Assembly (NCBI GenBank): GCA_022709425.1
Contig: JAKLIW010000005.1
Coordinates: 1,422 to 65,421 of the forward strand
Direction: 5' to 3'
DNA length: 64,000 nt
DNA from: a bacterium
Lineage (GTDB): Bacteria > UBP6 > UBA1177 > JAKLFG01
Position 1 is the stretch's first letter. The number at the start of each line of letters is the position of its first letter. The notes under the pieces were generated by a model, which worked only from the letters and a program-made list of their open reading frames with translations, made no database searches and was not told where the DNA came from. This document shows positions 1 to 64,000 of the stretch, piece after piece. The translations under genes were made by a program, and so were the position numbers.

Positions 1-567
1 GTTTAGAACGGTAACAATACAGTCGGTATTTATGTAGCCAGAATTTGTCCATATTTTGCCCATGTCGCCGGTCGTTGTTCCTATGACGTATATGTTGTTT
101 TTGTTGTCGATAGCAAACGCGCCCGTGACGATTTCTTGCCTATCGGTGCCCCATTGGTAAGTTTTTACTTTTTTATTATCGGTGATGATCTTCAAATACA
201 TGTCTGCATCGGTTGAATGGTCAAATCTGAAATTGAGAGTACCGCCCACATAAATCCTGTTGTTATGATATTTGGTCCATAACGGTGTGTCTGCGGCGGC
301 GGTGCCCCACTGATAGTATTTAAGAATGCCGTCTTTTGCCCACGGGATATCTTCTTCTTCGCTGATGGTCCACTGAGGCGGGTGTCCAACTGCGGCATCG
401 CTATCGTCAATGAAAATGTCGTTGGTTTCGTTCTCGATGTTATTATCGATTACTTCGTTGTCAGTTGGTTGGCCATCATCTTTTTCTCCGTTAGCCTTTT
501 TAGAGCAAGAACAGGCAAAAATAAAAATAAAAAAGGGCAATAAAAAAACAAAGAAACGAGGCAACAT
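1..567 (-). CDS. Lipoprotein with beta-propeller (SBBP-like) repeat, C-terminally truncated by window edge
   Basis: Own reverse-complement translation runs from ATG at 567 to position 1 without stop: MLPRFFVFLLPFFIFIFACSCS... Signal peptide plus lipobox Cys. Motifs YVGGT and NNIYVIGTTTGDMG resemble SBBP beta-propeller repeats. GGAGG sits 7 nt upstream. Local GC is about 40%, well below the rest of the window. Confidence 0.55.
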   Translation of the reverse strand, partial: MLPRFFVFLLPFFIFIFACSCSKKANGEKDDGQPTDNEVIDNNIENETNDIFIDDSDAAVGHPPQWTISEEEDIPWAKDGILKYYQWGTAAADTPLWTKYHNNRIYVGGTLNFRFDHSTDADMYLKIITDNKKVKTYQWGTDRQEIVTGAFAIDNKNNIYVIGTTTGDMGKIWTNSGYINTDCIVTVLN

Positions 568-679
568 ATTTTCCTCCCATGAAAGAAACATGGCAATGAA
601 GATTTTTATTGATTTTTTTTTTTCAAATCAAGTTTTATTTCATTGTTGCGGGCGCACAATTTCATTTTGGAGGTTTATC

Positions 680-1090
680 ATGAAGAAGTTTTTCCTTGTT
701 TCCTTGTTTTTGTTTGGTTTTGTGACGGCACATGCCGTCGGAACGCCCAACATCGGCGAATGTACAAGAAATTCAGCCTGTACGAACTTTTACTGTTACT
801 GGTCTTCTGTGGGCGATGCCGATTACTATGAATGGAAAGCGGAAGTCAATGGGGTTAGTGGTTGCGGAACGTGGTGTCAAATGGATGAGGATGATACTAC
901 AGGGACGTCATTTTCTACTAACGATGTCTTTTTGGGTGCATATTCCACTTATTGGAAAGGTTCGGTTCGCTCTGTAGCATACATCCCGATACAGGTCTGG
1001 AACCCGATTACCAGAACTTGGTATATCACATGGGTACCGGGAGAATTTAGTTCATGGGACAGCTATCCTGTTAGCGTCGTAAATTGTTAA
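680..1090 (+). CDS. Small secreted Cys-rich protein (hypothetical)
   Basis: In-frame ATG at 680 inside track ORF 410..1090 gives MKKFFLVSLFLFGFVTAHA, a clean signal peptide, with GGAGG 6 nt upstream. The mature part is about 115 aa with 7 Cys and many aromatics. Low-GC region. Confidence 0.5.
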   Translation: MKKFFLVSLFLFGFVTAHAVGTPNIGECTRNSACTNFYCYWSSVGDADYYEWKAEVNGVSGCGTWCQMDEDDTTGTSFSTNDVFLGAYSTYWKGSVRSVAYIPIQVWNPITRTWYITWVPGEFSSWDSYPVSVVNC

Positions 1091-1151
1091 CAATTAAAAG
1101 TTGATATCGTGCGCCCGCATCGATCATATGTGCCAAGACAAGAGATGTCTT

Positions 1152-2027
1152 CTAGAACAGTATCCGCATCGTCAGTCCCGCCGGGAGCGCCGCTCCCGAC
1201 TCACCCGGAATATGCAACGATAGACTTTCCAATGACCGTACCGCGCCGAAGGTCCGTTTAAGTTCACTGCGAATGTCGGCCGCCTTGAGTGCCGAATCGT
1301 GGCAGGAAAAAAGTAAGAACAACGGTCTTTCCGACAGCAGTTCCTGCGCCGTTTTCAGCAGGTCGGGGAGATCGTCGGCCAGTTTCCACCGTTTGCCGTC
1401 GGGGCCGCGGCCGAAGGCGGGCGGGTCGAGGACGATGCCGTCGTAGCGGCGGTTCCGTTTCACCTCGCGCCGCAGGAAGGTCATCACATCGTCGACTATC
1501 CACCGGACCGGCGCGTCGGGACGGCCGTTGAGCGCCGTGTTGCGCCGCGCGGTGGCCACCGCGCTCTTCGCGCCGTCCAAATGGCAGAGGGACAGTGGGT
1601 GCGGCGTGAGGGCGGCGAGCATCGCCAGCGTCGAGCCGCCGGTGTAGCCGAAGGCGTTGATAAGGGTCAGTTCGCGGTCGGCCATCGCGATGACATCACG
1701 TAGCCAGCGCCAGTTGGCGAGCTGTTCGGGGAAGATTCCCACCTGTCCCTGCGGTGAGAGCGCCAGTTCAAACCGGATATCATCCACCGTCACCAGCCAC
1801 GGTTCCTCGATATGGTGGAATCGTTTCCAACTGCCGCCGGTCTCGTCCCGGGTGAAGCGGGCGAAAGCCTCCGGCCACAGATCGGGCGTCAGTTGCGGGC
1901 CGACCGCCTGCGGGGCGGGGCGGTCGAGTATGATGCCGCCGAACGATTCGAGCCTGCGGCCGTCGCCGTGGTCAAGCAGGCGATAACGCTCACGGTCGGG
2001 TGTACTGCTGTTCGGTGTGGTCGTCAT
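1152..2027 (-). CDS. Class I SAM-dependent (rRNA) methyltransferase, RlmI/YccW-like without PUA domain
   Basis: 291 aa. Rossmann SAM-binding region FGYTGGSTLAM and DPPAFGRG catalytic-type motif, typical of the RlmI/RlmK family. Confidence 0.6.
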   Translation of the reverse strand: MTTTPNSSTPDRERYRLLDHGDGRRLESFGGIILDRPAPQAVGPQLTPDLWPEAFARFTRDETGGSWKRFHHIEEPWLVTVDDIRFELALSPQGQVGIFPEQLANWRWLRDVIAMADRELTLINAFGYTGGSTLAMLAALTPHPLSLCHLDGAKSAVATARRNTALNGRPDAPVRWIVDDVMTFLRREVKRNRRYDGIVLDPPAFGRGPDGKRWKLADDLPDLLKTAQELLSERPLFLLFSCHDSALKAADIRSELKRTFGAVRSLESLSLHIPGESGAALPAGLTMRILF

Positions 2028-2095
2028 GCCTCTGTGCCGCCGTTACGGATTGATGGAGTATATCTGAGAAGCGGGGAGAGGTCAAGATTGTGGGT

Positions 2096-5000
2096 TCAGC
2101 GGCCGCTCCATTCCTTTAGCGCCTTTCCGGTGGCAGAAGCGGCGTCACGCATCAGTTCCCACGGGGTGCCGGTGAACAGGAGTTTCCCACCGTCGGGACC
2201 GCCGCCGGGGCCGAGGTCGATCACCGTGTCGGCCGCCGCGATGAGCGGTTCGCTGTGGGTCGCCATGAGAATGGTCGAACCGTGGCGCGCGATGTCGCTG
2301 AAAAGCGCGCAAAGTTCCGCGATGTCGGCCGGGTGGAGCCCCGCCTCCGGTTCGTCGAGGAGGTAGAGCACCTGCTCTTTCCCCTTGCCGGCGATGAGCC
2401 GCGCCGCGAGGTGAAGCCGCTGGAGTTCGCCCGCCGAACAGCGGTCGGTCGCCTGTCCCATGGTGAGATAGCCGAGCCCCGCCTTCTCGAGTATCGCCAG
2501 CCCGTGCGCCATTACTTTATCGCCGCTGAACAGCGTTGTGCCGTCGCGCACCGTCAGTGTGTGGATGTCGGCGATACTCTTTTCGTGCAGGCGGACGGTC
2601 AGCACCTCGGGGTTGAAGCGCGCGCCGTTGCAGGCGGGACAGGGCGCCTCGACATCGGGAAGGAAGTCGAGCGCCACCGTTTCGCGGCCGCTCCCTTTGC
2701 AGGTCTCGCACCGTCCCGATGCCGTCAGAAAACTGAAATGGCTCTTGGTGAAGCCGCGTTCTTTTGCTTCGGGCGTCGCCGCGAAAAGATTCCGCAGACG
2801 GTCGGCGAGCCCCGTGGCGGTCAGCAGGGTGCTCATGACCGACGCGGTGTGGCGCATCCGTTCGAGCGACAGGATATCGCTGAACCGGTCGAGTCCGGCG
2901 ATGGCGGCGCATTCCTGCGGATGGCCCGCCGCACCGCTCGCGGCGATGACCGCGAACAAAAGCGACGATTTGCCGCTCCCCGACCGGCCGGTCAGCGCGA
3001 CGACCGCCGGGACCGGGATATCGAGCGTCAAACTTTTAAGATTATGAGCGTCTGCTTTTTCGATGTGGATGACCGCCTCCGGTGCATTGCTTTTTCTCTC
3101 CGGCACCGTACCGTGCAGATGATCGCCGGTGAGCGTTACGCCGGGACGGAGCAGTTCGTCGGGCGTTCCCGCGGCGGTGATGCGTCCCCCTTCCGAACCG
3201 GCGCCGGGGCCCAGTTCGACCATCCGGTCGGCCATCCGCATGAGCTGCGGCGCATGATCGACCGTGATGAGGGTGTTCCCGGCGGCGGGGACCTCACGGA
3301 GCAGTTTCCCCAGTTCGGCGCGGTCGGCCGGATGGAGTCCGCGTCCCGGTTCGTCTATCACATAGCAGACGCCGGTGAGGCCGTTGAAGAGTATCGCTGC
3401 GATGCCGAGCCGCCGGTATTCGCCGCCCGAAAGCGACATCGTTTTGCGGTCGGGCGACAGGTAGCCGAGTCCGACGCGGACAAGCGCTTCGAGGCGGGGG
3501 ATGAGGGCGTCGACGATCGTCCGTTCCTCCGGTTTCATGGCTGAAATTCCGCTAAAGAATTTGAGCGCGGCGGCGGCGGGAAGCGCCGAGAGTTGGTCTA
3601 TCGTCGTGCCGAACACCGTGACAGACCGGGCGATGGCGTTGAGTCCGCTCGCGGTGCAGGCGGCGCAGGGGATATCGCTCATCACCATCTCGATCGTCTT
3701 GCCGCGGGTGTTGTCGTGCCGCAGCAGGTACTCCTCCTCGACGAGCGGCAAGAGTCCTTTCCAGACGCTGGTGAACCGATGCGCTCCGTCGCGGGCGCCC
3801 CGCTTGAAATGCCAGTCGACCGCGTAGACCGTGTCGCCGGCGCCGTTCAGTATCAGGTCGCGCGCCGCGTCGGAGAGGGCGTTGTAGGGTTGCGTCAGGT
3901 CGATGCCGTGGACGGCGCACATCGCCTGCAGCATCGCGATGGTCTTGCCGTCGGGTTCGCCGTAGGAGCGGCCGGTCGGCGTTCCGTCGAGCGCTCCGGC
4001 GATGAGCGGCCGGTCGGGATGCGATATCAGTTTAAGGGGATCGGTCTTGCGCAGGAAGCCGAGCCCGCGGCACTCGGGGCAGGCGCCCTCTTCATGGTTC
4101 GGCGAGAACTGCGCCGCGCGCCAACCGGCCCCGGCACTACGGGCGAAGAGGAGCCGGTAGTGATCCTGAATATCGGTCACGGTGCCGACGGTCGAGCGCG
4201 GATGGCCCCGGTCGGTGTCCTGTGCGCCGATCCCGACGGCCGGGAGCAGTCCGCTCCACGAACCGGCCTCCGCGCCGCCCGGCGTATCGAGGCGACTGCG
4301 CAGATAGCTCGGAAAGGTCTCCAGATAACTGTTGCGGCCGATGGCGTAGAGCGTGTCGAAGACGAGCGACGACTTGCCGCTTCCCGATCGGCCGGTCACC
4401 ATCGTCCAGCGGTTCTCGGGGAACGAGACAGTGACCTGCTTGAGATTGTTGGTGGTGACGGCATTAAGCGTGAGCGGCATTTCATGGGGGGCAGACTTCT
4501 CACCGCCGACGAAGGATTCCCCACCGGCGCAGAAGGCCCGAAGTGCAGCGGCGGTGAGACTGTCGGGATGGTTCAGTACCTCGGCGGGCGTGCCGGTCGC
4601 GACGACCTTCCCGCCGTGGTGGCCGCTTCCCGGTCCCATGTCGATAAGATGATCGGCGGCGTGGATGAGCCGCAGATCGTGGGTCACCGCGACGACGGTG
4701 TTGCCGCGCCGCACCAGATCGTTCAGCGCTTTGGCAAGGAGCGCGGTATCGGCCGGATGGAGTCCGACGGTCGGTTCGTCGAAGATGTAGAGGTCGTTGC
4801 CTCCCTCTTTCTTGCCGAGCGCGGCAGCCAGTTTCAGCCGCTGCGCCTCGCCGCCCGAAAGGGTGGTCGCGGGCTGGCCGAGGGTGATATAGCCGAGTCC
4901 GAGCGAACACAAGATATCGAGGAATCGCCCGATGGGACGGTCGTCGGCGAAGAAGAGCAATGCTTCGGCGATGGAGAGATCGAGCACTGCGGCGATGTTC

Positions 5001-6928
5001 CTGCCGCCCAGTTCCACCTCCTGTACCGCCGCGCTGAACCGCTTGCCGTCGCAGGCCTCGCACACCACCTCGGAGCGGCCGAGGAAGTGGAGCCCGAGTT
5101 CGCGCACCCCGGCCCCTTCGCATGCCTCGCAACGCCCTCCCGGCACATTGAACGAGAAGTGACTCGCGGTGAGGCCGCGCTCGACTGCCGTCGGTAGCGC
5201 CGCGAACCGTTTGCGGATATCGTCGAAGAGTTTGGTATAGGTGGCGGGATTGCTGCGCGGATTGCGGCCGATGGGCGACTGGTCGGTGAAGCGGACGGAC
5301 CCGACCGTTCGTTCGGCCGCAGGCATAGTCTCCAACTGTTCGACGAGACATTCCACGAGCGTTGACTTCCCGGCGCCGCTTACCCCGGTCACGACGGTGA
5401 GTCCTTTGTGCAAGAACGCCGCATCGACGCGCTGCAGGTTGTTCTTCGTCGCGCCGCGTACCCACAGATAGTTCGCATTGATCGGTACCGTTGCGTTCGG
5501 CTTAGGAGAGCCCTCTTTTTCCTGCACCAGCGTCCGCGCCGTCGCGCTCTTTGCGTGGTACTCCGGCCGCAGGATGTCGGCGGGCGTTCCGGCGAAGACC
5601 ACCTCGCCGCCCGCATCGCCGGGGCCGGGACCGATGTCGATGAGATGGTCGGCGTGCCGCGCCGCCGCGAGGTTATGGTCGACCGCAATGACGGTGTTCC
5701 CGGTGTCGCGCAGGCTCTTGAGAAGCGTTATCAGCCGCCGGTGATCGGCCGGATGGAGCCCCGCCGACGGCTCGTCGAGGATGTAGAGCATCCCGCGTAT
5801 CCGGTTCTCGAGTTGTGTGGCTAACCGCAGGCGCTGGAGTTCGCCGCCCGAGAGCGTTTCGGCGCCGCGCGCCACCGGCAGGTAGTCGATCCCGAGCGCC
5901 GCGCAGTGCGCCGCCTGCCGTCCGACCGCCGCCGCGATGGAACTGAGCGGTCCGCTTTTCCGTGCCGCCGCGACCTCCGCCACCCACGCCGCGAGTTCGG
6001 CGATGGGGAGCGCAGAGGCGTCGGTTATCGTCCGGCCCGCTATCGTGACGCTCCGGGCGCGGTCGTTCAGCCGCGTGCCGCCGCAGGACTTGCACGGGAC
6101 GCTGCGGACGAAGCGGAGGATATTCTTGTTGCGGTCGCGTTTCAGGATCTCCTCCATCACCGGGAGGATGCCGCGATAGTAACCCTCTTCGCGCGGTTTG
6201 GCCTTGATGCCGGTCCATTTCATCCGGCTTTCGAGCGGGTGTTTGCCGTAGGGTATCAGTATCTTTTCCGAGCCGTAGAGGACGATGTGTTTCTGTTCTT
6301 CGGTGAGGTCGCGCCACGCGATGTCGACCGAGAAACCGTGGGCGCGGCATACCTCGTCGAGGACCGCCATCGTCACCTGCGAATACATGATGTAGCCCGA
6401 CGGGGTGGTGATGGCAAAGGCGCCGTCGCGCAGGGTACGCGCCGGGTCGGCGATGAGTTTATCGAGGTCGAGCGAATCTTCCACCCCGAGCCCGCCGCAG
6501 GCGGGGCAGGCGCCATCGGGTGTATTGAACGAGAAAAGCGAGCGGTTCGGTTTCACTCCCTCCGGTGCAACACCAAAGCGGGCGAACATCAGCCGCAGGA
6601 GGTCATAGAGTCCCGAGAGCGTCCCGACGGTCGAGCGCGGGCTGGTGACGCCGGTGCGCTGGTCGACCGATACGGCGGGGAGAAGCCCCGTCATCTCCTT
6701 CACCTCGGGGCGGTGGACCTTGCGGAGGTACTGGCGGGTGTAGGTCGAGAAGGTCCCCATGAAACGGCGCATGCTCTCGTGGAATATCGTGTCGTAGACG
6801 AGCGACGACTTGCCGCTGCCCGAGACGCCGGTGACGACGGTGAAGGCGTTGTGCGGGATGGTGACATCAATGTGTTTGAGGTTATGTTCCGCGGCGCCGC
6901 GTATCTCGATCGCCTTCCGACCGCTCAT
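2096..6928 (-). CDS. UvrA-like ABC ATPase, tandem-fused double unit (1610 aa, four ABC modules)
   Basis: Four Walker A motifs at residues about 34, 505, 810 and 1275 (GVSGSGKSSL, GVSGAGKSTL, GRSGSGKSSL, GRSGSGKSSL). Four LSGGE-type signatures (LSGGELQRL, LSGGEAQRL, LSGGEYRRL, SAGELQRL). Cys-pair zinc modules (CPAC, CKSC, CEAC, CPEC, CAAC, CETC). Each half is about 800 aa, roughly 140 aa shorter than canonical UvrA. Confidence 0.8.
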   Translation of the reverse strand: MSGRKAIEIRGAAEHNLKHIDVTIPHNAFTVVTGVSGSGKSSLVYDTIFHESMRRFMGTFSTYTRQYLRKVHRPEVKEMTGLLPAVSVDQRTGVTSPRSTVGTLSGLYDLLRLMFARFGVAPEGVKPNRSLFSFNTPDGACPACGGLGVEDSLDLDKLIADPARTLRDGAFAITTPSGYIMYSQVTMAVLDEVCRAHGFSVDIAWRDLTEEQKHIVLYGSEKILIPYGKHPLESRMKWTGIKAKPREEGYYRGILPVMEEILKRDRNKNILRFVRSVPCKSCGGTRLNDRARSVTIAGRTITDASALPIAELAAWVAEVAAARKSGPLSSIAAAVGRQAAHCAALGIDYLPVARGAETLSGGELQRLRLATQLENRIRGMLYILDEPSAGLHPADHRRLITLLKSLRDTGNTVIAVDHNLAAARHADHLIDIGPGPGDAGGEVVFAGTPADILRPEYHAKSATARTLVQEKEGSPKPNATVPINANYLWVRGATKNNLQRVDAAFLHKGLTVVTGVSGAGKSTLVECLVEQLETMPAAERTVGSVRFTDQSPIGRNPRSNPATYTKLFDDIRKRFAALPTAVERGLTASHFSFNVPGGRCEACEGAGVRELGLHFLGRSEVVCEACDGKRFSAAVQEVELGGRNIAAVLDLSIAEALLFFADDRPIGRFLDILCSLGLGYITLGQPATTLSGGEAQRLKLAAALGKKEGGNDLYIFDEPTVGLHPADTALLAKALNDLVRRGNTVVAVTHDLRLIHAADHLIDMGPGSGHHGGKVVATGTPAEVLNHPDSLTAAALRAFCAGGESFVGGEKSAPHEMPLTLNAVTTNNLKQVTVSFPENRWTMVTGRSGSGKSSLVFDTLYAIGRNSYLETFPSYLRSRLDTPGGAEAGSWSGLLPAVGIGAQDTDRGHPRSTVGTVTDIQDHYRLLFARSAGAGWRAAQFSPNHEEGACPECRGLGFLRKTDPLKLISHPDRPLIAGALDGTPTGRSYGEPDGKTIAMLQAMCAVHGIDLTQPYNALSDAARDLILNGAGDTVYAVDWHFKRGARDGAHRFTSVWKGLLPLVEEEYLLRHDNTRGKTIEMVMSDIPCAACTASGLNAIARSVTVFGTTIDQLSALPAAAALKFFSGISAMKPEERTIVDALIPRLEALVRVGLGYLSPDRKTMSLSGGEYRRLGIAAILFNGLTGVCYVIDEPGRGLHPADRAELGKLLREVPAAGNTLITVDHAPQLMRMADRMVELGPGAGSEGGRITAAGTPDELLRPGVTLTGDHLHGTVPERKSNAPEAVIHIEKADAHNLKSLTLDIPVPAVVALTGRSGSGKSSLLFAVIAASGAAGHPQECAAIAGLDRFSDILSLERMRHTASVMSTLLTATGLADRLRNLFAATPEAKERGFTKSHFSFLTASGRCETCKGSGRETVALDFLPDVEAPCPACNGARFNPEVLTVRLHEKSIADIHTLTVRDGTTLFSGDKVMAHGLAILEKAGLGYLTMGQATDRCSAGELQRLHLAARLIAGKGKEQVLYLLDEPEAGLHPADIAELCALFSDIARHGSTILMATHSEPLIAAADTVIDLGPGGGPDGGKLLFTGTPWELMRDAASATGKALKEWSGR

Positions 6929-7138
6929 CGGGTCTCCGTATCACTGCCGCTCGCAGGGTAAAACAACCACCCGAAAAGTCAAAAAAGAGGAGGCTTCTTG
7001 CAGTGTCCATATACTGTTTTTGTCCTTGTCACTTTCTCGAGATCGGATAACCGGCGTTTAAAGTCCGGTATTTAAAGCGGTCGAAGAAGAGTAAGTTCCA
7101 AAAAAATCTTTGAATTTTTCTTGCGTTTTAACCTACAA

Positions 7139-7174
7139 GTGGTATTTTGTGGTATCGAAGTTCTCTCAAGTGGG
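7139..7174 (+). promoter_or_regulatory. Putative MraZ operator: GTGGT-N5-GTGGT direct repeats plus downstream GTGGG
   Basis: GTGGT at 7139-7143 and 7149-7153 with 10-bp periodicity, and GTGGG at 7170-7174, immediately upstream of the mraZ start. MraZ family regulators are known to bind GTGGG-like direct repeats at their own promoter. Confidence 0.35.
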
Positions 7175-7179
7175 AGCAC

Positions 7180-7662
7180 ATGGACACAAAACGCCACTTT
7201 CAAGGCCGTAATCAGTACAAGGTCGACATGAAGGGTCGCATTCCCTTCCCGGCCCACTGGTTCGCCCCGCTCGACCTGAAGCGCGACGAGACGCTCATCG
7301 CCGCCCGCGGTATGAGTCCCGACGCGAAATTCCTCGAACTCTATTCGCCCGCCGGCTGGGCCGCCCGCGTCGAACTGATCGAACGTGCTTTCCCCGAAGG
7401 GAAACTGCGTGAGACCTTCATCCGCTGGTATGTATCGACGGCCGAACCGGTGGAACTCGACACGCAGAACCGTATCCGTATCCCGCGCCACCTGATGGAA
7501 CACGCCCGCATCGATAAAGAGATGGTGCTCCTCGGCTGTATCGACCACATCGAGGCATGGGCGAAGGAGAATCTGGAGAAGAGCGAGACGATGGAACCGG
7601 CCGCTTTCGAGCAGATCTACGATATCCTCAACAAGGCGAAGAACACCGAACAGAAGGGGTAA
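7180..7662 (+). CDS. mraZ: Transcriptional regulator MraZ
   Basis: MDTKRHFQGRNQYKVDMKGRIPFP... has the duplicated MraZ/SpoVT-AbrB architecture. First gene of the dcw cluster. Start moved to the internal ATG at 7180 (GGGAG 5 nt upstream). Confidence 0.85.
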   Translation: MDTKRHFQGRNQYKVDMKGRIPFPAHWFAPLDLKRDETLIAARGMSPDAKFLELYSPAGWAARVELIERAFPEGKLRETFIRWYVSTAEPVELDTQNRIRIPRHLMEHARIDKEMVLLGCIDHIEAWAKENLEKSETMEPAAFEQIYDILNKAKNTEQKG

Positions 7663-7666
7663 ACGC

Positions 7667-8578
7667 ATGTCGACACTATACCGGGGCCATCGGCCGGTGC
7701 TTCTCGCGGAGTTCGCGCGGACGGCACCTGAGCGGCTGTCGGTATATGTGGACCTGACGGCGGGCGGCGGCGGACACGCCGAGCAGATAGTGCGGCGCTA
7801 TCCCGCGGCGCGTCTGGTTCTGATCGACCGCGACCGCGCGGCGGTGGACCGGCTCAAAGAGAAATTCGCCGGGATGGAGCGGGTCACCGTGGTGCACGGC
7901 CGCGCCGGTGAAGTGGATAAAATTCTTTTCCTGCTGAAACTCCGCAAAGCCGATTATATCTTCGCCGATCTGGGCGTCAGCAGTTATCAGCTCGACGATC
8001 CGGAGCGCGGCTTCGGCTTCAAGGGCGACGGGCCGCTCGATATGCGGATGGACGATACCAAGGGGATGACGGCGCTCGATCTGGTTCGCCGCTCGACCGA
8101 ACAAGAACTGCAGGAGATCCTGTCGAAGTTCGGCGAGGAACGCGAATCGAAGACGGTGGCAAAAGCGCTCAAGAAAGCGGCGGCGGCCGGTCTTACGACG
8201 ACCAAGCAGTTCCGCGACGCCATCGTGGCGGCCAAGCGGTTCAAGGCGGGCCGCATCGATCCGGCGACGCAGAGCTTCATGGCGCTGCGCATCGCGGTCA
8301 ACGAAGAACTGGCCGAAGTCGAGCGGATGCTGGAGCGGGCCTACATATCGCTGTCGCCCGAAGGGGTGCTGGGCGTCATTACGTTCCATTCGCTCGAGGA
8401 CCGCATCGTGAAGCATTTCTTCACTGACCGCCGTCAGGGGATGCCGCTGCCCGAACCGTTCGGCGACAGCGCGCCGCGCCCGGTGACGCTGGTCAAGGCG
8501 GTCGCGCCCGAAGAGGCGGAGGTGGAGATAAATCCACGGTCGCGCAGCGCGAAACTCAGAGTGCTTATCAAGAACTGA
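7667..8578 (+). CDS. rsmH: 16S rRNA (cytosine1402-N4)-methyltransferase RsmH (MraW)
   Basis: HRPVLL, DLTAGGGGH, DLGVSSYQLD, GPLDMRMD and FHSLEDRIVK motifs. Position 2 of the dcw cluster. Confidence 0.95.
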   Translation: MSTLYRGHRPVLLAEFARTAPERLSVYVDLTAGGGGHAEQIVRRYPAARLVLIDRDRAAVDRLKEKFAGMERVTVVHGRAGEVDKILFLLKLRKADYIFADLGVSSYQLDDPERGFGFKGDGPLDMRMDDTKGMTALDLVRRSTEQELQEILSKFGEERESKTVAKALKKAAAAGLTTTKQFRDAIVAAKRFKAGRIDPATQSFMALRIAVNEELAEVERMLERAYISLSPEGVLGVITFHSLEDRIVKHFFTDRRQGMPLPEPFGDSAPRPVTLVKAVAPEEAEVEINPRSRSAKLRVLIKN

Positions 8579-8598
8579 ATAGAATAAGGGGGTGTGTC

Positions 8599-8949
8599 AT
8601 GTCGGGTGTAGCACAAGTACGAGGCAAACGGGACGCGGCGGTGCCGGTGATCCTCGAGATGCGCAAGGTGCGGGCGAAGCTGGAGCTCTTTTCTCCCGCC
8701 GTTCTGCTGTTCGCTGCGTTCATCACGGTGGTGTCGGTCTTTCTGACGGTCGATTCCTATCTCAAGAGTTATCGCAATTCTCAACTGGTTCATATCAGTT
8801 CATCGGTAGACTCGATGCGGTTCGACAACTTCAAAAAGACCGATCTCGAATCGCAGTATCTGCGGCTCATATCGGCTCCGGCGCTGATGAGTCGGGCCCG
8901 CGGGCTGGATCTGCGGCCGGCGACCAAGGACAGACTCCTGATAAACTGA
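8599..8949 (+). CDS. ftsL: Cell division protein FtsL-like (single-pass membrane protein)
   Basis: 116 aa with one TM helix (LLFAAFITVVSVFLTV) and a coiled-coil-like tail, in the position between rsmH and ftsI. Confidence 0.65.
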   Translation: MSGVAQVRGKRDAAVPVILEMRKVRAKLELFSPAVLLFAAFITVVSVFLTVDSYLKSYRNSQLVHISSSVDSMRFDNFKKTDLESQYLRLISAPALMSRARGLDLRPATKDRLLIN

Positions 8950-8958
8950 TGTGTCCGT

Positions 8959-11052
8959 ATGAAACGGGAAAAGAGGATATTCGGCGCCATCGCGGCGTTC
9001 GTGATGATCTTCTTCCTTATCATCCTCTATAGACTCTACGACATCCAGATACTGCGTCACGAGGAGCTCGACCGTTATTCCTCGTCGTCCGAGATAATAA
9101 AGACCATCAAGGCGCGCCGCGGGGCGATATACGACCGCAACGGCGAGGTGCTCGCGATCTCCGAACCGCGGGTCGATCTGGCGGTCGATCCCAACGGCAT
9201 CAAGGACAAGCGGGGAATCGCGGCGCTTCTGGCGTCGGCGGCTGGATTTGACGCCGAAGAGGTCTTCCGCACCCTTTCCCGGAAAGGCAATTTCCGTTAT
9301 CTCAAGAAAGATGTCGGATATGAGACGGTACGGGCGATACAGCAGGAACGGGAAACGGCGCTGGTCCGCCTGCGCGAACTCGAACGGAAGCGCGGCCTTG
9401 ATGATGCGAATGAGCATGATCGCAAACGGCTGGCCCAGCTGGCGAGCGATCTCAATTATGTCATTTTCGTGGACGGCTTCAAGCGCATCTACCCGCAGGG
9501 GAAACTGCTCGCCAACGTGATCGGCTGGGTGTCGCAGCACGACGGTGAGGGGCTCGGCGGACTGGAACTCTCATTCAACAAACATCTCTCGGGCGGCGAG
9601 GTCAAGATCCGGCGCCTCTACATACCTGGGAGCGGAGAGGGTGCGCTTGAGATAGAAAAAGAGATGGGCGCTACGCAGGCCGGCGATCTCCACTTGACCA
9701 TCGATGCCGCGATACAGGCGATCGCCGAGGAGGAACTCGACAAGATGGTCGAGAAGACCAAGGCGAAATGGGGCGGCGTGGTGGTGATGGACCCGGCGAG
9801 CGGCCGCATTCTCGCGATGGCGAACAATCCGAGTTTCCTGCCCGAGGAATACCGGCGTTATCCGCTGGAAAAACGGCGTAATCATACCGTATCGGACCTG
9901 TTCGAACCCGGTTCGACCATGAAGGTCTTCTCGATACTCGCCGCAATGAACGAAAACCTGATGCGGCCGGGCGAATTGGTCAACGGCCATAACGGCGTCT
10001 TCAAGTTCGGCGGTCGGCTCATTCATGACACGCACGGCAAAGGGCTGATGACGCTCGAGGAGGTGGTGGTCCATTCGTCGAATATCGGCACGGTGCAGAT
10101 CGTCGATAGGCTCTCCTCGGAGAAACTCTACGACTACTTCGGCCGATTCGGCTTCGGCAAACGGTCGGGGTTGCAACTGCCGGGAGAATCGACGCGAGAG
10201 GTGCGGAACTACAAGAAATGGTACCCGATAGACAAGGCGAACCTCAGTTTCGGCCAAGGGCTGTCGGTCAACATGGTGCAGATGGTCCGCGCACTTTCGG
10301 TGCTGTACAACGGCGGCGTGCTGTGGCAGCCGACGATCGTCGACCGGGTGATCGATCCGGTCGGCGGGCGGACGCTCTTCGAGACGGTGCCGTCGCTCAC
10401 GCGGCTCGAGTTCAAATACACTGTCGACAAAAAGATGATCGGTATGATGGATACGGTCGTCGCCAAAGGGACCGCACTACAGGCGGCGCTCAAAGGGGTG
10501 AAGGTGGGCGGCAAGACCGGCACGAGCCAGAAGTACGATCCGGTGAAGAAGAAATACAGCTGGGACGAGGTGGTCTGTTCCTTCGTCGGCGCGGTCCCTT
10601 CCGACAATCCGAAACTGGTGATGATGGTCGTTATCGACGAACCGCAGGGTAAGGAGTATGGCGGCACGGTCGCGGCGCCGGTTTTCCGCGAGATAGCGCG
10701 GCGATCGTTACCGTTTTTCGGCGTGTATGTCGAGAAGGATGCCAAGGAGATCACTCCGATACCCGAGATGGCGGCCGAGGATATGACCGCGCCGATCGAG
10801 GGGGGTATCGAAGGGAAAGAGGTGAGCGCGGTCGATGTGGTGGTCGTGCCTCAGCTCGAAGGGTTGGGGGTGAGCCGCGCCGCCTACGCGGTCAATCAGG
10901 CGGGACTTGATGTGGTCATATCGGGGGCGTCGTCGGGTGTGGTGAAGAAGCAGTCGCCCGCGGCCGGCGAGATAGTTCCCTACGGCACCGCCGTGATCAT
11001 CGAGAGCGAAGAAGAAAAAGAAGAGCCCAATCCGACAGAGGGAGGGGAGTGA
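8959..11052 (+). CDS. ftsI: Peptidoglycan D,D-transpeptidase FtsI (class B PBP) with C-terminal PASTA domain
   Basis: N-terminal TM anchor. Transpeptidase motifs STMK, SSN and KTGT. C-terminal PASTA-like segment VVVVPQLEGLGVSRAAYAVNQAGLDVVISGA...PYGTAVIIE. Confidence 0.9.
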   Translation: MKREKRIFGAIAAFVMIFFLIILYRLYDIQILRHEELDRYSSSSEIIKTIKARRGAIYDRNGEVLAISEPRVDLAVDPNGIKDKRGIAALLASAAGFDAEEVFRTLSRKGNFRYLKKDVGYETVRAIQQERETALVRLRELERKRGLDDANEHDRKRLAQLASDLNYVIFVDGFKRIYPQGKLLANVIGWVSQHDGEGLGGLELSFNKHLSGGEVKIRRLYIPGSGEGALEIEKEMGATQAGDLHLTIDAAIQAIAEEELDKMVEKTKAKWGGVVVMDPASGRILAMANNPSFLPEEYRRYPLEKRRNHTVSDLFEPGSTMKVFSILAAMNENLMRPGELVNGHNGVFKFGGRLIHDTHGKGLMTLEEVVVHSSNIGTVQIVDRLSSEKLYDYFGRFGFGKRSGLQLPGESTREVRNYKKWYPIDKANLSFGQGLSVNMVQMVRALSVLYNGGVLWQPTIVDRVIDPVGGRTLFETVPSLTRLEFKYTVDKKMIGMMDTVVAKGTALQAALKGVKVGGKTGTSQKYDPVKKKYSWDEVVCSFVGAVPSDNPKLVMMVVIDEPQGKEYGGTVAAPVFREIARRSLPFFGVYVEKDAKEITPIPEMAAEDMTAPIEGGIEGKEVSAVDVVVVPQLEGLGVSRAAYAVNQAGLDVVISGASSGVVKKQSPAAGEIVPYGTAVIIESEEEKEEPNPTEGGE

Positions 11053-12503
11053 TGCGACTAGTGGAACTCAAGCGCCGAATAGCGTACGAGATACTTGCCG
11101 ACAACGCGCCCGACGATGACATCGAGGTGCGCGACATCGTCGTCGACAGCCGTCGGGTGACGCCGGGATGTCTCTTTTTCGCGGTGCGCGGCGAAAAGGC
11201 CGACGGTCACGATTTCATCGAGCAGGCGCTTCTGCAGGGTGCCGCCGCTGCCTTCGGTGTGCGCGATCTGACGTTTCCCGGCTATGTGCGCGTCGCCGAT
11301 ATCCATGAAACGCTGCGCGCCGTATCGCCGGCGGTATATGGCGACCCGCAGAAGGCGATGCATTTCATCGGGGTGACCGGCACCAACGGTAAAACGACTA
11401 CGACCCACATCATCGAGAAGATACTGTCGGGCGTGTCGCCCACTGGGCTGATCGGGACGCTCGGTTGCCGCTGGGGCGGCCGTACCGTGGCTCCCGAGAA
11501 TACGACCCCCTTCCCCTGGACGTGGTACCGGACCCTCGCCGCGATGCGTCACGAGGGCGTTCGGTTCGTAGTGAGCGAGGTCAGTTCGCATGCGCTCGAT
11601 CAGGAACGGATCGCCGGGACCCAGTTCGACGCGGCGCTTTTCACCAACTTCACGCGCGATCATCTCGATTATCATAAGACCGAGGAGGCGTACTTCGCCG
11701 CGAAAAAACGGCTCTTTGACGAATATCTCCGCAACGACGGGCTTGCGGTGGTGAACCTCGATGATCCGAAGGGGCGGGAACTTACTCGTCTGCTCGACGG
11801 CAAGCGGCCGCTTGCGACCTTCTCCCTCACCGACCGGAGCGCCGATCTGTGGGTGAAGCATATGATGGCGCGCGGCGCCGGTTACGAACTGCTTCTATCC
11901 TACCGTGGCGACGATATCGCGGCGCGGCTCGATCTGCCGGGTCGTTTCAACATCTCGAACCTGCTTGGCGCGCTCCTTGCCGTGTCGCCGTGGATGGAAC
12001 CGGCGCAGGCATCTGCGCTCGCGGCGGGCGCCGTGGTGCCGGGCCGCATGGAGCGGGTGGGAACGCGCGGCCGGATATTCGTCGATTACGCTCATTCGCC
12101 CGATGCGCTGGAAAAGGTGCTCGCGGCGGCCAAGGAATTCGGCGGTGGCGTTAAGCTCATCGTCGTGTTCGGTGCGGGCGGCGACCGCGACAAAGGGAAA
12201 CGGCCGCTTATGGGAGAAGTGGCGGCGAAGTATGCCGACACCGTCATCGTCACCTCCGACAATCCGCGCACCGAAAAGCCCGACGCGATCATCGCCGATA
12301 TCGTCGGCGGCATCAAACGGAAGGAAGGGCTGGAAGTGATACCTGATCGCAGCGCCGCGATAGAACGGGCGCTCAAACTCATGCGTGACGAGGATGTGGT
12401 CATCGTCGCGGGCAAAGGGGCCGAGGATTACCAGATCATCGGGACCGAGAAGCGGCACTTCTCGGACCACGAAGAGATACGCAGACACTTGGGAGAATCA
12501 TGA
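11049..12503 (+). CDS. murE: UDP-N-acetylmuramoyl-L-alanyl-D-glutamate--2,6-diaminopimelate ligase MurE
   Basis: Mur ligase P-loop GVTGTNGKTTTTHI. DNPR motif (DNPRTE) specific for meso-DAP-adding MurE. ATGA overlap with ftsI. Confidence 0.92.
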   Translation: MMRLVELKRRIAYEILADNAPDDDIEVRDIVVDSRRVTPGCLFFAVRGEKADGHDFIEQALLQGAAAAFGVRDLTFPGYVRVADIHETLRAVSPAVYGDPQKAMHFIGVTGTNGKTTTTHIIEKILSGVSPTGLIGTLGCRWGGRTVAPENTTPFPWTWYRTLAAMRHEGVRFVVSEVSSHALDQERIAGTQFDAALFTNFTRDHLDYHKTEEAYFAAKKRLFDEYLRNDGLAVVNLDDPKGRELTRLLDGKRPLATFSLTDRSADLWVKHMMARGAGYELLLSYRGDDIAARLDLPGRFNISNLLGALLAVSPWMEPAQASALAAGAVVPGRMERVGTRGRIFVDYAHSPDALEKVLAAAKEFGGGVKLIVVFGAGGDRDKGKRPLMGEVAAKYADTVIVTSDNPRTEKPDAIIADIVGGIKRKEGLEVIPDRSAAIERALKLMRDEDVVIVAGKGAEDYQIIGTEKRHFSDHEEIRRHLGES

Positions 12504-13840
12504 TGCTGGACCACACGATGGTCAACGAGGCGCTCGCGCGGTGCGGATCGACGGCGCGGGTCGACGCAACGCTCTTCGGCGCGGTCACGATCGACAGCCG
12601 CACGGCGCGGCGCGGCGATATCTTCTGCGCGTTCAAAGGCGAAAAGGTCGACGGTCACTCCTTCGTCGCGGCGCTCGTGGCGCAGGGAGTGTTTTGCGTC
12701 GGCAGCGATCAGATGGGCATTGCGGGGTATGTGCAGGTCGCCGATGTGGTGCAGTTCCTCGCGGTATTGGCGCGGCTCCGGCGCGACGCGCAGAATTCGC
12801 AGGTCATCGCCATCACCGGTTCGTCGGGAAAAACGACCACGCGTGAATTCACCGCGCGGATGCTGACGCTGTGCGGCAAAAGCGTTTACGGCACGAGCGG
12901 CAACCTCAACAATCACCTCGGTCTGCCGCTGACGCTGCTCAACGCGCCCGACGACCGCGATTTCATCGTGCTCGAGATGGGGATGAACCATGCCGGGGAG
13001 ATCGCCCATCTCTGCGCGGCGGCCGATCCCGACGCGGTCCTCATCACCAACATCGGTTTCGCCCACATCGGGAATTTCAATTCGCGCGACGAACTGGCGC
13101 AGGCGAAACTCGAGATATTCGATCATTCGCGCGGCCGCATCGCCGCCGATATCGACGATCCGTACATCGCGGGGTGGATCGCCGCTCATCCCGGACGCGC
13201 CGCGACGACCTATTCGACCGCAGGGAACAAGGCCGATCTCACGGTGCGGAATACTGATGAGGGCCATATCGTTCTAAGATGGCAGGGGCGTGAATATGCC
13301 GCGCAGATGCCCGACCTGCCCAACTACATGGTGCAGAATTTCGCGGCCGCTGCGGCGTTGGTGTTGCCCTACACCGGATCGCCCGAGTCGCTTTTTGCGG
13401 TCTTTGAGGGACTGAAGCTCCCGAAATATCGAGGGGAAGAGGTGAAGATGGGGGATCGGGTAATCGTAGCCGACTGCTACAACGCAAATCCTGATAGCAT
13501 GTTGAGATCAATAGAGAATTTCATCAGAAAGGAGGGCTCCGGAGTGGCCGACGGGCGCTATCTGGTGCTCGGTGATATGGCCGAACTGGGTAAATTTGCA
13601 GAAAAATTTCATAGAGAACTTGTAAAATATATCAAAACCCTTACAGTGGTAAACAAGAGTTTTTTGATAGGCGAGGAGTTCGAAAAGATCCGCGACGAAT
13701 TCATCGATGACGAGCGAGTGGTCTTTTTCGGCTCTATGGATGATCTTTCGGCGGCGTTGCCGTCGCGCGGGCGTTTCCTACTAAAAGGGTCGCGCCGCAA
13801 CCGATTGGAGTTGCTCTTCGACAGGACAGGAGGTCAGTGA
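12500..13840 (+). CDS. murF: UDP-N-acetylmuramoyl-tripeptide--D-alanyl-D-alanine ligase MurF
   Basis: ITGSSGKTTTRE P-loop and Mur ligase domains. Overlaps the murE stop. Confidence 0.9.
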   Translation: MMLDHTMVNEALARCGSTARVDATLFGAVTIDSRTARRGDIFCAFKGEKVDGHSFVAALVAQGVFCVGSDQMGIAGYVQVADVVQFLAVLARLRRDAQNSQVIAITGSSGKTTTREFTARMLTLCGKSVYGTSGNLNNHLGLPLTLLNAPDDRDFIVLEMGMNHAGEIAHLCAAADPDAVLITNIGFAHIGNFNSRDELAQAKLEIFDHSRGRIAADIDDPYIAGWIAAHPGRAATTYSTAGNKADLTVRNTDEGHIVLRWQGREYAAQMPDLPNYMVQNFAAAAALVLPYTGSPESLFAVFEGLKLPKYRGEEVKMGDRVIVADCYNANPDSMLRSIENFIRKEGSGVADGRYLVLGDMAELGKFAEKFHRELVKYIKTLTVVNKSFLIGEEFEKIRDEFIDDERVVFFGSMDDLSAALPSRGRFLLKGSRRNRLELLFDRTGGQ

Positions 13841-13841
13841 A

Positions 13842-14924
13842 ATGTTGCTTTACCTCAAACTCTGGTACCTGCAGTCGGTGCCGCAGTTCAATGTACTCAC
13901 CTATATCACGTTCCGTACCTTCATGGCGGTCTTCACCGGCTTTATCCTCTCTCTCATTGTCTACCCCTATTTCATCGCATATCTCAAACGCATCAAGATG
14001 GAGCAGGCGATACGGACCGACGGACCGCAGGCCCATCTGGCCAAGGCGGGAACCCCGGCGATGGGCGGCGTCATCATACTCTTGTCGGTTCTCGTCAACA
14101 TATTCCTGTGGACCGATTTCCTGAAGAACTTCTGGATACAGTCCATGACCCTGCTGATCGTGCTCTTCGGCCTCATCGGCTATCTCGACGACTGGCTGAA
14201 GGTCTCGAAACGCAACCCGCAGGGGCTCGCTTCGCGCTGGAAGTTCCTGATGCAGGTGGTATTCGCGACCGCCTTTATGTTGTTGCTCTATTATCATAAG
14301 GGCTTCGAGCCGACGCTGGTGGTGCCGATATTCAAATCGCTCACCTTCGACATCGGCTGGTGGTACATACCCTTCGGCGTGCTGGTGATCGTCGGCACTT
14401 CCAACGGACTCAATTTCACCGACGGCATGGACGGTCTGGCCATCGTGCCGACGATGATATCGATGTTGCTGCTGGCGATCATCGTGTATCTGGTCGGTCA
14501 CGCGGCCTTCGCTAATTATCTCCATATGCCGCTGGTACGGGGCGCGGGCGAGCTGGCCATCATCGGCGGCGCCACCATCGGCGCGGCGCTCGCATTCCTG
14601 TGGTTCAACAGCTATCCCGCCTCGATATTCATGGGCGACACCGGCGCGCTCTCACTCGGCGCGATGATCGGCGCCTTCACGGTCGTCACCAAGACCGAAC
14701 TTCTTTCGCTCATATTCAACGGCCTGTTCGTGGTCGAGGTGCTGTCGGTCATCCTGCAGGTCGCCTTCTTCAAAACGACGGGACGCCGCATATTCCGCAT
14801 GGCGCCGATACACCACCATTTCGAGTTGGGCGGCAATGCGACCGAACCGAAGCTCATCGTCCGCTTCTGGATACTTTCGATACTGCTTGCGCTCCTTTCC
14901 ATCGCGACGATCAAGGTGAGGTAG
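13842..14924 (+). CDS. mraY: Phospho-N-acetylmuramoyl-pentapeptide transferase MraY
   Basis: Polytopic membrane protein with FMGDTGALSLGAMIGA and PIHHHFEL motifs. Confidence 0.95.
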   Translation: MLLYLKLWYLQSVPQFNVLTYITFRTFMAVFTGFILSLIVYPYFIAYLKRIKMEQAIRTDGPQAHLAKAGTPAMGGVIILLSVLVNIFLWTDFLKNFWIQSMTLLIVLFGLIGYLDDWLKVSKRNPQGLASRWKFLMQVVFATAFMLLLYYHKGFEPTLVVPIFKSLTFDIGWWYIPFGVLVIVGTSNGLNFTDGMDGLAIVPTMISMLLLAIIVYLVGHAAFANYLHMPLVRGAGELAIIGGATIGAALAFLWFNSYPASIFMGDTGALSLGAMIGAFTVVTKTELLSLIFNGLFVVEVLSVILQVAFFKTTGRRIFRMAPIHHHFELGGNATEPKLIVRFWILSILLALLSIATIKVR

Positions 14925-14928
14925 CACT

Positions 14929-16233
14929 ATGAAAAAGGCGCTCATACTCGGGCTCGGCATATCGGGCGTCGAAACGGCGAAGTTCCTCGCCGCGAAGAAG
15001 TGGGAGGTCGTCGTCCACGACGACAATGCGGCGAAGCTGGCAGAGGCGGTGAAAGGCTTTGCGACGCTCACCGACGGAGCGTTGCCGAAAGAACTCGATC
15101 TGCTGGTCATCAGCCCCGGGGTGCCGCAGAGCCATCCGCTGGTCGCCGCCGCCACGCAGCGCGGCATCGATATCGCCGGCGAGATGGAGGTGGCGGCGCG
15201 GTTCATCACCAACGAAACGGTCATCGCGGTCACCGGCACCAACGGAAAAAGCACGACCGTGACGCTCATTCACGAGATGCTGATCGCCGACGGCCGCAAG
15301 AGTGCGCTGACCGGCAACATCGGCGCGCCGATCATATCGTTCGTGGAGAAAGGGTACGAGTTCCTCGTGGTCGAGGTATCGAGTTTCCAGATAGAGACGC
15401 TTCGCGCGATGCATCCCGACGCGGCGCTGATACTCAATGTGAGTCCCGATCATCTCGATCGCTACGCGAGTTACGACGACTACCTGATGACCAAGGTGAA
15501 GCTCGGCCGGCTGGCGAAAGAGGAAGGCTTCGTCGTGGTCAACGGCGGCGACGAGCCGCTCTGCGCCGCGGCGTCGGGTATCGCCCGCCGCGCCGTCTAT
15601 TTCTCGGCGACGGGAAAAAGCGACGCGATATGGGACGGTCGGACCGTTTCCTACTACGGTGTCGCGGTGGAGCTGCAGAAGACGAGATTGCGCGGCGAAC
15701 ATAATGTCGAGAATCTCATGGCGGCGATGATCGCCGCCGCCCCCTTCATGAAAAAACCGGCGTTCATGGCCGCCGCCGCTTATGCATTCAAGCCGCTACC
15801 GCACCGCATGGCGCCCGCCGGGATCATCGGCGCGGTTGAGTTCATCGATGACTCGAAGGGGACCAATGTCGGCGCGGTCGAGAAATCGCTTGCCGGTTTC
15901 GCCGATCGTTCGGTCGTTCTTATCCTCGGCGGGGTCGACAAGGGGGGGAGTTATCAGCCGCTACGCGAGCTGGCCGATCGGAAGTGCCGCGGCGTGGTGG
16001 TGATGGGGCAGGCGGCGCCCAAGATACTTGCCGATTTCGAAGGCTATCTGCCGCTCGAAAAAGCCGATTTGATGGCCGACGCGGTGGAAAAAGCATACCG
16101 GTTCGCGGCGGGTGAGGCGACCGTCCTGTTCTCGCCCGCCTGTTCGAGTTTCGATATGTACGAGAACTATAAGAAGCGGGGCGACGATTTCGTGAAGAAG
16201 GTGGCGGAACTGAAAAAACGGGTAGAGGGCTGA
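14929..16233 (+). CDS. murD: UDP-N-acetylmuramoylalanine--D-glutamate ligase MurD
   Basis: GTNGKSTT P-loop and Mur ligase family architecture. Conserved position in the cluster. Confidence 0.9.
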   Translation: MKKALILGLGISGVETAKFLAAKKWEVVVHDDNAAKLAEAVKGFATLTDGALPKELDLLVISPGVPQSHPLVAAATQRGIDIAGEMEVAARFITNETVIAVTGTNGKSTTVTLIHEMLIADGRKSALTGNIGAPIISFVEKGYEFLVVEVSSFQIETLRAMHPDAALILNVSPDHLDRYASYDDYLMTKVKLGRLAKEEGFVVVNGGDEPLCAAASGIARRAVYFSATGKSDAIWDGRTVSYYGVAVELQKTRLRGEHNVENLMAAMIAAAPFMKKPAFMAAAAYAFKPLPHRMAPAGIIGAVEFIDDSKGTNVGAVEKSLAGFADRSVVLILGGVDKGGSYQPLRELADRKCRGVVVMGQAAPKILADFEGYLPLEKADLMADAVEKAYRFAAGEATVLFSPACSSFDMYENYKKRGDDFVKKVAELKKRVEG

Positions 16234-16236
16234 GCG

Positions 16237-17325
16237 ATGCCGCGTTCGGTGAAATTCTACTTCGCACTTTTCTTCCTGCTGGTGATGTTCGGCATGGTCA
16301 TGGTCTTCAACATCAAGGTTTTCGTCGTCAACCGTCCCGATGCACAGGTCTTGTCGATACTGCGCGGTCAGATATTGAATCTCTGCATCGCGGGGGCCGG
16401 CTTCATCGCCGCCTATCTGATGAACATCGACGTGGTCCGCAGTTGGATAAAATACCTGCTCCTGTTCATCATCCTGCTGCTGCTTGCCACCTTCGTCATC
16501 GGGACCGAGGTGAACGGTTCTACCCGTTGGATAAACCTCCACTTCATGATGATCCAACCGTCGGAATTCGCCAAGCTCGTCGTCATTTTCTATCTCGCCG
16601 AGGTCATCTGCAACAAACGCGAACGGATGGGCCTATGGCAGGAACTCGTCTATCCATTCGGCCTCGTTTCGGCGCTGGTGCTGGTCATCGCGGTCGAGGA
16701 TCTCGGCACGGCGCTCATCATTTTCGCGACCTCGCTGACGCTCATGCTTATGGGAGGTATGCGCTTCAAATACTTCGCGGCGCTCATCGCTCTGTCGCTG
16801 CTGGTGGTGACGATACTGATACTCATGAAGCCCTACCGGCTCGAACGGATCAAGGTGTGGCGCGATCCGTGGAAATACAAACAGGCGCAAGGATACCAGC
16901 AGGTGCAGTCCGAAATAGCGCTGGGCCGCGGCGGCGCTACGGGCGTCGGCTTCGGCAACAGTCAGCGGAAACTCCGCTATCTGCCCGAGGCATCGACCGA
17001 CTTCATCTTCGCCATCGTCGGCGAGGAGTTCGGGTTCGTCGGTGCCGCGCTGTTCATCATCGCCCTCATCGTCCTGTTCATCACGGGGGTCTATTTCGCC
17101 TTGTCGCGCGGCGACCCGTTCTCGCTCTACCTCGCGGCGGGCATCGTACTGATACTCGGGATACAGGCGGCGGTGAATCTCGGCGTGGTCACTTCGACCC
17201 TGCCGAACAAAGGGGTGCCGTTGCCGTTCATCAGCTACGGTGGCTCATCGTTGCTTTCGTCGTGTCTCATGATCGGGTTCCTGCTCAACGTCGTGGTGAC
17301 CGACAGCCGGTCGCAATATCAGTGA
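16237..17325 (+). CDS. ftsW: SEDS-family peptidoglycan glycosyltransferase FtsW
   Basis: 10-TM SEDS protein. PFISYGGSS-type motif (PLPFISYGGSSLL). Confidence 0.9.
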   Translation: MPRSVKFYFALFFLLVMFGMVMVFNIKVFVVNRPDAQVLSILRGQILNLCIAGAGFIAAYLMNIDVVRSWIKYLLLFIILLLLATFVIGTEVNGSTRWINLHFMMIQPSEFAKLVVIFYLAEVICNKRERMGLWQELVYPFGLVSALVLVIAVEDLGTALIIFATSLTLMLMGGMRFKYFAALIALSLLVVTILILMKPYRLERIKVWRDPWKYKQAQGYQQVQSEIALGRGGATGVGFGNSQRKLRYLPEASTDFIFAIVGEEFGFVGAALFIIALIVLFITGVYFALSRGDPFSLYLAAGIVLILGIQAAVNLGVVTSTLPNKGVPLPFISYGGSSLLSSCLMIGFLLNVVVTDSRSQYQ

Positions 17326-17329
17326 GGAT

Positions 17330-18427
17330 GTGATGACAACGGCGGAGAAGACCATTCTTATCGCGGGCGGCAAGACGGGGGGACACCTCTTTCCCGGCAT
17401 CGCCGTGGCCGAGGTTCTCCGTCAGCGCGGCCTCACGGTGGTCTTTGTCGGTTCACGCGGCGGACTTGAGGAAAAGGAACTGCCGGCGCGCGGTTTCACA
17501 CTCGAATTCGTGACGGTGGGCGGCTTGAAAGGAAAGAACATCATAGAAACGATAAAGAATCTCGCGGTCCTGCCGATCGCATTGCTACAGGCGTTGCGTC
17601 TCATCGGGAAACACCGTGCCGACGCGGTCGTATCTCTCGGCGGTTTCGCGGCGGGGCCGGTGGCGCTCGCGGCATGGTTGCGGCGCCGTGCGGTCTATGC
17701 GATGGAACAGAATTCGATCCCCGGTATCACCAATCGTATCGTCGGCCGTTTCGCCGACCGTATATTCATGAGTTTCCCCGATGTGCGGGGCCGCTTCCCG
17801 GCCGGCCGCACACTGCTGACCGGTAATCCGGTGCGGCGCGAGGTCATCGACTGCGCCCGCAAGCGGCTCGATACCGACCGGCCGGTGCTCGCGGTCTTTG
17901 GCGGTTCGCAGGGCGCCGCGTCGCTCAACGAACTCATGATGCGACTGGTCGCCGATCATCCCGCCGTTGCGAACGGGTTCTATATCATCCATCAGACCGG
18001 GGAACGCGATCTTGCCGCTGTTCGCGCACATTATGCGGCGCATGGCGTCGAGGCGGAGATCCAGCCTTTTGTCCGCGATATCGGCAGTTACTACAAGGCG
18101 GCCGACATCATCGTCTGCCGCGCCGGAGCGACCACCATCGCCGAGCTCGCGGCGCTCGGGAAGCCGGCGATCTATGTGCCCTTTCCCCATGCCGCCGACA
18201 ACCACCAGTACTACAATGCCCGCTCGGTGGTCGAGCAGGGCGGCGGGATCGTCGTTGAGGATGCGGGGCCGGTCGCCGAAAAGGCGGCGAAGCTCGCGGC
18301 GGCGCTCGATCAATTTGCAAAGAATCGTGAGGTGTGGCGTTCCCGCATGACTGCTTTGACCGAGAACCGCGCCGATGTCGTCATCGCCGACGCGATACTT
18401 TCCGGTATCGGGGGAGGGGCCGCATGA
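17330..18427 (+). CDS. murG: UDP-N-acetylglucosamine--N-acetylmuramyl-(pentapeptide) pyrophosphoryl-undecaprenol GlcNAc transferase MurG
   Basis: N-terminal GGKTGGHLFPGIAVAE. GT28 fold. Confidence 0.92.
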   Translation: MMTTAEKTILIAGGKTGGHLFPGIAVAEVLRQRGLTVVFVGSRGGLEEKELPARGFTLEFVTVGGLKGKNIIETIKNLAVLPIALLQALRLIGKHRADAVVSLGGFAAGPVALAAWLRRRAVYAMEQNSIPGITNRIVGRFADRIFMSFPDVRGRFPAGRTLLTGNPVRREVIDCARKRLDTDRPVLAVFGGSQGAASLNELMMRLVADHPAVANGFYIIHQTGERDLAAVRAHYAAHGVEAEIQPFVRDIGSYYKAADIIVCRAGATTIAELAALGKPAIYVPFPHAADNHQYYNARSVVEQGGGIVVEDAGPVAEKAAKLAAALDQFAKNREVWRSRMTALTENRADVVIADAILSGIGGGAA

Positions 18428-19773
18428 GGATACATTTCATGGGTGCCGGCGGCAGCGGTGTGAGTGGGCTCATGCTCATCGCAAAGGCTCAGGGATATAC
18501 CGTCAATGGTTGTGACGAGCGGCGCACCGCCTATACCGAGATGCTGGAGAAACGGGGGATACCGGTCGCTCTCGGTCACGACACGGCCCATCTGGACCAC
18601 GCCGATGTCCTCGTACGCACTTCGGCCGTTTGCGATGATATCGAAGAGGTGATCGCGGCACGGGCGATCAATCTGCCGATCCTGACCCGCGGCGAATTTC
18701 TCGCCGAACTGCTTGCCAAAAACACCGTCATCGGTATCGCCGGCGCGCACGGCAAGACCTCGACCACGTGGTTGACGTGGCAGTTCCTGCGGCACTTCGG
18801 TGTTGCCGCTTCGATATACGCCGGCGGCAAACTGGACGGCGTGAACGCGGTGGCGGCGGGTGACCCGTGGGTGGTCGAACTGGACGAATCGGACGGTTCG
18901 ATATTCCGTATGCGGCCCAAGGTGCTCGTCCTCACCAATCTAGAACTCGAACATGTTGATTACTACGGCACCGATGCCGAAATGTTGCGTCGGTTCCGCG
19001 AATATATGACGCTCGTCGGCCATCGCCGGTTCGTCGTCGGTCGCGGATATCCGCTCTCCGACCGGCTGTTCGAGGATTTCGGCGGGCTGACCTTCCCGAC
19101 ACGCGCCGAGGTGGCCCAGAAAAAAGCGGTGAAGGGCGGTCCCGCCTGCAACTTCACCTGCGAGACGGGCCGTTGGATAGTTGAATTCCACGGGGTACGC
19201 AGCGATCTGGGATCGGCCAATGAACCGGCTTACGTCATCCAGAACCGCGCCGCGGCGCTGCTGGCCGCCTATACCCATATTCGAGAGCTTCACCGTGAGT
19301 ATGAACCGATACCCCCCGATTTCTGGATGAACATCCGCGGTGTCGAGCGTCGTTTCGAGAAGAAAAAGGTCTGGCGCGGGATCGCGCTCATCGACGACTA
19401 TGCGCATCACCCCTCGGAGGTGCAGGCGGTGATGGACCGCGCCACGGCATCGTACGGCCGTTATGTGCTGGTATTCCAGCCGCACCGGCATACCCGATTC
19501 GACCGTTTTTTCGACGATTTTGCGCAGGTGCTCAAGGCGGCCCCCGCTCTCATCATCCTCCCGGTGTTCGGCGCGGGCGAATCGGCGGGGAAGCGGGATA
19601 CGCGCGAACTGCAGGAACAGCTCAAGAAAAACGGCATGAACACCGCATACTACTGCGAGAATATCGGCGAGGCGGGCGTACTGCTCTCGTCGGGCGCCCT
19701 CGAATGGGTCCGCGCCATCATAACGGCGGGAGCGGGTGATGTGAACGAACTTTTCGGATTGCTGGAGGAGTGA
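18424..19773 (+). CDS. murC: UDP-N-acetylmuramate--L-alanine ligase MurC
   Basis: MRIHFMGAGGSGVSGLM and IGIAGAHGKTSTTW. Start set to the in-frame ATG at 18424 (ATGA overlap with murG); the track ORF starts upstream at 18334. Confidence 0.9.
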   Translation: MRIHFMGAGGSGVSGLMLIAKAQGYTVNGCDERRTAYTEMLEKRGIPVALGHDTAHLDHADVLVRTSAVCDDIEEVIAARAINLPILTRGEFLAELLAKNTVIGIAGAHGKTSTTWLTWQFLRHFGVAASIYAGGKLDGVNAVAAGDPWVVELDESDGSIFRMRPKVLVLTNLELEHVDYYGTDAEMLRRFREYMTLVGHRRFVVGRGYPLSDRLFEDFGGLTFPTRAEVAQKKAVKGGPACNFTCETGRWIVEFHGVRSDLGSANEPAYVIQNRAAALLAAYTHIRELHREYEPIPPDFWMNIRGVERRFEKKKVWRGIALIDDYAHHPSEVQAVMDRATASYGRYVLVFQPHRHTRFDRFFDDFAQVLKAAPALIILPVFGAGESAGKRDTRELQEQLKKNGMNTAYYCENIGEAGVLLSSGALEWVRAIITAGAGDVNELFGLLEE

Positions 19774-20612
19774 TGAAGCTCAAGAAGCGCGCCACACTCA
19801 GCAAGTTCCTTACGATACGACCACAGGATGCGGTGTGCGATCTCTATTTCCCCGAATCGGTCGACGATATCGTCCGTTTCACGGTGCTCGAGCGCGATTA
19901 TCATCTGCTCGGCGGCGGCTCGAATGTCATCGCCGGGGCGGTGAGAAAGCCGGTCATTACGCTCGCTCTTCTGGAGGGGCGTAGCGCCACCGAGGATATC
20001 GACAACCGGCAGGTCGCCGTTTCGATGCCGGCGTGGGTCCGCGTCGCGCCGCTTATCGACTATCTCATCGCCAACGGCCTGACGGGTCTCGAATTCATGG
20101 CGGGTATCCCCGGTACCGTCGGCGGCGCCATCGTCGGCAACGCCGCGCCGAAGGGACATAGTTGGGACGGGATCGTCCGTTCGGTCGTTTATGTGAAGGA
20201 GGGGAGCGTCATGACCGCCTCCCCGCGATTCGGGTACCGGCGTATTCTCGACATGCCCGAACCGCCCTATATCCTGCTTGCCGCCGAACTCATCCTAGCT
20301 AAGGATACGGCCGCGAAGATAAAAGAGCGGGTGCGCGGGTTCATGAAGGAACGCATCACGATACCCTATCCGTCGGCCGGATCGCTGTTCAGGAATCCCG
20401 ACGGGGCATCGGCGGGAAAACTGCTCGAAGAGGCGGGCTGCAAGGGGCTGGCAATGGGCGATGCGGCGCTCTACGAAAAGCATGCGAACATCGTGGTGAA
20501 CAAGGGTAACGCCCGCTCGGCCGACTTCGTGGCGCTCCGCGAAGAGGCGATCGCACGCGTTCAGAAAAAGCACGGTATCCATCTGGAACCGGAAGTGAGA
20601 TTCTGGCAGTAA
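19770..20612 (+). CDS. murB: UDP-N-acetylenolpyruvoylglucosamine reductase MurB
   Basis: FAD-binding PCMH-type N-domain (LGGGSNV) and MurB C-domain. ATGA overlap with murC. Confidence 0.88.
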   Translation: MMKLKKRATLSKFLTIRPQDAVCDLYFPESVDDIVRFTVLERDYHLLGGGSNVIAGAVRKPVITLALLEGRSATEDIDNRQVAVSMPAWVRVAPLIDYLIANGLTGLEFMAGIPGTVGGAIVGNAAPKGHSWDGIVRSVVYVKEGSVMTASPRFGYRRILDMPEPPYILLAAELILAKDTAAKIKERVRGFMKERITIPYPSAGSLFRNPDGASAGKLLEEAGCKGLAMGDAALYEKHANIVVNKGNARSADFVALREEAIARVQKKHGIHLEPEVRFWQ

Positions 20613-20625
20613 AGGAGTTGACGAT

Positions 20626-21528
20626 ATGGAACTGACGAAGAACACCCGCATCGCGGTCGTGATGGGCGGCCTGTCGGACGAACGGGAGATCAGCCTGCAG
20701 TCGGGCGGTCTCATCGCCGATGCGCTCGTGAAAGGCGGATACACCGCCGTGACGAAGGTCGACATGGGCCGCGACATAGACACCGTTCTGCGCTCGCTCA
20801 AACCCGATGTCGTATTCAACGCCCTCCACGGCACGTGGGGCGAGGACGGCCGGATACAGGGACTGCTTGACATCATCGGCATCCCCTACACCGGATCGGG
20901 GGTCGCCGCATCGGCGGTCGGGATGAACAAGATACTGACCAAGATGGTGATGCGCCGCTTGGGCATCCCGGCGGCCGACGACCGGGTGGTCGAAGCGGTC
21001 TCCGGCATGATCGCGCCGATGCCCTACCCCTTCGTCTTCAAGGATCCCGAGAACGGATCGAGCAAGGGGGTCTTCATCGTCCGCGACCAGATCGGCTGGC
21101 GTGAAGCGCTTGCGCAGACCGTCGGCAAGCGGATGCTCGTCGAAGAGTATGTCAAAGGGCGCGAGATCACGGTGGCGGTCCTCGGCGATACGGTGCTGGG
21201 CGATGTCGAGATCGTACCGGCCAAGGAGTTCTACGACTATGAAGCGAAATATTTCGACGACCATACCCGCTATGTCGCCGATCCCGACTATGATCCGGTG
21301 GTGCGCGAGGCGATGCGCCGCGAAGCGCTCGATCTGCACCGGGCGCTCGGCTGCCGCGGGGCGACCCGTAGCGACTTCATCGTGACGCCTTCGCGCCACA
21401 TCATGCTCGAGATAAACACCCTGCCCGGGATGACCGGTCATTCGCTCGTCCCGATGGCGGCGGCGCGGCGCGGCATCGATTATCTGACCCTCATCGAACG
21501 GCTGCTTGAGGAGGCGCTCGCGGCATGA
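20626..21528 (+). CDS. ddl: D-alanine--D-alanine ligase Ddl
   Basis: ATP-grasp fold. LHGTWGEDGRIQGLLDIIGIPYTGSG motif region. Confidence 0.92.
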   Translation: MELTKNTRIAVVMGGLSDEREISLQSGGLIADALVKGGYTAVTKVDMGRDIDTVLRSLKPDVVFNALHGTWGEDGRIQGLLDIIGIPYTGSGVAASAVGMNKILTKMVMRRLGIPAADDRVVEAVSGMIAPMPYPFVFKDPENGSSKGVFIVRDQIGWREALAQTVGKRMLVEEYVKGREITVAVLGDTVLGDVEIVPAKEFYDYEAKYFDDHTRYVADPDYDPVVREAMRREALDLHRALGCRGATRSDFIVTPSRHIMLEINTLPGMTGHSLVPMAAARRGIDYLTLIERLLEEALAA

Positions 21529-22355
21529 GAAAAGCGCTCTCGATCATCGTTATGACCGGGCTCATGCTTTTCGTCTGGATGACCGCCGGGGTCTTCACCG
21601 CCTTTTTCGTTCATACCGAACGGTACGCCGGAAAGGTCCGTTCCAGCGACGAATTCGCCGTGACGCCCGAGAAGGTGACGGTCGAGGGGATTGCTCACCT
21701 GACGCGCGATGAGGTGCTGCTACTCGCGGGTTTCGATCGCCGCATGAGCTGGTTCGACGTTGACGAACATCGCGCGGCGCTGTTCATCCGTTCCAACGGC
21801 TGGATAAAGGAATGCGAGGTGCAGACGATATTCCCCGACCGCGTCCGCATCCGCGTCACCGAATATGAACCGGCGATAGTGGTCAATCGCCGCGAAACGG
21901 AAGGAGAGCGCGGCGAAGGGCTCTACAGCATATGGTTCGCCGATCGCGACGGCGTCATCTTCAAAAAAGCGTTCCCGCGCGAGGGGCGTACCGATCTGCC
22001 GCTTTTTTTCATCGAAAATGAGGCGGGCGCGGAAGTGCGGCCTGATCTTATCAAGCAGGCGATCGCCATCGCCGCCGAGTGGCGGCGGCATGCCGACCTC
22101 TGTTCCCTGCGGAGCATCGGGTACGACGCCTTCGACGGTTTTTCGCTCGAATGCGAGTTCCCGAAACGGCGGACCGCCCGTATCTATCTGGGTGATCCGG
22201 GTGTCGGGGACGATATCATCAAGCGGCGCGGCGGCATTTTCCGCGATGCGGCGCTGCGTCTGCGCGATAAACGGCTCTTCGCCGGCGAGTTCCAGTTCGA
22301 TGCGCGCCGTAGCGGCGATGCGCTCATAGCAGGTCAGGTCGTTCACTATAAGTAG
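21525..22355 (+). CDS. ftsQ: Cell division protein FtsQ (POTRA domain)
   Basis: N-terminal TM followed by a POTRA-like segment (VEGIAHLTRDEVLLLAGF). Position between ddl and ftsA. Confidence 0.8.
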   Translation: MRKALSIIVMTGLMLFVWMTAGVFTAFFVHTERYAGKVRSSDEFAVTPEKVTVEGIAHLTRDEVLLLAGFDRRMSWFDVDEHRAALFIRSNGWIKECEVQTIFPDRVRIRVTEYEPAIVVNRRETEGERGEGLYSIWFADRDGVIFKKAFPREGRTDLPLFFIENEAGAEVRPDLIKQAIAIAAEWRRHADLCSLRSIGYDAFDGFSLECEFPKRRTARIYLGDPGVGDDIIKRRGGIFRDAALRLRDKRLFAGEFQFDARRSGDALIAGQVVHYK

Positions 22356-22364
22356 AGGGATATA

Positions 22365-23591
22365 ATGTCGAAGAACGAAAATGTCATTACCGCGCTGGAT
22401 GTGGGAACGGGAAAGGTCACCACGCTGGTCGCCACTGTCTCTCCCGACGGTCGCGTGCAGTTCGTCGGGAAAGGGGTCGCGAAGAACCCCGACGGCATGA
22501 TAAACGGGAATGTCGTCAATATGGAAGCGACGACCCGCGCGATCAACGAGTCGGTCACCGAGGCCGACAAGATCTGCGATGTGCACATCAAGTCGGTCAT
22601 CCTTGGTTTGTCGGGCGAACACATTAGTTCGATCAACAGCCATGGGGTGGTGACCGTGCGTGGCCGCGAGGTTGCGCAGACCGACATGGACCGCGTGGTG
22701 GAGCAGGCGAAGAACATCAGCCTGCCGGCCGACCGGCGCATCGTCGGGGTCGAAGTGGGCGAATATGTTGTCGACGATCAGAGCGGCATCAAGAATCCGC
22801 GCGGTATGGCGGGCAAACGGCTCGAGGTCAAGACCCACGTGGTCACCGCGAGCATCGCGATGATACAGAATCTCGTCAAAAGCGTGACCGATGCCGGTCT
22901 GCAGGTGGAGGATATCGTGGTGGCCGGTCTTGCGTCGAGCGACTCGGTCCTGCAGGAGGATGAGAAACAGCTGGGGGTCGCGGTGGTGGACATCGGCGAC
23001 GGCACCGCCGACATCATCGTCTATAAGCAGGGACGTCTTGCCTATACGGCAGTCGTGCCGATGGGGGGCCGCTATATCACGCGTGACATATCGATCGCGC
23101 TGCGGATGCCGCCCGCCGAGGCGGAACGGATAAAATGCCGCTACGGGTGCGCGGTGCCCGCGTCGGTCAGTCCCGAGGAAGAGATCGAGGTCTGCTGTAT
23201 CGGCGACGAGGAGAAGAAGGTCATTAAATCGCATATCCTTGCCCGCGTCATCGAACCGCGGGTCGAGGAGATCATGGTGAATGTGCGCAAAAAGATACAC
23301 GAGGACATCAAGGAAAGCTTCATCTCCTCCGGTATCGTACTCACGGGCGGTACGGCGAATCTCCGGTATATCAAGGGACTCGCCGAAGAGGTCATCGGAC
23401 TGCCGGTGCGTATCGGCCGGCCGGTCATCACCGACGACAATATGGGGTTCGCGGAGCTTCTGCGCGATCCCGCCTTCGCCACGGCGGTCGGGATGGTGCG
23501 CTACCATCTCCGCAACGGCCGCGTTTCGAAGGAATCGGGCGACGGGCTGTTCGCCCGGATCGGGAAATGGATAGAGAAATTTTTTCAATAG
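22365..23591 (+). CDS. ftsA: Cell division protein FtsA (actin-like ATPase)
   Basis: ALDVGTGKVTTLVA phosphate-1 motif. DIGDGTADIIVY and VLTGGTANL motifs. Confidence 0.95.
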   Translation: MSKNENVITALDVGTGKVTTLVATVSPDGRVQFVGKGVAKNPDGMINGNVVNMEATTRAINESVTEADKICDVHIKSVILGLSGEHISSINSHGVVTVRGREVAQTDMDRVVEQAKNISLPADRRIVGVEVGEYVVDDQSGIKNPRGMAGKRLEVKTHVVTASIAMIQNLVKSVTDAGLQVEDIVVAGLASSDSVLQEDEKQLGVAVVDIGDGTADIIVYKQGRLAYTAVVPMGGRYITRDISIALRMPPAEAERIKCRYGCAVPASVSPEEEIEVCCIGDEEKKVIKSHILARVIEPRVEEIMVNVRKKIHEDIKESFISSGIVLTGGTANLRYIKGLAEEVIGLPVRIGRPVITDDNMGFAELLRDPAFATAVGMVRYHLRNGRVSKESGDGLFARIGKWIEKFFQ

Positions 23592-23603
23592 AGGGAGGAC
23601 GGC

Positions 23604-25064
23604 ATGAACGCGAGAAATGGGAACCCGCTCGTGAGGATCGGCGTCATGGGGGTCGGCGGCGCCGGCGGCAACGCCGTCAACCGGATCGTGCAGGAGCGCG
23701 ATGTCTGCAATGAGGGCGGCGCCAACAGCGTCTTCAACGACATCGTGATACTCGCGGCCAACACCGATACGCAGGATCTCGAGAAGTCGAAGGCCGAAAG
23801 CCGGATACAGCTCGGGGCCAACCGCACCTGCGGTTGGGGCGCCGGTGCGCACCCCGAGGTGGGCCGCGAATCGGCCGAGGAGAGCCGCGTGGAGATCGCC
23901 AACAACATCGACGGTCTCGATATGCTCTTCATCACCGCCGGCATGGGCGGCGGCACCGGCACCGGCGCATCGCCGGTCGTCGCGGAGGTGGCCAAGCAGG
24001 CGGGGATACTGACGGTCGGCGTGGTGACCACCCCCTTCTGTTTCGAGGGGCGCAAGAAGATGCGGATCGCGCAGGAGGGGCTCGAACAGCTCCGGGCGCA
24101 GGTCGATACGCTGGTGGTCATCCCCAACGAGAAGCTCGTCGCCATCGCCGAAGAGCGGGCGAGCTATACCGAGATGTTCAAGCGCTCCGACGATGTGCTT
24201 ACCAACGCGGTGCGGTCGCTGTCGGTACTTATCGCCAACAAGTCGCTGGTCAATGTCGATTTCGCCGATGTCCGCACCACCATGGTCGGCATGGGTACCG
24301 CGATGATCGGGATCGGCGCGGCGGCGGGTGAAAGCGCTGCGGTGAACGCCGTCAAGGAGGCGCTCAACAATCCGCTCCTGTCGGACGTTTCGATAAAGGG
24401 GGCGCGGCGCGCCCTTCTGCACCTCGGCGGCATGAGCATACCGATCCGCGAACTCGACGAGGCGGCGAAGTATATATCGGAACAGCTCCATGAGGATGCC
24501 GATTTCATCTGGGGCGTTTCGGTCGACGAAACGGCCGATAAGGTGTATGCGCTGGTCGTCGCGGAGGCGTCGCAGACCGCCCGTCCGCCGATGCAGAATT
24601 TTACCGCGGCGGCCACCGGACTGCGCGGCGTCACGAAGGATTCGCAGATATCCATGTTCGATATGACCGCGACCTCACCCGCCGCCAAGGCCGAAACGGT
24701 CAAACAGAACACACCGGTCCATGCCGAACCGCAATTAGTCCCCGAGCCGGTCCGGACCGCCGCACAGGCGGGATCGGTGTCGCCGGTGGCGGTGCTGAGG
24801 GATTCGACCAACAAGGTCGATTTCTCCTCCGAGAAGGTGCTGTTCCAGCTTCCCGAGGATATTTCCACCGATCCCAACGATCCCAATGTCCCGGCCATCT
24901 ACCGCCAGAAGAATCAGCAAAAGAATGCCGACGCGGCCCCATCGGCCGTCGCCGCTCCGGTGCCGCCCGTCCATAAAGAGCCGGCGGCAAAACGGATCGA
25001 TGAACGGCAGACGACGCTCCTGACGGTGAATGCCGCCGTCAAGAACGGCCATAATCAGCAGTGA
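23604..25064 (+). CDS. ftsZ: Cell division GTPase FtsZ with long Pro/Ala-rich C-terminal linker
   Basis: GGGTGTGASPVVA tubulin signature, T7 loop region. About 170-aa disordered linker, then conserved C-terminal peptide. Confidence 0.97.
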   Translation: MNARNGNPLVRIGVMGVGGAGGNAVNRIVQERDVCNEGGANSVFNDIVILAANTDTQDLEKSKAESRIQLGANRTCGWGAGAHPEVGRESAEESRVEIANNIDGLDMLFITAGMGGGTGTGASPVVAEVAKQAGILTVGVVTTPFCFEGRKKMRIAQEGLEQLRAQVDTLVVIPNEKLVAIAEERASYTEMFKRSDDVLTNAVRSLSVLIANKSLVNVDFADVRTTMVGMGTAMIGIGAAAGESAAVNAVKEALNNPLLSDVSIKGARRALLHLGGMSIPIRELDEAAKYISEQLHEDADFIWGVSVDETADKVYALVVAEASQTARPPMQNFTAAATGLRGVTKDSQISMFDMTATSPAAKAETVKQNTPVHAEPQLVPEPVRTAAQAGSVSPVAVLRDSTNKVDFSSEKVLFQLPEDISTDPNDPNVPAIYRQKNQQKNADAAPSAVAAPVPPVHKEPAAKRIDERQTTLLTVNAAVKNGHNQQ

Positions 25065-26437
25065 GGCGCGCAGGGGTAGCCTACCTATTCCCTGCGCAGC
25101 GGCGCGTCGCCCTCTCCAATCTCGCCCCGCACTATTTTTTCGGCGCCTTCCGTGAAAGCCACGGACTCGACCTATTGTTCGACGGCGAGGAGCGATCGCT
25201 TCTCGACCGGCGGCGTCCCGGCGAATTCGCCGTCATCTTCGCGGGGCTTTCCTACGAGCCGTCGTATCTGACCTTCGTCCGCTACCTCGTGACCCACGGC
25301 ATACCGGTACTCAAGAGCGACCGGCCCGCCGGAAAATTCCCGCTCATCATCGCGGGGGGCGTCGCGCCGTCGCTGAACCCCCAGCCGCTTCTCGACATCT
25401 GCGACGCGGTCCTCTGCGGCGAGGCGGAGCCGATGCACGACGATCTCACGGCGCTGCTCGACGATCCCGCGACGACGCTTGAACTCATCGCCGAACTTCA
25501 GTACGCCGCGAAGCCCGGCAGGAAGCCCCATATCATACAGGCGGCGGCCGGGTCCTTCGCCGTCCACAGCCACCCGGACCTCGTGGCCGAAGGGAACGAA
25601 TTCGGTGGTCGCACGGTGCTGGAACTTGACCGCGGCTGTGTCGGCAAGTGTTTCTTCTGTGCGGCGCGGCACCTCTACGGCGAAAGCCGCGAGGCCGACC
25701 GCCACTTGATAACCCACGCGGCGGAAGAGGCCTTCCGGCGCGGCGAGGATATCGCTCTGCTCGGCACCGGACTTGAAAGCGTCTCCTACTTCGACGACCT
25801 GCTTGACCGCGCGATAGCGGCGGGACGCACTGTGTCGCTCTCGTCGGTCCGCATCGCCGGGTTCACGCCGGATCGGGCATCGCGGCTCGCGGCGGCCGGG
25901 GTCAAAACGGTGACGCTCGCCCCCGAAAGCATGGTCGGGGCGACCCGGTCACGCATCGGCAAACCGCTCGCCGACGACGAACTCTTCGCCGCATTCGAGA
26001 TAGCGAAAGAGCATCACTTCAAGGTGAAACTCTACCTCATGGCGGGACTCCCCGGCGGCGATAGCGCGGCGGAGGCGCAGGCGCTCATCGCATTCTTCGC
26101 CGAACTCAAAAAACGGAAACTCACCGTGCCGCTCTCGCTCTCGGTATCGCCCTTCTGTCCCAAACCGGGGACGCCGTTCCACGGCAAGGCGCTGATGCCG
26201 AAAAAGGAGTATGAACGCCTCCGCGCGGCGGTGATGCGCGGCCTCGACAAGCTGATGCCGCAGATGCCGGTCGAATGGTTCTCGTGGCGCGAGTCGCTCC
26301 TGCAGACCGCCTTCGACCGGATGGACGCCGCCGACGGCGCCGCGTTCCTCGCCGCCTACGCCGACACCGCCAACCTCCGCACCGCCGAAAAACGCTCCGG
26401 CATCCGACTGGAAGACACGGCCGGTCTTGTCGGCTGA
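25061..26437 (+). CDS. B12-binding-domain radical SAM protein
   Basis: CVGKCFFC (CxxxCxxC) radical SAM cluster motif at about residue 195. It is preceded by a Rossmann-like segment (PLIIAGGVAPSLNP...DAVLCGEAE) typical of class B radical SAM enzymes. GTG at 25061 overlaps the ftsZ stop. Exact start uncertain. Confidence 0.6.
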   Translation: MRRAGVAYLFPAQRRVALSNLAPHYFFGAFRESHGLDLLFDGEERSLLDRRRPGEFAVIFAGLSYEPSYLTFVRYLVTHGIPVLKSDRPAGKFPLIIAGGVAPSLNPQPLLDICDAVLCGEAEPMHDDLTALLDDPATTLELIAELQYAAKPGRKPHIIQAAAGSFAVHSHPDLVAEGNEFGGRTVLELDRGCVGKCFFCAARHLYGESREADRHLITHAAEEAFRRGEDIALLGTGLESVSYFDDLLDRAIAAGRTVSLSSVRIAGFTPDRASRLAAAGVKTVTLAPESMVGATRSRIGKPLADDELFAAFEIAKEHHFKVKLYLMAGLPGGDSAAEAQALIAFFAELKKRKLTVPLSLSVSPFCPKPGTPFHGKALMPKKEYERLRAAVMRGLDKLMPQMPVEWFSWRESLLQTAFDRMDAADGAAFLAAYADTANLRTAEKRSGIRLEDTAGLVG

Positions 26438-26552
26438 AAAACCCTGTAAATCCGTGTTGCTATCAAAAATTACTGTCTTTTCCCGGCCGGTTATGATAAA
26501 AACCGGTCTGCGGCGGTACTATAGAGGCGTGTTTTTTGACAGGGAGGCAGAT

Positions 26553-29500
26553 ATGAAGGCAAGACATTTCACTTATGTTATCATGGTATTGCTCGCGGCG
26601 ATATTCTTCGCGTCCTGCGAGAACAACAGCAACGATCCCGGGAATGTCGTCCCTGACGATACCGGTGCTATCGAGGTGACCGACGAAGGGGAATTCGTGA
26701 CCGCCGGCAACGGCAAGAACAGCAACAATTACGGCGAGGATGCCGCCGCCACCGACGAAGCGGGGGCCCCCAGCAACGAGGACGACAGGGGGGGCGATGC
26801 CTCCCGCGAGATCGTCGAGGCCGATATCTATAAGGTAGAGGGAAGCATCCTTTATGTGCTCAACCAATACCGCGGACTGATCGCGATCGATGTGACCGAC
26901 CCGACGGCGCTCAAGATCGTCGGCCGCACCTCGTTCAAGGGTATGCCTTTCGAGATGTACGTTCAGGAAGGACGCGCCTATGTCATGGTGACCGGCCTGC
27001 GTTATAACCCCGACGAAGAGGGCGGCGAGGATGGCTACTACGATGCGTCGCGGACCTTTAGCGAACTGATCGTGGTCGATGTCGCCGACCCGGCGAAGCA
27101 GAAGATACTCGGCCGCCACATGATGGAAGGGACCATCATCGATTCGCGGCAGGTGGGCGATGTCCTCTATGTCGCGGCGAGCGAGAACGAATATTATTGG
27201 TATTACTGCGACCATTCGGAGATGCGTGGGAACAATCAGATCACCCTCATGTCGCTCAATATCGCCGACCCGGCCGACATCTATCAGGCAGATGTGGAGC
27301 ATCTTGAGGGTACCGGCTACGCGCTCTATGTGACCGATCACAGCATCTATGTCGCCGAGACCAACTATTCCTACTGGGAACAGGGCTACTACACCGACGG
27401 CGTCCCGGTGCACTATTTCGATATCAGCGATCCCGACGGCACGATCGTCAAGAAGAGCGAATTCAAGACGCGCGGATATATCGGCGATCGCTGGAAGATG
27501 CACGAGAAGGATGGCATCTTCTTCGCGGTGACCACCACCAGCCAGTGGAGCAACGGTGAGACCACCGTCGAGGCGTTCGACGTGACCGATCCGGCCGCCC
27601 CGGCGAAGATATCCGACTTCACCTTCATGCAGGACCAGCAACTCTACGGCGCGCGGTTCGACGGGAACCGGCTCTATGCCGTCACCTATTTCCGGCAGGA
27701 CCCGCTCCATGTCATCGACATCACCGATCCGGCCAAGATGAGCGAACTCGGTCAGCTGGCGGTCCCCGGCTGGTCGACCCATATCGAGATCCGCGGCACC
27801 AAACTGCTCACCGTCGGCATCGACGATCAGGACGGCTGGGCAGCCAAGGTGTCGATGTATGATGTGACCGACCCGGCCAATCCGACTGAAATGACCACCG
27901 TATCGCTGGGCGGCAGTGAGAACGGCTATTCGTGGAGCGAAGCGACGAGCGACTGGAAGGCGTTCAAGATCTATGACGCCATCGGCCTCATTCTCGTTCC
28001 GACCACCGAATGGAACTACGAATCCTACCGCGATGTCAATAAGCTTCACCTTATCGATTTCGATCTGGAGAAGGGGCTCACCAAGCGCGGTTCGGTCGAG
28101 AGTCCCGGTTATGTGCGGCGCGGCGTGGTGGTGGGCGACTACATCGCCAGCGTCGGCGATACCACCGTCATGATGGTTGAATACAGCGACCGCGACAAAC
28201 CGGAGATCCTTTCCAGTCTGCCGGTCGCCTATCCGGTCGAGAATCTCTTCGCCTGCGCCGGAAAACTCTGCGGCACCAAGGGGAACTCGTGGTACGACAG
28301 CGACATTCGCTTGGCTACCTACGATGCGGCCAAGGATTATCCGGTGAACTGGACTTCCGACCGCATCCGCGGCCAGTATATCTATTCAATGCAGAACACC
28401 GCCAAGGCGGTCACGATGTTCAGCTACGACTACGGCTACCGCACCCTTGAGGACGGTTCGCAGCAGTATCAGGAGGGGGTCTACGCGACCCGCTTCAACC
28501 TCGCGGCGGGCAAGAACCCCGCCTTCGCCGGATCGGTCGCGCTCGAGATGCCCCCGCAGGAAGAGACCGACGGCGACTACTGGTACTGGTACGGCCGCGC
28601 CTTCGCGGTGGCCGAGAGCAAGGCGGCCGGGATGATGAGCTCCCGCTACGACTACTACTGCCTTGAGGATGGCATGCCGATGGAGTGCGCCAGCGACGGG
28701 GCCTACGACAACTATTACTATTACAACAAATCGAAGCTGGCGGTCTACGATCTCACCGACATGAGCGGGGATTCGGTCGCGCCGGTCATCATCGACAAGG
28801 AGTTCCGCGCCGTTTCCTACGACAATAACATTATCGCCCGCGGCGACAAACTGTGGCTCACCGACTGCAAACTGCACGCGTGGGATAGCGAAGGACGTGA
28901 ACTGCTCATCTGCTATGCGCAGGCGGTCGATGTGTCCGATCCCGCCAAACCGGTGCTTGCCGAGAAGTACAATATCCCGGGCGAACTGGTCGGTATGAGC
29001 GACGACGGCACCATCTTCTACACCCTGATGCGCACGTGGATCAAGACCGACGAGAACGGCAAACGCGACGGTTACTACTACAACAGCAGCTACCTGTACC
29101 ACATGAACATCCTCAAGAAGAGCGCCGACGGCAAAAAGCTCCAGATCGTCAAGGTGATCCCGTATCACGAAGAGTACACCTACACCGAGAACACCTCGGA
29201 GTACCTCTGGAGCAGTTACATTATTCAGGATAAAACCCTCTTCTTCAACACCATGAAGCAGGTCTATCACTGGGAGGAGACGCAGTGTTCCTACTACTCA
29301 TCGACCATGGAGCGCACCTCGACGGTGGTCGCGTATAACGGCGTGACCGGCGCCAAATTGATGGAAGATGTGATAGCGGACGGCGTGGGTATCGCCAATG
29401 TCGACGGCGGCGGCATACTCGTCCTGCGTCAACCCAACGACGGGTACTACTACTATTACTACGGGTCGGCCTCCAACGAGTACACCTATGTCGCGCAGGA

Positions 29501-29651
29501 CGGCACGATGACCGAGATCACCCTGCCCGAAGCGTCGTACTACGCCGACGATTACTACTACTACAACGGCAACAAGGCGGTGAAGGATGGCGACAACCTG
29601 ATCATCGCGCGCGGGTGGGAAGGGCTCACCACCGTTTCCCTCAAACCGTAA
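26553..29651 (+). CDS. Large lipoprotein with LVIVD-type beta-propeller repeats and Tyr-rich clusters
   Basis: Start set to the ATG at 26553 (AGGGAGG upstream), inside track ORF 26427..29651, giving a lipoprotein signal (LLAAIFFASC). Recurrent (V/I)DV(T/S)DP(A/T)xP motifs (IDVTDPTALK, VDVADPAKQK, FDVTDPAAPAK, IDITDPAKM, YDVTDPANPT, VDVSDPAKPV) match the LVIVD repeat consensus. Oligo-Tyr runs (YYYYYYG, DDYYYYNGNK, DNYYYYNKSK). Confidence 0.7.
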   Translation: MKARHFTYVIMVLLAAIFFASCENNSNDPGNVVPDDTGAIEVTDEGEFVTAGNGKNSNNYGEDAAATDEAGAPSNEDDRGGDASREIVEADIYKVEGSILYVLNQYRGLIAIDVTDPTALKIVGRTSFKGMPFEMYVQEGRAYVMVTGLRYNPDEEGGEDGYYDASRTFSELIVVDVADPAKQKILGRHMMEGTIIDSRQVGDVLYVAASENEYYWYYCDHSEMRGNNQITLMSLNIADPADIYQADVEHLEGTGYALYVTDHSIYVAETNYSYWEQGYYTDGVPVHYFDISDPDGTIVKKSEFKTRGYIGDRWKMHEKDGIFFAVTTTSQWSNGETTVEAFDVTDPAAPAKISDFTFMQDQQLYGARFDGNRLYAVTYFRQDPLHVIDITDPAKMSELGQLAVPGWSTHIEIRGTKLLTVGIDDQDGWAAKVSMYDVTDPANPTEMTTVSLGGSENGYSWSEATSDWKAFKIYDAIGLILVPTTEWNYESYRDVNKLHLIDFDLEKGLTKRGSVESPGYVRRGVVVGDYIASVGDTTVMMVEYSDRDKPEILSSLPVAYPVENLFACAGKLCGTKGNSWYDSDIRLATYDAAKDYPVNWTSDRIRGQYIYSMQNTAKAVTMFSYDYGYRTLEDGSQQYQEGVYATRFNLAAGKNPAFAGSVALEMPPQEETDGDYWYWYGRAFAVAESKAAGMMSSRYDYYCLEDGMPMECASDGAYDNYYYYNKSKLAVYDLTDMSGDSVAPVIIDKEFRAVSYDNNIIARGDKLWLTDCKLHAWDSEGRELLICYAQAVDVSDPAKPVLAEKYNIPGELVGMSDDGTIFYTLMRTWIKTDENGKRDGYYYNSSYLYHMNILKKSADGKKLQIVKVIPYHEEYTYTENTSEYLWSSYIIQDKTLFFNTMKQVYHWEETQCSYYSSTMERTSTVVAYNGVTGAKLMEDVIADGVGIANVDGGGILVLRQPNDGYYYYYYGSASNEYTYVAQDGTMTEITLPEASYYADDYYYYNGNKAVKDGDNLIIARGWEGLTTVSLKP

Positions 29652-29679
29652 TTCTCAAGAAAGTTCTGGCAAGAGCGAT

Positions 29680-29707
29680 GGGGGACCTGCGGGTCCCCCG
29701 TTTTTTT
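29680..29707 (+). terminator. Rho-independent terminator between convergent genes
   Basis: GGGGGACC-tgcg-GGTCCCCC perfect 8-bp GC stem followed by TTTTTTT, 29 nt after the lipoprotein stop. mltG ends 3 nt further on the opposite strand. Confidence 0.8.
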
Positions 29708-29709
29708 GG

Positions 29710-30744
29710 CTACTTCTTCCAGACGAAGGGGGTGCGAAGCCCCTTGACCTGATAGTGTTCGACCGCCGCGGTGTGTTCTGCGTAGGTCTTCGAGAAATGG
29801 TGCCGTCCTTCGCCGGTGGCGACGAAGAAGATATCTTCGCTCTGCATCGGTTCGACGACGCTGCGGATGGCGTTCTCGCCGGGGAAGCAGATGGGCGTCG
29901 CCGGAAGTCCCTGCCGCGTGTAGGTGCTGTGGGGGTGGTCGGTCTCAAGGTGTTTCCGGGTGATATTGCCGTCGAAGTCGGGGAGCAGTCCGTAGATGAC
30001 CGTCGGGTCGGACTGAAGCTTGATCCCCTGTTTCAACCGGTTCAGGAAGGCCGCCGCGATGTGCGGCTGTTCGTCGCGAACGCCTGACTCTTTCTCAATG
30101 ACCGAGGCGAGGGTGAGCGCCTGCATAGGGGTGAATCCCGCCTTCTTGATCTCCGTCCGGTACTTCGCAAGTACCTCCTGCATACGTTTGTCCATGGCGC
30201 TGATGACCTCTTCAACCGGGACATTGCGCGGGAACTTGTAGGTCGACGGGAACAAAAGGCCCTCGCAGGTGACCGCCTCGGGAATGCCCAATTCGCGCAG
30301 GATGCGCGGCGCGTCGCAATATTTCAGGAATTCGCCGCCGTTGCGGACCCAATCGAGCCGCGCCAGAAGCGCCGCCAGATCGTATTTGTTGAACCCTTCG
30401 GGGATGGTGACGGTATAGAGTTTGACCTTGCCGTCGATGATGCTTTGGGCGATCTCCTCCGGGAGCAGGTTCCCCTGGAATTCGAATTCGCCCGTCTGGA
30501 GCTTCTTGCCCAGCTCCTTTTCCTTTATCATGTAGTAGAAGTAGCGTTCGCTGGTGATGAGCTTCGCCTCGGCCAAACGCGCGGAGACCTGTTTCCACGA
30601 GGTCCCTTTCTCGATGATCACCGTCACCGGGTCCTGCACCTCGACCGGCGTCTGTTTGAAATCCTGATATTGTTTGTACTTGAAGAAGAAGTAGCCGCCG
30701 ACCAGCAGCAGCAACACCAGATTGACGATCAGTATCATCCGCAT
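29710..30744 (-). CDS. mltG: Endolytic murein transglycosylase MltG (YceG-like)
   Basis: N-terminal TM helix then YceG-like domain (LPATPICFPGENAI, YHFS... region). Start chosen at the ATG at 30744 just before the TM segment; the track ORF extends to 30852. Confidence 0.8.
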   Translation of the reverse strand: MRMILIVNLVLLLLVGGYFFFKYKQYQDFKQTPVEVQDPVTVIIEKGTSWKQVSARLAEAKLITSERYFYYMIKEKELGKKLQTGEFEFQGNLLPEEIAQSIIDGKVKLYTVTIPEGFNKYDLAALLARLDWVRNGGEFLKYCDAPRILRELGIPEAVTCEGLLFPSTYKFPRNVPVEEVISAMDKRMQEVLAKYRTEIKKAGFTPMQALTLASVIEKESGVRDEQPHIAAAFLNRLKQGIKLQSDPTVIYGLLPDFDGNITRKHLETDHPHSTYTRQGLPATPICFPGENAIRSVVEPMQSEDIFFVATGEGRHHFSKTYAEHTAAVEHYQVKGLRTPFVWKK

Positions 30745-30896
30745 GGGACACCCCCCGTACAGGTTCGCAAACACCGCCGCCATTATAGAATTCTTTCGGC
30801 GAAATTCAAAAGAAATCGTCACCGCCCCTCGACTTGATTTTCGCGCCGCCATCCGATACTATCGACAGGTCGTTATTTTCTAGCGGAGGGAAGCCC

Positions 30897-31277
30897 ATGA
30901 AACGGATGATACAGACCCCCGACGCTCCCAAAGCGATCGGTCCCTATTCGCAGGCGGTCTGGGCGGGCGATATGCTTTTCATATCGGGCCAGATAGCGCT
31001 CGACCCGGCGACGGGGAACATGGTCGGCGCGACGGCGGCCGAACAGACGGCGCAGGTGTTCAAGAACATCGGGGCGATACTGAAGGCGGCGGGGCTCGAC
31101 TTTACCCATGTCGTCAAGATGACGGTGCTGCTGACCGACATGAAGGAGTTCGCGGCGGTCAACGAGGTCTACGCGAAGCACTTCACCGGCGACTTCCCGG
31201 CGCGCGCCGCCTATCAGGTCGTTGCCTTACCGAAAGGTGCGCTCGTCGAGATAGAAACCATCGCCTACCGGGGTTGA
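30897..31277 (+). CDS. ridA: RidA family enamine/imine deaminase (YjgF/TdcF-like)
   Basis: PKAIGPYSQAV...GDMLFISGQIALDP conserved YjgF/chorismate-mutase-like fold signature. GGAGGG 5 nt upstream of the ATG at 30897. Confidence 0.85.
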   Translation: MKRMIQTPDAPKAIGPYSQAVWAGDMLFISGQIALDPATGNMVGATAAEQTAQVFKNIGAILKAAGLDFTHVVKMTVLLTDMKEFAAVNEVYAKHFTGDFPARAAYQVVALPKGALVEIETIAYRG

Positions 31278-31278
31278 T

Positions 31279-31980
31279 ATGAGATATCTTGCGCCGATCT
31301 TCGTATTGATCTTTGTCGTTGTTGCCTGCAAAAAGGATGATAACGCCTTCTTCACGAAGGGGAAGAAGGTCGAATCGGGGCTCATCTGGGAGAAGAGCCC
31401 GGTGACGGCCGACAGCATCCTTGCCGGGAAGAAGGTGACGCCGCTTTTCAGCGATACCTTCGACCGCCCCGATCTCGGGCCCAACTGGCAGGTACAGGGG
31501 GGCGATTGGCGCCTTGAGGAGGGCGTGGTCCAGTCAATGAAGGCGAATAATCTCAATCTCGTCCTGACCGGCACGGCGCTGCCCGACAATGCGGTGATCG
31601 AACTGACGATGTGGAGCGAGTCGGACTTCGTCGACATCAAGTTCAACGCGTGGGGCGACGGCAAACCGCACGAACACGGCGACGGCTACAGCTTCATACT
31701 CGGCGGCTGGAAGAACCGCGTGTCGGTCATCGCGAAACTCCACGAACACGAAAAGAACCGCGTCGAGGACCGCGCCACGCGGCTCGAACAGTCGAAGCGC
31801 TATCAGGTGAAGATCATCCGTATCGGCGGGAAGATCTGGTGGTTCGTCGACGACGCGATATTCCTCGCCTATAACGATCCGCAGCCGCTCACGGCCGCCG
31901 GTGGTTACAAGTACCTCAGTTTCGCCAACTGGGAAAGCATGGCCTATTTCGATGGCCTGAAGATATCAACGATAGAATAG
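31279..31980 (+). CDS. Lipoprotein with concanavalin/LamG-like jelly-roll domain (DUF1080-like)
   Basis: Signal plus lipobox (VVVAC). Trp/Gly pattern NWQVQGGDWRLEEGV...GYSFILGGWKNRVSV...KIWWFVDD is reminiscent of DUF1080/3-keto-disaccharide-hydrolase-type beta-sandwiches. Confidence 0.4.
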   Translation: MRYLAPIFVLIFVVVACKKDDNAFFTKGKKVESGLIWEKSPVTADSILAGKKVTPLFSDTFDRPDLGPNWQVQGGDWRLEEGVVQSMKANNLNLVLTGTALPDNAVIELTMWSESDFVDIKFNAWGDGKPHEHGDGYSFILGGWKNRVSVIAKLHEHEKNRVEDRATRLEQSKRYQVKIIRIGGKIWWFVDDAIFLAYNDPQPLTAAGGYKYLSFANWESMAYFDGLKISTIE

Positions 31981-31989
31981 GGGAACGGG

Positions 31990-32595
31990 ATGTTTATCGC
32001 GGTTGAAGGGATAGACGGTTCGGGGAAATCGACCACCATCGCCGAACTGGAGAAGTTCCTCGTGGCACGAGGCTACACGGTGCACCGGACCGCCGAACCG
32101 ACGAAACTCGATACCGGCCGCGCCATCCGCGAACTGCTCGGACTCAAGAGCGAACGGCCCTACACCCGGCATGAACTGGCGCTCCTGTTCGCCGCCGACC
32201 GTCTGCGTCACCTCGAGGAGGAGGTGGAGCCGATGCTCGCCGCCGGGAAGACGGTACTCACCGACCGCTATCTCTTCTCGTCGCTGGCGTATCAGTCGGC
32301 CGACCTGCCGTATGAATGGGTGCGGGAACTCAACCGTTTTGCGCGGCTTCCCGATGTGGTCGTTTATATCGGCGTCGGCGTCGATACGGCGCTGTCGCGT
32401 ATTGCACGGTTTCGCCAGAATGCCGAGATATTCGAGACGCGCGGGTTCCTTGAGAAGCTCACCGCGACCTATGAACGGGTCCTGGCCGAGTATGCCGACC
32501 GGGTTACGGTCGCGCGGCTTAACGGCGAGGTGGCGATGGATGGCATCGCCGCCGACATCGAAAAAAGACTTTCCGGTATCTTTCCGAAGAGCTGA
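31990..32595 (+). CDS. tmk: Thymidylate kinase
   Basis: MFIAVEGIDGSGKSTT P-loop, DRY-like motif (TDRYLFSSLAYQ). Confidence 0.9.
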   Translation: MFIAVEGIDGSGKSTTIAELEKFLVARGYTVHRTAEPTKLDTGRAIRELLGLKSERPYTRHELALLFAADRLRHLEEEVEPMLAAGKTVLTDRYLFSSLAYQSADLPYEWVRELNRFARLPDVVVYIGVGVDTALSRIARFRQNAEIFETRGFLEKLTATYERVLAEYADRVTVARLNGEVAMDGIAADIEKRLSGIFPKS

Positions 32596-32610
32596 TCCGC
32601 CCCTTCGCCG

Positions 32611-34785
32611 TTACATCTGATACTCGTAACAGCCCATGTCGGCCGTCGTGGTGCCGATGACCGGCACGTTGACGCGGGCATTCCCTTCAAGGTCGGTGGT
32701 CGGCGCCGGCGTGTCATTGGCGGTATCGATGCAGGGACTGTAGGCGCTCCCGGCGATATCGACCTTCAGATGGAAATCGTTGCCTCCCGCATTGACGAAC
32801 AGCGGATCACCGTGGATGTTGCCGGTTCCGGCGAAATTGCTGTTGGTGGTCATCTCGATATCGCTGTAGGTCGCCGATATCGAACCGCCTCCTGTTTCGT
32901 CGTAGAGCTGACGCGTGTTGTTCCACGTGTTCGTTCCGGTGTTGCCGTAGAGGATGGAATTGACGATGGTGGTGTTGGTGGCGCCCATGTTCGCGATCGC
33001 GCCGCCGTTCTTACCGATGTTCTGCGAGAAGGTACTGTTGGTGACGGTGATGGTCGCGTCATTGGCGCGGATCGCGCCGCCGTTGGCCGTTCCCGAAGAG
33101 TTCAACGAGTTGTCGTAAAATAGGGTATTGGTAACGGTCAGGGTGCGGCCGTCGAAGACATTGACCGCCCCGCCGCTCGCTTCGGAGCTGGTCATGGTGG
33201 TCTGTGAAACGCTGTTGTCATGGAATACGCTGTTGGTGATATTCAGCGCTCCCGAGCCGGTTGCATAGATCGCGCCGCCGAATCCGGTGTCAGCGGTGCC
33301 GATGTTGACGATATTGTTGCTGAACAGGCAGCGTTCTATGGTTAGGGTGCCGCCGTTGATGGCGCTGATGGCACCGCCGCGATAATTGCTGACGCTTTGT
33401 GTGACCACGCTATTGTTGGTGAATGTTGAGTTGCGGAGGGTCATCGAAACGCCGTCAACATAGAGCGCGCCGCCTTCTACATAGTCGGTCATGCCGCTGC
33501 TGCTGCCGTTGATCGCCTTGCCGCCGGTGACGGTGAAGCCGTCGACCACCGCATTGGCGGCTCCCGTCAGCACATGCGACACCTGTGTGGCGCTTCCCGA
33601 CGACTGGTGGCCGTCGATGGTGGTCACGTTCGTGGTCCAGTTACGGCCGTCACGAAGCCACTCGGTTCCGGCGAATCCGCCGTAGAGGGGGACTTTACCG
33701 CGCAACTGAATGGTGTTGCCGGTGCCGGTCTTGTAGATATAGTAGGTGCCGGCGGCGACCCAGACCTCGCAGGTGGCCGCGCTCGATCCGTTGGCCGAGT
33801 CTATTGCCGCCTGTATGTCGGAATAGGCGGCGGCCCACGAAAGGCCGGTGGGTGAACCGGCGCTTACCGGTTTTACGAACCGGACGCAGATCTCGCAGTC
33901 GGCGCCCGCGAAACCGCTGTCGCAACATTTGCCCTGCGTTTCGCTACAGACATAGTTTCCGCAGGGATTTCCGGGATGATCGCTACATTTGCCGCTGTTG
34001 TTGCAGGTCTCGGCGCCGTTGCAGAAAGAGCCGTCTTCGCAGGAGTCGCCGCTTTCCCAGTAACCGGGATCGCAGGCGCCGTTACCGTCGCAGGCATCGG
34101 CGTCATCGCAGGGGGCGCTCGTCTGATCGCCGCAGGGGGTGGCGATCGGTTCGAACTCGTCGGGTGGACAGGTCGGGCTTGATCCGGTACAGGTCTCAGC
34201 GATATCGCACTCCGCGTCGACCGCCGGGCGGCAGACAGTGCCGGAGCGGAAATGACAGCCGTCACAACAGGCGCCGGTGGTGCACTGACAGGTATCGACA
34301 TCGGCATCGGAGGTGGTCGCGTCGTCGGTCACCACCGCACCGTCGTCGGTCACCACTGCGCCGTCGTCGGTCGTTACCGCGCCATCGTCGGTCGTTATGG
34401 CGCCGTCATCGGTGACGGTGTCATCGGTCACCACATCGTCGGTCACCACATCGTCGGTCACCACATCGTCGGTTACGGTGTCATCGGTTACCACATCATC
34501 GGTCACGGTGCCGTCGGTCGCGCTATCGTCATCGAGCAGGGGAAGGTCCCCGTCCAGCGGCTCGGTGTCGCCCTGCGCACTGTCCTCGTCGGTCGTGATG
34601 CCGTCGGCCAACGGATCATCCGTGTCGTCGATCAGACCATCGTTGATGAGCGGGTCGTCATTATTGCCGTTATCGTCGGTATCGGTGTTGCCCGTCCCGT
34701 TATCACGCGGAGGATATATCCGACGGGAGCCATCCTCGCATGCGAGGATGACTACAAACAGCAACGCCGACACAAGCCATCTCAT
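32611..34785 (-). CDS. Lipoprotein: D/T pentapeptide-repeat linker, Cys-rich module, then right-handed parallel beta-helix domain
   Basis: Real start is the ATG at 34785 (GGGAGG upstream; MRWLVSALLFVVILAC lipobox). The upstream part of track ORF 32611..36111 is antisense to purF. Has a (V/A)TDD(T/V)V tandem repeat array, an about 130-aa segment with 27 Cys, and beta-helix coils (NSTFTNNS, ERCLFSNN, ITNSVFHDNS, VTNTLFYDNS, VTNSTFSQN, IVNSILYGN). Confidence 0.7.
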   Translation of the reverse strand: MRWLVSALLFVVILACEDGSRRIYPPRDNGTGNTDTDDNGNNDDPLINDGLIDDTDDPLADGITTDEDSAQGDTEPLDGDLPLLDDDSATDGTVTDDVVTDDTVTDDVVTDDVVTDDVVTDDTVTDDGAITTDDGAVTTDDGAVVTDDGAVVTDDATTSDADVDTCQCTTGACCDGCHFRSGTVCRPAVDAECDIAETCTGSSPTCPPDEFEPIATPCGDQTSAPCDDADACDGNGACDPGYWESGDSCEDGSFCNGAETCNNSGKCSDHPGNPCGNYVCSETQGKCCDSGFAGADCEICVRFVKPVSAGSPTGLSWAAAYSDIQAAIDSANGSSAATCEVWVAAGTYYIYKTGTGNTIQLRGKVPLYGGFAGTEWLRDGRNWTTNVTTIDGHQSSGSATQVSHVLTGAANAVVDGFTVTGGKAINGSSSGMTDYVEGGALYVDGVSMTLRNSTFTNNSVVTQSVSNYRGGAISAINGGTLTIERCLFSNNIVNIGTADTGFGGAIYATGSGALNITNSVFHDNSVSQTTMTSSEASGGAVNVFDGRTLTVTNTLFYDNSLNSSGTANGGAIRANDATITVTNSTFSQNIGKNGGAIANMGATNTTIVNSILYGNTGTNTWNNTRQLYDETGGGSISATYSDIEMTTNSNFAGTGNIHGDPLFVNAGGNDFHLKVDIAGSAYSPCIDTANDTPAPTTDLEGNARVNVPVIGTTTADMGCYEYQM
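34316..34520 (-). repeat. In-frame 15-nt tandem repeat array encoding (V/A)TDD(T/A/V) pentapeptide repeats
   Basis: About 13 consecutive 15-nt units, three of them identical (gtcaccacatcgtcg), inside the beta-helix lipoprotein gene. Confidence 0.85.
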
Positions 34786-34938
34786 GATATCCTCCCTCAC
34801 GGTGTGTACACAACTGAAAACAGGATGCATTATATCCTCGCGTGCGCGGGGAGTCAACCTAAATCTCCGGCCTGTTCCCTTGCTTTTTCCGGTCGTTCTG
34901 TTATAACTGCGGCGTGCGAAGCATCTAAGGAGTCCATC

Positions 34939-36369
34939 GTGTGCGGAATCGCCGGAATTTTCAATGTCCCGGGGGCGGAACGGTATGTCGCCGACCTCCT
35001 GTTCTCGATACAGCACCGCGGTCAGGAGTCGTGCGGCATCTCGGTGCGGCGCGACAACGGCAGCGTGCTTACCTACAAGAACATGGGGCTGGTCAAGCAG
35101 GTGCTGACGCTCGACATCCTTGACCGTCACACCGGCAAGACCGCCATCGGCCATGTCCGCTATCCGACCGCCGGGTCGAGTAACGCGCTCAACAGCCAGC
35201 CACACACCATCGAGTTGGTGCAGGGCTCGGTCATGTCGATATGCAGCAACGGCGATATCGTCAACTACTCGGAACTGCGGCAGAAACTCGAAAAAGAACA
35301 GGGCTTCGTCTTTACCAGCGACAACGACGGCGAACTGATCGGCCGGCTGATCGCCTACCACCATCACTCGGCCTCCGAGCGGCTTCCCATCGAACAGGCC
35401 ATCGCGGCGACCCAGAACGAACTCAAGGGGGCCTTTTCGGCGCTGCTCATCTACCGCGACACGATGTACGCCTTCCGCGATCCGCACGGCTTTCGCCCCT
35501 ATGTCATGGGTCATCTGACGTGGCAAGGCGTCGGCGAGATGCCCTCCGAAGGTACCTGTTTCGCCTCCGAATCGTGCGCCTTCGGCATCATCGGCGCCCG
35601 GTTCGTCCGTGAACTGAAGCCGGGCGAGATACTGAAACTCGAGAAGAACCGTCCGCTGACCGTCGTCGCGGTCAACGCCAAACAGCCGCGGCACTGCGTG
35701 TTCGAACTCATCTACTTCTCGCGTCCCGATACCATCACCTTCGGCGAGTCGGTCTACCGCACCCGCCAGCATATCGGCGCAACGCTCGCCCAGCGCGACG
35801 GCGACATTCCCAACGGCGACGACCTGACCGTCATGGCGGTCCCCGATTCGTCGAACTTCGTGGCGCTGGGCTATGCCGCCGAGAAAAAGGCGTCGTTCGA
35901 CATGGGACTCATCCGCAACCACTATGTCGGCCGCACCTTCCTGCGCCCGTTGCAGGATGCCCGCGACGAAGGGGTCAAGCAGAAATTCAACCCGCTTCCC
36001 GGATTCTTCACCGATAAGCGCGTGGTGCTGGTCGACGATTCCATCGTCCGCGGCACGACCCTGCGCAAGATAGTCCGCATGATAAAGGGGGCCGGCGCGA
36101 AGGAGGTCCATGTCCGCATCGGTTCACCGCGTGTCATCGGATCGTGCTTCTACGGCATCGATACGCCGACCCGGTCGGAACTCATCGCGAACAACAAGAC
36201 GGTCGAAGAGACGCGCGACTACCTCAACGCCGACTCGCTCCGTTACCTTGAAATACCCGATTTTCAGCACCTGTTGAAAAAGCCGGGCGACTTCTGCACC
36301 GCCTGTTTCAGCAACGACTATATCTACGTCCCGCCGTCGTTCGTCAAAACGAACGCCCCCGGCTGCTGA
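34939..36369 (+). CDS. purF: Amidophosphoribosyltransferase PurF
   Basis: GTG start followed by the catalytic Cys (V/M-CGIAGIF). Ntn-type glutamine amidotransferase domain plus PRTase motif VVLVDDSIVRGTT. AAGGAG RBS 7 nt upstream. The track ORF 34252..36369 N-terminal extension is antisense noise. Confidence 0.9.
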   Translation: MCGIAGIFNVPGAERYVADLLFSIQHRGQESCGISVRRDNGSVLTYKNMGLVKQVLTLDILDRHTGKTAIGHVRYPTAGSSNALNSQPHTIELVQGSVMSICSNGDIVNYSELRQKLEKEQGFVFTSDNDGELIGRLIAYHHHSASERLPIEQAIAATQNELKGAFSALLIYRDTMYAFRDPHGFRPYVMGHLTWQGVGEMPSEGTCFASESCAFGIIGARFVRELKPGEILKLEKNRPLTVVAVNAKQPRHCVFELIYFSRPDTITFGESVYRTRQHIGATLAQRDGDIPNGDDLTVMAVPDSSNFVALGYAAEKKASFDMGLIRNHYVGRTFLRPLQDARDEGVKQKFNPLPGFFTDKRVVLVDDSIVRGTTLRKIVRMIKGAGAKEVHVRIGSPRVIGSCFYGIDTPTRSELIANNKTVEETRDYLNADSLRYLEIPDFQHLLKKPGDFCTACFSNDYIYVPPSFVKTNAPGC

Positions 36370-36376
36370 CATTCCC

Positions 36377-37153
36377 ATGACCTCACCGCACGGCATTGAA
36401 CGGCTCACGGCGATCATGGCGACCCTGCGCGGCCCGAACGGCTGTCCGTGGGACCGCAAACAGTCGATCCCGTCGCTCAAGCCCTATATCATTGAAGAGG
36501 CTTACGAAGTGGTCGAGGCGATCGATCAGGGGACCGACGAACTGCAGGACGAACTGGGCGATCTCCTGTTGCAGATAGTCTTCGTGTCGCAGATGGCGCA
36601 GGAGCAGGGACTGTTCGATTTCGATTCGGTCGCCGAACGGATATCGGACAAACTGGTGCGCCGTCATCCCCATGTCTTCGGCGATACGCAGGTGAAGGAT
36701 GCCGACGAAGTGGTGCAGAACTGGAACCAGATAAAGAAGGACAAAGAGGCGAAGAAATATCTCCTTGACGGCATCCCCACCGCGATGCCTGCGACCCTGC
36801 TCACCCAGCGCTACGCCGACCGCGCCGCGTCGGTCGGGTTCGACTGGGGCAAATGGGAGGACACCCTCGCCAAGATAGCGGAAGAGACGGACGAACTGAA
36901 AGAGGCGGTCGCTTCGGGCGACGCCGATAAGACCTTCCACGAGATGGGCGACCTGCTCGCGGCGGTGGTGAACCTGTCGCGCAAACTCGGCATCAACCCC
37001 GAGGACTCCCTGCGCCACTGCGCACTCCGGTTCCGTGAACGGTTCAATATGATGGAAGAACTCGACCCCACCGCCACCGACGGCAAACATTCGCTCGACG
37101 ATCTCGAAGCGCTCTGGCAGAAGGCGAAGAAGGAATTAGCGAAGAAAAAGTAA
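36377..37153 (+). CDS. mazG: Nucleoside triphosphate pyrophosphohydrolase MazG
   Basis: Tandem MazG domains. EExxE-type motifs (IIEEAYEVVEAI, IAEETDELKEAV). CPWD(R/K)KQ motif (GCPWDRKQS). Confidence 0.88.
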   Translation: MTSPHGIERLTAIMATLRGPNGCPWDRKQSIPSLKPYIIEEAYEVVEAIDQGTDELQDELGDLLLQIVFVSQMAQEQGLFDFDSVAERISDKLVRRHPHVFGDTQVKDADEVVQNWNQIKKDKEAKKYLLDGIPTAMPATLLTQRYADRAASVGFDWGKWEDTLAKIAEETDELKEAVASGDADKTFHEMGDLLAAVVNLSRKLGINPEDSLRHCALRFRERFNMMEELDPTATDGKHSLDDLEALWQKAKKELAKKK

Positions 37154-37171
37154 AGAAAGAGGAGGGGAGAA

Positions 37172-37498
37172 ATGAACGGACCTTTTCTTCTTGAAGCGAA
37201 AACGATCGCGCGCGAAATGAACCGTATGCTTCCCGGCTGTTTCCTGCTGTGCGACGTTGCTAAAGTCGTGCGGTCCGTCGGTCGCGCCGAAAGGGAATTG
37301 CCGACCGATCTTCTGGCGCGTGTGGGCGGGAAGGATGCGGTGTGGTTCTATTACGAATATACGCAGAACGCCAAACAGGCTTTTGAATTGGAGTGCCAGT
37401 ACTATCATCGTCATTTTTCCACCTTGACCAAAAGATTCCATCCGAAACGGCCGGAAGGGAAAGATTGGACCTGTTCCGTCGGCTGCGGGTACAAATAA
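37172..37498 (+). CDS. Hypothetical small protein (108 aa)
   Basis: Strong RBS GAGGAGGGG 6 nt upstream of ATG. No recognisable family. Has Cys pairs (CFLLC, CSVGC). Confidence 0.45.
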   Translation: MNGPFLLEAKTIAREMNRMLPGCFLLCDVAKVVRSVGRAERELPTDLLARVGGKDAVWFYYEYTQNAKQAFELECQYYHRHFSTLTKRFHPKRPEGKDWTCSVGCGYK

Positions 37499-37550
37499 AA
37501 AAAAGGATCCTTTTTCCGCGAACAGGTATCTAATGAGGTGAAAGATGCGC

Positions 37551-37578
37551 TTGATTACCGGGCGCGTTGGCATATAAT
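37551..37578 (+). promoter_or_regulatory. Sigma70-like promoter (TTGATT-16-TATAAT) for the downstream lipoprotein gene
   Basis: -35 TTGATT at 37551-37556 and -10 TATAAT at 37573-37578, about 30 nt upstream of the GAGGAGGGGG RBS and the ATG at 37610. Confidence 0.5.
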
Positions 37579-37609
37579 GCGGCGAAACTTTCGCAGAGGA
37601 GGGGGCGTC

Positions 37610-38341
37610 ATGGCCAAATACTTCGTGTTCATCGCGGCGGCGGTATTCTTCATCGCGTGCGGCGAGGAGAAGGCGACGGCCGACAATGATACGGCGGTGC
37701 CGGACAACGAGAGTTGCGGCAAGGACCGGAATGTGTGCGCCACCGACTGGCATCATGTGCTCCGCTGTTCCGCCGGGACATGGATCGTGCTGGAAGATTG
37801 CGGCGAGAATTTGTGCGAGATAAAGGAGGGGGTGGGGGTATGCGCCACCACGACCGACGAGATCCAGACGCCGGGTGACGAGGATGCGGTGAACGACGAC
37901 GACGCGCTCGGGCCGGGTTATACGCTGACCGATGTGGTCTACACCGATCTGCTGGAACATACGCCGGGGTCGTTGCCGTTCGACTACAAACGCTACGAGG
38001 TGTTCCGCGATGAAACGGCGTTCGGGCTGTTCTTTACCTCGCTCGATTTGGGGATAGATGCGCCGGTGGTGGATTTCGAGAAGGATATGGTCATCGCGCT
38101 GTTCAACGGGATGTGGCCGGACCTGCGTCCCATGTATCAGGTCGACAGCATCAAGAAGTTGGTGCCGGACGATCCCGAGGATATCCACGACAAGGTGCTG
38201 ATGGTCGAGACATCGACGCATTACTACAGCGACAAATTACCTGCCGATCAGATGTTCTACTATCCGCTTCAACTCATCAAGGTCGAGAAGGCCGACCTCG
38301 TGAATTTCAATGACCGGTTCGTGCTGGAGAGGAGTTATTGA
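37610..38341 (+). CDS. Hypothetical lipoprotein (243 aa)
   Basis: Start at the ATG at 37610 (inside track ORF 37538..38341) gives MAKYFVFIAAAVFFIAC. Has a Cys-rich N-module and acidic linker. No family recognised. Confidence 0.6.
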   Translation: MAKYFVFIAAAVFFIACGEEKATADNDTAVPDNESCGKDRNVCATDWHHVLRCSAGTWIVLEDCGENLCEIKEGVGVCATTTDEIQTPGDEDAVNDDDALGPGYTLTDVVYTDLLEHTPGSLPFDYKRYEVFRDETAFGLFFTSLDLGIDAPVVDFEKDMVIALFNGMWPDLRPMYQVDSIKKLVPDDPEDIHDKVLMVETSTHYYSDKLPADQMFYYPLQLIKVEKADLVNFNDRFVLERSY

Positions 38342-38513
38342 TCAAATATATCGTTTCAACGCCCTGACCCCAATGGTCGCTCTGTTCCCAATATTCTGAC
38401 CTCAATATGTCTTCAGATGTCCCGGTCGTTATTTCTCTTGACTTTTTCGTAGCTAAAAACATAACATCGACACGCTATTTAACTTTAGAATTAGATGGAA
38501 GGGAGCATAAGCG

Positions 38514-38954
38514 GTGAGAAAAATAGTGATTGGCGTAATCCTATGTTCATTGATGTCCGTGTTTTTGGCGACCTCCTGCGTTGGTCTTTATGCGGGCGCT
38601 ATGTCGGAAAGCACTTCCTATGAGGGAGCGTACTCTTGGAAAAGCCCCGGTAAAATGAGTGACGAGGAGACCTTCGACTTGATAATGAAAAGTGCAGAAG
38701 AACAGGGCTATCATTTGGCGAAAGATTCGAGGGACGAGGATAATACCATCCATTTTACCTCGTCAAGTTCAGGTGCGAATACAACTTTCACCGGAAGAAG
38801 TCAAAGAGTCCTGTTGTGGTTCAAAGTGAACCACGGCAAGATACGGATTAAGACGATGCTGACGGGAAACTACAGCTTCGGTTCGAAGGAAAATTCCGAT
38901 GAGCTGATTGAACAATTCAAGAGAAAAATGAAAGAAATTAGGAAAAAAGATTAA
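38514..38954 (+). CDS. Hypothetical lipoprotein in AT-rich islet
   Basis: GTG start, signal plus lipobox (LATSC). GC is about 40% against about 65% for the flanks. Confidence 0.5.
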   Translation: MRKIVIGVILCSLMSVFLATSCVGLYAGAMSESTSYEGAYSWKSPGKMSDEETFDLIMKSAEEQGYHLAKDSRDEDNTIHFTSSSSGANTTFTGRSQRVLLWFKVNHGKIRIKTMLTGNYSFGSKENSDELIEQFKRKMKEIRKKD

Positions 38955-39034
38955 GGAGCCTCTCAGGTTAAGGCATTAAAGTAGTCATTAAAGTAGTCAG
39001 AGGGGTCAGGGCGTTTATGGTATAGTTAATTATT

Positions 39035-39274
39035 TCACGATTCCCGGTCTTGATCTTTCCGCTTCCGGCGGGCGAGTAGCGCCCCGAACCGGTCCATGAA
39101 CACCATCGCGCTCAACTCGAAGAGCCCATACAGCGGGAACGCCAGCGCCATCACCCCGACGAACACGATGAACGCCACCGCCAGCGCGAACCCCATATCC
39201 TGCCCGACCAGCACCAGCACCCCGAGCACCGCCGCCGCCAGCCCCGCGCCAACCCCGAGAAGAATTTTGATCAT
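39035..39274 (-). CDS. Small two-TM membrane protein (hypothetical)
   Basis: MIKILLGVGAGLAAAVLGVLVLV...AVAFIVFVGVMALAF. The start could also be the upstream ATG at 39373. Confidence 0.4.
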   Translation of the reverse strand: MIKILLGVGAGLAAAVLGVLVLVGQDMGFALAVAFIVFVGVMALAFPLYGLFELSAMVFMDRFGALLARRKRKDQDRES

Positions 39275-39496
39275 ACCGCCCCGCTCTTCACCGATGAACC
39301 CGCCACACTGTATATAATAAGGGATTCCGGTCAAGCGTTTTTTTGCTGATATGGCAATGTTGTCTAAATGCAACTAACTAAATAGAATGGATAATTACAA
39401 GAAAACTTGATTTTACTCACCATCCTGAGTATTTTTACTCAGTGTCCTGAGTAGTTTTGCTCGGGGCATTGAAGAAACTTCCGGAAGGAGGAGCCG

Positions 39497-40684
39497 ATGT
39501 ACCGCAGAGCGATGTTCGACACGGTCCGCGACCGCCTGACCGAACCGAGAAAATTCATACAGGTACTCGCCGGTCCCCGTCAGGTCGGCAAAACGACGCT
39601 CATCACCCAACTCCTCGAAACGCTCGACCTGCCGCACGCCTACGCGTCGGCCGACGGCGCCGAGCGGCCGATCTGGATAGAACAGCAGTGGCAGGCGGCG
39701 CGTGTCCGGCTTGCCGAGTCGCCGCGCAAGGAATTCCTGCTCGTCCTCGACGAGATCCAGAAAGTGAACGGATGGACCGATGCCGTCAAACGGTTGTGGG
39801 ACGAGGACACGCGGGAGAAGCGGGCGCTCAAACTGGTCATCCTCGGCTCGTCGCCGCTACTCATCAGGAGCGGCCTGAACGAAAGTCTGGGCGGCCGGTT
39901 CGAACTCATCCGCTGTACCCATTGGAGTTTCGCCGAGATGCGCGACGCCTTCGGCTTCGATACCGACCGGTATCTCTTCTTCGGCGGCTATCCCGGAACG
40001 GCCGGGCTGACCGGCGATGAGAAGCGGTGGCGCGGATATGTCCGCGAGTCGCTCATAGAAACGACCATCTCGAAGGATGTCCTGCTGATGAACCGGATCG
40101 ACAAACCGGCGTTGTTGCGCACGCTGTTCCTGCTTGGGGCCCGTTATTCGGGGCGGATCTTGTCCTACACGAAGATGCAGGGGCAGTTGCAGGATGCCGG
40201 GAATATCGTCACGCTGGCCCACTATCTGGAACTTCTCGACGGGGCGGGGATGCTTGCGGGACTTGAGAAATACGCGGGGGAGGAGGTGCGCCGCCGCGGG
40301 TCGAGTCCCAAGTTGCAGGTCTACAACAACGCCCTTTTCACCGCCGTGCGGGACGACGGGTTCGCCGAGGTGCGGCGCGAACCGGAACGCTGGGGACGCA
40401 TCGTCGAATCGGGGGTCGGCGCGTTCCTGCTGAACGAAGCGGTTTCGCGCGGTCTGAAACTGCTCTATTGGCGCGACGGCGGCGGCGAGGTCGATTTCGT
40501 GTTGATGAAAGGTGACCGCATCGTGGCGATCGAGGTGAAAAGTGGCGCGTCGCGGGAACGCCCGGCGGGTCTGGAGAAGTTCGTCGCCGGGACAACGGGA
40601 AAAAAGGTCAAACCCTATCTGGTCGGGAGCGGCGGTATCGCGCTCGATGAGTTCTTCTCGATGGATGTCGAGTCCTTGTTCTGA
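39497..40684 (+). CDS. AAA-family ATPase with DUF4143-type C-terminal domain
   Basis: Walker A GPRQVGKTT, Walker B LVLDEIQ. Overall architecture matches the widespread AAA_14 + DUF4143 ATP-binding protein family. AAGGAGGAG RBS. Confidence 0.75.
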   Translation: MYRRAMFDTVRDRLTEPRKFIQVLAGPRQVGKTTLITQLLETLDLPHAYASADGAERPIWIEQQWQAARVRLAESPRKEFLLVLDEIQKVNGWTDAVKRLWDEDTREKRALKLVILGSSPLLIRSGLNESLGGRFELIRCTHWSFAEMRDAFGFDTDRYLFFGGYPGTAGLTGDEKRWRGYVRESLIETTISKDVLLMNRIDKPALLRTLFLLGARYSGRILSYTKMQGQLQDAGNIVTLAHYLELLDGAGMLAGLEKYAGEEVRRRGSSPKLQVYNNALFTAVRDDGFAEVRREPERWGRIVESGVGAFLLNEAVSRGLKLLYWRDGGGEVDFVLMKGDRIVAIEVKSGASRERPAGLEKFVAGTTGKKVKPYLVGSGGIALDEFFSMDVESLF

Positions 40685-40761
40685 TCTAAAAGAAACCGGC
40701 CGGAATTACCCGGCCGGCATCGTGAGGTGGACAAAGAGCAGGGAACAAAGAGCGGGGGGAA

Positions 40762-40989
40762 TTACTTCTTCGCGCCGCAGTTGCACTTGCCCTTTTCGCC
40801 GCACTTGCAATCCTTGGCGCAGTTGCACTGCTTGCCTTCGTGGCAGCCGCACTTGCATTCCTTGCCGCAGGTGCATTCGGTGGTCTTGCCCTTCTGGCAG
40901 CCGCAACTACAGCCTTCGCCCGCCATCAGATTCGCCGTACCGAGGGTCATCGCCGTCAGCACCAGCGCCATCGCCAACATTTTCTTCAT
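40762..40989 (-). CDS. Secreted metallothionein-like Cys-rich mini-protein (75 aa precursor)
   Basis: ATG at 40989 with AAAGGAG RBS. Signal peptide MKKMLAMALVLTAMTLGTANLMA. Mature about 52 aa with 14 Cys in CxC/CxCGC/KCxC arrangement, Lys/Gly-rich, no aromatic residues. Confidence 0.7.
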   Translation of the reverse strand: MKKMLAMALVLTAMTLGTANLMAGEGCSCGCQKGKTTECTCGKECKCGCHEGKQCNCAKDCKCGEKGKCNCGAKK

Positions 40990-41033
40990 CGCTTCTTCTC
41001 CTTTCAAAGGTTACGAAACAGCGACCATACTAG

Positions 41034-41049
41034 AGCACGATGCGTGCCA
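41034..41049 (-). promoter_or_regulatory. Sigma54 (-24/-12) promoter upstream of the metallothionein-like gene
   Basis: The minus strand reads TTGGCACG-catc-GTGCT, against the consensus TGGCACG-N4-TTGCW. GG and GC are correctly spaced, and the site is about 46 nt upstream of the ATG. Confidence 0.7.
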
Positions 41050-41159
41050 ACGGCATGATGTTTTTTGTCTCTTGTAAAAACAATGAGTTGCGTTTCATTT
41101 CGGTGCTTCGGAAAAGAAAAGTGTAGACATTTCATCGTCACATTTGTAGAATAGTCTCC

Positions 41160-42536
41160 ATGATGGGGAGAAGATTACTCATAGCCGATGACGACGCGAG
41201 CTTCCGGGAGGTGATGTCGTTCACCCTCACCGAAGCGGGCTACACGGTCGACGCCGCGGCCGACGGGATGGCGGCGCTCGAACTCTTCCGCCGTCAGCGC
41301 CATCCGGTGGTCATCACCGATCTCAAGATGCCGGGGATGGACGGGATGGAGCTGACCAAACGGGTGAGCGCCCTTGCGCCGGGAACGCTGGTCATCGTGA
41401 TAACGGCCTTCGGCGAGGTCGATACCGCTGTGGCCGCGATGAAGGCGGGCGCCTTCGATTTCATACCCAAGCCGTGCGACCGCGACCATCTCAAGATAGT
41501 GGTGGGACGCGCCTTTGAACACGCGCGGCTCGCCGATGAGAACGCGGTGCTCAAGCGGACGCCGTCGAGCGAGGGGAAGGAACTCATCTACCGGTCGGCC
41601 GCGATGCAGACGGTGGTGACGGTCGCCGACCGCGTCGCCGAAAGCGATCCGACCCTGCTCATCACCGGCGAGAGCGGCACCGGTAAGGAACTGCTCGCCC
41701 GCCGCATTCACCGCCGGTCGACCCGTGCGTCGGGGCCGCTGGTAGTGGTCAACTGCGCCGCGATACCGGCCGAACTACTCGAAAGCGAACTTTTCGGTCA
41801 CCGCAAAGGATCGTTCACCGGCGCGGTGCGCGACGCCCGGGGAAAGTTCGAACTGGCCCACGGCGGGACGCTCTTTCTCGATGAGGTGGCCGAACTGCCG
41901 CTTAATCTTCAGCCGCGTCTTCTGCGCGCCCTGCAGGAGTCGGCGATAGATGTGGTCGGCGGCGAGGAACCGGTGCCGGTCGATGTCCGGGTCATCGCGG
42001 CGACCAACCGCGATCTGGCGAAACTCGTCGACGAAGGGAAGTTCCGGCTCGATCTTTTTTACCGGCTCAATGTCATCGTCCTCCACATACCGCCGCTGCG
42101 GGAGAGGAGCGAGGATATCGCGCCGCTCGCCAAACATTTCCTCGCGGTCTACGGCGGCGGCCGGCCGTTCGATCTGGGCGACGAGGCGTTGCGGCGGATG
42201 CGGCAGTACCGGTGGCCCGGCAATATCCGCGAACTGGAGAACATCTGCCAGCGGGTGACGCTCCTTGCCGACGGCGGGGTGGTGCCGCTGGAACTGATAC
42301 CCGAAACGACGCCCGAGACGGAGGGGATGGTGGTGAGCGCGGCGGGGCGCATCCAACTGCCCGCCGGGGGGATATCGCTCACGGAACTCGAGAAAGAGGT
42401 GATCGTGCAAGCGCTGGAACGGAGCGGCGGGAACAAGGCGCAGGCGGCGCGGCTGCTGCGTATCCCGCGGCACATCCTGCTCTACCGTCTCGAACAGCAC
42501 GGCATCACCGGGAAGGGGAACGATGAGAAAGGGTAA
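41160..42536 (+). CDS. Sigma54-dependent response regulator (NtrC family: REC + AAA+ + Fis-type HTH)
   Basis: Receiver domain with phospho-acceptor Asp (VVITDLKMPGMDG). AAA+ sigma54 activator domain with GESGTGKE Walker A and GSFTGA (GAFTGA-type) motif. C-terminal HTH. Confidence 0.92.
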   Translation: MMGRRLLIADDDASFREVMSFTLTEAGYTVDAAADGMAALELFRRQRHPVVITDLKMPGMDGMELTKRVSALAPGTLVIVITAFGEVDTAVAAMKAGAFDFIPKPCDRDHLKIVVGRAFEHARLADENAVLKRTPSSEGKELIYRSAAMQTVVTVADRVAESDPTLLITGESGTGKELLARRIHRRSTRASGPLVVVNCAAIPAELLESELFGHRKGSFTGAVRDARGKFELAHGGTLFLDEVAELPLNLQPRLLRALQESAIDVVGGEEPVPVDVRVIAATNRDLAKLVDEGKFRLDLFYRLNVIVLHIPPLRERSEDIAPLAKHFLAVYGGGRPFDLGDEALRRMRQYRWPGNIRELENICQRVTLLADGGVVPLELIPETTPETEGMVVSAAGRIQLPAGGISLTELEKEVIVQALERSGGNKAQAARLLRIPRHILLYRLEQHGITGKGNDEKG

Positions 42537-43620
42537 GGAACTGCTCTCGCTCAAGGCGTGGGGACTCCTCTGGCTGCCGATACTCGCCATCACTATGGCC
42601 CATTTCACCACCGACGCCGAGATGGTGTGGGTCCACGACATCCTGCGGCGGCTCTACTACATCCCGATAGTGCTCGGCGCCTTCGGCTGGGGCCTGCACG
42701 GGGCGCTCGCGGCCTCCATCGCATCGTCGCTGGTCTATCTGCCGCACGCTTTTCAAATGTTCTTTCACCATTTCCACCACGATCCGGGGGGCTCGACCGA
42801 AAAGATACTGGAGATACTCCTCTTCAACATCATCGCCCTCATCGCCGGGGTGCTGGTGGAGCGCGAACGGCGCGAACGGCGGCGGCAGGAGGAGATCGCG
42901 CGGAAACTCTCCGAGACGCTCGACGAGATGAAACTGCTCGAAGAACAGCTCATCCGCGCCGGACGCCTGCAGGCGCTGGGCGAGCTGACCGCGGGGCTCG
43001 CCCACGAGATAAAGAACCCGCTCGCCTCGATAAAGGGGGCGGCCGAGATCGTGGCCGACGGCATACCGGCCGATTCGCCGCGCCGCCGGATGGTCGATAT
43101 CCAACGCGCCGAGATAGATCGGCTCACCGCGCTTCTCGAACGGTTCCTCGCCTTCGCGCGGCCCAAGGACTTCGTCGTGTCTCAGGTCGACATCGCCACG
43201 CTCATGAGCGACACCGTCGCCTTCATCGCGCCGCAGGCGGCGAAGAAGAAGGTGCGTTTTGATACGCGGTTTGAGCCGCTCACGGTCCCGGCCGACCGCG
43301 AGAAACTGACGCAACTGCTGCTCAACATCCTCCTCAACGCCGTCGATGCCTCGCCCGAAGGGGCGGCGGTGACCGTTACGACCGAACGGCGCCGCAAGGG
43401 AAAGGCCGACTACGCCTGTATCACCATCGCCGACCGCGGGGCGGGGATAGCGGCCGAACTGCGCGACAAGGTCTTCAATCCCTTCTACACCACCAAACCC
43501 GACGGAACGGGCCTCGGGCTTTCGATAGCGGCGCGCATCGCCGATCAGCACAAAGGATTCATCGAGGTGGGTTCGGCGCCGGAAGGGGGCGCGCTCTTTA
43601 CGGTCTATCTGCCGGTATAG
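42523..43620 (+). CDS. Sensor histidine kinase with four TM helices, no periplasmic domain, His-rich extracytoplasmic loop
   Basis: H-box LAHEIKNPLASI. N/G1/G2 boxes (LLNILLNAVDAS, DRGAGI, GTGLGLSI). N-terminal 110 aa has four hydrophobic helices with an FHHFHHDPGG loop. Overlaps the response-regulator gene end. Confidence 0.88.
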   Translation: MRKGKELLSLKAWGLLWLPILAITMAHFTTDAEMVWVHDILRRLYYIPIVLGAFGWGLHGALAASIASSLVYLPHAFQMFFHHFHHDPGGSTEKILEILLFNIIALIAGVLVERERRERRRQEEIARKLSETLDEMKLLEEQLIRAGRLQALGELTAGLAHEIKNPLASIKGAAEIVADGIPADSPRRRMVDIQRAEIDRLTALLERFLAFARPKDFVVSQVDIATLMSDTVAFIAPQAAKKKVRFDTRFEPLTVPADREKLTQLLLNILLNAVDASPEGAAVTVTTERRRKGKADYACITIADRGAGIAAELRDKVFNPFYTTKPDGTGLGLSIAARIADQHKGFIEVGSAPEGGALFTVYLPV

Positions 43621-44782
43621 TCTTCTCGATCACGTGGACATCGTCGTAGATGCGGTTGAACTGAGCGACGAAGCGTTCTTCGGTGCAGTGCGTTTCAACG
43701 AAAGTCATCCCGTTGCGGCCGAACTGTTCGCGCTTGGCGGGGTCGTCGATGAGTTCGGTCAGGCGGGCCGCCAAATCGGCCGTGTCGCCCGGTTTTGCCA
43801 GAAGTCCGTTGAACTGATGGATGAGCCATTCGCCGATGCCGCCGATCGAAAAACCGACCACGGGACGGCCGTGGGCGAAGGCCTCGATACCGACCATCGC
43901 GAACGGCTCGGGCCAGCGCGACGGCACCGCAACGATGTCGGCCCGTTCGAGGAAGAGGTCGGCGTTCTCCACCGCCCCTTCGAAGAGGATCTTGTCACCC
44001 AGCCCGTATCCCCGCGCTTTCTTTTTCAGGTCGGCCTCGAGCGGTCCGGTCCCGATGAAACGGAGGCGGAAGGGGCGGTCGATGAGACGCGCCGCATCGA
44101 GCAGGAGGTCGGGTCCCTTAGCGGCGATGAGCCGCCCGACGAACAGTATCTCGGTGAGGTCGCCACGGTCGGGGGCGGCGCCGGAGGGCGTTGCGTCGCC
44201 GACCACCGGCGGGTAGAGTTTCTCGATGCGTTGCTGCTTGAAGCCGTTTTTGCGCAGTTGGCCGGCCATGAATTCGCTCATGACGAGGAAGCGGCGCGAT
44301 CTTTTGACGAGCGTCATCAGTTCGCGGTGGCGCGCTATCGGGCGCGACCGTCCGCCGCCGGTGAAAAGGGAGCAGAGCGAACAGGCGACCGGCGAGAAGG
44401 GTATCGTGCAGGTCCGGTCGATCAGGGGGTAGCGTTTGTGGCGCGTCGGGCAGTACCAGTCGTGGTTGTGGATGAAGGTGATGAGTTTGAATTTCTCGGC
44501 CAGAAGCGCCGCGAGCAGGCGCGGTTCGGCCGCTTCGTGGACGAAGGCGACCGAGAAACCCTGCGACTTGAGTTCTTTTACCGCCGTGGCCGGGTCGATC
44601 GGGTCGATGTAGTGCATTTGGTCGAATGCCTCGGCGAAACGGTCGTCCGTCCGTCCGCGCTGTTCGAACAGGCCCACGATGCGATAGCGGTTCTTGCGGA
44701 GGATGCGGGCGGTATTGAAGATACGCCGCCCCATGCTTTCGGAAAGATCGGCGCTTCGGGTGACGAACAGGAGGTGCTTCAT
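43598..44782 (-). CDS. Glycosyltransferase family 4
   Basis: GT-B fold. C-terminal EGFG-like region (VPSRWPEPFAMVGIEAFAHGRPVVG). Confidence 0.8.
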   Translation of the reverse strand: MKHLLFVTRSADLSESMGRRIFNTARILRKNRYRIVGLFEQRGRTDDRFAEAFDQMHYIDPIDPATAVKELKSQGFSVAFVHEAAEPRLLAALLAEKFKLITFIHNHDWYCPTRHKRYPLIDRTCTIPFSPVACSLCSLFTGGGRSRPIARHRELMTLVKRSRRFLVMSEFMAGQLRKNGFKQQRIEKLYPPVVGDATPSGAAPDRGDLTEILFVGRLIAAKGPDLLLDAARLIDRPFRLRFIGTGPLEADLKKKARGYGLGDKILFEGAVENADLFLERADIVAVPSRWPEPFAMVGIEAFAHGRPVVGFSIGGIGEWLIHQFNGLLAKPGDTADLAARLTELIDDPAKREQFGRNGMTFVETHCTEERFVAQFNRIYDDVHVIEKTIPADRP

Positions 44783-44789
44783 GCGCCGG

Positions 44790-46115
44790 TCAGTTCCCCG
44801 TTTCTATTTTGACGGTGCCGGTGCCGAGTGGCTCTTTCTTAAGGCCGAGCACCACGCCCGTGGCGGTGGCGGCGCCGGCGATGACGGTGCCGGTGATGGT
44901 CCAGAACCACCACGTTTTATACCACGGCGTGGGCCGTTCCAGAACGGTCAGATTGCGGACATTGGCGGTTCCCGGCGCGACGTAGATGTCGGTCTGGTAG
45001 GGAAAATAATCGTCCTGATCGGCCATGACGCGCAGATTGTAGCGGCCCGGCACGAGATTCTCGGCGGCGAACTGGCTCTTCTCCAGCTTTCCCTTGGTGG
45101 GGCCGAACTGCAGATCGCCGTCGGCTACATTGAAGGTTATCGCGATGCTTCCCGGTTTGCTGGTGTAGTCGATGCCGGCGAGTTGGTAGGCGGCCAATTT
45201 CACGGCGTTCTTGAGCTCCTCGGCATCGCCCGCGAAACTTTCCAGCACGCGGTTCTCGACCTCGGCGCGGCGTGTGTCGATGAGCTGTATCGAGATTACA
45301 TAGGTGTCTTTCACCTTACCGACCGATCCGGTGACCAGTTTCGACAGGCCCAGCGATGCGCCGATCTCGACCACGCACTGCATGCTGTCGGTGCACTCGA
45401 CCGCCGAGTCCATCGATACTTTGGCGAGCATCGCCTTGATGTCGTCCTGACTGATGACGCTGATCCCTTTTATCTGGTTGAGTTGCGAGGAGAGTATCGA
45501 GGTGAGGGCGTCGGCCGTCGCGATCTCGACGCCGCGCGCCGAGAGGGGCATAACGGCGAGCTTGAGCTGTTCGCCCTCTTTCAGCTGGAACATCGGTTTT
45601 TCCTTGGCGAGGCCGAGCAATTTATCGATCGTTTCCTTTATCTTCGCTTTGATATCGTTGAGGTCGGTCCCCTGCACGTTGGTCCGCTTGCCGACGACCG
45701 AGTTGTTGACATCGACGGTGTTGAGCGAAAGGATGTATTCGTCGCCCATCTTCGCGATCTTCCCGGCGACCAGCGTATCGACCGCCAGTTTCTTCTGCAC
45801 CTCGATGACGCATTCGGCCGAATCGGCGCAGCCGAGTTCGACGCTCGTCTGGGCGTACTGGACCGTCGCGGTCATCTCGGCCGAGGTGACCACGGTGAAG
45901 CCTTCGCGCTTGCCGATATCGAGCACCAGCGCCTCCTCAATCGACTTCGCAAACGCCTCGTCGACATCGACCCCTTCGATCTTATCGACGAGCAGTTTGC
46001 GTGCCTCTGCGGGTGCGGCGGCCGGAGCCTCTTCTTTAGCCGGTTCAGCGGCCGAAAGCGCCGCGGTCAGAAAACAGACACACAGCATTCCCCGGAAAAG
46101 TTCTTTCCACATCAC
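44790..46115 (-). CDS. Secreted single-pass membrane protein with duplicated CxxxxC modules and PEGA-like domain
   Basis: Signal peptide. Two homologous about 100-aa modules (CADSAECVIEV...GDEYILSLNTVDV and CTDSMQCVVEI...KDTYVISIQLID). PEGA-like segment (PGRYNLRVMADQDDYFPYQTDIYV). C-terminal TM (WWFWTITGTVIAGAATATGVVLGL). Confidence 0.55.
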   Translation of the reverse strand: MMWKELFRGMLCVCFLTAALSAAEPAKEEAPAAAPAEARKLLVDKIEGVDVDEAFAKSIEEALVLDIGKREGFTVVTSAEMTATVQYAQTSVELGCADSAECVIEVQKKLAVDTLVAGKIAKMGDEYILSLNTVDVNNSVVGKRTNVQGTDLNDIKAKIKETIDKLLGLAKEKPMFQLKEGEQLKLAVMPLSARGVEIATADALTSILSSQLNQIKGISVISQDDIKAMLAKVSMDSAVECTDSMQCVVEIGASLGLSKLVTGSVGKVKDTYVISIQLIDTRRAEVENRVLESFAGDAEELKNAVKLAAYQLAGIDYTSKPGSIAITFNVADGDLQFGPTKGKLEKSQFAAENLVPGRYNLRVMADQDDYFPYQTDIYVAPGTANVRNLTVLERPTPWYKTWWFWTITGTVIAGAATATGVVLGLKKEPLGTGTVKIETGN

Positions 46116-46717
46116 TTTCCCCCGATCAACTTCTCGATGACCTTCTCAATGTCACCTATGTTTTTGGTCTTCTCCCCTTGCAGTTTCTTAACCATCGTGC
46201 CGTTCGCGTCGAAGATGACGACCGTCGGCAGTATCGCCTTGGAGCCCATGTAGACCAGTTGATTGCGGCTGGTGAAGCGGTCGAAAAGGATGGGGTAGGT
46301 TATCTTCTTATCCTTCATGATCTTCACCGTCTCGGCGAGCACCGCGTCGGGATTCTCGTTCTCGTTGCGGAAGTTGACGCCGATGAACTGCACCTCCTTC
46401 GCGCCGTATTTCTCGGAGAGTTTCTGCAGAAGCGGCATCTCGGCGAGACAGGGTTTGCACCAGTTGGCGTAGAAATTCATCACGAGCGCCTTCTTGCGCG
46501 GCGCCGGGGTGCTGTTCGCCTTGCCGGCGGGCGGCTCACCCACGAAATCGGTCAGCCAGACGAGGCTTTTAAGTTTGCCGCTCTCCAGATCGACGGTCCT
46601 CATACCGAAATCGACGAGTTTCGAGCCCTGAGACAGTCCCTCGGCATCGAGTGCTTTGTCGGCGGCACACAGCGAAAACGATAGGAACGACAGGAAAAAG
46701 AAAGAGAGAATTCTCAT
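46112..46717 (-). CDS. TlpA-like thiol-disulfide oxidoreductase (thioredoxin fold, secreted)
   Basis: Signal peptide and WCKPC active site. Stop overlaps the start of the downstream gene. Confidence 0.85.
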   Translation of the reverse strand: MRILSFFFLSFLSFSLCAADKALDAEGLSQGSKLVDFGMRTVDLESGKLKSLVWLTDFVGEPPAGKANSTPAPRKKALVMNFYANWCKPCLAEMPLLQKLSEKYGAKEVQFIGVNFRNENENPDAVLAETVKIMKDKKITYPILFDRFTSRNQLVYMGSKAILPTVVIFDANGTMVKKLQGEKTKNIGDIEKVIEKLIGGK

Positions 46718-46790
46718 GGGTACCCCCGTTAACGGACGGGTAACTATAATAGGAACAGGAACAATTTTCCAGAAATTTTCACTGGTATCT

Positions 46791-47555
46791 TCAGCCGAGA
46801 TAGTCCTGACCGTCGGGATGGAAGTTGTCTCGACGGCCGAAAAGGTCGGTAAGATGGTTGGCGGCCCGTTTCACTGCGGCGGGAAGGAGCATCCCGGCGG
46901 CGAGGCCGCAGGCGATGGCGGTGGAGAAGCGGCATCCGGTACCGTGGACCGACCGGTCGGTCGGGATGAGCGTTATCGGTATCTCGGTCATGCCGCCCTG
47001 TTCGGCGATGAGGATAAGTGGTTGTTCGGTCTCGAAGGTGACCACGACCGTTGTTCCGGTGGCCGCACTCACCGCCCGCGCCGTCTTTTCGGGCGTTCCC
47101 GGCGCGATGCCGAGCGTCTCCGCGATAAGGGCCAGTTCGCGGGTGTTCGGCGTGATGACCGTTCCGGGACCGGAGATGAAGCGGATGAACGCATCGCCGG
47201 GGCGCATACCGCCGGTTGCGGCGGTCGCTTTGAGGACCGGGTCGATGACGATATGACGGCACCGTGACCGGATAAGCGGGCCGACCGCGTCGAGCCATAC
47301 GCCGTCGGTGAACGGGACCAGCCCTATCTTCGCGGTGTCGAAGGTGAATTCTTCGGTAAGTGCCGTCAGAGCACGGGCGATATAGGCCGCATCGACGGGA
47401 AGCGCCGCTTCAAAACGAAGCGAATTCTGCACGGTCAATGTCGTCGGTATGGTCAACGGATGACAACCGAGCGTCCGGGCCGTAACCGCGTCGGCGATGA
47501 GCCCCGCGCCGCCGGTCGGATCGAGTCCGGCAAGGACGAGGAGCGGCGATTTCAT
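46791..47555 (-). CDS. thiD: Hydroxymethylpyrimidine/phosphomethylpyrimidine kinase ThiD
   Basis: MKSPLLVLAGLDPTGGAGL N-terminus is typical of ThiD/PdxK ribokinase-like kinases. Start at the internal ATG at 47555 (ATGA overlap with the STAS gene). Confidence 0.8.
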   Translation of the reverse strand: MKSPLLVLAGLDPTGGAGLIADAVTARTLGCHPLTIPTTLTVQNSLRFEAALPVDAAYIARALTALTEEFTFDTAKIGLVPFTDGVWLDAVGPLIRSRCRHIVIDPVLKATAATGGMRPGDAFIRFISGPGTVITPNTRELALIAETLGIAPGTPEKTARAVSAATGTTVVVTFETEQPLILIAEQGGMTEIPITLIPTDRSVHGTGCRFSTAIACGLAAGMLLPAAVKRAANHLTDLFGRRDNFHPDGQDYLG

Positions 47556-47869
47556 GCGAGTTCGATGATCTTGTCGACCTTGAGTTTGGTCAGAAAATCC
47601 TTGATGGCGGGGGGACACGATTCGAACACGACGCGCCGTTTGTCGCGCTGGAGTTCCTTGGCGATGAAGATGATCTTGCCCAGCGCCGTCGAATCGATAA
47701 GCGTCGCCGAGGAGCAGTCGAAATACAGATCGCTCGCCGTCTCTTTGACCCCGGTCTCTATTTCCTGAAAGTATTCGCGCGACGACATACCGCGCAATAG
47801 CGGCGGTATCTTCACTTCCAATCCGCGATCGGTCCGTACCACTTCCATCATTCCCTCCTTAGCGATCAA
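47552..47869 (-). CDS. STAS-domain protein (anti-sigma factor antagonist-like)
   Basis: SpoIIAA-like STAS pattern LYFDCSSATLIDSTALGKIIFIAKEL. Start may be the downstream ATG near 47851. Confidence 0.7.
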   Translation of the reverse strand: MIAKEGMMEVVRTDRGLEVKIPPLLRGMSSREYFQEIETGVKETASDLYFDCSSATLIDSTALGKIIFIAKELQRDKRRVVFESCPPAIKDFLTKLKVDKIIELA

Positions 47870-47927
47870 AAACAGGCGACGGATACCGATTTACTGTAAC
47901 CGGAAAAAAGGAAAATGCAACCCTTTT

Positions 47928-49394
47928 TCATTTCCCGATCGCTGTTTCGAGCTTTGAAATGCCCTGTTCGAGACGGGCCAAACTCTCTTTTCGGCCGAGG
48001 ATGTGCGCTATCTCGATGCCGCCGCCGGGGGTGAATTCCTTGCCCGAGAGCGCCACGCGTAGCGGCCACAGGACGATGGCGTTCTTGACCGCCAGTTTTT
48101 CGACCAGTCCCATCAGCGCCGCATGAAGCGTCGGGTGATCCCAGCCGCTTTCGGGTATTGCATCAAGTGCCTCGCGGGCCGCCTTAAGGCTTGCCAGCGA
48201 CGATTCGAAGGTGGTCTTCGATTTTTTATGGATGAACATCTCGGGGGAGTAGTCGGGGAGCGCGTCGATGAAGTCGAGCTGGGGCGGGATGTCGGAGAGT
48301 TTCTCGGTCCGCTGCTGGAGCACCGCGGCGATGGTGGCAAAGGCGACATCCGCGCGCTTCACCGCCTGTTTGATGAAGGGGAGCGCCTTGGCGGTGAATT
48401 CCTGCGGGGTGAGGGCGCGGATATATTCGCCGTTGAGCCACGCCAGTTTCACCGGGTCGAAGATCGCGGGCGATTTCGATATGCCCGAGATGTCGAACGC
48501 CTCGGCGAGTTCGGCGAGCGTGAATTTCTCACGGTCGGTGCCGGGGTTCCAGCCCAGAAGCGCGAGGTAGTTCATCACCGCCTCGTTGAGGTAGCCCTTA
48601 TCGATGAAGTCCTGATAGCTCGCGTCGCCGTCCCGTTTCGAGAGTTTCCGCTGGGCGTCGCGCATGACCGGCGGGCAGTGGACATACTTCGGGATGTCCC
48701 AGCCGAAGGCCTGATAGAGCAGGTTGTATTTCGGCGACGAGGAGAGGTACTCCATGCCGCGGATGACATGGCTGATACCCATCAAATGATCGTCCACGAC
48801 ATTGGCAAAGTTGTAGGTGGGCAGGCCGTCGGACTTGAGGAGCACATTGTCGTCGAGCGTGTCGTTCTCGACCGTTATCTCGCCGAAGACCTCGTCCTTG
48901 AAGGTCGTCGTGCCGCCGTCGGGTATCCGCTGGCGGATGACCCACGGCTTGCCTGCGGCGATGAGCTTTTCGCGTTCGTCGCGCGGCAGGGTGCGGCAGT
49001 GGCCGTCGTATTTCGGCTGTTTTCCCTCGGCCTCCTGCCGTTTCCGCATGAGGTCGAGCCGTTCCTTGTCGCAGAAGCAGTAATAGGCGTGACCGCCGTC
49101 GACCAGCATATCGGCGTGTTCCCGGTATATCGGTTTGCGTTCGCTCTGGACGTAGGGTCCGCACGGGCCGCCCTTGTCGGGGCCCTCGTCCCACAGGAGT
49201 CCGGTCTGACGCAGGGTGCTGTAGATGATATCGACCGCCCCCGCGACCTCGCGTTCCTGATCGGTGTCCTCGATGCGCAGGATGAAGGTGCCGCCGTGTT
49301 TGCGGGCGAGCAGATAGGCGTAGAGCGCGGTGCGCAGATTGCCGACATGCATGTAGCCGGTCGGGCTCGGGGCGAAACGGGTGCGTACGTTCAT
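47928..49394 (-). CDS. gltX: Glutamate--tRNA ligase GltX
   Basis: HIGH-type motif (PSPTGYMHVGNLRTAL) and KLSKR motif. Class I aaRS. Confidence 0.95.
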   Translation of the reverse strand: MNVRTRFAPSPTGYMHVGNLRTALYAYLLARKHGGTFILRIEDTDQEREVAGAVDIIYSTLRQTGLLWDEGPDKGGPCGPYVQSERKPIYREHADMLVDGGHAYYCFCDKERLDLMRKRQEAEGKQPKYDGHCRTLPRDEREKLIAAGKPWVIRQRIPDGGTTTFKDEVFGEITVENDTLDDNVLLKSDGLPTYNFANVVDDHLMGISHVIRGMEYLSSSPKYNLLYQAFGWDIPKYVHCPPVMRDAQRKLSKRDGDASYQDFIDKGYLNEAVMNYLALLGWNPGTDREKFTLAELAEAFDISGISKSPAIFDPVKLAWLNGEYIRALTPQEFTAKALPFIKQAVKRADVAFATIAAVLQQRTEKLSDIPPQLDFIDALPDYSPEMFIHKKSKTTFESSLASLKAAREALDAIPESGWDHPTLHAALMGLVEKLAVKNAIVLWPLRVALSGKEFTPGGGIEIAHILGRKESLARLEQGISKLETAIGK

Positions 49395-50017
49395 GCATCT
49401 TCTCCGTCGTCGTCGGGGTCATAATACTCAGGTTCCGGTTTGGGGCGCAGGGTCTTTATGGCCAGCAGGATATTGCCGATGAACAGTATGAAAAGCAGGG
49501 CGAATACCACGACCGCCGTCGTGTCTGAGCCCGGGATTTTCCCGCCGCGTATGAACCAGCCCTCTTCAGCCATCGTGATGGCGTAGCGCTTGTCGAAGAA
49601 GTCGCGATTCTTGGCCGCCGCGCCGTTCGTTTTGAAGTTGTAGGCACGACCGGTGACGGTAACATAGACCCCGCCGACATTCTCTTCCTCTTTTTCCGCC
49701 ATCGGTTCGAGTGCGAGGAACTTGGGCGATCCGAGGAAGAAATAGAGCATGTGTTTCTTTTTGGAAAAACCCTCTTCTATAACGCCGCCCTGCAGCGAAC
49801 GGATGCCGCGTATCTTGACATAGTCGCCGTCCTTCAGTTTCGCGAGCGCTTCGTTATTCGGTTCCAGTGCTGTTCCGAGATCGACCGGCGGCTCTTTATG
49901 GAAATAAAAGCGGAAGTCGTCGAAATAGGTGTAGATGCCATAGAGCAGGACCGCCATCGAGATGATGAAGAGGTAGAGATTCTTCGTGCCGAGCACGAAC
50001 CGGATCGGCAGTGCCAT
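49391..50017 (-). CDS. Hypothetical membrane protein (two TM helices, acidic C-tail)
   Basis: TM helices at both ends (LYLFIISMAVLLYGIY; VVVFALLFILFIGNILLAI). Translationally coupled to gltX (ATGA overlap). No family recognised. Confidence 0.5.
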   Translation of the reverse strand: MALPIRFVLGTKNLYLFIISMAVLLYGIYTYFDDFRFYFHKEPPVDLGTALEPNNEALAKLKDGDYVKIRGIRSLQGGVIEEGFSKKKHMLYFFLGSPKFLALEPMAEKEEENVGGVYVTVTGRAYNFKTNGAAAKNRDFFDKRYAITMAEEGWFIRGGKIPGSDTTAVVVFALLFILFIGNILLAIKTLRPKPEPEYYDPDDDGEDA

Positions 50018-50018
50018 G

Positions 50019-50504
50019 TTATCCCTCCCGCTCTATCAGTACGATCGCCTGCGCCGCGATACCCTCGCCGCGCCCGGTGAAACCCAGCTTCTCGCTCGTC
50101 TTTCCCTTGACCATGACGCAGGTCTGGTCGATATTCATGAGTTGCGCGAGCGACACCCGTATCGCTTCCCGGTGCGGCAGTATCTTCGGCTCCTCGCACA
50201 CCAGCACCGCGTCGCAGTTGATGATGCGCCAGCCGGCGGCCGTCAGCCGCCTCATCGCTTCCTCGAAAAGCACCGTACTGCGGATCCCCTTGTAGCGCGG
50301 GTCGCTGTCGGGGAAGAGCTCCCCGATGTCGCCCAGCCCCGCCGCCCCGAGCAGGGCGTCGGTCACCGCGTGGAGCAGTACATCGGCGTCGGAGTGGCCG
50401 AGCAAGCCCCGCCCGTGCGGTATCTTCACCCCGCCGAGGTAGAGATCGCGCCCCTCGGCGAACCGGTGCACATCGAACCCGATACCCGTTCTGAACATGG
50501 TCAC
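50019..50504 (-). CDS. ispF: 2-C-methyl-D-erythritol 2,4-cyclodiphosphate synthase IspF
   Basis: GIGFDVHRF...GHSDADVLLHAVTDALLGA zinc-binding motif set of IspF. Confidence 0.95.
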   Translation of the reverse strand: MTMFRTGIGFDVHRFAEGRDLYLGGVKIPHGRGLLGHSDADVLLHAVTDALLGAAGLGDIGELFPDSDPRYKGIRSTVLFEEAMRRLTAAGWRIINCDAVLVCEEPKILPHREAIRVSLAQLMNIDQTCVMVKGKTSEKLGFTGRGEGIAAQAIVLIEREG

Positions 50505-50508
50505 CTCC

Positions 50509-51417
50509 CTACGCTCCGCCGCCGACCGGCAGGAGGAGCACGATGGAAAGCACGAGGTAGAGCAGGAACACCAGCGCCGCCCGTCGCCCCGGCAGGTCGG
50601 TGACGACCCGTATCCCCTTGACGATAAGGACGCTCCGCCAGATGAAGGCGATAAGCCACCCGACCACCGGTATAGCGTAGAATATGTCGAACGCGGCGGT
50701 GAAGCCGGCGAGCCGGTAGAAATGCTGAAGTTTCGTGTCGGCGCCGAACAGCACCGAAAAGCCGAACAGCATGAACGAGGCGACCACGATATTGACGATG
50801 GGAGAGAGGAGTATTTGGGCCATGATGTCGGCGGTCCCCATCTTCATGAACGATTCGAGGAGCATCGGCGGGATGTATGCCTCGACCAGCGGGCGGTGGT
50901 TATGGACGATCCAGAGCATCCAGAAAAGGTTGAACGCCGCTCCCGCGATGCCGATGAGGATGCCGTAGAAGGGGATGAACTTCCCCGCGGGCACCGCCTT
51001 CATCTCGGTGAAGAACTTCTCGGGGGCGGTGACCAGATCGCGGGTGGTGCCGAATATCGCCTCGATGAAGCCGAGTTCGCCGACCCGGTCCCACGCGACG
51101 CCCAAGGTCCCTTTCACCGTCGCGGCGCGGTCGCTCGTTTGCGCCTGCCGTATCGGGTCGGGTTTCTCGTCGCGCGCCGTGGCTCCTTCGGCCGGCTCCA
51201 CCTCGTCGCTCTCCCACTCGTCGCCCTCTTCGTCCTCGGCGGGCGGTTTGGGCGGGGGCGGGGCGACATGGGCCTCGATGACGCGGTTCTCCTCGTCGCG
51301 CAGGGGGTTGCCGATCTCGATGATGGAGCCGCACTTCTTACAGGCGTGGCGGCCCGGCATCGGGACCGACAGCAGGGTCTGGCATTTGGGGCAGGTGGTG
51401 ATCACCGGTTCCTCCAT
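50509..51417 (-). CDS. Zinc-ribbon + Yip1-family membrane protein
   Basis: N-terminal CPKC...CKKC zinc ribbon and acidic Pro-rich linker. C-terminal five-TM Yip1-like domain. Confidence 0.6.
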   Translation of the reverse strand: MEEPVITTCPKCQTLLSVPMPGRHACKKCGSIIEIGNPLRDEENRVIEAHVAPPPPKPPAEDEEGDEWESDEVEPAEGATARDEKPDPIRQAQTSDRAATVKGTLGVAWDRVGELGFIEAIFGTTRDLVTAPEKFFTEMKAVPAGKFIPFYGILIGIAGAAFNLFWMLWIVHNHRPLVEAYIPPMLLESFMKMGTADIMAQILLSPIVNIVVASFMLFGFSVLFGADTKLQHFYRLAGFTAAFDIFYAIPVVGWLIAFIWRSVLIVKGIRVVTDLPGRRAALVFLLYLVLSIVLLLPVGGGA

Positions 51418-51531
51418 CGTACGGGGTCCCTATACCATAATATATATAAGTACGCAAGGGGGAAAAGAAGTCCGCGCCGCGCAGGGGGCCGATTTCTTTG
51501 CTTCTCCGCCGCGCGGCGGTGTTTCAAGAAA

Positions 51532-52125
51532 TCATTCGGCGGTATGCACCGCGCCCGTTGCCGAGATGCAGAGCCGTCGAAGTCCCGCCGGGATGAGCGT
51601 CGTGTCCTCGGCGATGAGCGCCGCCACGCAGGCGGGGTCGGTGCGGTACTGATACCGGTAGAGCAGAGCGACCGGGACGGCGACCGATATCGGCAACAGA
51701 TCGCCGCGCGCCTTTTCGGGACCTTCGGCGTAGGCGCCGGTCCGTTCCCGTTCCCGCTCCTGCCGCGCCCGGAGCATGTCGAGCACTTTCGCCGTGTCGC
51801 CGCGTAGTTTTTCAGGGAAAGCGGGCGAAGAGAGATAGCTGGCGTAGGTCTTCATCGCGGTGGTCGCCGGCCGTTTCCACGAATAGTTTATCCCGTAGTC
51901 GGTACTGCCCCGCTCTTCGAGGCACATCCGGACGATATCGTCGCCCGAGGGATAGGTGCGGCCGGTATAGTAATAACGGAGTGCGTTGTTGCCGAAGTAG
52001 AGCGGCCGATCATAGCGGACGCCGGTGTCGGTCAGCCAGAAGTGGGTCAGGTAGTGCCATAGAAAAAGGGCGAATACCGCCACGGTAGCGGCTGCAAGCC
52101 CGATGATGATGCGTTTCAGGGTCAC
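51532..52125 (-). CDS. Hypothetical membrane-anchored protein
   Basis: GTG start at 52125 with GGAGAGGA RBS 4 nt upstream. N-terminal signal-anchor TLKRIIIGLAAATVAVFALFLW. The track ORF extends to 52239 without RBS support. Confidence 0.45.
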   Translation of the reverse strand: MTLKRIIIGLAAATVAVFALFLWHYLTHFWLTDTGVRYDRPLYFGNNALRYYYTGRTYPSGDDIVRMCLEERGSTDYGINYSWKRPATTAMKTYASYLSSPAFPEKLRGDTAKVLDMLRARQERERERTGAYAEGPEKARGDLLPISVAVPVALLYRYQYRTDPACVAALIAEDTTLIPAGLRRLCISATGAVHTAE

Positions 52126-52312
52126 CTGTTCCTCTCCGTTCTGCGGAGGCTCTATAGCATAACTTCCTTCCCGATGCAAATCCTCCGATGGCGGCGATGA
52201 TCGGAGATGCCTGCCAGATTTATTTACGATCCGTTTCAAGATATGCTTGCTATTTTTTTATCTTGACGCTACTCTCTGTTGGGGGATGTTCATTTCGAAG
52301 GGGAGAACAACC

Positions 52313-52861
52313 ATGGCGCAACATCTTACCGAAGAGAATTTGGCAGGATATCTGCCGGCTATTTTTCCGGGGGCGGTCTTTGTCCATAACCGAGTGGTCC
52401 CCGAAACCGGAACCCGACTCCGCCCCGCCTATCGTTGTGTGGAGATGCGGTTGGTGGTCGAGTTCGACGGGCCGACCCACTACACCAAACCGTCGGTCAT
52501 CCTCAAGGACGACCAGTATCGGCGCGTGTTCGTCGAGGCGGGCTATGAGGTGGTGCGAATTCCCTATTTCGTTCAGCTCTCGACCGAGGTCATCGCGCGG
52601 CTCTTCGGGACGAGCCGTCAGTTCAAGCAGCGTTATCCGCATGGATTCGTAGGAGAAAAGATCGTTCTGCCGGCCGAATTCTGCTGTCTGGGTGTCGAGC
52701 GGTTCATCGCCGATCTCGATCGGTTCTCGTTCCTCCGCGATGAGATACTACGGTCGCTTGAACAGAAACGGGCGACGTTGCACGACGAACAGTTGGTCTA
52801 TCCGGTCAACAAAAAGATGTTCCTGAAACGACTTGAAAAAGGGTGTTTTTTCGCTTCTTGA
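52313..52861 (+). CDS. DUF559-like endonuclease-fold protein (Vsr/restriction-endonuclease-like)
   Basis: ATG at 52313 with AGGGGAGAA RBS. Motif block RCVEMRLVVEFDGPTHY...DQYR...GYEVVRIPY is characteristic of DUF559. Confidence 0.6.
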   Translation: MAQHLTEENLAGYLPAIFPGAVFVHNRVVPETGTRLRPAYRCVEMRLVVEFDGPTHYTKPSVILKDDQYRRVFVEAGYEVVRIPYFVQLSTEVIARLFGTSRQFKQRYPHGFVGEKIVLPAEFCCLGVERFIADLDRFSFLRDEILRSLEQKRATLHDEQLVYPVNKKMFLKRLEKGCFFAS

Positions 52862-52926
52862 CATTTCTTGCCTGTTCCCCTAGACTGCACACCGGGAGTA
52901 TGATGAACCACGGGGAGGATATCCTG

Positions 52927-54450
52927 ATGAATAAGTTCGGCGTATGGATGCTCTTGACGGCATTCGCGGTGCTTTTTTCCGCTTGCGGCGACGACAAGAA
53001 AACGGCCACCGATGCGGATGGGACACCCGATGAAGCGACGACCGATCAAGCCGTCACCGACGATACGGTCACCGATACCGCCGTTACCGATACCGCCGGT
53101 ACCGATGATGCGGTCGCCGACGAGGCCGTGACCGATGAGGCGGCGACCGACGATATCGTCACCGACGATGCGCAGACCGATGAACAGATCGGTGACGATA
53201 CAACGATCAACACCGACTACGACATCGTCTATCCCGATGATATCGCGATGAGCCCGGTCGATCCCTACGACGGCACCTACGGCTGGGAGATCATGAAAGA
53301 GGGGTATCCGGTGAACGATACCTGGGATGCCCTGTCGTTCGAATGGGACTACTTCATGATCCATAACGAGGATGATTCCTTCAGCGGTTCGGTCGGCTAT
53401 CTGGTCGCCAATCCGCGCGGCAAGCAGATACTCGGCGGCATGCTCGGCAAACTGGTCCCGGGCGGCGGGAACATCGCCATCGCGGGGCAGTTCGACAAGG
53501 ACCTTCCGCCGGTCGCCGACTACGAGAATTTCGATCCCGACAACGGTCACACCACCACCCTCTCGGGAACGGAGCGGTCGCTGTGGGTCGAGAACACCGA
53601 CAAAGGCTACTGGGGCCGGATGACGCCCGATCCGATCGACAATTCGATGTTGCTTGAGGGGAAGACCGGCAACTTCGAATGGGAACTGACGGTTCGTCAG
53701 GATTGGACGGTGCTCACCACCGGCGCCGACACCTTCGTCAAGGTGACCGACGATCAGATAGACACCAAGATCATGGGCATTGCCGCGGTCCAGCAGTGGA
53801 ATGTCCACATGTTCTGGCCGCGCACCAAGATCACCGGCTGGATAAAGGATCTGCGCGACGGCACCGAATATCCGATAGATGCCCACGGCTACCGCGAAAA
53901 TTCGTGGGGTCGCTGGGCCTTCAATCAGGGAGGCTGGGATTTCGGGACCCACTCCGATGCCCGCTCGAAGGTGATGTTCGGTTGGCAGAGCTACCATTTC
54001 AACTCGACGCGGCTCGACTATCTCGATATGGGTTTCATCGACAACGGCGAGTATAAACTGGTCAACTTCCGCGCCGATCAGGGACAACTCGGCTGGAAAC
54101 ACGATCTCTGGTCGTTCGATCCGGTCGCCCGGCAGTGCGTCCCGCGCGACACCACGCTCATCGCCAAGAACGCGAACTACCGCGTCGACACCTACATCAC
54201 CATCGGGCAGGGGCAGGTGGCGATGCTCTCCGAGGCGACCGCCACGGTCAAGAAGTATGTCATCATGATACAGATACCGTGGTTCAAGGGGACCATCACG
54301 CGGCTGTCGGACAACACCGTCATCGCCACCTTCGAAGGGCGCGGCGGCGGCGAGTTCTCGACCGAACGGGCCGCCGAAGGGACCACCACCATGACCGACG
54401 CCGACTGCGCCGCGTGGGGCGCGAAATTCTCGGTACCGTTCCCGCAGTAG
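52927..54450 (+). CDS. Lipoprotein with (V/A)TD(D/E)(T/A)V repeat linker and unknown about 400-aa domain
   Basis: ATG at 52927 (GGGGAGGA RBS). Lipobox LFSAC. Has 15-nt-periodic repeats at 53040-53170 encoding AVTDDTVTDTAVTDTAGTDDAVADEAVTDEAATDDIVTDD. Confidence 0.65.
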   Translation: MNKFGVWMLLTAFAVLFSACGDDKKTATDADGTPDEATTDQAVTDDTVTDTAVTDTAGTDDAVADEAVTDEAATDDIVTDDAQTDEQIGDDTTINTDYDIVYPDDIAMSPVDPYDGTYGWEIMKEGYPVNDTWDALSFEWDYFMIHNEDDSFSGSVGYLVANPRGKQILGGMLGKLVPGGGNIAIAGQFDKDLPPVADYENFDPDNGHTTTLSGTERSLWVENTDKGYWGRMTPDPIDNSMLLEGKTGNFEWELTVRQDWTVLTTGADTFVKVTDDQIDTKIMGIAAVQQWNVHMFWPRTKITGWIKDLRDGTEYPIDAHGYRENSWGRWAFNQGGWDFGTHSDARSKVMFGWQSYHFNSTRLDYLDMGFIDNGEYKLVNFRADQGQLGWKHDLWSFDPVARQCVPRDTTLIAKNANYRVDTYITIGQGQVAMLSEATATVKKYVIMIQIPWFKGTITRLSDNTVIATFEGRGGGEFSTERAAEGTTTMTDADCAAWGAKFSVPFPQ

Positions 54451-54504
54451 TTCCCACCGCCTCCTTCCTTGACAGGACGCCCCTTCGGTAGTAGATTGCC
54501 CCCC

Positions 54505-55296
54505 ATGAAAGGAAGAGCGATCGACATACTCGCGCGATACCGCATCATTATATTCACGGTGGCGGCCGGCGTGCTCGTCGCGGCGGCGTGGCATGCGGTC
54601 CGCGGCGGTACGATATTCAATTTTCATGAGTACTGTCCCCTTTCTCCCGTCTGCATTTTCTTCGCGATGCCCCAGAGCGGTCTTATCTGGCCGTGGGGCC
54701 TCTTTTTCTTCGGAGTGCTCCTCATTACGGCGCTTTTTTTGCGCCGCGCTTTCTGCGGCTGGCTCTGCCCCGTCGGGTTGGCGCAGGATCTACTCTATCT
54801 GCCCCGGCGACTTTTGAAGGCGATACCGGCGCGGCCGGCCACCGCGGGCCGTCGGCGTGCATCGTTCACGGCGCGTGTCATCGTGCTGTTCGGCACGCTT
54901 TTCATCCCGTTCGTCACCGGTTCGATGTTCTTCGCCAGCCTCTGCCCGATGATACGGATCGGCGATGTCATATACCGTACCGATCTGGTGGCGGCGCTCC
55001 TGACGCTCGGCCTGATAACGATCCTCTCGATCATCATGGAGCGTTTCTTCTGCCGGTTCATCTGTCCGCTGGGTCTGCTCTTCGGCTGGACCGGTATCAT
55101 CGGCGCGAAGCTGTTCCCGACCTTTACGATAACCCGTGCCTGCAAGGCGGGCGACAAATGCGGAAAATGCGGCGGAGCCTGCCCGGCGAAGATAGATCTG
55201 TGCGCCGTTACAGATGCGATCAACGATAGCGAATGCATCTTGTGTCTGTCGTGCGTGCGGCAATGCCGTTGCTATATGTTGGAGATCAGGAAATGA
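54505..55296 (+). CDS. Membrane-bound polyferredoxin (NapH/MauN-like 4Fe-4S protein)
   Basis: CxxCP-type motifs inside TM region (FCGWLCPVG, FCRFICPLG). C-terminal CGKCGGACP / CILCLSCVRQC ferredoxin Cys clusters. Start uncertain: no strong RBS. Confidence 0.6.
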   Translation: MKGRAIDILARYRIIIFTVAAGVLVAAAWHAVRGGTIFNFHEYCPLSPVCIFFAMPQSGLIWPWGLFFFGVLLITALFLRRAFCGWLCPVGLAQDLLYLPRRLLKAIPARPATAGRRRASFTARVIVLFGTLFIPFVTGSMFFASLCPMIRIGDVIYRTDLVAALLTLGLITILSIIMERFFCRFICPLGLLFGWTGIIGAKLFPTFTITRACKAGDKCGKCGGACPAKIDLCAVTDAINDSECILCLSCVRQCRCYMLEIRK

Positions 55297-55300
55297 CGAT

Positions 55301-55834
55301 ATGTTGAAACGGGGGAAGCTCATGGCCACCAAAAAAATGAAAAAGGCGCAGAAGAAAAAGCTCGGCCTTCATAAGACCAAGCCGGTGACGCTCTCCCATG
55401 TCGACCCGCGCGGCAAGGCGCGGATGGTCGATGTCGGCGACAAAGAGGTGGTGCGGCGCAGTGCTACGGCGCGCGGGTTCATCCACCTGTCGAAAGAGAC
55501 GGTGACGTTGGTGCGCGAGAACGGTCTCAAAAAAGGAGATGTCCTTTCGGTCGCTCAAGTGGCGGGGATCATGGCGGCGAAATTGACCCCGCAGATAGTG
55601 CCGCTGTGCCATCCGCTCGAATTGACGCAGATACTCGTGACGCCCCAGCTCATGCCAGACGGCGTCGAAGTGACCGCCACGGTACGCTGCGTCGGGCGGA
55701 CCGGCGTCGAGATGGAGGCGCTCACGGCGGTGTCCGGCGCGCTCCTTGCCGTTTACGATATGTGCAAAAAGGTCGATCGCCGCATGGCCTTTGAACGGAT
55801 AGAGCTCGTTGAAAAGACGAAGGAGGCGCTGTGA
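55301..55834 (+). CDS. moaC: Cyclic pyranopterin monophosphate synthase MoaC with Lys-rich N-terminal extension
   Basis: ARMVDVGDK...LCHPLEL...VEMEALTAVSGALLAVYDMCK is MoaC. It is preceded by about 25 extra Lys-rich residues (MATKKMKKAQKKKLGLHKTK). The start could be the ATG at 55322. Confidence 0.8.
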   Translation: MLKRGKLMATKKMKKAQKKKLGLHKTKPVTLSHVDPRGKARMVDVGDKEVVRRSATARGFIHLSKETVTLVRENGLKKGDVLSVAQVAGIMAAKLTPQIVPLCHPLELTQILVTPQLMPDGVEVTATVRCVGRTGVEMEALTAVSGALLAVYDMCKKVDRRMAFERIELVEKTKEAL

Positions 55835-56757
55835 AAGGGCATGTCGTCGGACTACATCTCTCTGAGAAGAAAGGGACCATCAAGACGGCGGTCGGCGCCG
55901 CCGAGTTCACCGCGCTGGGTATCGCGGGCGACGCCCACGCCGGGAACTGGCACCGGCAGGTGAGTCTGCTCGACGCGGAGGCGGCCAATCGTTTCACCGA
56001 GGCGGCCGGTATCGTGGTCGCGCCGGGAGAATTCGCCGAGAATGTCCTGCTGGAAGGGATCGATCTTGCGCAGGCCGCGTTGCTTGACCGTCTTATCATC
56101 GGCCCCGTGGAACTTGAGATAACGCAGATAGGCAAGGAGTGCCACGGCGCCGGGTGCACCGTTTTTCAGCGGGTCGGCGAGTGTCTCATGCCCAAACAGG
56201 GACTGTTCGCCCGGGTCATCACGCCGGGTATCGTGACGGTGGGGGACAAAGCCGAACTCATCCAGCGCACGCTTTCGGTCCATGTGGTGACGCTTTCGGA
56301 TCGCTGTTCGACGGGTGAGCACGAGGACCGCTCCGGTCCCCGCATCGCCGAGATGGTCACAGCCCATTTCGCCGGCACACGCTGGCATCTGGCCGTCGAC
56401 AGGACCGTCATCCCCGATGAACCGGAGATGCTGGAACAGATACTGGAACACGACCGCGACGAGATGACCGATATCGTCATCACGACCGGCGGCACCGGCA
56501 TCGGTCCGCGCGACATCACCCCCGAGGTGGTCATGGGGCTTGCCGATATCGAGATCCCCGGCATCATGGAATACATCCGCATCAAATACGGCGCCGACAA
56601 ACCGGCGGCGCTCTTGTCGCGCAGTATCGCCGTGGTCATGGACAACACGCTCGTCTATGCCCTCCCGGGAAGTCCCCGCGCCGTCGAGGAGTATATGACC
56701 GAGATACTCAAGAGCTTGGAACATACCCTCATGATGCGCCATGGTCTGGGACATTGA
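55831..56757 (+). CDS. MOSC-domain / MogA(MoaB) molybdopterin adenylyltransferase fusion protein
   Basis: N-terminal MOSC-like beta-barrel (about 150 aa, conserved Cys in ECHGAGC). C-terminal MogA/MoaB domain with ITTGGTGIGPRDITPE. Confidence 0.75.
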   Translation: MKGHVVGLHLSEKKGTIKTAVGAAEFTALGIAGDAHAGNWHRQVSLLDAEAANRFTEAAGIVVAPGEFAENVLLEGIDLAQAALLDRLIIGPVELEITQIGKECHGAGCTVFQRVGECLMPKQGLFARVITPGIVTVGDKAELIQRTLSVHVVTLSDRCSTGEHEDRSGPRIAEMVTAHFAGTRWHLAVDRTVIPDEPEMLEQILEHDRDEMTDIVITTGGTGIGPRDITPEVVMGLADIEIPGIMEYIRIKYGADKPAALLSRSIAVVMDNTLVYALPGSPRAVEEYMTEILKSLEHTLMMRHGLGH

Positions 56758-57283
56758 TCTGGGCGACCTTATCCGCCGGCTTATCGGTAAGCCGCGCGTT
56801 CTGAAAACCACCCCTGTGCCGCCCATGCCATCCGACTGGAAATTCACCTACGATGATCTGGTGGCCGAGATGAAGGCGGGGAAACGCGCCTCCGTCGGCC
56901 GCGCCGAGATGGAGTGGGCGAAGGAATACGAACGGAGTCTTATCCCCGCCGATATGCGTTTTCCGCAGAAAAGCGATCTCTACGAATCGCTCGCTGATCA
57001 AACGGTCGAATACATCACCGCGTGGGCGGCGCCCTACAGCGGCGGCGGCACTGGCACGCTTTTCAAAGGGGAGCAGGTGTGGATACATTCCGCGCCGCGT
57101 GATGAGAAGCCCATCGGCGAATATGCCCTGCCGGTCGAATACAGGAAGGTCGAGGAGCGGATGGTCCCCGAGCAGGAACGAACCTCGTCCAAGTACGGCG
57201 GCTTCTATTTCTACTTCACCACCATCGAACTCAACACCAACTTCAAACTCGTCGCCACCGGATTCAAGGGGAAGGGGCGGTAG
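56741..57283 (+). CDS. Hypothetical protein (180 aa)
   Basis: ORF overlaps the previous gene by 17 nt. No family recognised. Normal GC. Confidence 0.35.
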   Translation: MVWDIDLGDLIRRLIGKPRVLKTTPVPPMPSDWKFTYDDLVAEMKAGKRASVGRAEMEWAKEYERSLIPADMRFPQKSDLYESLADQTVEYITAWAAPYSGGGTGTLFKGEQVWIHSAPRDEKPIGEYALPVEYRKVEERMVPEQERTSSKYGGFYFYFTTIELNTNFKLVATGFKGKGR

Positions 57284-57384
57284 ACGGACACCCTCAGTCG
57301 GCTTTGCCGACAGCTCCCTGCGACAAGGAGCCAATATACCGGAAGGATGCGTGCCGCATATATATAATAAGGTATAGCGTTTTC

Positions 57385-57413
57385 TTGAACTGAAACAGGA
57401 TTTGGGATACAGT
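57385..57413 (+). promoter_or_regulatory. Sigma70-like promoter TTGAAC-17-TACAGT upstream of the Sel1-like gene
   Basis: -35 TTGAAC at 57385-57390 and -10 TACAGT at 57408-57413. AAGGAG RBS at 57430. Confidence 0.45.
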
Positions 57414-57441
57414 ACGCCATCTTTGAGGGTAAGGAGTCGCC

Positions 57442-59100
57442 ATGCGGAACATTCTGATTCTTCTGGTTGTCTTGGTTGTGAGCCTGTCGCTTTTCGCCGA
57501 AGAAAAGAAGGCTGTGTCAAAGAACGCCGTCGCGTCCGATATCGGCCAACAGGCTTTGGAAGAACCAAAGCTGGTTGCCCCCAAGGCGCTGGTCGAGAAA
57601 AAAAAGGAAGCGGCAGCGGTAAAGGAATTCAAGCCCGAAAGTGTGGTCGGCATCGATGTGAATGCCGATCTATTGGTTGCTTACGATGCGGCGGTAAAGG
57701 CCGACAAAGTGGGGCAGGAAAATCCGAAGGCGGCAATAACTGCATGGGGAAAGGTTCTTTCATTCAAGGAAAAGAATCCCTATCTGGCGACGGCAACCGA
57801 ACGCAAGACGGCATGGGAGCGGTTCATCCGCGTCAAAGACATCAACGAAAAATATGAAAAGACAGCGCGCATGGATCGTTACGGTAGCTTGTTTCCCGAT
57901 ATTGTCGTTAAAAATTGGGAGATAGTGGCGGCGCTCAAGGAAGACAACGCCTATCTGCAAATCGCCGAACAACGGATCGCTGAGTGGAAAGTATTCATCG
58001 CACAGGTCGACGATTATCAAGCGAAGAAAAAATTGTTCGCTGAACAGCGCGAAAAAGACCGCGCAACGCTTATCAAGATATTGCCGCTCGAAGTGGTTGG
58101 CCAAGATCAGAAACGAGAAATGTTGATCAAATACCTTGCGGTCTATGCGCCCTATTACGGCGTCGAAGACCTTGAAACGCTTTTCTCGGAACTCAAGAAC
58201 ATCATGCTTTCGAGCGCGTTCCGGCAACAAATATGGACACCGCAATACAAAGATACGCTTGAAAAAGAATGCGCCGCGAACAAACCGGCCTCTTGTTACC
58301 TTGCCGCCTCCATGACCGAAAAGGCCGATCCTCTGAAAGCGCAGGAACAATATCGTGTGGCTTGTAAGGGCAATGTGGTTACCTCCTGTTTGAAGGTTGG
58401 CGAACTGACGAAAGGGAAAGAGGACACCGTTGCCGTCGACTCCTATTGGACCGCCTGTGCGTGGGGAAGCAATGCGGGTTGTTACGAACTCGCTCAATTG
58501 GTTGAAAAGGGAGCGGGCACCGAAAAGTCGCTTTTCTTCGCGGCCAATCTTTATGAGAAAAGTTGCAAGTCGGGAGTTGCGGCGGCATGCGATATGGTAA
58601 AGAAGACGCGGGACGAGGGACGAGCCGAAAAAGAACGGCAGGCGCAACAACCGGCATCCACTGTAGTTGCTACGCCCGAGCCGGCGAAGGCGGCGGAACC
58701 GATACCTCCGGCTGGTCCCAGCTTCACCGCGAACCGTCCTTATTTCTGGTATGGTGTCGGTTTGGCGGCATTCGGACTGGCCAGCGTCGGCACCGGAGCC
58801 GGTATGTTCGGCATGGCCGCTAGTAGTTACGATAATTACAATAAAATGGTAACGCCTGAGGCACTAGCGGGAATTATTGGTTTGTCGGAGGAACGCAAAA
58901 AGAGCTACGTCGCAAAAGCGGACGGCTATAAAAAAGACGGTACCGCTTACAACAACGCCGGTATTGCCCTAACGGTGATCGGCGGTGCCGCTGTTGCGGG
59001 AGGAGTAGTGCTGATGGTCCTGACCGGGGAAGATGAACCGAAGGTGGGATTCTTCTTTGACGGTCGTTCGTTCATGGCCAGTTACCGTGTTAACTTCTGA
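57442..59100 (+). CDS. Secreted Sel1-like (Hcp-type Cys-bracketed) repeat protein with C-terminal membrane anchor
   Basis: Signal peptide. Four Cys-pair bracketed helical repeats (CAANKPASCYLAA, ACKGNVVTSCLKVG, ACAWGSNAGCYELA, SCKSGVAAACDMV), as in Sel1/HcpA-like repeats. Gly-rich TM segment near the C-terminus. GC is lower than the genome average. Confidence 0.6.
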   Translation: MRNILILLVVLVVSLSLFAEEKKAVSKNAVASDIGQQALEEPKLVAPKALVEKKKEAAAVKEFKPESVVGIDVNADLLVAYDAAVKADKVGQENPKAAITAWGKVLSFKEKNPYLATATERKTAWERFIRVKDINEKYEKTARMDRYGSLFPDIVVKNWEIVAALKEDNAYLQIAEQRIAEWKVFIAQVDDYQAKKKLFAEQREKDRATLIKILPLEVVGQDQKREMLIKYLAVYAPYYGVEDLETLFSELKNIMLSSAFRQQIWTPQYKDTLEKECAANKPASCYLAASMTEKADPLKAQEQYRVACKGNVVTSCLKVGELTKGKEDTVAVDSYWTACAWGSNAGCYELAQLVEKGAGTEKSLFFAANLYEKSCKSGVAAACDMVKKTRDEGRAEKERQAQQPASTVVATPEPAKAAEPIPPAGPSFTANRPYFWYGVGLAAFGLASVGTGAGMFGMAASSYDNYNKMVTPEALAGIIGLSEERKKSYVAKADGYKKDGTAYNNAGIALTVIGGAAVAGGVVLMVLTGEDEPKVGFFFDGRSFMASYRVNF

Positions 59101-59115
59101 GGGGGAGAATAGACC

Positions 59116-60354
59116 ATGAGAATGACGCTCTTTCTTACAGTCGTTCTGGCCGGATTCTTGTTCGTGGGCTGCGCCGAACCGAAAGCGGTTGATTGGAGTC
59201 AACTCTTCCCTGATAAAGACGGGGTGGTGGCGTCCGACACCGACGAATCGGTGAGCGATGATATCCAGACCGATGAAACGATGCCGGATGAAGCAACGGA
59301 CGAAGTGATTTCCGATGAGGCGGGCGACGAGGTGCAACCGGACGAAACCGATACGGTGGAGCCGGAAGAAGATGTCATTGAGCCAACGGACGACACGACC
59401 GAACCGCTGGACGATACGACCGAAACTGAGGATGATGCGCTGGTTGTTGACGACGAGACCCCCGATACGGTTGATGCAGATACCGTTGATATTGATATGA
59501 CCGAGACGGACACGGTGGATATTGATGTCGTGGATGTGGATACACTAGATATCGACATGGCAGATAATGATCTTGCCGATTTTGATGATGATTATGAGGT
59601 CGATACTCCAGAGGCCGATATAATTATACCAGACAGTGACGATAACATGATTTCTATTCCCGCGGGACAGTTCATGATGGGATGCAACACCTCTCTTGAC
59701 TCCAATTGTGCAAATGATGAAAAACCATACCACGCCGTTACCCTTTCAGGATATAAAATAGACAAGCATGAAGTAACTGCGGGAGAATTTGCGGTATGCG
59801 TGGCAGACGGTGCCTGTAATAACAGTGGTGATCGGCAATATTATGAGAATTCTGAGAATTCAAGCTGCAATTTAAATGCCTCAAATAAGGGGACACATCC
59901 GGTTAACTGCGTGACATGGTATGGAGCAAAGGCTTACTGTGTTTGGCTTGGGAAAAGGTTGCCCACAGAAGCGGAATGGGAAAAGGCGGCACGTGGTACA
60001 GAGGGTCAAGTCTATCCATGGGGCAACCAAACGGCGACTTGCGCTTTGGCAAACCTTAGTAGTTGTGGTAGTGGGACTGTGCCTGTCGAGAGTATTGAGG
60101 CGGGGAAAAGTCCTTACGGTATTTACGAATCTGCCGGCAATGTTGGTGAATGGGTTAATGATTATTATGACAGTGCATACTATGAAACATCGCCCAGTAA
60201 TGACCCGCAAGGGCCGGCATCGGGAACTAACCGGTCCTTAAGAGGAGCCTCGTGGGGAAGTGGCGCAGTTAATTTGAGGTCTTCGAACCGATATACCTAT
60301 CTGCCAACAAACTATAGTGTTTATGACGGGTTTCGTTGTGCAAAAAACAATTGA
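59116..60354 (+). CDS. Lipoprotein with acidic D/T/E repeat linker and formylglycine-generating-enzyme (FGE/SUMF1-type) domain
   Basis: Lipobox FLFVGC. About 150-aa acidic low-complexity region. C-terminal domain with HEVTAGEF, WYGAKAYCVWLGKRLPTEAEWEKAARG and RGASWGS motifs typical of the FGE-sulfatase fold. Confidence 0.75.
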   Translation: MRMTLFLTVVLAGFLFVGCAEPKAVDWSQLFPDKDGVVASDTDESVSDDIQTDETMPDEATDEVISDEAGDEVQPDETDTVEPEEDVIEPTDDTTEPLDDTTETEDDALVVDDETPDTVDADTVDIDMTETDTVDIDVVDVDTLDIDMADNDLADFDDDYEVDTPEADIIIPDSDDNMISIPAGQFMMGCNTSLDSNCANDEKPYHAVTLSGYKIDKHEVTAGEFAVCVADGACNNSGDRQYYENSENSSCNLNASNKGTHPVNCVTWYGAKAYCVWLGKRLPTEAEWEKAARGTEGQVYPWGNQTATCALANLSSCGSGTVPVESIEAGKSPYGIYESAGNVGEWVNDYYDSAYYETSPSNDPQGPASGTNRSLRGASWGSGAVNLRSSNRYTYLPTNYSVYDGFRCAKNN

Positions 60355-60363
60355 GAGTGGATC

Positions 60364-61095
60364 ATGTGTGAATACAACACGGAAAAAATAAACGAAGAAA
60401 TTTGTGAACTATGGAAGAGACATTTTGGTGATAATGAAAATGTCCATATGCCGATGCAGTATCCGGCTCTTAAAAAGGACGCGCTTCTTTTTGTCGGTCT
60501 TAATCCCAGCTTCAGCGATAAGTTTTTTTCCCAATTAGGAAAGAAAATGACATCTTGTCAAGGCATTGATCACGAAGAATTTTACGAGTGGCCAAGAAGT
60601 AAGAAATATGACCCACAAAAGGACTATGAGATAACAAAATTCGCAAAAGAAGAATATCCATATTCTCGAAAGTTCAGAGATATATCTAAGGAATTAGGCA
60701 TGGAATGGGAGCATATTGACTTGTTCTTCAATCGTTGCACCTCGCAAAAAGATTCCCAAAAAGAGTTTACACGACAGAAAAATAAAGAAGATATCGAACT
60801 GACAGAGTTTGCGCTTAAACAGATAGCGCTTTCGACTCGATTAATAAGCGAGATATGTCCCAAAATCATTGTTGTTGCCAATGCTCTTGCGTCAGATATA
60901 TATCTTCAATATATGAAGCCAGAGCCCGATGAATTGGCCGGGCATCATTTTACCAATATCAATGGAAAAAAAGTCCCTATTTTTTTAGCCTCGATGCTTA
61001 CCGGCCAAAGAGCGATGGATAAATATTCACTAGATAGGCTAACATGGCATATCAAAAGGGCATTCGGGTTGCATCCGGGGTCGTCGAGCGACTAG
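60364..61095 (+). CDS. Hypothetical protein in low-GC (about 37%) segment; possible UDG-superfamily-like fold
   Basis: No signal peptide. LLFVGLNPS near the N-terminus and LHPGSS at the extreme C-terminus resemble UDG-superfamily motif A (GxNPG) and motif B (HPS). Confidence 0.3.
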   Translation: MCEYNTEKINEEICELWKRHFGDNENVHMPMQYPALKKDALLFVGLNPSFSDKFFSQLGKKMTSCQGIDHEEFYEWPRSKKYDPQKDYEITKFAKEEYPYSRKFRDISKELGMEWEHIDLFFNRCTSQKDSQKEFTRQKNKEDIELTEFALKQIALSTRLISEICPKIIVVANALASDIYLQYMKPEPDELAGHHFTNINGKKVPIFLASMLTGQRAMDKYSLDRLTWHIKRAFGLHPGSSSD

Positions 61096-61129
61096 CCGGA
61101 GTCCGTCCTTCATTTTACGAATCCGCAGA

Positions 61130-61246
61130 CATTCATCATTGACCATTTATCAGTTGAGCGGGGAGTTGAGCGGGGAGTTGAGCGGCGGCAGGTCGCCTGT
61201 TGAGGGTTGAAAGGGGGAGAAGCGGCACCGCCGCTTGACAGATGCC
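61130..61246 (+). repeat. Copy A of an about 120-bp repetitive element (MITE/REP-like) ending in an outward TTGACA
   Basis: cattcatcattgaccattt...(gagttgagcgg)x3...GGCGACAGGTCGCC-type hairpin...GCGGCACCGCCGC hairpin...TTGACAgatgcc. Near-identical to copy C at 62430. Confidence 0.8.
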
Positions 61247-61635
61247 TAACGATTTCGTTTCTTTGATGCCGATATCGCTTTCTTCCGAGCGATTCCGCTG
61301 AGAGACTTCGGAACAGGAAGTTCCCGGCTATCTTGTTCCAGCAGGCGATGCTCACGACCGAGTTCCCGCGCAAGTTCCTCCTCGGTGGGCAAATAAAGCA
61401 TGTACTTGGAAGCGAAAAGGCGTTTACCCTCTTTCAGCACCGAGTATTTCGCTATGGTTTCATTCTTCTTGGCGCAGAGTATCAAGCCGATCGTCGGATT
61501 GTCGCCATCGACCTTGAACAGGTCTTCATACATACGGACATAACTGTCCATCTGCCCCACATCCTGATGGGTCAATGTTCCATCCGCAGGCAACGGCCTC
61601 TTCTTCGTAGCGAGGCGGGGGTCGGTCCTCGACAT
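61246..61635 (-). pseudogene. DUF1016/YhcG-type PDDEXK nuclease remnant (C-terminal about 130 aa only)
   Basis: DVGQMDSYVRMYEDLFKVDGDNPTIGLILCAKKNETIAKYSVL...FASKYMLYLPTEEELAREL matches the C-terminal hallmark of YhcG/DUF1016 proteins, which are about 340 aa. The N-terminal two-thirds are absent. The apparent 5' end of the track ORF is translated from repeat copy B. Confidence 0.6.
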
Positions 61636-61651
61636 TAGACATTTCTCTTTG

Positions 61652-61702
61652 CATTCATCATTGACCATTTAACATTTAACAGGGGATGGGGAGTTGAGCG
61701 GC
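61652..61702 (+). repeat. Copy B (5' portion only) of the repetitive element
   Basis: gcattcatcattgaccatttaacatttaacaggggatggggagttgagcgg matches the first about 50 nt of copies A and C. Confidence 0.75.
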
Positions 61703-61917
61703 TATTTTGTCTTTGACGAAGAACCGGCGATCTTTTTCACGATATTGGCGACCTTGGTCCCGGCATACAATTTCCGGCGGTCTTCGGTGTAGTCACCGGA
61801 GCCGGCATCGAGTTGCCGCATGAAGCGGATAAACCCGGCCACGCCCATCCGATCAAGGAGCGCCCGGTATCCGACCTCTCTCAATTTCGCATCGGTCATG
61901 GTTCTTACTTCACTCAT
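61702..61917 (-). CDS. Small protein (about 71 aa) overlapping the 3' end of the PIN gene; putative toxin-antitoxin partner
   Basis: MSEVRTMTDAKLREVGYRALLDRMGVAGFIRFMRQLDAGSGDYTEDRRKLY. Start at 61917 overlaps the PIN stop by 8 nt. Family not recognised. Confidence 0.4.
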   Translation of the reverse strand: MSEVRTMTDAKLREVGYRALLDRMGVAGFIRFMRQLDAGSGDYTEDRRKLYAGTKVANIVKKIAGSSSKTK

Positions 61918-62362
61918 ATATCTCCTCCGCCACAAAATTCATCGGGTTCATGATCGTCAAGGAAAGGATTGATGAAAGCTCGCCGCTTTTTTTCAGGATC
62001 GCCTGATCGGTCGTTATGAACACATCGCACCGCCGGTCGGCCGAGGCAAGATGCAAGGCGTCCATGCCGTGGATACCTTGTTTCTCCAGTTTCCCCGCAA
62101 GAGCGGCGACCTTCTCGTCGACGGAAATGATGTCGTCCGCCAGAGCCAGTATCTGTTCGACCTTCATCCGCTTTATCGGATCGGGCATGTTCGCTATCTC
62201 GTAGATGACCGCGTCGCTGAGAAGGAATTTGTATGTTCCTTTCTCGCAGCGGGCAAGAATGGCGACGACCGCTTCCGCCTCCAATCGTATCCGTTCGTGG
62301 GACTGGTCGTCAAATGGACGACACAACGAACACACATCGAGATAAATCGTCTTCTTGCGCAC
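61910..62362 (-). CDS. PIN-domain protein (VapC-like toxin)
   Basis: GTG start. Conserved acidic residues in IYLDVCSL (Asp near the N-terminus), GMDALHLASA and DVFITTD (C-terminal Asp). Confidence 0.75.
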   Translation of the reverse strand: MRKKTIYLDVCSLCRPFDDQSHERIRLEAEAVVAILARCEKGTYKFLLSDAVIYEIANMPDPIKRMKVEQILALADDIISVDEKVAALAGKLEKQGIHGMDALHLASADRRCDVFITTDQAILKKSGELSSILSLTIMNPMNFVAEEIYE

Positions 62363-62429
62363 GGCGACACCGCTACCAAGTTCAACGCACTATATCGGGA
62401 AAATGGAGCGATGTCAACCGGAGTCGTGT

Positions 62430-62551
62430 CATTTGTCATTTGCCATTTAGCATTTATCGGGGGATGGGGAGTTGAGCGGGGAGTTGAGCGGCGACAGGTC
62501 GCCTGTTGAGGGTTGAAAGGGGAGAAGCGGCACCGCCGCTTGACAGATGCC
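62430..62551 (+). repeat. Copy C of the repetitive element
   Basis: catttgtcatttgccatttagcatttatcgggggatggggagttgagcggggagttgagcggcgacaggtcgcctgttgagggttgaaaggggagaagcggcaccgccgcttgacagatgcc. Confidence 0.8.
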
Positions 62552-62568
62552 CGCCGTTAGGGTATCAT
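62540..62568 (+). promoter_or_regulatory. Sigma70-like promoter TTGACA-17-TATCAT; the -35 is supplied by repeat copy C
   Basis: -35 TTGACA at 62540-62545, 17-nt spacer, -10 TATCAT at 62563-62568. GAGGAGGAGG RBS at 62581-62590 and ATG at 62598. Confidence 0.6.
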
Positions 62569-62597
62569 GCCGGTGATTGTGAGGAGGAGGTAATAAA

Positions 62598-62837
62598 ATG
62601 TCCCCGCGCGTCGCAGAGGTCACGCCGAACGCCGACTACACGGTGACGATAGTGTTCACCAACGGCGAACGACGCATATTCGATGTGAAACCCTATCTCG
62701 ACAAGGGATTCTTCAAAGATCTGCGCGATGCCGCCCTTTTCCGGTCGGTCAAGCCGTTCCTCGGCAGTATTCAGTGGCAGGGCGGTCAAGATTTCTGTCC
62801 CGACACGCTGTACGCCGACTCGGTCCCGACAAGATAA
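62598..62837 (+). CDS. DUF2442-family small protein
   Basis: 79 aa. Pattern VTIVFTNGERRIFDVKPYL...IQWQGGQDFCPDTLY matches the DUF2442 consensus. Confidence 0.6.
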   Translation: MSPRVAEVTPNADYTVTIVFTNGERRIFDVKPYLDKGFFKDLRDAALFRSVKPFLGSIQWQGGQDFCPDTLYADSVPTR

Positions 62838-62847
62838 TTCTCTCCCA

Positions 62848-62875
62848 TTGACAACCAATCCGCCGTCGCTATAAC
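62848..62875 (+). promoter_or_regulatory. Sigma70-like promoter TTGACA-16-TATAAC upstream of the FmdB zinc-ribbon gene
   Basis: -35 TTGACA at 62848-62853, -10 TATAAC at 62870-62875. AGGAGG RBS at 62893-62898. ATG at 62905. Confidence 0.55.
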
Positions 62876-62904
62876 AAAGGCAGTGCTTTTTCAGGAGGAG
62901 CGCG

Positions 62905-63117
62905 ATGCCCATCTATGAATATCTGTGCGCCGATTGCGGCAAAAACTTCGAGGTGACGCAGAAGATGTCCGACGCCCCGCTCACCGTCTGTGAGTCATGC
63001 GGCGGCAAACTCGAAAAGCAGGTGTCGCTCGGCGCCATCGTCACCAAAGGCGATGCCCCCGCATGCCCCGCCGGTGCCAGATCCTGCTGTCCCGGCTGTA
63101 CCCACAACCACCACTAG
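62905..63117 (+). CDS. FmdB-family zinc-ribbon protein with Cys-rich tail
   Basis: MPIYEYLCADCGKNFEV...CESCGGKLEK is the canonical FmdB putative-regulatory zinc ribbon. Extra C-terminal CPAGARSCCPGCTHNHH. Confidence 0.75.
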   Translation: MPIYEYLCADCGKNFEVTQKMSDAPLTVCESCGGKLEKQVSLGAIVTKGDAPACPAGARSCCPGCTHNHH

Positions 63118-63176
63118 CCCATCCATCCGGTCCCTTGTCAAAGGGGCTTTGACGGGATTTGTAAAACGGGCGGGGT

Positions 63177-64000
63177 TTACCTATACCTGCTGTTTATACT
63201 GAAATTGTGAACGAGCCCCATGAGGATGCTGTTGGCCAGAAGCGCCGAGCCACCGTATGAGAAGAACGGGAGCGGTATGCCCACAACCGGCAGGACGCCG
63301 CTCACCATGCCGATATTGATGACCACCTGCAGCCATAACAGCGAGACGGTGCCGATGACCACCAGCGCCATGAATTTGTCGCGGACCAGCGGTATGATCT
63401 CGAGCGTTCGATAAAACAGCAACAGATACAGCCCCAGCAGCAGCATACAGCCTGAGAAGCCGAACTCCTCGGCGTAGACCGAGAAGATGAAATCGGTATG
63501 ATGCTCCGGGATGAAGCGGAGGATATTCTGCGTCCCGGCGTTGTATCCTTTGCCGGTGGTACGGCCCGATCCGACCGCGATCATCGATTGTTTGGTGTGG
63601 TACTGACTGGTGCGGCTTTCATCGCCGGTATCCTGCCACATCATCGTGACGATGGCGGTGACGCGCCGTTTCTGGTAGTCGGCCAGCACGAACTCCCACA
63701 GGAGGGGCGCCGATACGATCGCGATGAGGAACAGCGCGATAAGCCGTTTCCGGTTTATTTTGGTCGAGAAAATGATGATGAGCGATACCGCGCCGATGAG
63801 CAGGCTGGTGCCGAGATCGGGTTCGGCGTAGACCAGCATCATGCTGAGCAGAACGGCGACCGTTTCGGGGATGAGATCGCGCAGTTTATAGCCGTCCTGC
63901 AGCGTCGGTTTCTGGTTGAGCCGGTAAGAGAGGAAGAGAATGATAGCCACCTTGGCGAGTTCGGAGGGTTGGAAATTCATGAAGCCGAGGTCGAGCCACC
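63177..64000 (-). CDS. rodA: SEDS-family peptidoglycan glycosyltransferase RodA (partial, N-terminus beyond window)
   Basis: Polytopic membrane protein with the SEDS hallmark PLPFFSYGGSALL and QPSELAK motifs. The ORF remains open to the window end. Confidence 0.8.
   Translation of the reverse strand, partial: WLDLGFMNFQPSELAKVAIILFLSYRLNQKPTLQDGYKLRDLIPETVAVLLSMMLVYAEPDLGTSLLIGAVSLIIIFSTKINRKRLIALFLIAIVSAPLLWEFVLADYQKRRVTAIVTMMWQDTGDESRTSQYHTKQSMIAVGSGRTTGKGYNAGTQNILRFIPEHHTDFIFSVYAEEFGFSGCMLLLGLYLLLFYRTLEIIPLVRDKFMALVVIGTVSLLWLQVVINIGMVSGVLPVVGIPLPFFSYGGSALLANSILMGLVHNFSINSRYR

What the first reader, a model, noticed from the sequence alone, without database searches (positions are those of the whole stretch)
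61130..62556. Three copies of an about 120-bp MITE/REP-like element carrying hairpins and an outward TTGACA -35
Copies A (61130-61246) and C (62430-62551) are near-identical and in direct orientation. Copy B (61652-61702) retains only the 5' about 50 nt. The element contains a tandem 11-12-nt motif (gagttgagcgg x2-3), two short GC hairpins (GGCGAC-agg-GTCGCC and GCGGC-acc-GCCGC), and ends with TTGACAgatgcc. In copy C that TTGACA pairs with a downstream TATCAT to form a near-ideal promoter for the DUF2442 gene. Such elements can mobilise promoters and mark recombination hot spots. It is not obviously related to named REP/ERIC/BOX families.
Basis: seen in the sequence. Interest (0 to 1): 0.55.

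Follow-up and report, generated by a model that had tools for sequence, protein, structure and literature searches.

The report
Low-copy mosaic repeat at island joints
A roughly 145-base non-coding repeat found only in one uncultured bacterial lineage occurs three times at the joints of a small accessory-gene island and once elsewhere in the same genome; it is a new but ordinary small intergenic repeat that marks recombination joints, and one copy probably supplies half a promoter.

Summary
Copies A (61130-61246) and C (62430-62551) are about 98% identical over their shared 87 nt, and B (61652-61701) has only the 5' part. Each full copy has four parts: a CATTNNN heptamer array, a GGGGAGTTGAGC 12-mer array, two GC hairpins, and a final TTGACAG. 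A fourth copy lies on another contig of the same MAG (L012). Two relatives have an empty site there, so about 144 nt is present or absent, with no target-site duplication and no terminal inverted repeats.

The local copies are not three independent insertions. A-C similarity runs about 45 nt further left, into a decayed copy of the PIN-operon promoter. B travels with the PIN/antitoxin cassette in a relative. All three copies lie in a 5.6-kb island that this relative lacks.

No match turned up in Rfam, the GTDB species representatives, IMG/VR, PLSDB or the phage collection, and JGI metagenomes gave only one further exact core match. It is therefore low-copy and lineage-restricted. It does not meet the MITE, REP, attC or pdif definitions, and in architecture it most resembles BOX/BIME-type mosaic repeats.

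The copy C junction, TTGACA-17-TATCAT, is a credible promoter for DUF2442, but this is untested. Interest is low to moderate.

The parts
61086..61129 (+). Left extension of copy A. It holds a decayed copy of the -35 region of the PIN-operon promoter (GAGCGActagCCGGAGTC, against GAGCGAtgtcaaCCGGAGTC beside copy C) plus irregular heptamers. It overlaps the last codons of the 243-aa ORF.
   Evidence: Local alignment of A against C runs 61086-61246 / 62406-62551. Alignment with B and L027.
61130..61246 (+). Copy A, full. Parts: heptamers 61130-61150; 12-mer array 61151-61183 (2.8 units); hairpin 1 at 61184-61197 (GGCGGCAGGTCGCC); G-rich spacer 61198-61219; hairpin 2 at 61220-61236; TTGACAGATGCC at 61235-61246. 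Its last base is the first base of the CTA triplet (61246-61248) that reads as the TAG stop of the YhcG fragment on the minus strand.
   Evidence: nhmmer E = 8.7e-37.
61246..61580 (-). 5'-truncated YhcG/DUF1016 PDDEXK nuclease pseudogene. Only profile positions 81-156 of 157 of the C-terminal domain remain. It is cut off at the B module.
   Evidence: Pfam PF06250, E = 8e-19, residues 30-103 of the 140-aa ORF. Nearest homologues are only about 80% identical.
61610..61701 (+). Copy B, the left module only: heptamer array (61633-61679, up to 6 units), GGGGAT, and one 12-mer (61688-61699). It is followed directly by the CTA triplet (61702-61704) that reads as the TAG stop of the 77-aa gene on the minus strand. 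It is a stable part of the toxin-antitoxin cassette.
   Evidence: The same module in the same position in relative L027. nhmmer left-module hit 61617-61701, E = 2.8e-19.
61702..62362 (-). PIN-domain gene (61910-62362) followed by a 71-77-aa partner gene (61702-61935), a putative toxin-antitoxin pair. The cassette, about 61610-62431, is 90.6% identical to L027 of a relative, where its neighbours are different.
   Evidence: Pfam PIN, E = 1.4e-5..
62389..62417 (-). Promoter-like site for the PIN operon: TTGACA-17-TATAGT, 11 of 12. It is conserved in L027.
   Evidence: Alignment with L027.
62430..62551 (+). Copy C, full. Parts: heptamers 62430-62457 (4 units); GGGGGAT; 12-mers 62466-62489 (2.2 units); hairpin 1 at 62490-62503; spacer 62504-62524; hairpin 2 at 62525-62541; TTGACAGATGCC at 62540-62551.
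   Evidence: nhmmer E = 8.3e-35.
62540..62568 (+). Hybrid promoter-like site. The -35 TTGACA lies inside copy C and the -10 TATCAT lies 17 nt downstream, at or just beyond the element's edge. It is followed by the ribosome-binding site GAGGAGGAGG and the DUF2442 start codon at 62598.
   Evidence: 11 of 12. Only about 0.04 such matches are expected by chance in the 2.9 kb scanned. Sequence.
62598..62837 (+). DUF2442 gene, the last gene of the island.
   Evidence: Pfam PF10387, E = 1.6e-12. Island boundary.
57274..62893 (.). A 5.6-kb accessory island (GC 50% against 59% for the window) that holds all three copies. It is absent from relative L028, where the 180-aa gene is followed after 18 nt by fmdB.

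Best explanation
The element is a lineage-restricted, low-copy, non-coding mosaic repeat of about 145 nt. It has two modules. The left module is a variable array of CATTNNN heptamers followed by 1-3 GGGGAGTTGAGC units. The right module has two short GC hairpins around a G-rich spacer and ends in TTGACAG.

It has spread at least once as a small unit to an unrelated intergenic site in the same genome, by a mechanism that leaves neither terminal inverted repeats nor a target duplication.

In the window the copies act mainly as patches of homology (50-120 nt, 86-98% identical, all in direct orientation) at which accessory modules have been joined, duplicated and truncated inside a 5.6-kb island. 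The PIN/antitoxin cassette natively carries the left module at its 3' end. Recombination between such modules and full copies best explains four things: the order A - YhcG fragment - B - toxin-antitoxin cassette - C, the loss of the YhcG 5' half, the mosaic sequence of B, and the decayed promoter remnant beside A.

As a by-product, the conserved TTGACA at the right end of copy C lies 17 nt from a TATCAT and probably serves as the -35 of the DUF2442 promoter.

What is shown: the copies, their boundaries, the empty sites, the cassette in another context, the absence of the island from a relative, and the promoter motifs. What is inferred: that the L012 difference is a gain, that recombination was the mechanism, and that the promoter is active.
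For: - Copies and anatomy.
- Fourth copy: at L012:2625-2768, 92-94% identical over about 100 nt, with unrelated flanks. The neighbouring proteins carry the same MAG's locus tags and accession series (PLV42_, HOW5xxxx).
- Empty sites: relatives L016 and L029 have the same lipoprotein/DAG-kinase gene pair with a 146-nt intergenic region and no element.
- Island: window 57274-62893 is absent from relative L028.
- Cassette: the toxin-antitoxin cassette with a B-like half-element sits beside an AAA_21 ATPase gene in relative L027. Its homology to the window ends at the left edge of C (62431) and at about 61610.
- Flank copied: A-C similarity extends into the flanking promoter DNA.
- Mosaic B: its first 20 nt are identical to A and the next 30 nt are closer to C.
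- YhcG is truncated at B.
- Low copy and restricted range: only one further exact match of the 27-nt core in 241 million JGI metagenome records. The 12-mer-pair scan of the GTDB species representatives returned only chance hits. Nothing in IMG/VR, PLSDB or the phage collection. No further copy in about 292 kb of held sequence by nhmmer, and no other non-coding repeat family in the window.
- No recombinase or transposase among the genes called from window 51910 to about 8.4 kb past its end.
- Promoter: 11 of 12 matches, 17-nt spacing, correctly placed. Chance expectation is about 0.04. The genome's other promoters are canonical TTGACA types and are conserved across relatives.
Against: - Only four full or partial copies in one genome, plus one half-copy in a relative, were seen. 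The complete MAG could not be searched at the DNA level, so copy number is bounded only indirectly.
- The two empty-site relatives are close to each other. The L012 difference is therefore a single event whose direction (gain or precise loss) rests on parsimony.
- No transposition mechanism or enzyme was identified.
- The strong conservation of the right module (97-98% between A and C, 92-94% with L012), and of TTGACAG even where no -10 follows, could reflect a function I did not detect, such as a protein-binding site or a small RNA.
- The heptamer and 12-mer arrays look like binding-site arrays.
- No expression data exist for the promoter.
Confidence: 0.5

Rival explanations
1. The element, or its left module, is the recombination site of a gene-cassette system analogous to integron attC sites or Acinetobacter pdif sites. 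Each cassette would be gene(s) plus an element at the 3' end, read on the minus strand. An unidentified site-specific recombinase would insert and excise cassettes at the element.
For: - On the minus strand the order is element C, PIN/antitoxin, B, YhcG fragment, A.
- The stop codons of the antitoxin-like gene and of the YhcG fragment abut B and A directly.
- The toxin-antitoxin cassette moves together with its B module, and its homology ends exactly at element edges.
- B-cassette-C has the layout of attL-insert-attR: a partial left copy and a complete right copy.
- Toxin-antitoxin modules are typical cargo of integron arrays and dif modules (PMC6449649).
Against: - No integrase or other recombinase lies within about 10 kb on either side.
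- In L027 the cassette has a half-element at one end only.
- The attC architecture is not met. GTTGAGC fits GTTRRRY, but its inverted partner is GCTTGAC rather than RYYYAAC, the order is reversed, and the element is not an imperfect palindrome overall.
- No 28-bp XerC-spacer-XerD site is recognisable (inspection).
- The A-C duplication includes flanking promoter DNA, which homologous or segmental events explain more simply.
- The L012 copy carries no cassette.
Confidence: 0.12
2. The element is a host-functional unit: a cis-regulatory platform in which the heptamer and 12-mer arrays are binding sites for a DNA-binding protein (for example the antitoxin), or a small non-coding RNA gene. It would have been duplicated because it is useful.
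For: - The tandem direct repeats plus one inverted copy of GTYRAGCGG (12 matches in the window against 3.9 expected, 8 of them inside the elements) look like operator or iteron arrays.
- Copy C and the L012 copy each lie between divergent promoters.
- The right module is highly conserved.
- The only hairpin-1 substitution keeps pairing as G-U on the plus strand.
- Several GGA-containing G-runs are present.
Against: - The element is absent from the orthologous sites of relatives, which keep the same genes and promoters. It is therefore dispensable.
- No Rfam match.
- Folding energies are not significantly better than shuffled sequence on either strand: z = -1.65 to +0.16 for the whole element, and -0.9 to -2.6 for the right module.
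- No promoter or terminator frames the element itself.
- Its orientation relative to neighbouring genes is inconsistent.
- Copy A faces only a pseudogene.
Confidence: 0.15
3. It is a classical MITE or REP/REPIN family: a non-autonomous transposon mobilised in trans by an IS transposase or a RAYT, with many copies elsewhere in the genome.
For: - It is small, intergenic and dispersed to at least two loci, with a clean presence/absence difference.
- Short GC hairpins are present.
- Logan assemblies break at the copies.
- In copy C a 10-nt, 90% inverted repeat (TGTCAACCGG / CCGCTTGACA) brackets the extended unit.
Against: - No terminal inverted repeats in A or at the L012 insertion.
- No target-site duplication.
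- G+C 57-62%, not AT-rich.
- It does not fold as one long hairpin.
- Only one additional exact core match in JGI metagenomes, and none in another 61 kb of the window or 8 kb beyond it.
- The inverted repeat around C involves the toxin-antitoxin cassette's own -35 box, which is present in L027 without the element.
Confidence: 0.08
4. The element has no mobility of its own. All copies, including L012, arose by segmental duplication, gene conversion or patchy homologous replacement after DNA uptake. The element is simply neutral DNA that hitch-hiked with accessory cassettes.
For: - The local copies clearly share duplicated flanks.
- Copy number is low.
- No transposition hallmarks.
- The region upstream of the DAG-kinase promoter is a synteny break point in several relatives.
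Against: At L012 only the roughly 144-nt element differs from the empty sites. Both flanking genes are retained and no cargo or extra flank came with it. That is hard to obtain by ordinary homologous exchange.
Confidence: 0.12

Closest known systems
BOX elements of Streptococcus pneumoniae (boxA - variable boxB array - boxC) and similar mosaic intergenic repeats such as enterobacterial BIMEs
   Same: Both are composite, modular, non-coding and intergenic. Both have conserved end modules separated by a tandem array whose unit number varies between copies: here 12-mers x1-3 and heptamers x3-6. Both can influence neighbouring gene expression. The BOX architecture and its effects are described in PMC3049150.
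   Different: No sequence relationship is claimed or was seen. BOX has more than 100 copies per genome and inverted-repeat-like ends, and folds into a stable stem-loop. This element has about 4 known copies, no terminal inverted repeats and non-significant folding. The tandem units are far shorter (7 and 12 nt, against boxB units that I recall as about 45 nt).
REP / REPIN elements mobilised by RAYT transposases
   Same: Both are short GC-rich palindromic units in extragenic space, and neither leaves a target-site duplication. The right module contains two inverted copies of GTYRAGCGGCGG, each part of a small hairpin.
   Different: REPINs are symmetrical doublets that fold into one long hairpin, occur in tens to hundreds of copies, and accompany a RAYT gene (PMC3116915, PMC3337134). 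Here the 39 nt between the arms do not pair, an asymmetric left module is attached, copy number is very low, and no RAYT was seen in the sequence available.
Correia elements (Neisseria) and other promoter-donating MITEs or IS ends
   Same: Both have an outward-facing promoter hexamer at the element end that can create a hybrid promoter with flanking DNA. Correia insertions are reported to generate functional promoters (background section of PMC3049150).
   Different: Correia elements have 26-bp terminal inverted repeats (PMC3049150) and, from my own knowledge, TA target duplications and high copy number. None of these is met here.
Integron attC sites and Acinetobacter pdif (Xer) modules
   Same: Both are repeats that sit between small accessory cassettes, including toxin-antitoxin pairs. 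The gene-plus-repeat unit is found in different contexts (PMC6449649, PMC13141974).
   Different: There are no R''/L''-L'/R' palindromic architecture, no intI, no 28-bp XerC/XerD site and no alternating site orientation. The copies here are all direct, and one cassette end in L027 lacks a site.

Membership tests
MITE | Terminal inverted repeats | tested here: not met
   No terminal inverted repeat in A or at the L012 insertion. The only internal one is 8-12 nt. The 10-nt inverted repeat around extended copy C uses the toxin-antitoxin cassette's own -35 box.
MITE | Target-site duplication | tested here: not met
   Comparing the filled site (L012) with the empty sites (L016, L029) shows no duplicated flank. 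The flanks of A and C also differ.
MITE | AT-rich and highly base-paired | tested here: not met
   G+C is 57-62%. RNA folding z-scores are -1.65 to +0.16.
MITE | Many dispersed copies and a related autonomous IS | tested here: inconclusive
   Four copies at two loci of the MAG. Only one extra exact core match in JGI metagenomes. No transposase among the genes called from window 51910 to about 8.4 kb past its end. The full genome could not be searched as DNA.
REP / REPIN | Two inverted REP palindromes plus a spacer folding into one long hairpin | tested here: not met
   The inverted arms AGCGGCGG / CCGCCGCT flank 39 unpaired nt. The folds show two separate short hairpins, or a weak 12-bp outer stem.
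REP / REPIN | High copy number and an associated RAYT gene | not testable with these tools
   The whole MAG is not available as DNA. The indirect evidence points to low copy number.
BOX-type mosaic repeat (architecture only) | Conserved end modules separated by a variable number of tandem sub-units | tested here: met
   12-mer array: 2.8, 2.2, about 2 and 1 units in A, C, L012 and B. Heptamer arrays: 3-6 units.
BOX-type mosaic repeat (architecture only) | Sequence homology to boxA, boxB or boxC | not tested
   No BOX sequences were at hand. Membership is not claimed, only an architectural analogy.
Integron attC | R'' (RYYYAAC) ... R' (GTTRRRY) inverse core sites bounding an imperfect palindrome | tested here: not met
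   By inspection. GTTGAGC fits GTTRRRY, but its inverted partner is GCTTGAC and lies 3' of it. The element as a whole is not palindromic.
Integron attC | Adjacent intI integrase, attI and Pc | tested here: not met
   No Phage_integrase-type gene among the genes called from window 51910 to about 8.4 kb past its end.
pdif / Xer modules | 28-bp XerC arm, 6-bp spacer, XerD arm, in alternating orientation around modules | tested here: not met
   By inspection. The B minus strand has AAATGTTAAAT, 9 of 11 to a XerD arm that I recalled from memory, but no XerC arm or ATAA/TTAT dyad. All copies are direct.
Any Rfam RNA family | Covariance-model match at or near the gathering score | tested here: not met
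   No hit at gathering thresholds in the whole window. Only noise-level snoRNA hits at E up to 10.

The most novel reading that the evidence does not exclude
The half-element (heptamer array plus GGGGAGTTGAGC) is the attachment site of a previously undescribed cassette-shuffling system in a deep uncultured bacterial lineage. Small modules such as the PIN/antitoxin pair would carry it at their 3' end and integrate into full elements, giving the observed partial-copy - cassette - full-copy layout. The recombinase would be encoded elsewhere in the genome.
Probability: 0.1. Interest if true: 0.65.

Novelty: new member of a known kind. Interest (0 to 1): 0.27.

Why it matters
The element shows how a small accessory island is built in an uncultured, unnamed bacterial lineage. 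MreB is at most about 68% identical to any named taxon.

Within the island, short direct repeats sit at every joint between a movable toxin-antitoxin cassette, a nuclease pseudogene and orphan genes. That predicts ongoing deletion and duplication that metagenomic read data could reveal.

It is also a clean example of a repeat that fails the MITE, REP and attC definitions yet shows an insertion polymorphism. It may supply a -35 box to a downstream gene.

Practically, such repeats break short-read assemblies. The Logan contigs end inside them.

None of this is unexpected for bacterial genomes, so the value is descriptive rather than conceptual, unless the cassette-site reading proves true.

Tried and rejected
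- GTDB representatives: a scan for the 12-mer pair GTTGAGCGGGGAGTTGAGCGG gave 9 hits, all in unrelated high-GC genomes and matching only the tandem 12-mers. These are chance or coding repeats, not the element.
- Other collections: IMG/VR scans with the right-module core, the left-module pattern and the PIN protein found nothing. blastn of copy C against PLSDB plasmids and the phage collection found nothing.
- Rfam: nothing at gathering thresholds, and only noise at permissive thresholds.
- Structured RNA or DNA: z-scores are not significant, and four sequences are too few for covariation. The idea was dropped.
- Integron attC: I considered it because GTTGAGC fits GTTRRRY and GCCTAAC follows copy A. 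I rejected it on architecture and the absence of an integrase.
- Xer/pdif site in the heptamers: rejected by inspection.
- Sigma-54 promoter (CGGCAC-N6-TTGAC): rejected because the spacing is wrong.
- Type III toxin-antitoxin RNA repeats and a CsrA-sponge RNA: considered, but there is no framing promoter or terminator. G-quadruplex: the loops are too long.
- Looking for YhcG plus an A-like cassette elsewhere: the nearest homologues are only about 80% identical fragments on short contigs, so I did not pursue it.
- fmdB relative P0009: not syntenic, so uninformative.
- Look-ups of P0003 and P0020, which are on a related 228-kb JGI contig, returned nothing.
- The MreB search to name the lineage returned only unnamed close relatives.
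- NCBIfam and permissive Pfam scans of the 243-aa, 77-aa, 552-aa and 180-aa proteins gave nothing useful.
Full report
**Observation**

- Copy A (61130-61246) and copy C (62430-62551) are in direct orientation. They are 97-98% identical over their shared 87 nt.
- Copy B (61652-61701) matches only the 5' 50 nt. It is 86% identical to C, and its first 20 nt are identical to A.
- The diagnostic motifs occur nowhere else in the 64-kb window, and shuffled controls give about zero.
- Tandem Repeats Finder confirms the 12-nt unit: 2.8 copies in A and 2.2 in C.

- The 5' part is itself a tandem array of CATTNNN heptamers, with 3-4 units in A and C and up to 6 in B.
- A-C similarity starts further left, at 61086 and 62406.
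- The first hairpin is really a 5-bp stem with a CAGG loop, and one pair is G-T in A and L012. The second hairpin extends to 7 bp, AAGCGGC-ACC-GCCGCTT.

**Anatomy**

A full copy reads, 5' to 3' on the plus strand:

- [CATTNNN] x 3-6
- a G-run
- [GGGGAGTTGAGC] x 1-3
- hairpin 1, GGCGRCAGGTCGCC
- TGTTGAGGGTTGAAAGGGG(G)AG
- hairpin 2
- GACAG(ATGCC)

The last 12-mer and the 3' end are an imperfect inverted pair, GTTGAGCGGCGG and CCGCCGCTTGAC. The plus strand is G-rich, with GC skew +0.18 to +0.34 and G+C of 57-62%.

Predicted folding is not significantly better than shuffled sequence on either strand. Z-scores are -1.65 to +0.16 for whole copies and -0.9 to -2.6 for the right module. No Rfam family matches.

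**Gene context**

The order along the plus strand is:

- a low-GC (39%) 243-aa orphan gene (+)
- copy A
- a 5'-truncated YhcG/DUF1016 nuclease pseudogene (-), whose stop codon overlaps the last base of A
- copy B, which is followed directly by the stop codon of a 71-77-aa gene (-)
- that gene, preceded on its own strand by a PIN-domain gene (-)
- the pair's promoter, TTGACA-17-TATAGT, at 62417-62389 (-)
- copy C
- TTGACA-17-TATCAT at 62540-62568 (+)
- DUF2442 (+), then fmdB (+), then rodA (-)

No recombinase or transposase is encoded among the genes called from window 51910 to about 8.4 kb past its end.

**Source and copy number**

The window's proteins belong to an unclassified TPA MAG with locus tags PLV42_. 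A JGI contig, Ga0209507_1000692 (L013), is 100% identical to the last 12 kb of the window.

A scan of 241 million JGI metagenome records for the 27-nt core shared by A and C found one further place, on contig Ga0209507_1000244 (L012). There only the element matches: 94% to A and 91% to C, with unrelated flanks. The neighbouring proteins carry PLV42_ tags and the same accession series, so this is the same genome at another locus.

Other searches found no further copies:

- The scan of GTDB species representatives with the 12-mer pair returned only chance hits to the tandem 12-mer in high-GC genomes.
- IMG/VR, PLSDB and the phage collection gave nothing.
- nhmmer profiles of the full element and of the left module found no other copy in about 292 kb of held sequence.
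- The window has no other non-coding repeat family.

The element is therefore real, dispersed to at least two loci, but low-copy and lineage-restricted.

**Presence or absence at the second locus**

In L012 the element lies between a divergently transcribed lipoprotein gene and a diacylglycerol-kinase gene.

Two relatives keep the same gene pair: L016 from SRR24236060 and L029 from SRR30464888. Their kinases are 91-94% identical to the MAG's. Both have a 146-nt intergenic region with no element.

The alignments place about 144 nt (L012:2625-2768) as the difference. It starts with the heptamers and ends about 25 nt past TTGACAG. There is no target-site duplication and no terminal inverted repeat.

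The kinase's own promoter, TTGACA-18-TATAAT, is conserved in all relatives whether or not the element is present. The element is therefore dispensable there. Gain in the MAG lineage is the parsimonious reading, but the two empty-site relatives are close to each other, so this counts as a single event.

**History of the window locus**

- In relative L028 (80-92% nucleotide identity in the flanks), the 180-aa gene at window 56741-57283 is followed after 18 nt by fmdB. The window carries a 5.6-kb island, 57274-62893, between them. Its GC is 50% against 59% for the window. All three copies lie in the right-hand third of this island.
- The PIN/partner cassette recurs in the same relative strain in a different context, beside an AAA_21 ATPase gene (L027). 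It is 90.6% identical from window 62431, exactly the left edge of C, to about 61610.
- That cassette includes a B-like half-element, heptamers plus one diverged 12-mer. It abuts the partner gene's stop codon at the same nucleotide. B is thus an old component of the cassette, not a fresh truncation.
- The extra A-C similarity to the left is a decayed copy of the cassette's -35 region: GAGCGActagCCGGAGTC in A against GAGCGAtgtcaaCCGGAGTC beside C. B has a similar remnant.

So the local copies were propagated together with flanking DNA. That points to segmental duplication or recombination between copies rather than three independent insertions. The truncated YhcG gene ending at B, and the A-like/C-like mosaic of B, fit the same picture.

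**Promoter claim**

TTGACA is conserved in all three full copies. Only in C is it followed at 17 nt by a good -10 (TATCAT), a strong ribosome-binding site and a start codon.

About 0.04 matches of this quality are expected by chance in the region scanned. The genome's other promoters are of the same canonical type. The hybrid promoter is therefore credible, but it is specific to copy C and untested. TTGACAG is conserved even where it cannot act as a -35, which suggests it belongs to the inverted GTYRAGCGG motif rather than being kept for promoter function.

**Interpretation**

The best-supported reading (confidence about 0.5) is a lineage-specific, low-copy mosaic intergenic repeat. It has moved at least once as a small unit. 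In this island it serves mainly as homology for joining, duplicating and deleting accessory modules, and it incidentally donates a -35 at copy C.

The rivals are:

- An attC- or pdif-like cassette recombination site (0.12). The gene-plus-half-element unit and the partial-cassette-full layout are suggestive. Against it: there is no recombinase, no defined core site, a one-ended cassette in L027, and a copied flank.
- A host regulatory platform or small RNA (0.15). The arrays look like binding sites. Against it: the element is absent from orthologous sites and shows no structural or transcriptional signals.
- Neutral hitch-hiking DNA with no mobility of its own (0.12).
- A classical MITE or REPIN family (0.08). 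The defining features were tested and not met.

**Comparison with known elements**

In architecture the element most resembles composite repeats such as the pneumococcal BOX element, which has conserved end modules around a variable tandem array and affects neighbouring expression (PMC3049150). In having GC-rich palindromic units and no target duplication it resembles REP/REPINs (PMC3116915, PMC3337134).

It fails the membership tests for MITEs, REPINs, attC and pdif sites (PMC6449649, PMC13141974) and matches no Rfam family. I file it as a new member of the general kind 'small interspersed intergenic repeats'.

**Limits**

- The complete MAG could not be searched as DNA, so copy number is bounded only indirectly.
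- The direction of the L012 event, the recombination history and the promoter activity are inferences.
- The lineage could not be named. Close MreB relatives are all unnamed, and named taxa are at most about 68% identical.

Noticed in passing
window 57274-62893: A 5.6-kb island (GC 50% against 59% for the window) lies between a conserved 180-aa gene and fmdB. In relative L028 these two genes are 18 nt apart. Besides the repeat region, the island carries a 552-aa protein with a weak Sel1 hit, an FGE-sulfatase-domain protein and a 243-aa orphan.
   Followed up: partly
window 60364-61095 (+): A 243-aa ORF with GC of 39%, no Pfam or NCBIfam hit, and a singleton cluster among 15 billion proteins. 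It is probably recently acquired. Its last codons overlap the left extension of copy A.
   Followed up: partly
window 61246-61580 (-): A YhcG/DUF1016 PDDEXK nuclease pseudogene that keeps only the C-terminal half of the nuclease domain. Its last 30 or so residues are not covered by any homologue, so the 3' end may also be rearranged.
   Followed up: partly
L027:2515-2590 and L028:10233-10263: The related strain (SRR24236060) has a different repeat, GCAACCTCATCCTTCACCTTCTCCGRAACGG. In L027 it continues into GGAGAAGG and a CCCTCTCC/GGAGAGGG hairpin. It lies downstream of fmdB and downstream of the toxin-antitoxin cassette, and the contigs end in it.
   Followed up: no
L012, L014-L018, L029 (upstream of the DAG-kinase promoter): The region just upstream of a strongly conserved TTGACA-18-TATAAT promoter is a synteny break point. 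The neighbour is a lipoprotein gene in three genomes, ExbD/TonB in two loci (L014 and L015), and a Ser/Thr kinase plus a resolvase in another.
   Followed up: partly
window 53012-53211, 34305-34540, 59210-59560: Long 15-nt tandem coding repeats (Asp/Thr-rich linkers) occur in several predicted secreted proteins, including the FGE-sulfatase-domain protein next to the island.
   Followed up: no
L019 and L020, 14.6-16.2 kb: Reverse-transcriptase-Cas1 fusion genes lie in contigs of a more distant relative that shares a near-identical fmdB zinc-ribbon protein.
   Followed up: no
L027:1680-1712: In the relative, the toxin-antitoxin promoter carries the palindrome TGTCAAgtctctggTTGACA overlapping the -35. 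This is a plausible operator. It is replaced in the window by the heptamer array of copy C.
   Followed up: no
L003-L011: The tandem 12-mer GGGGAGTTGAGC x2 occurs by itself in unrelated high-GC genomes (Streptomyces, Kitasatospora, Opitutaceae, Caldilineaceae and others) without the rest of the element. It is probably a coding or chance repeat.
   Followed up: partly
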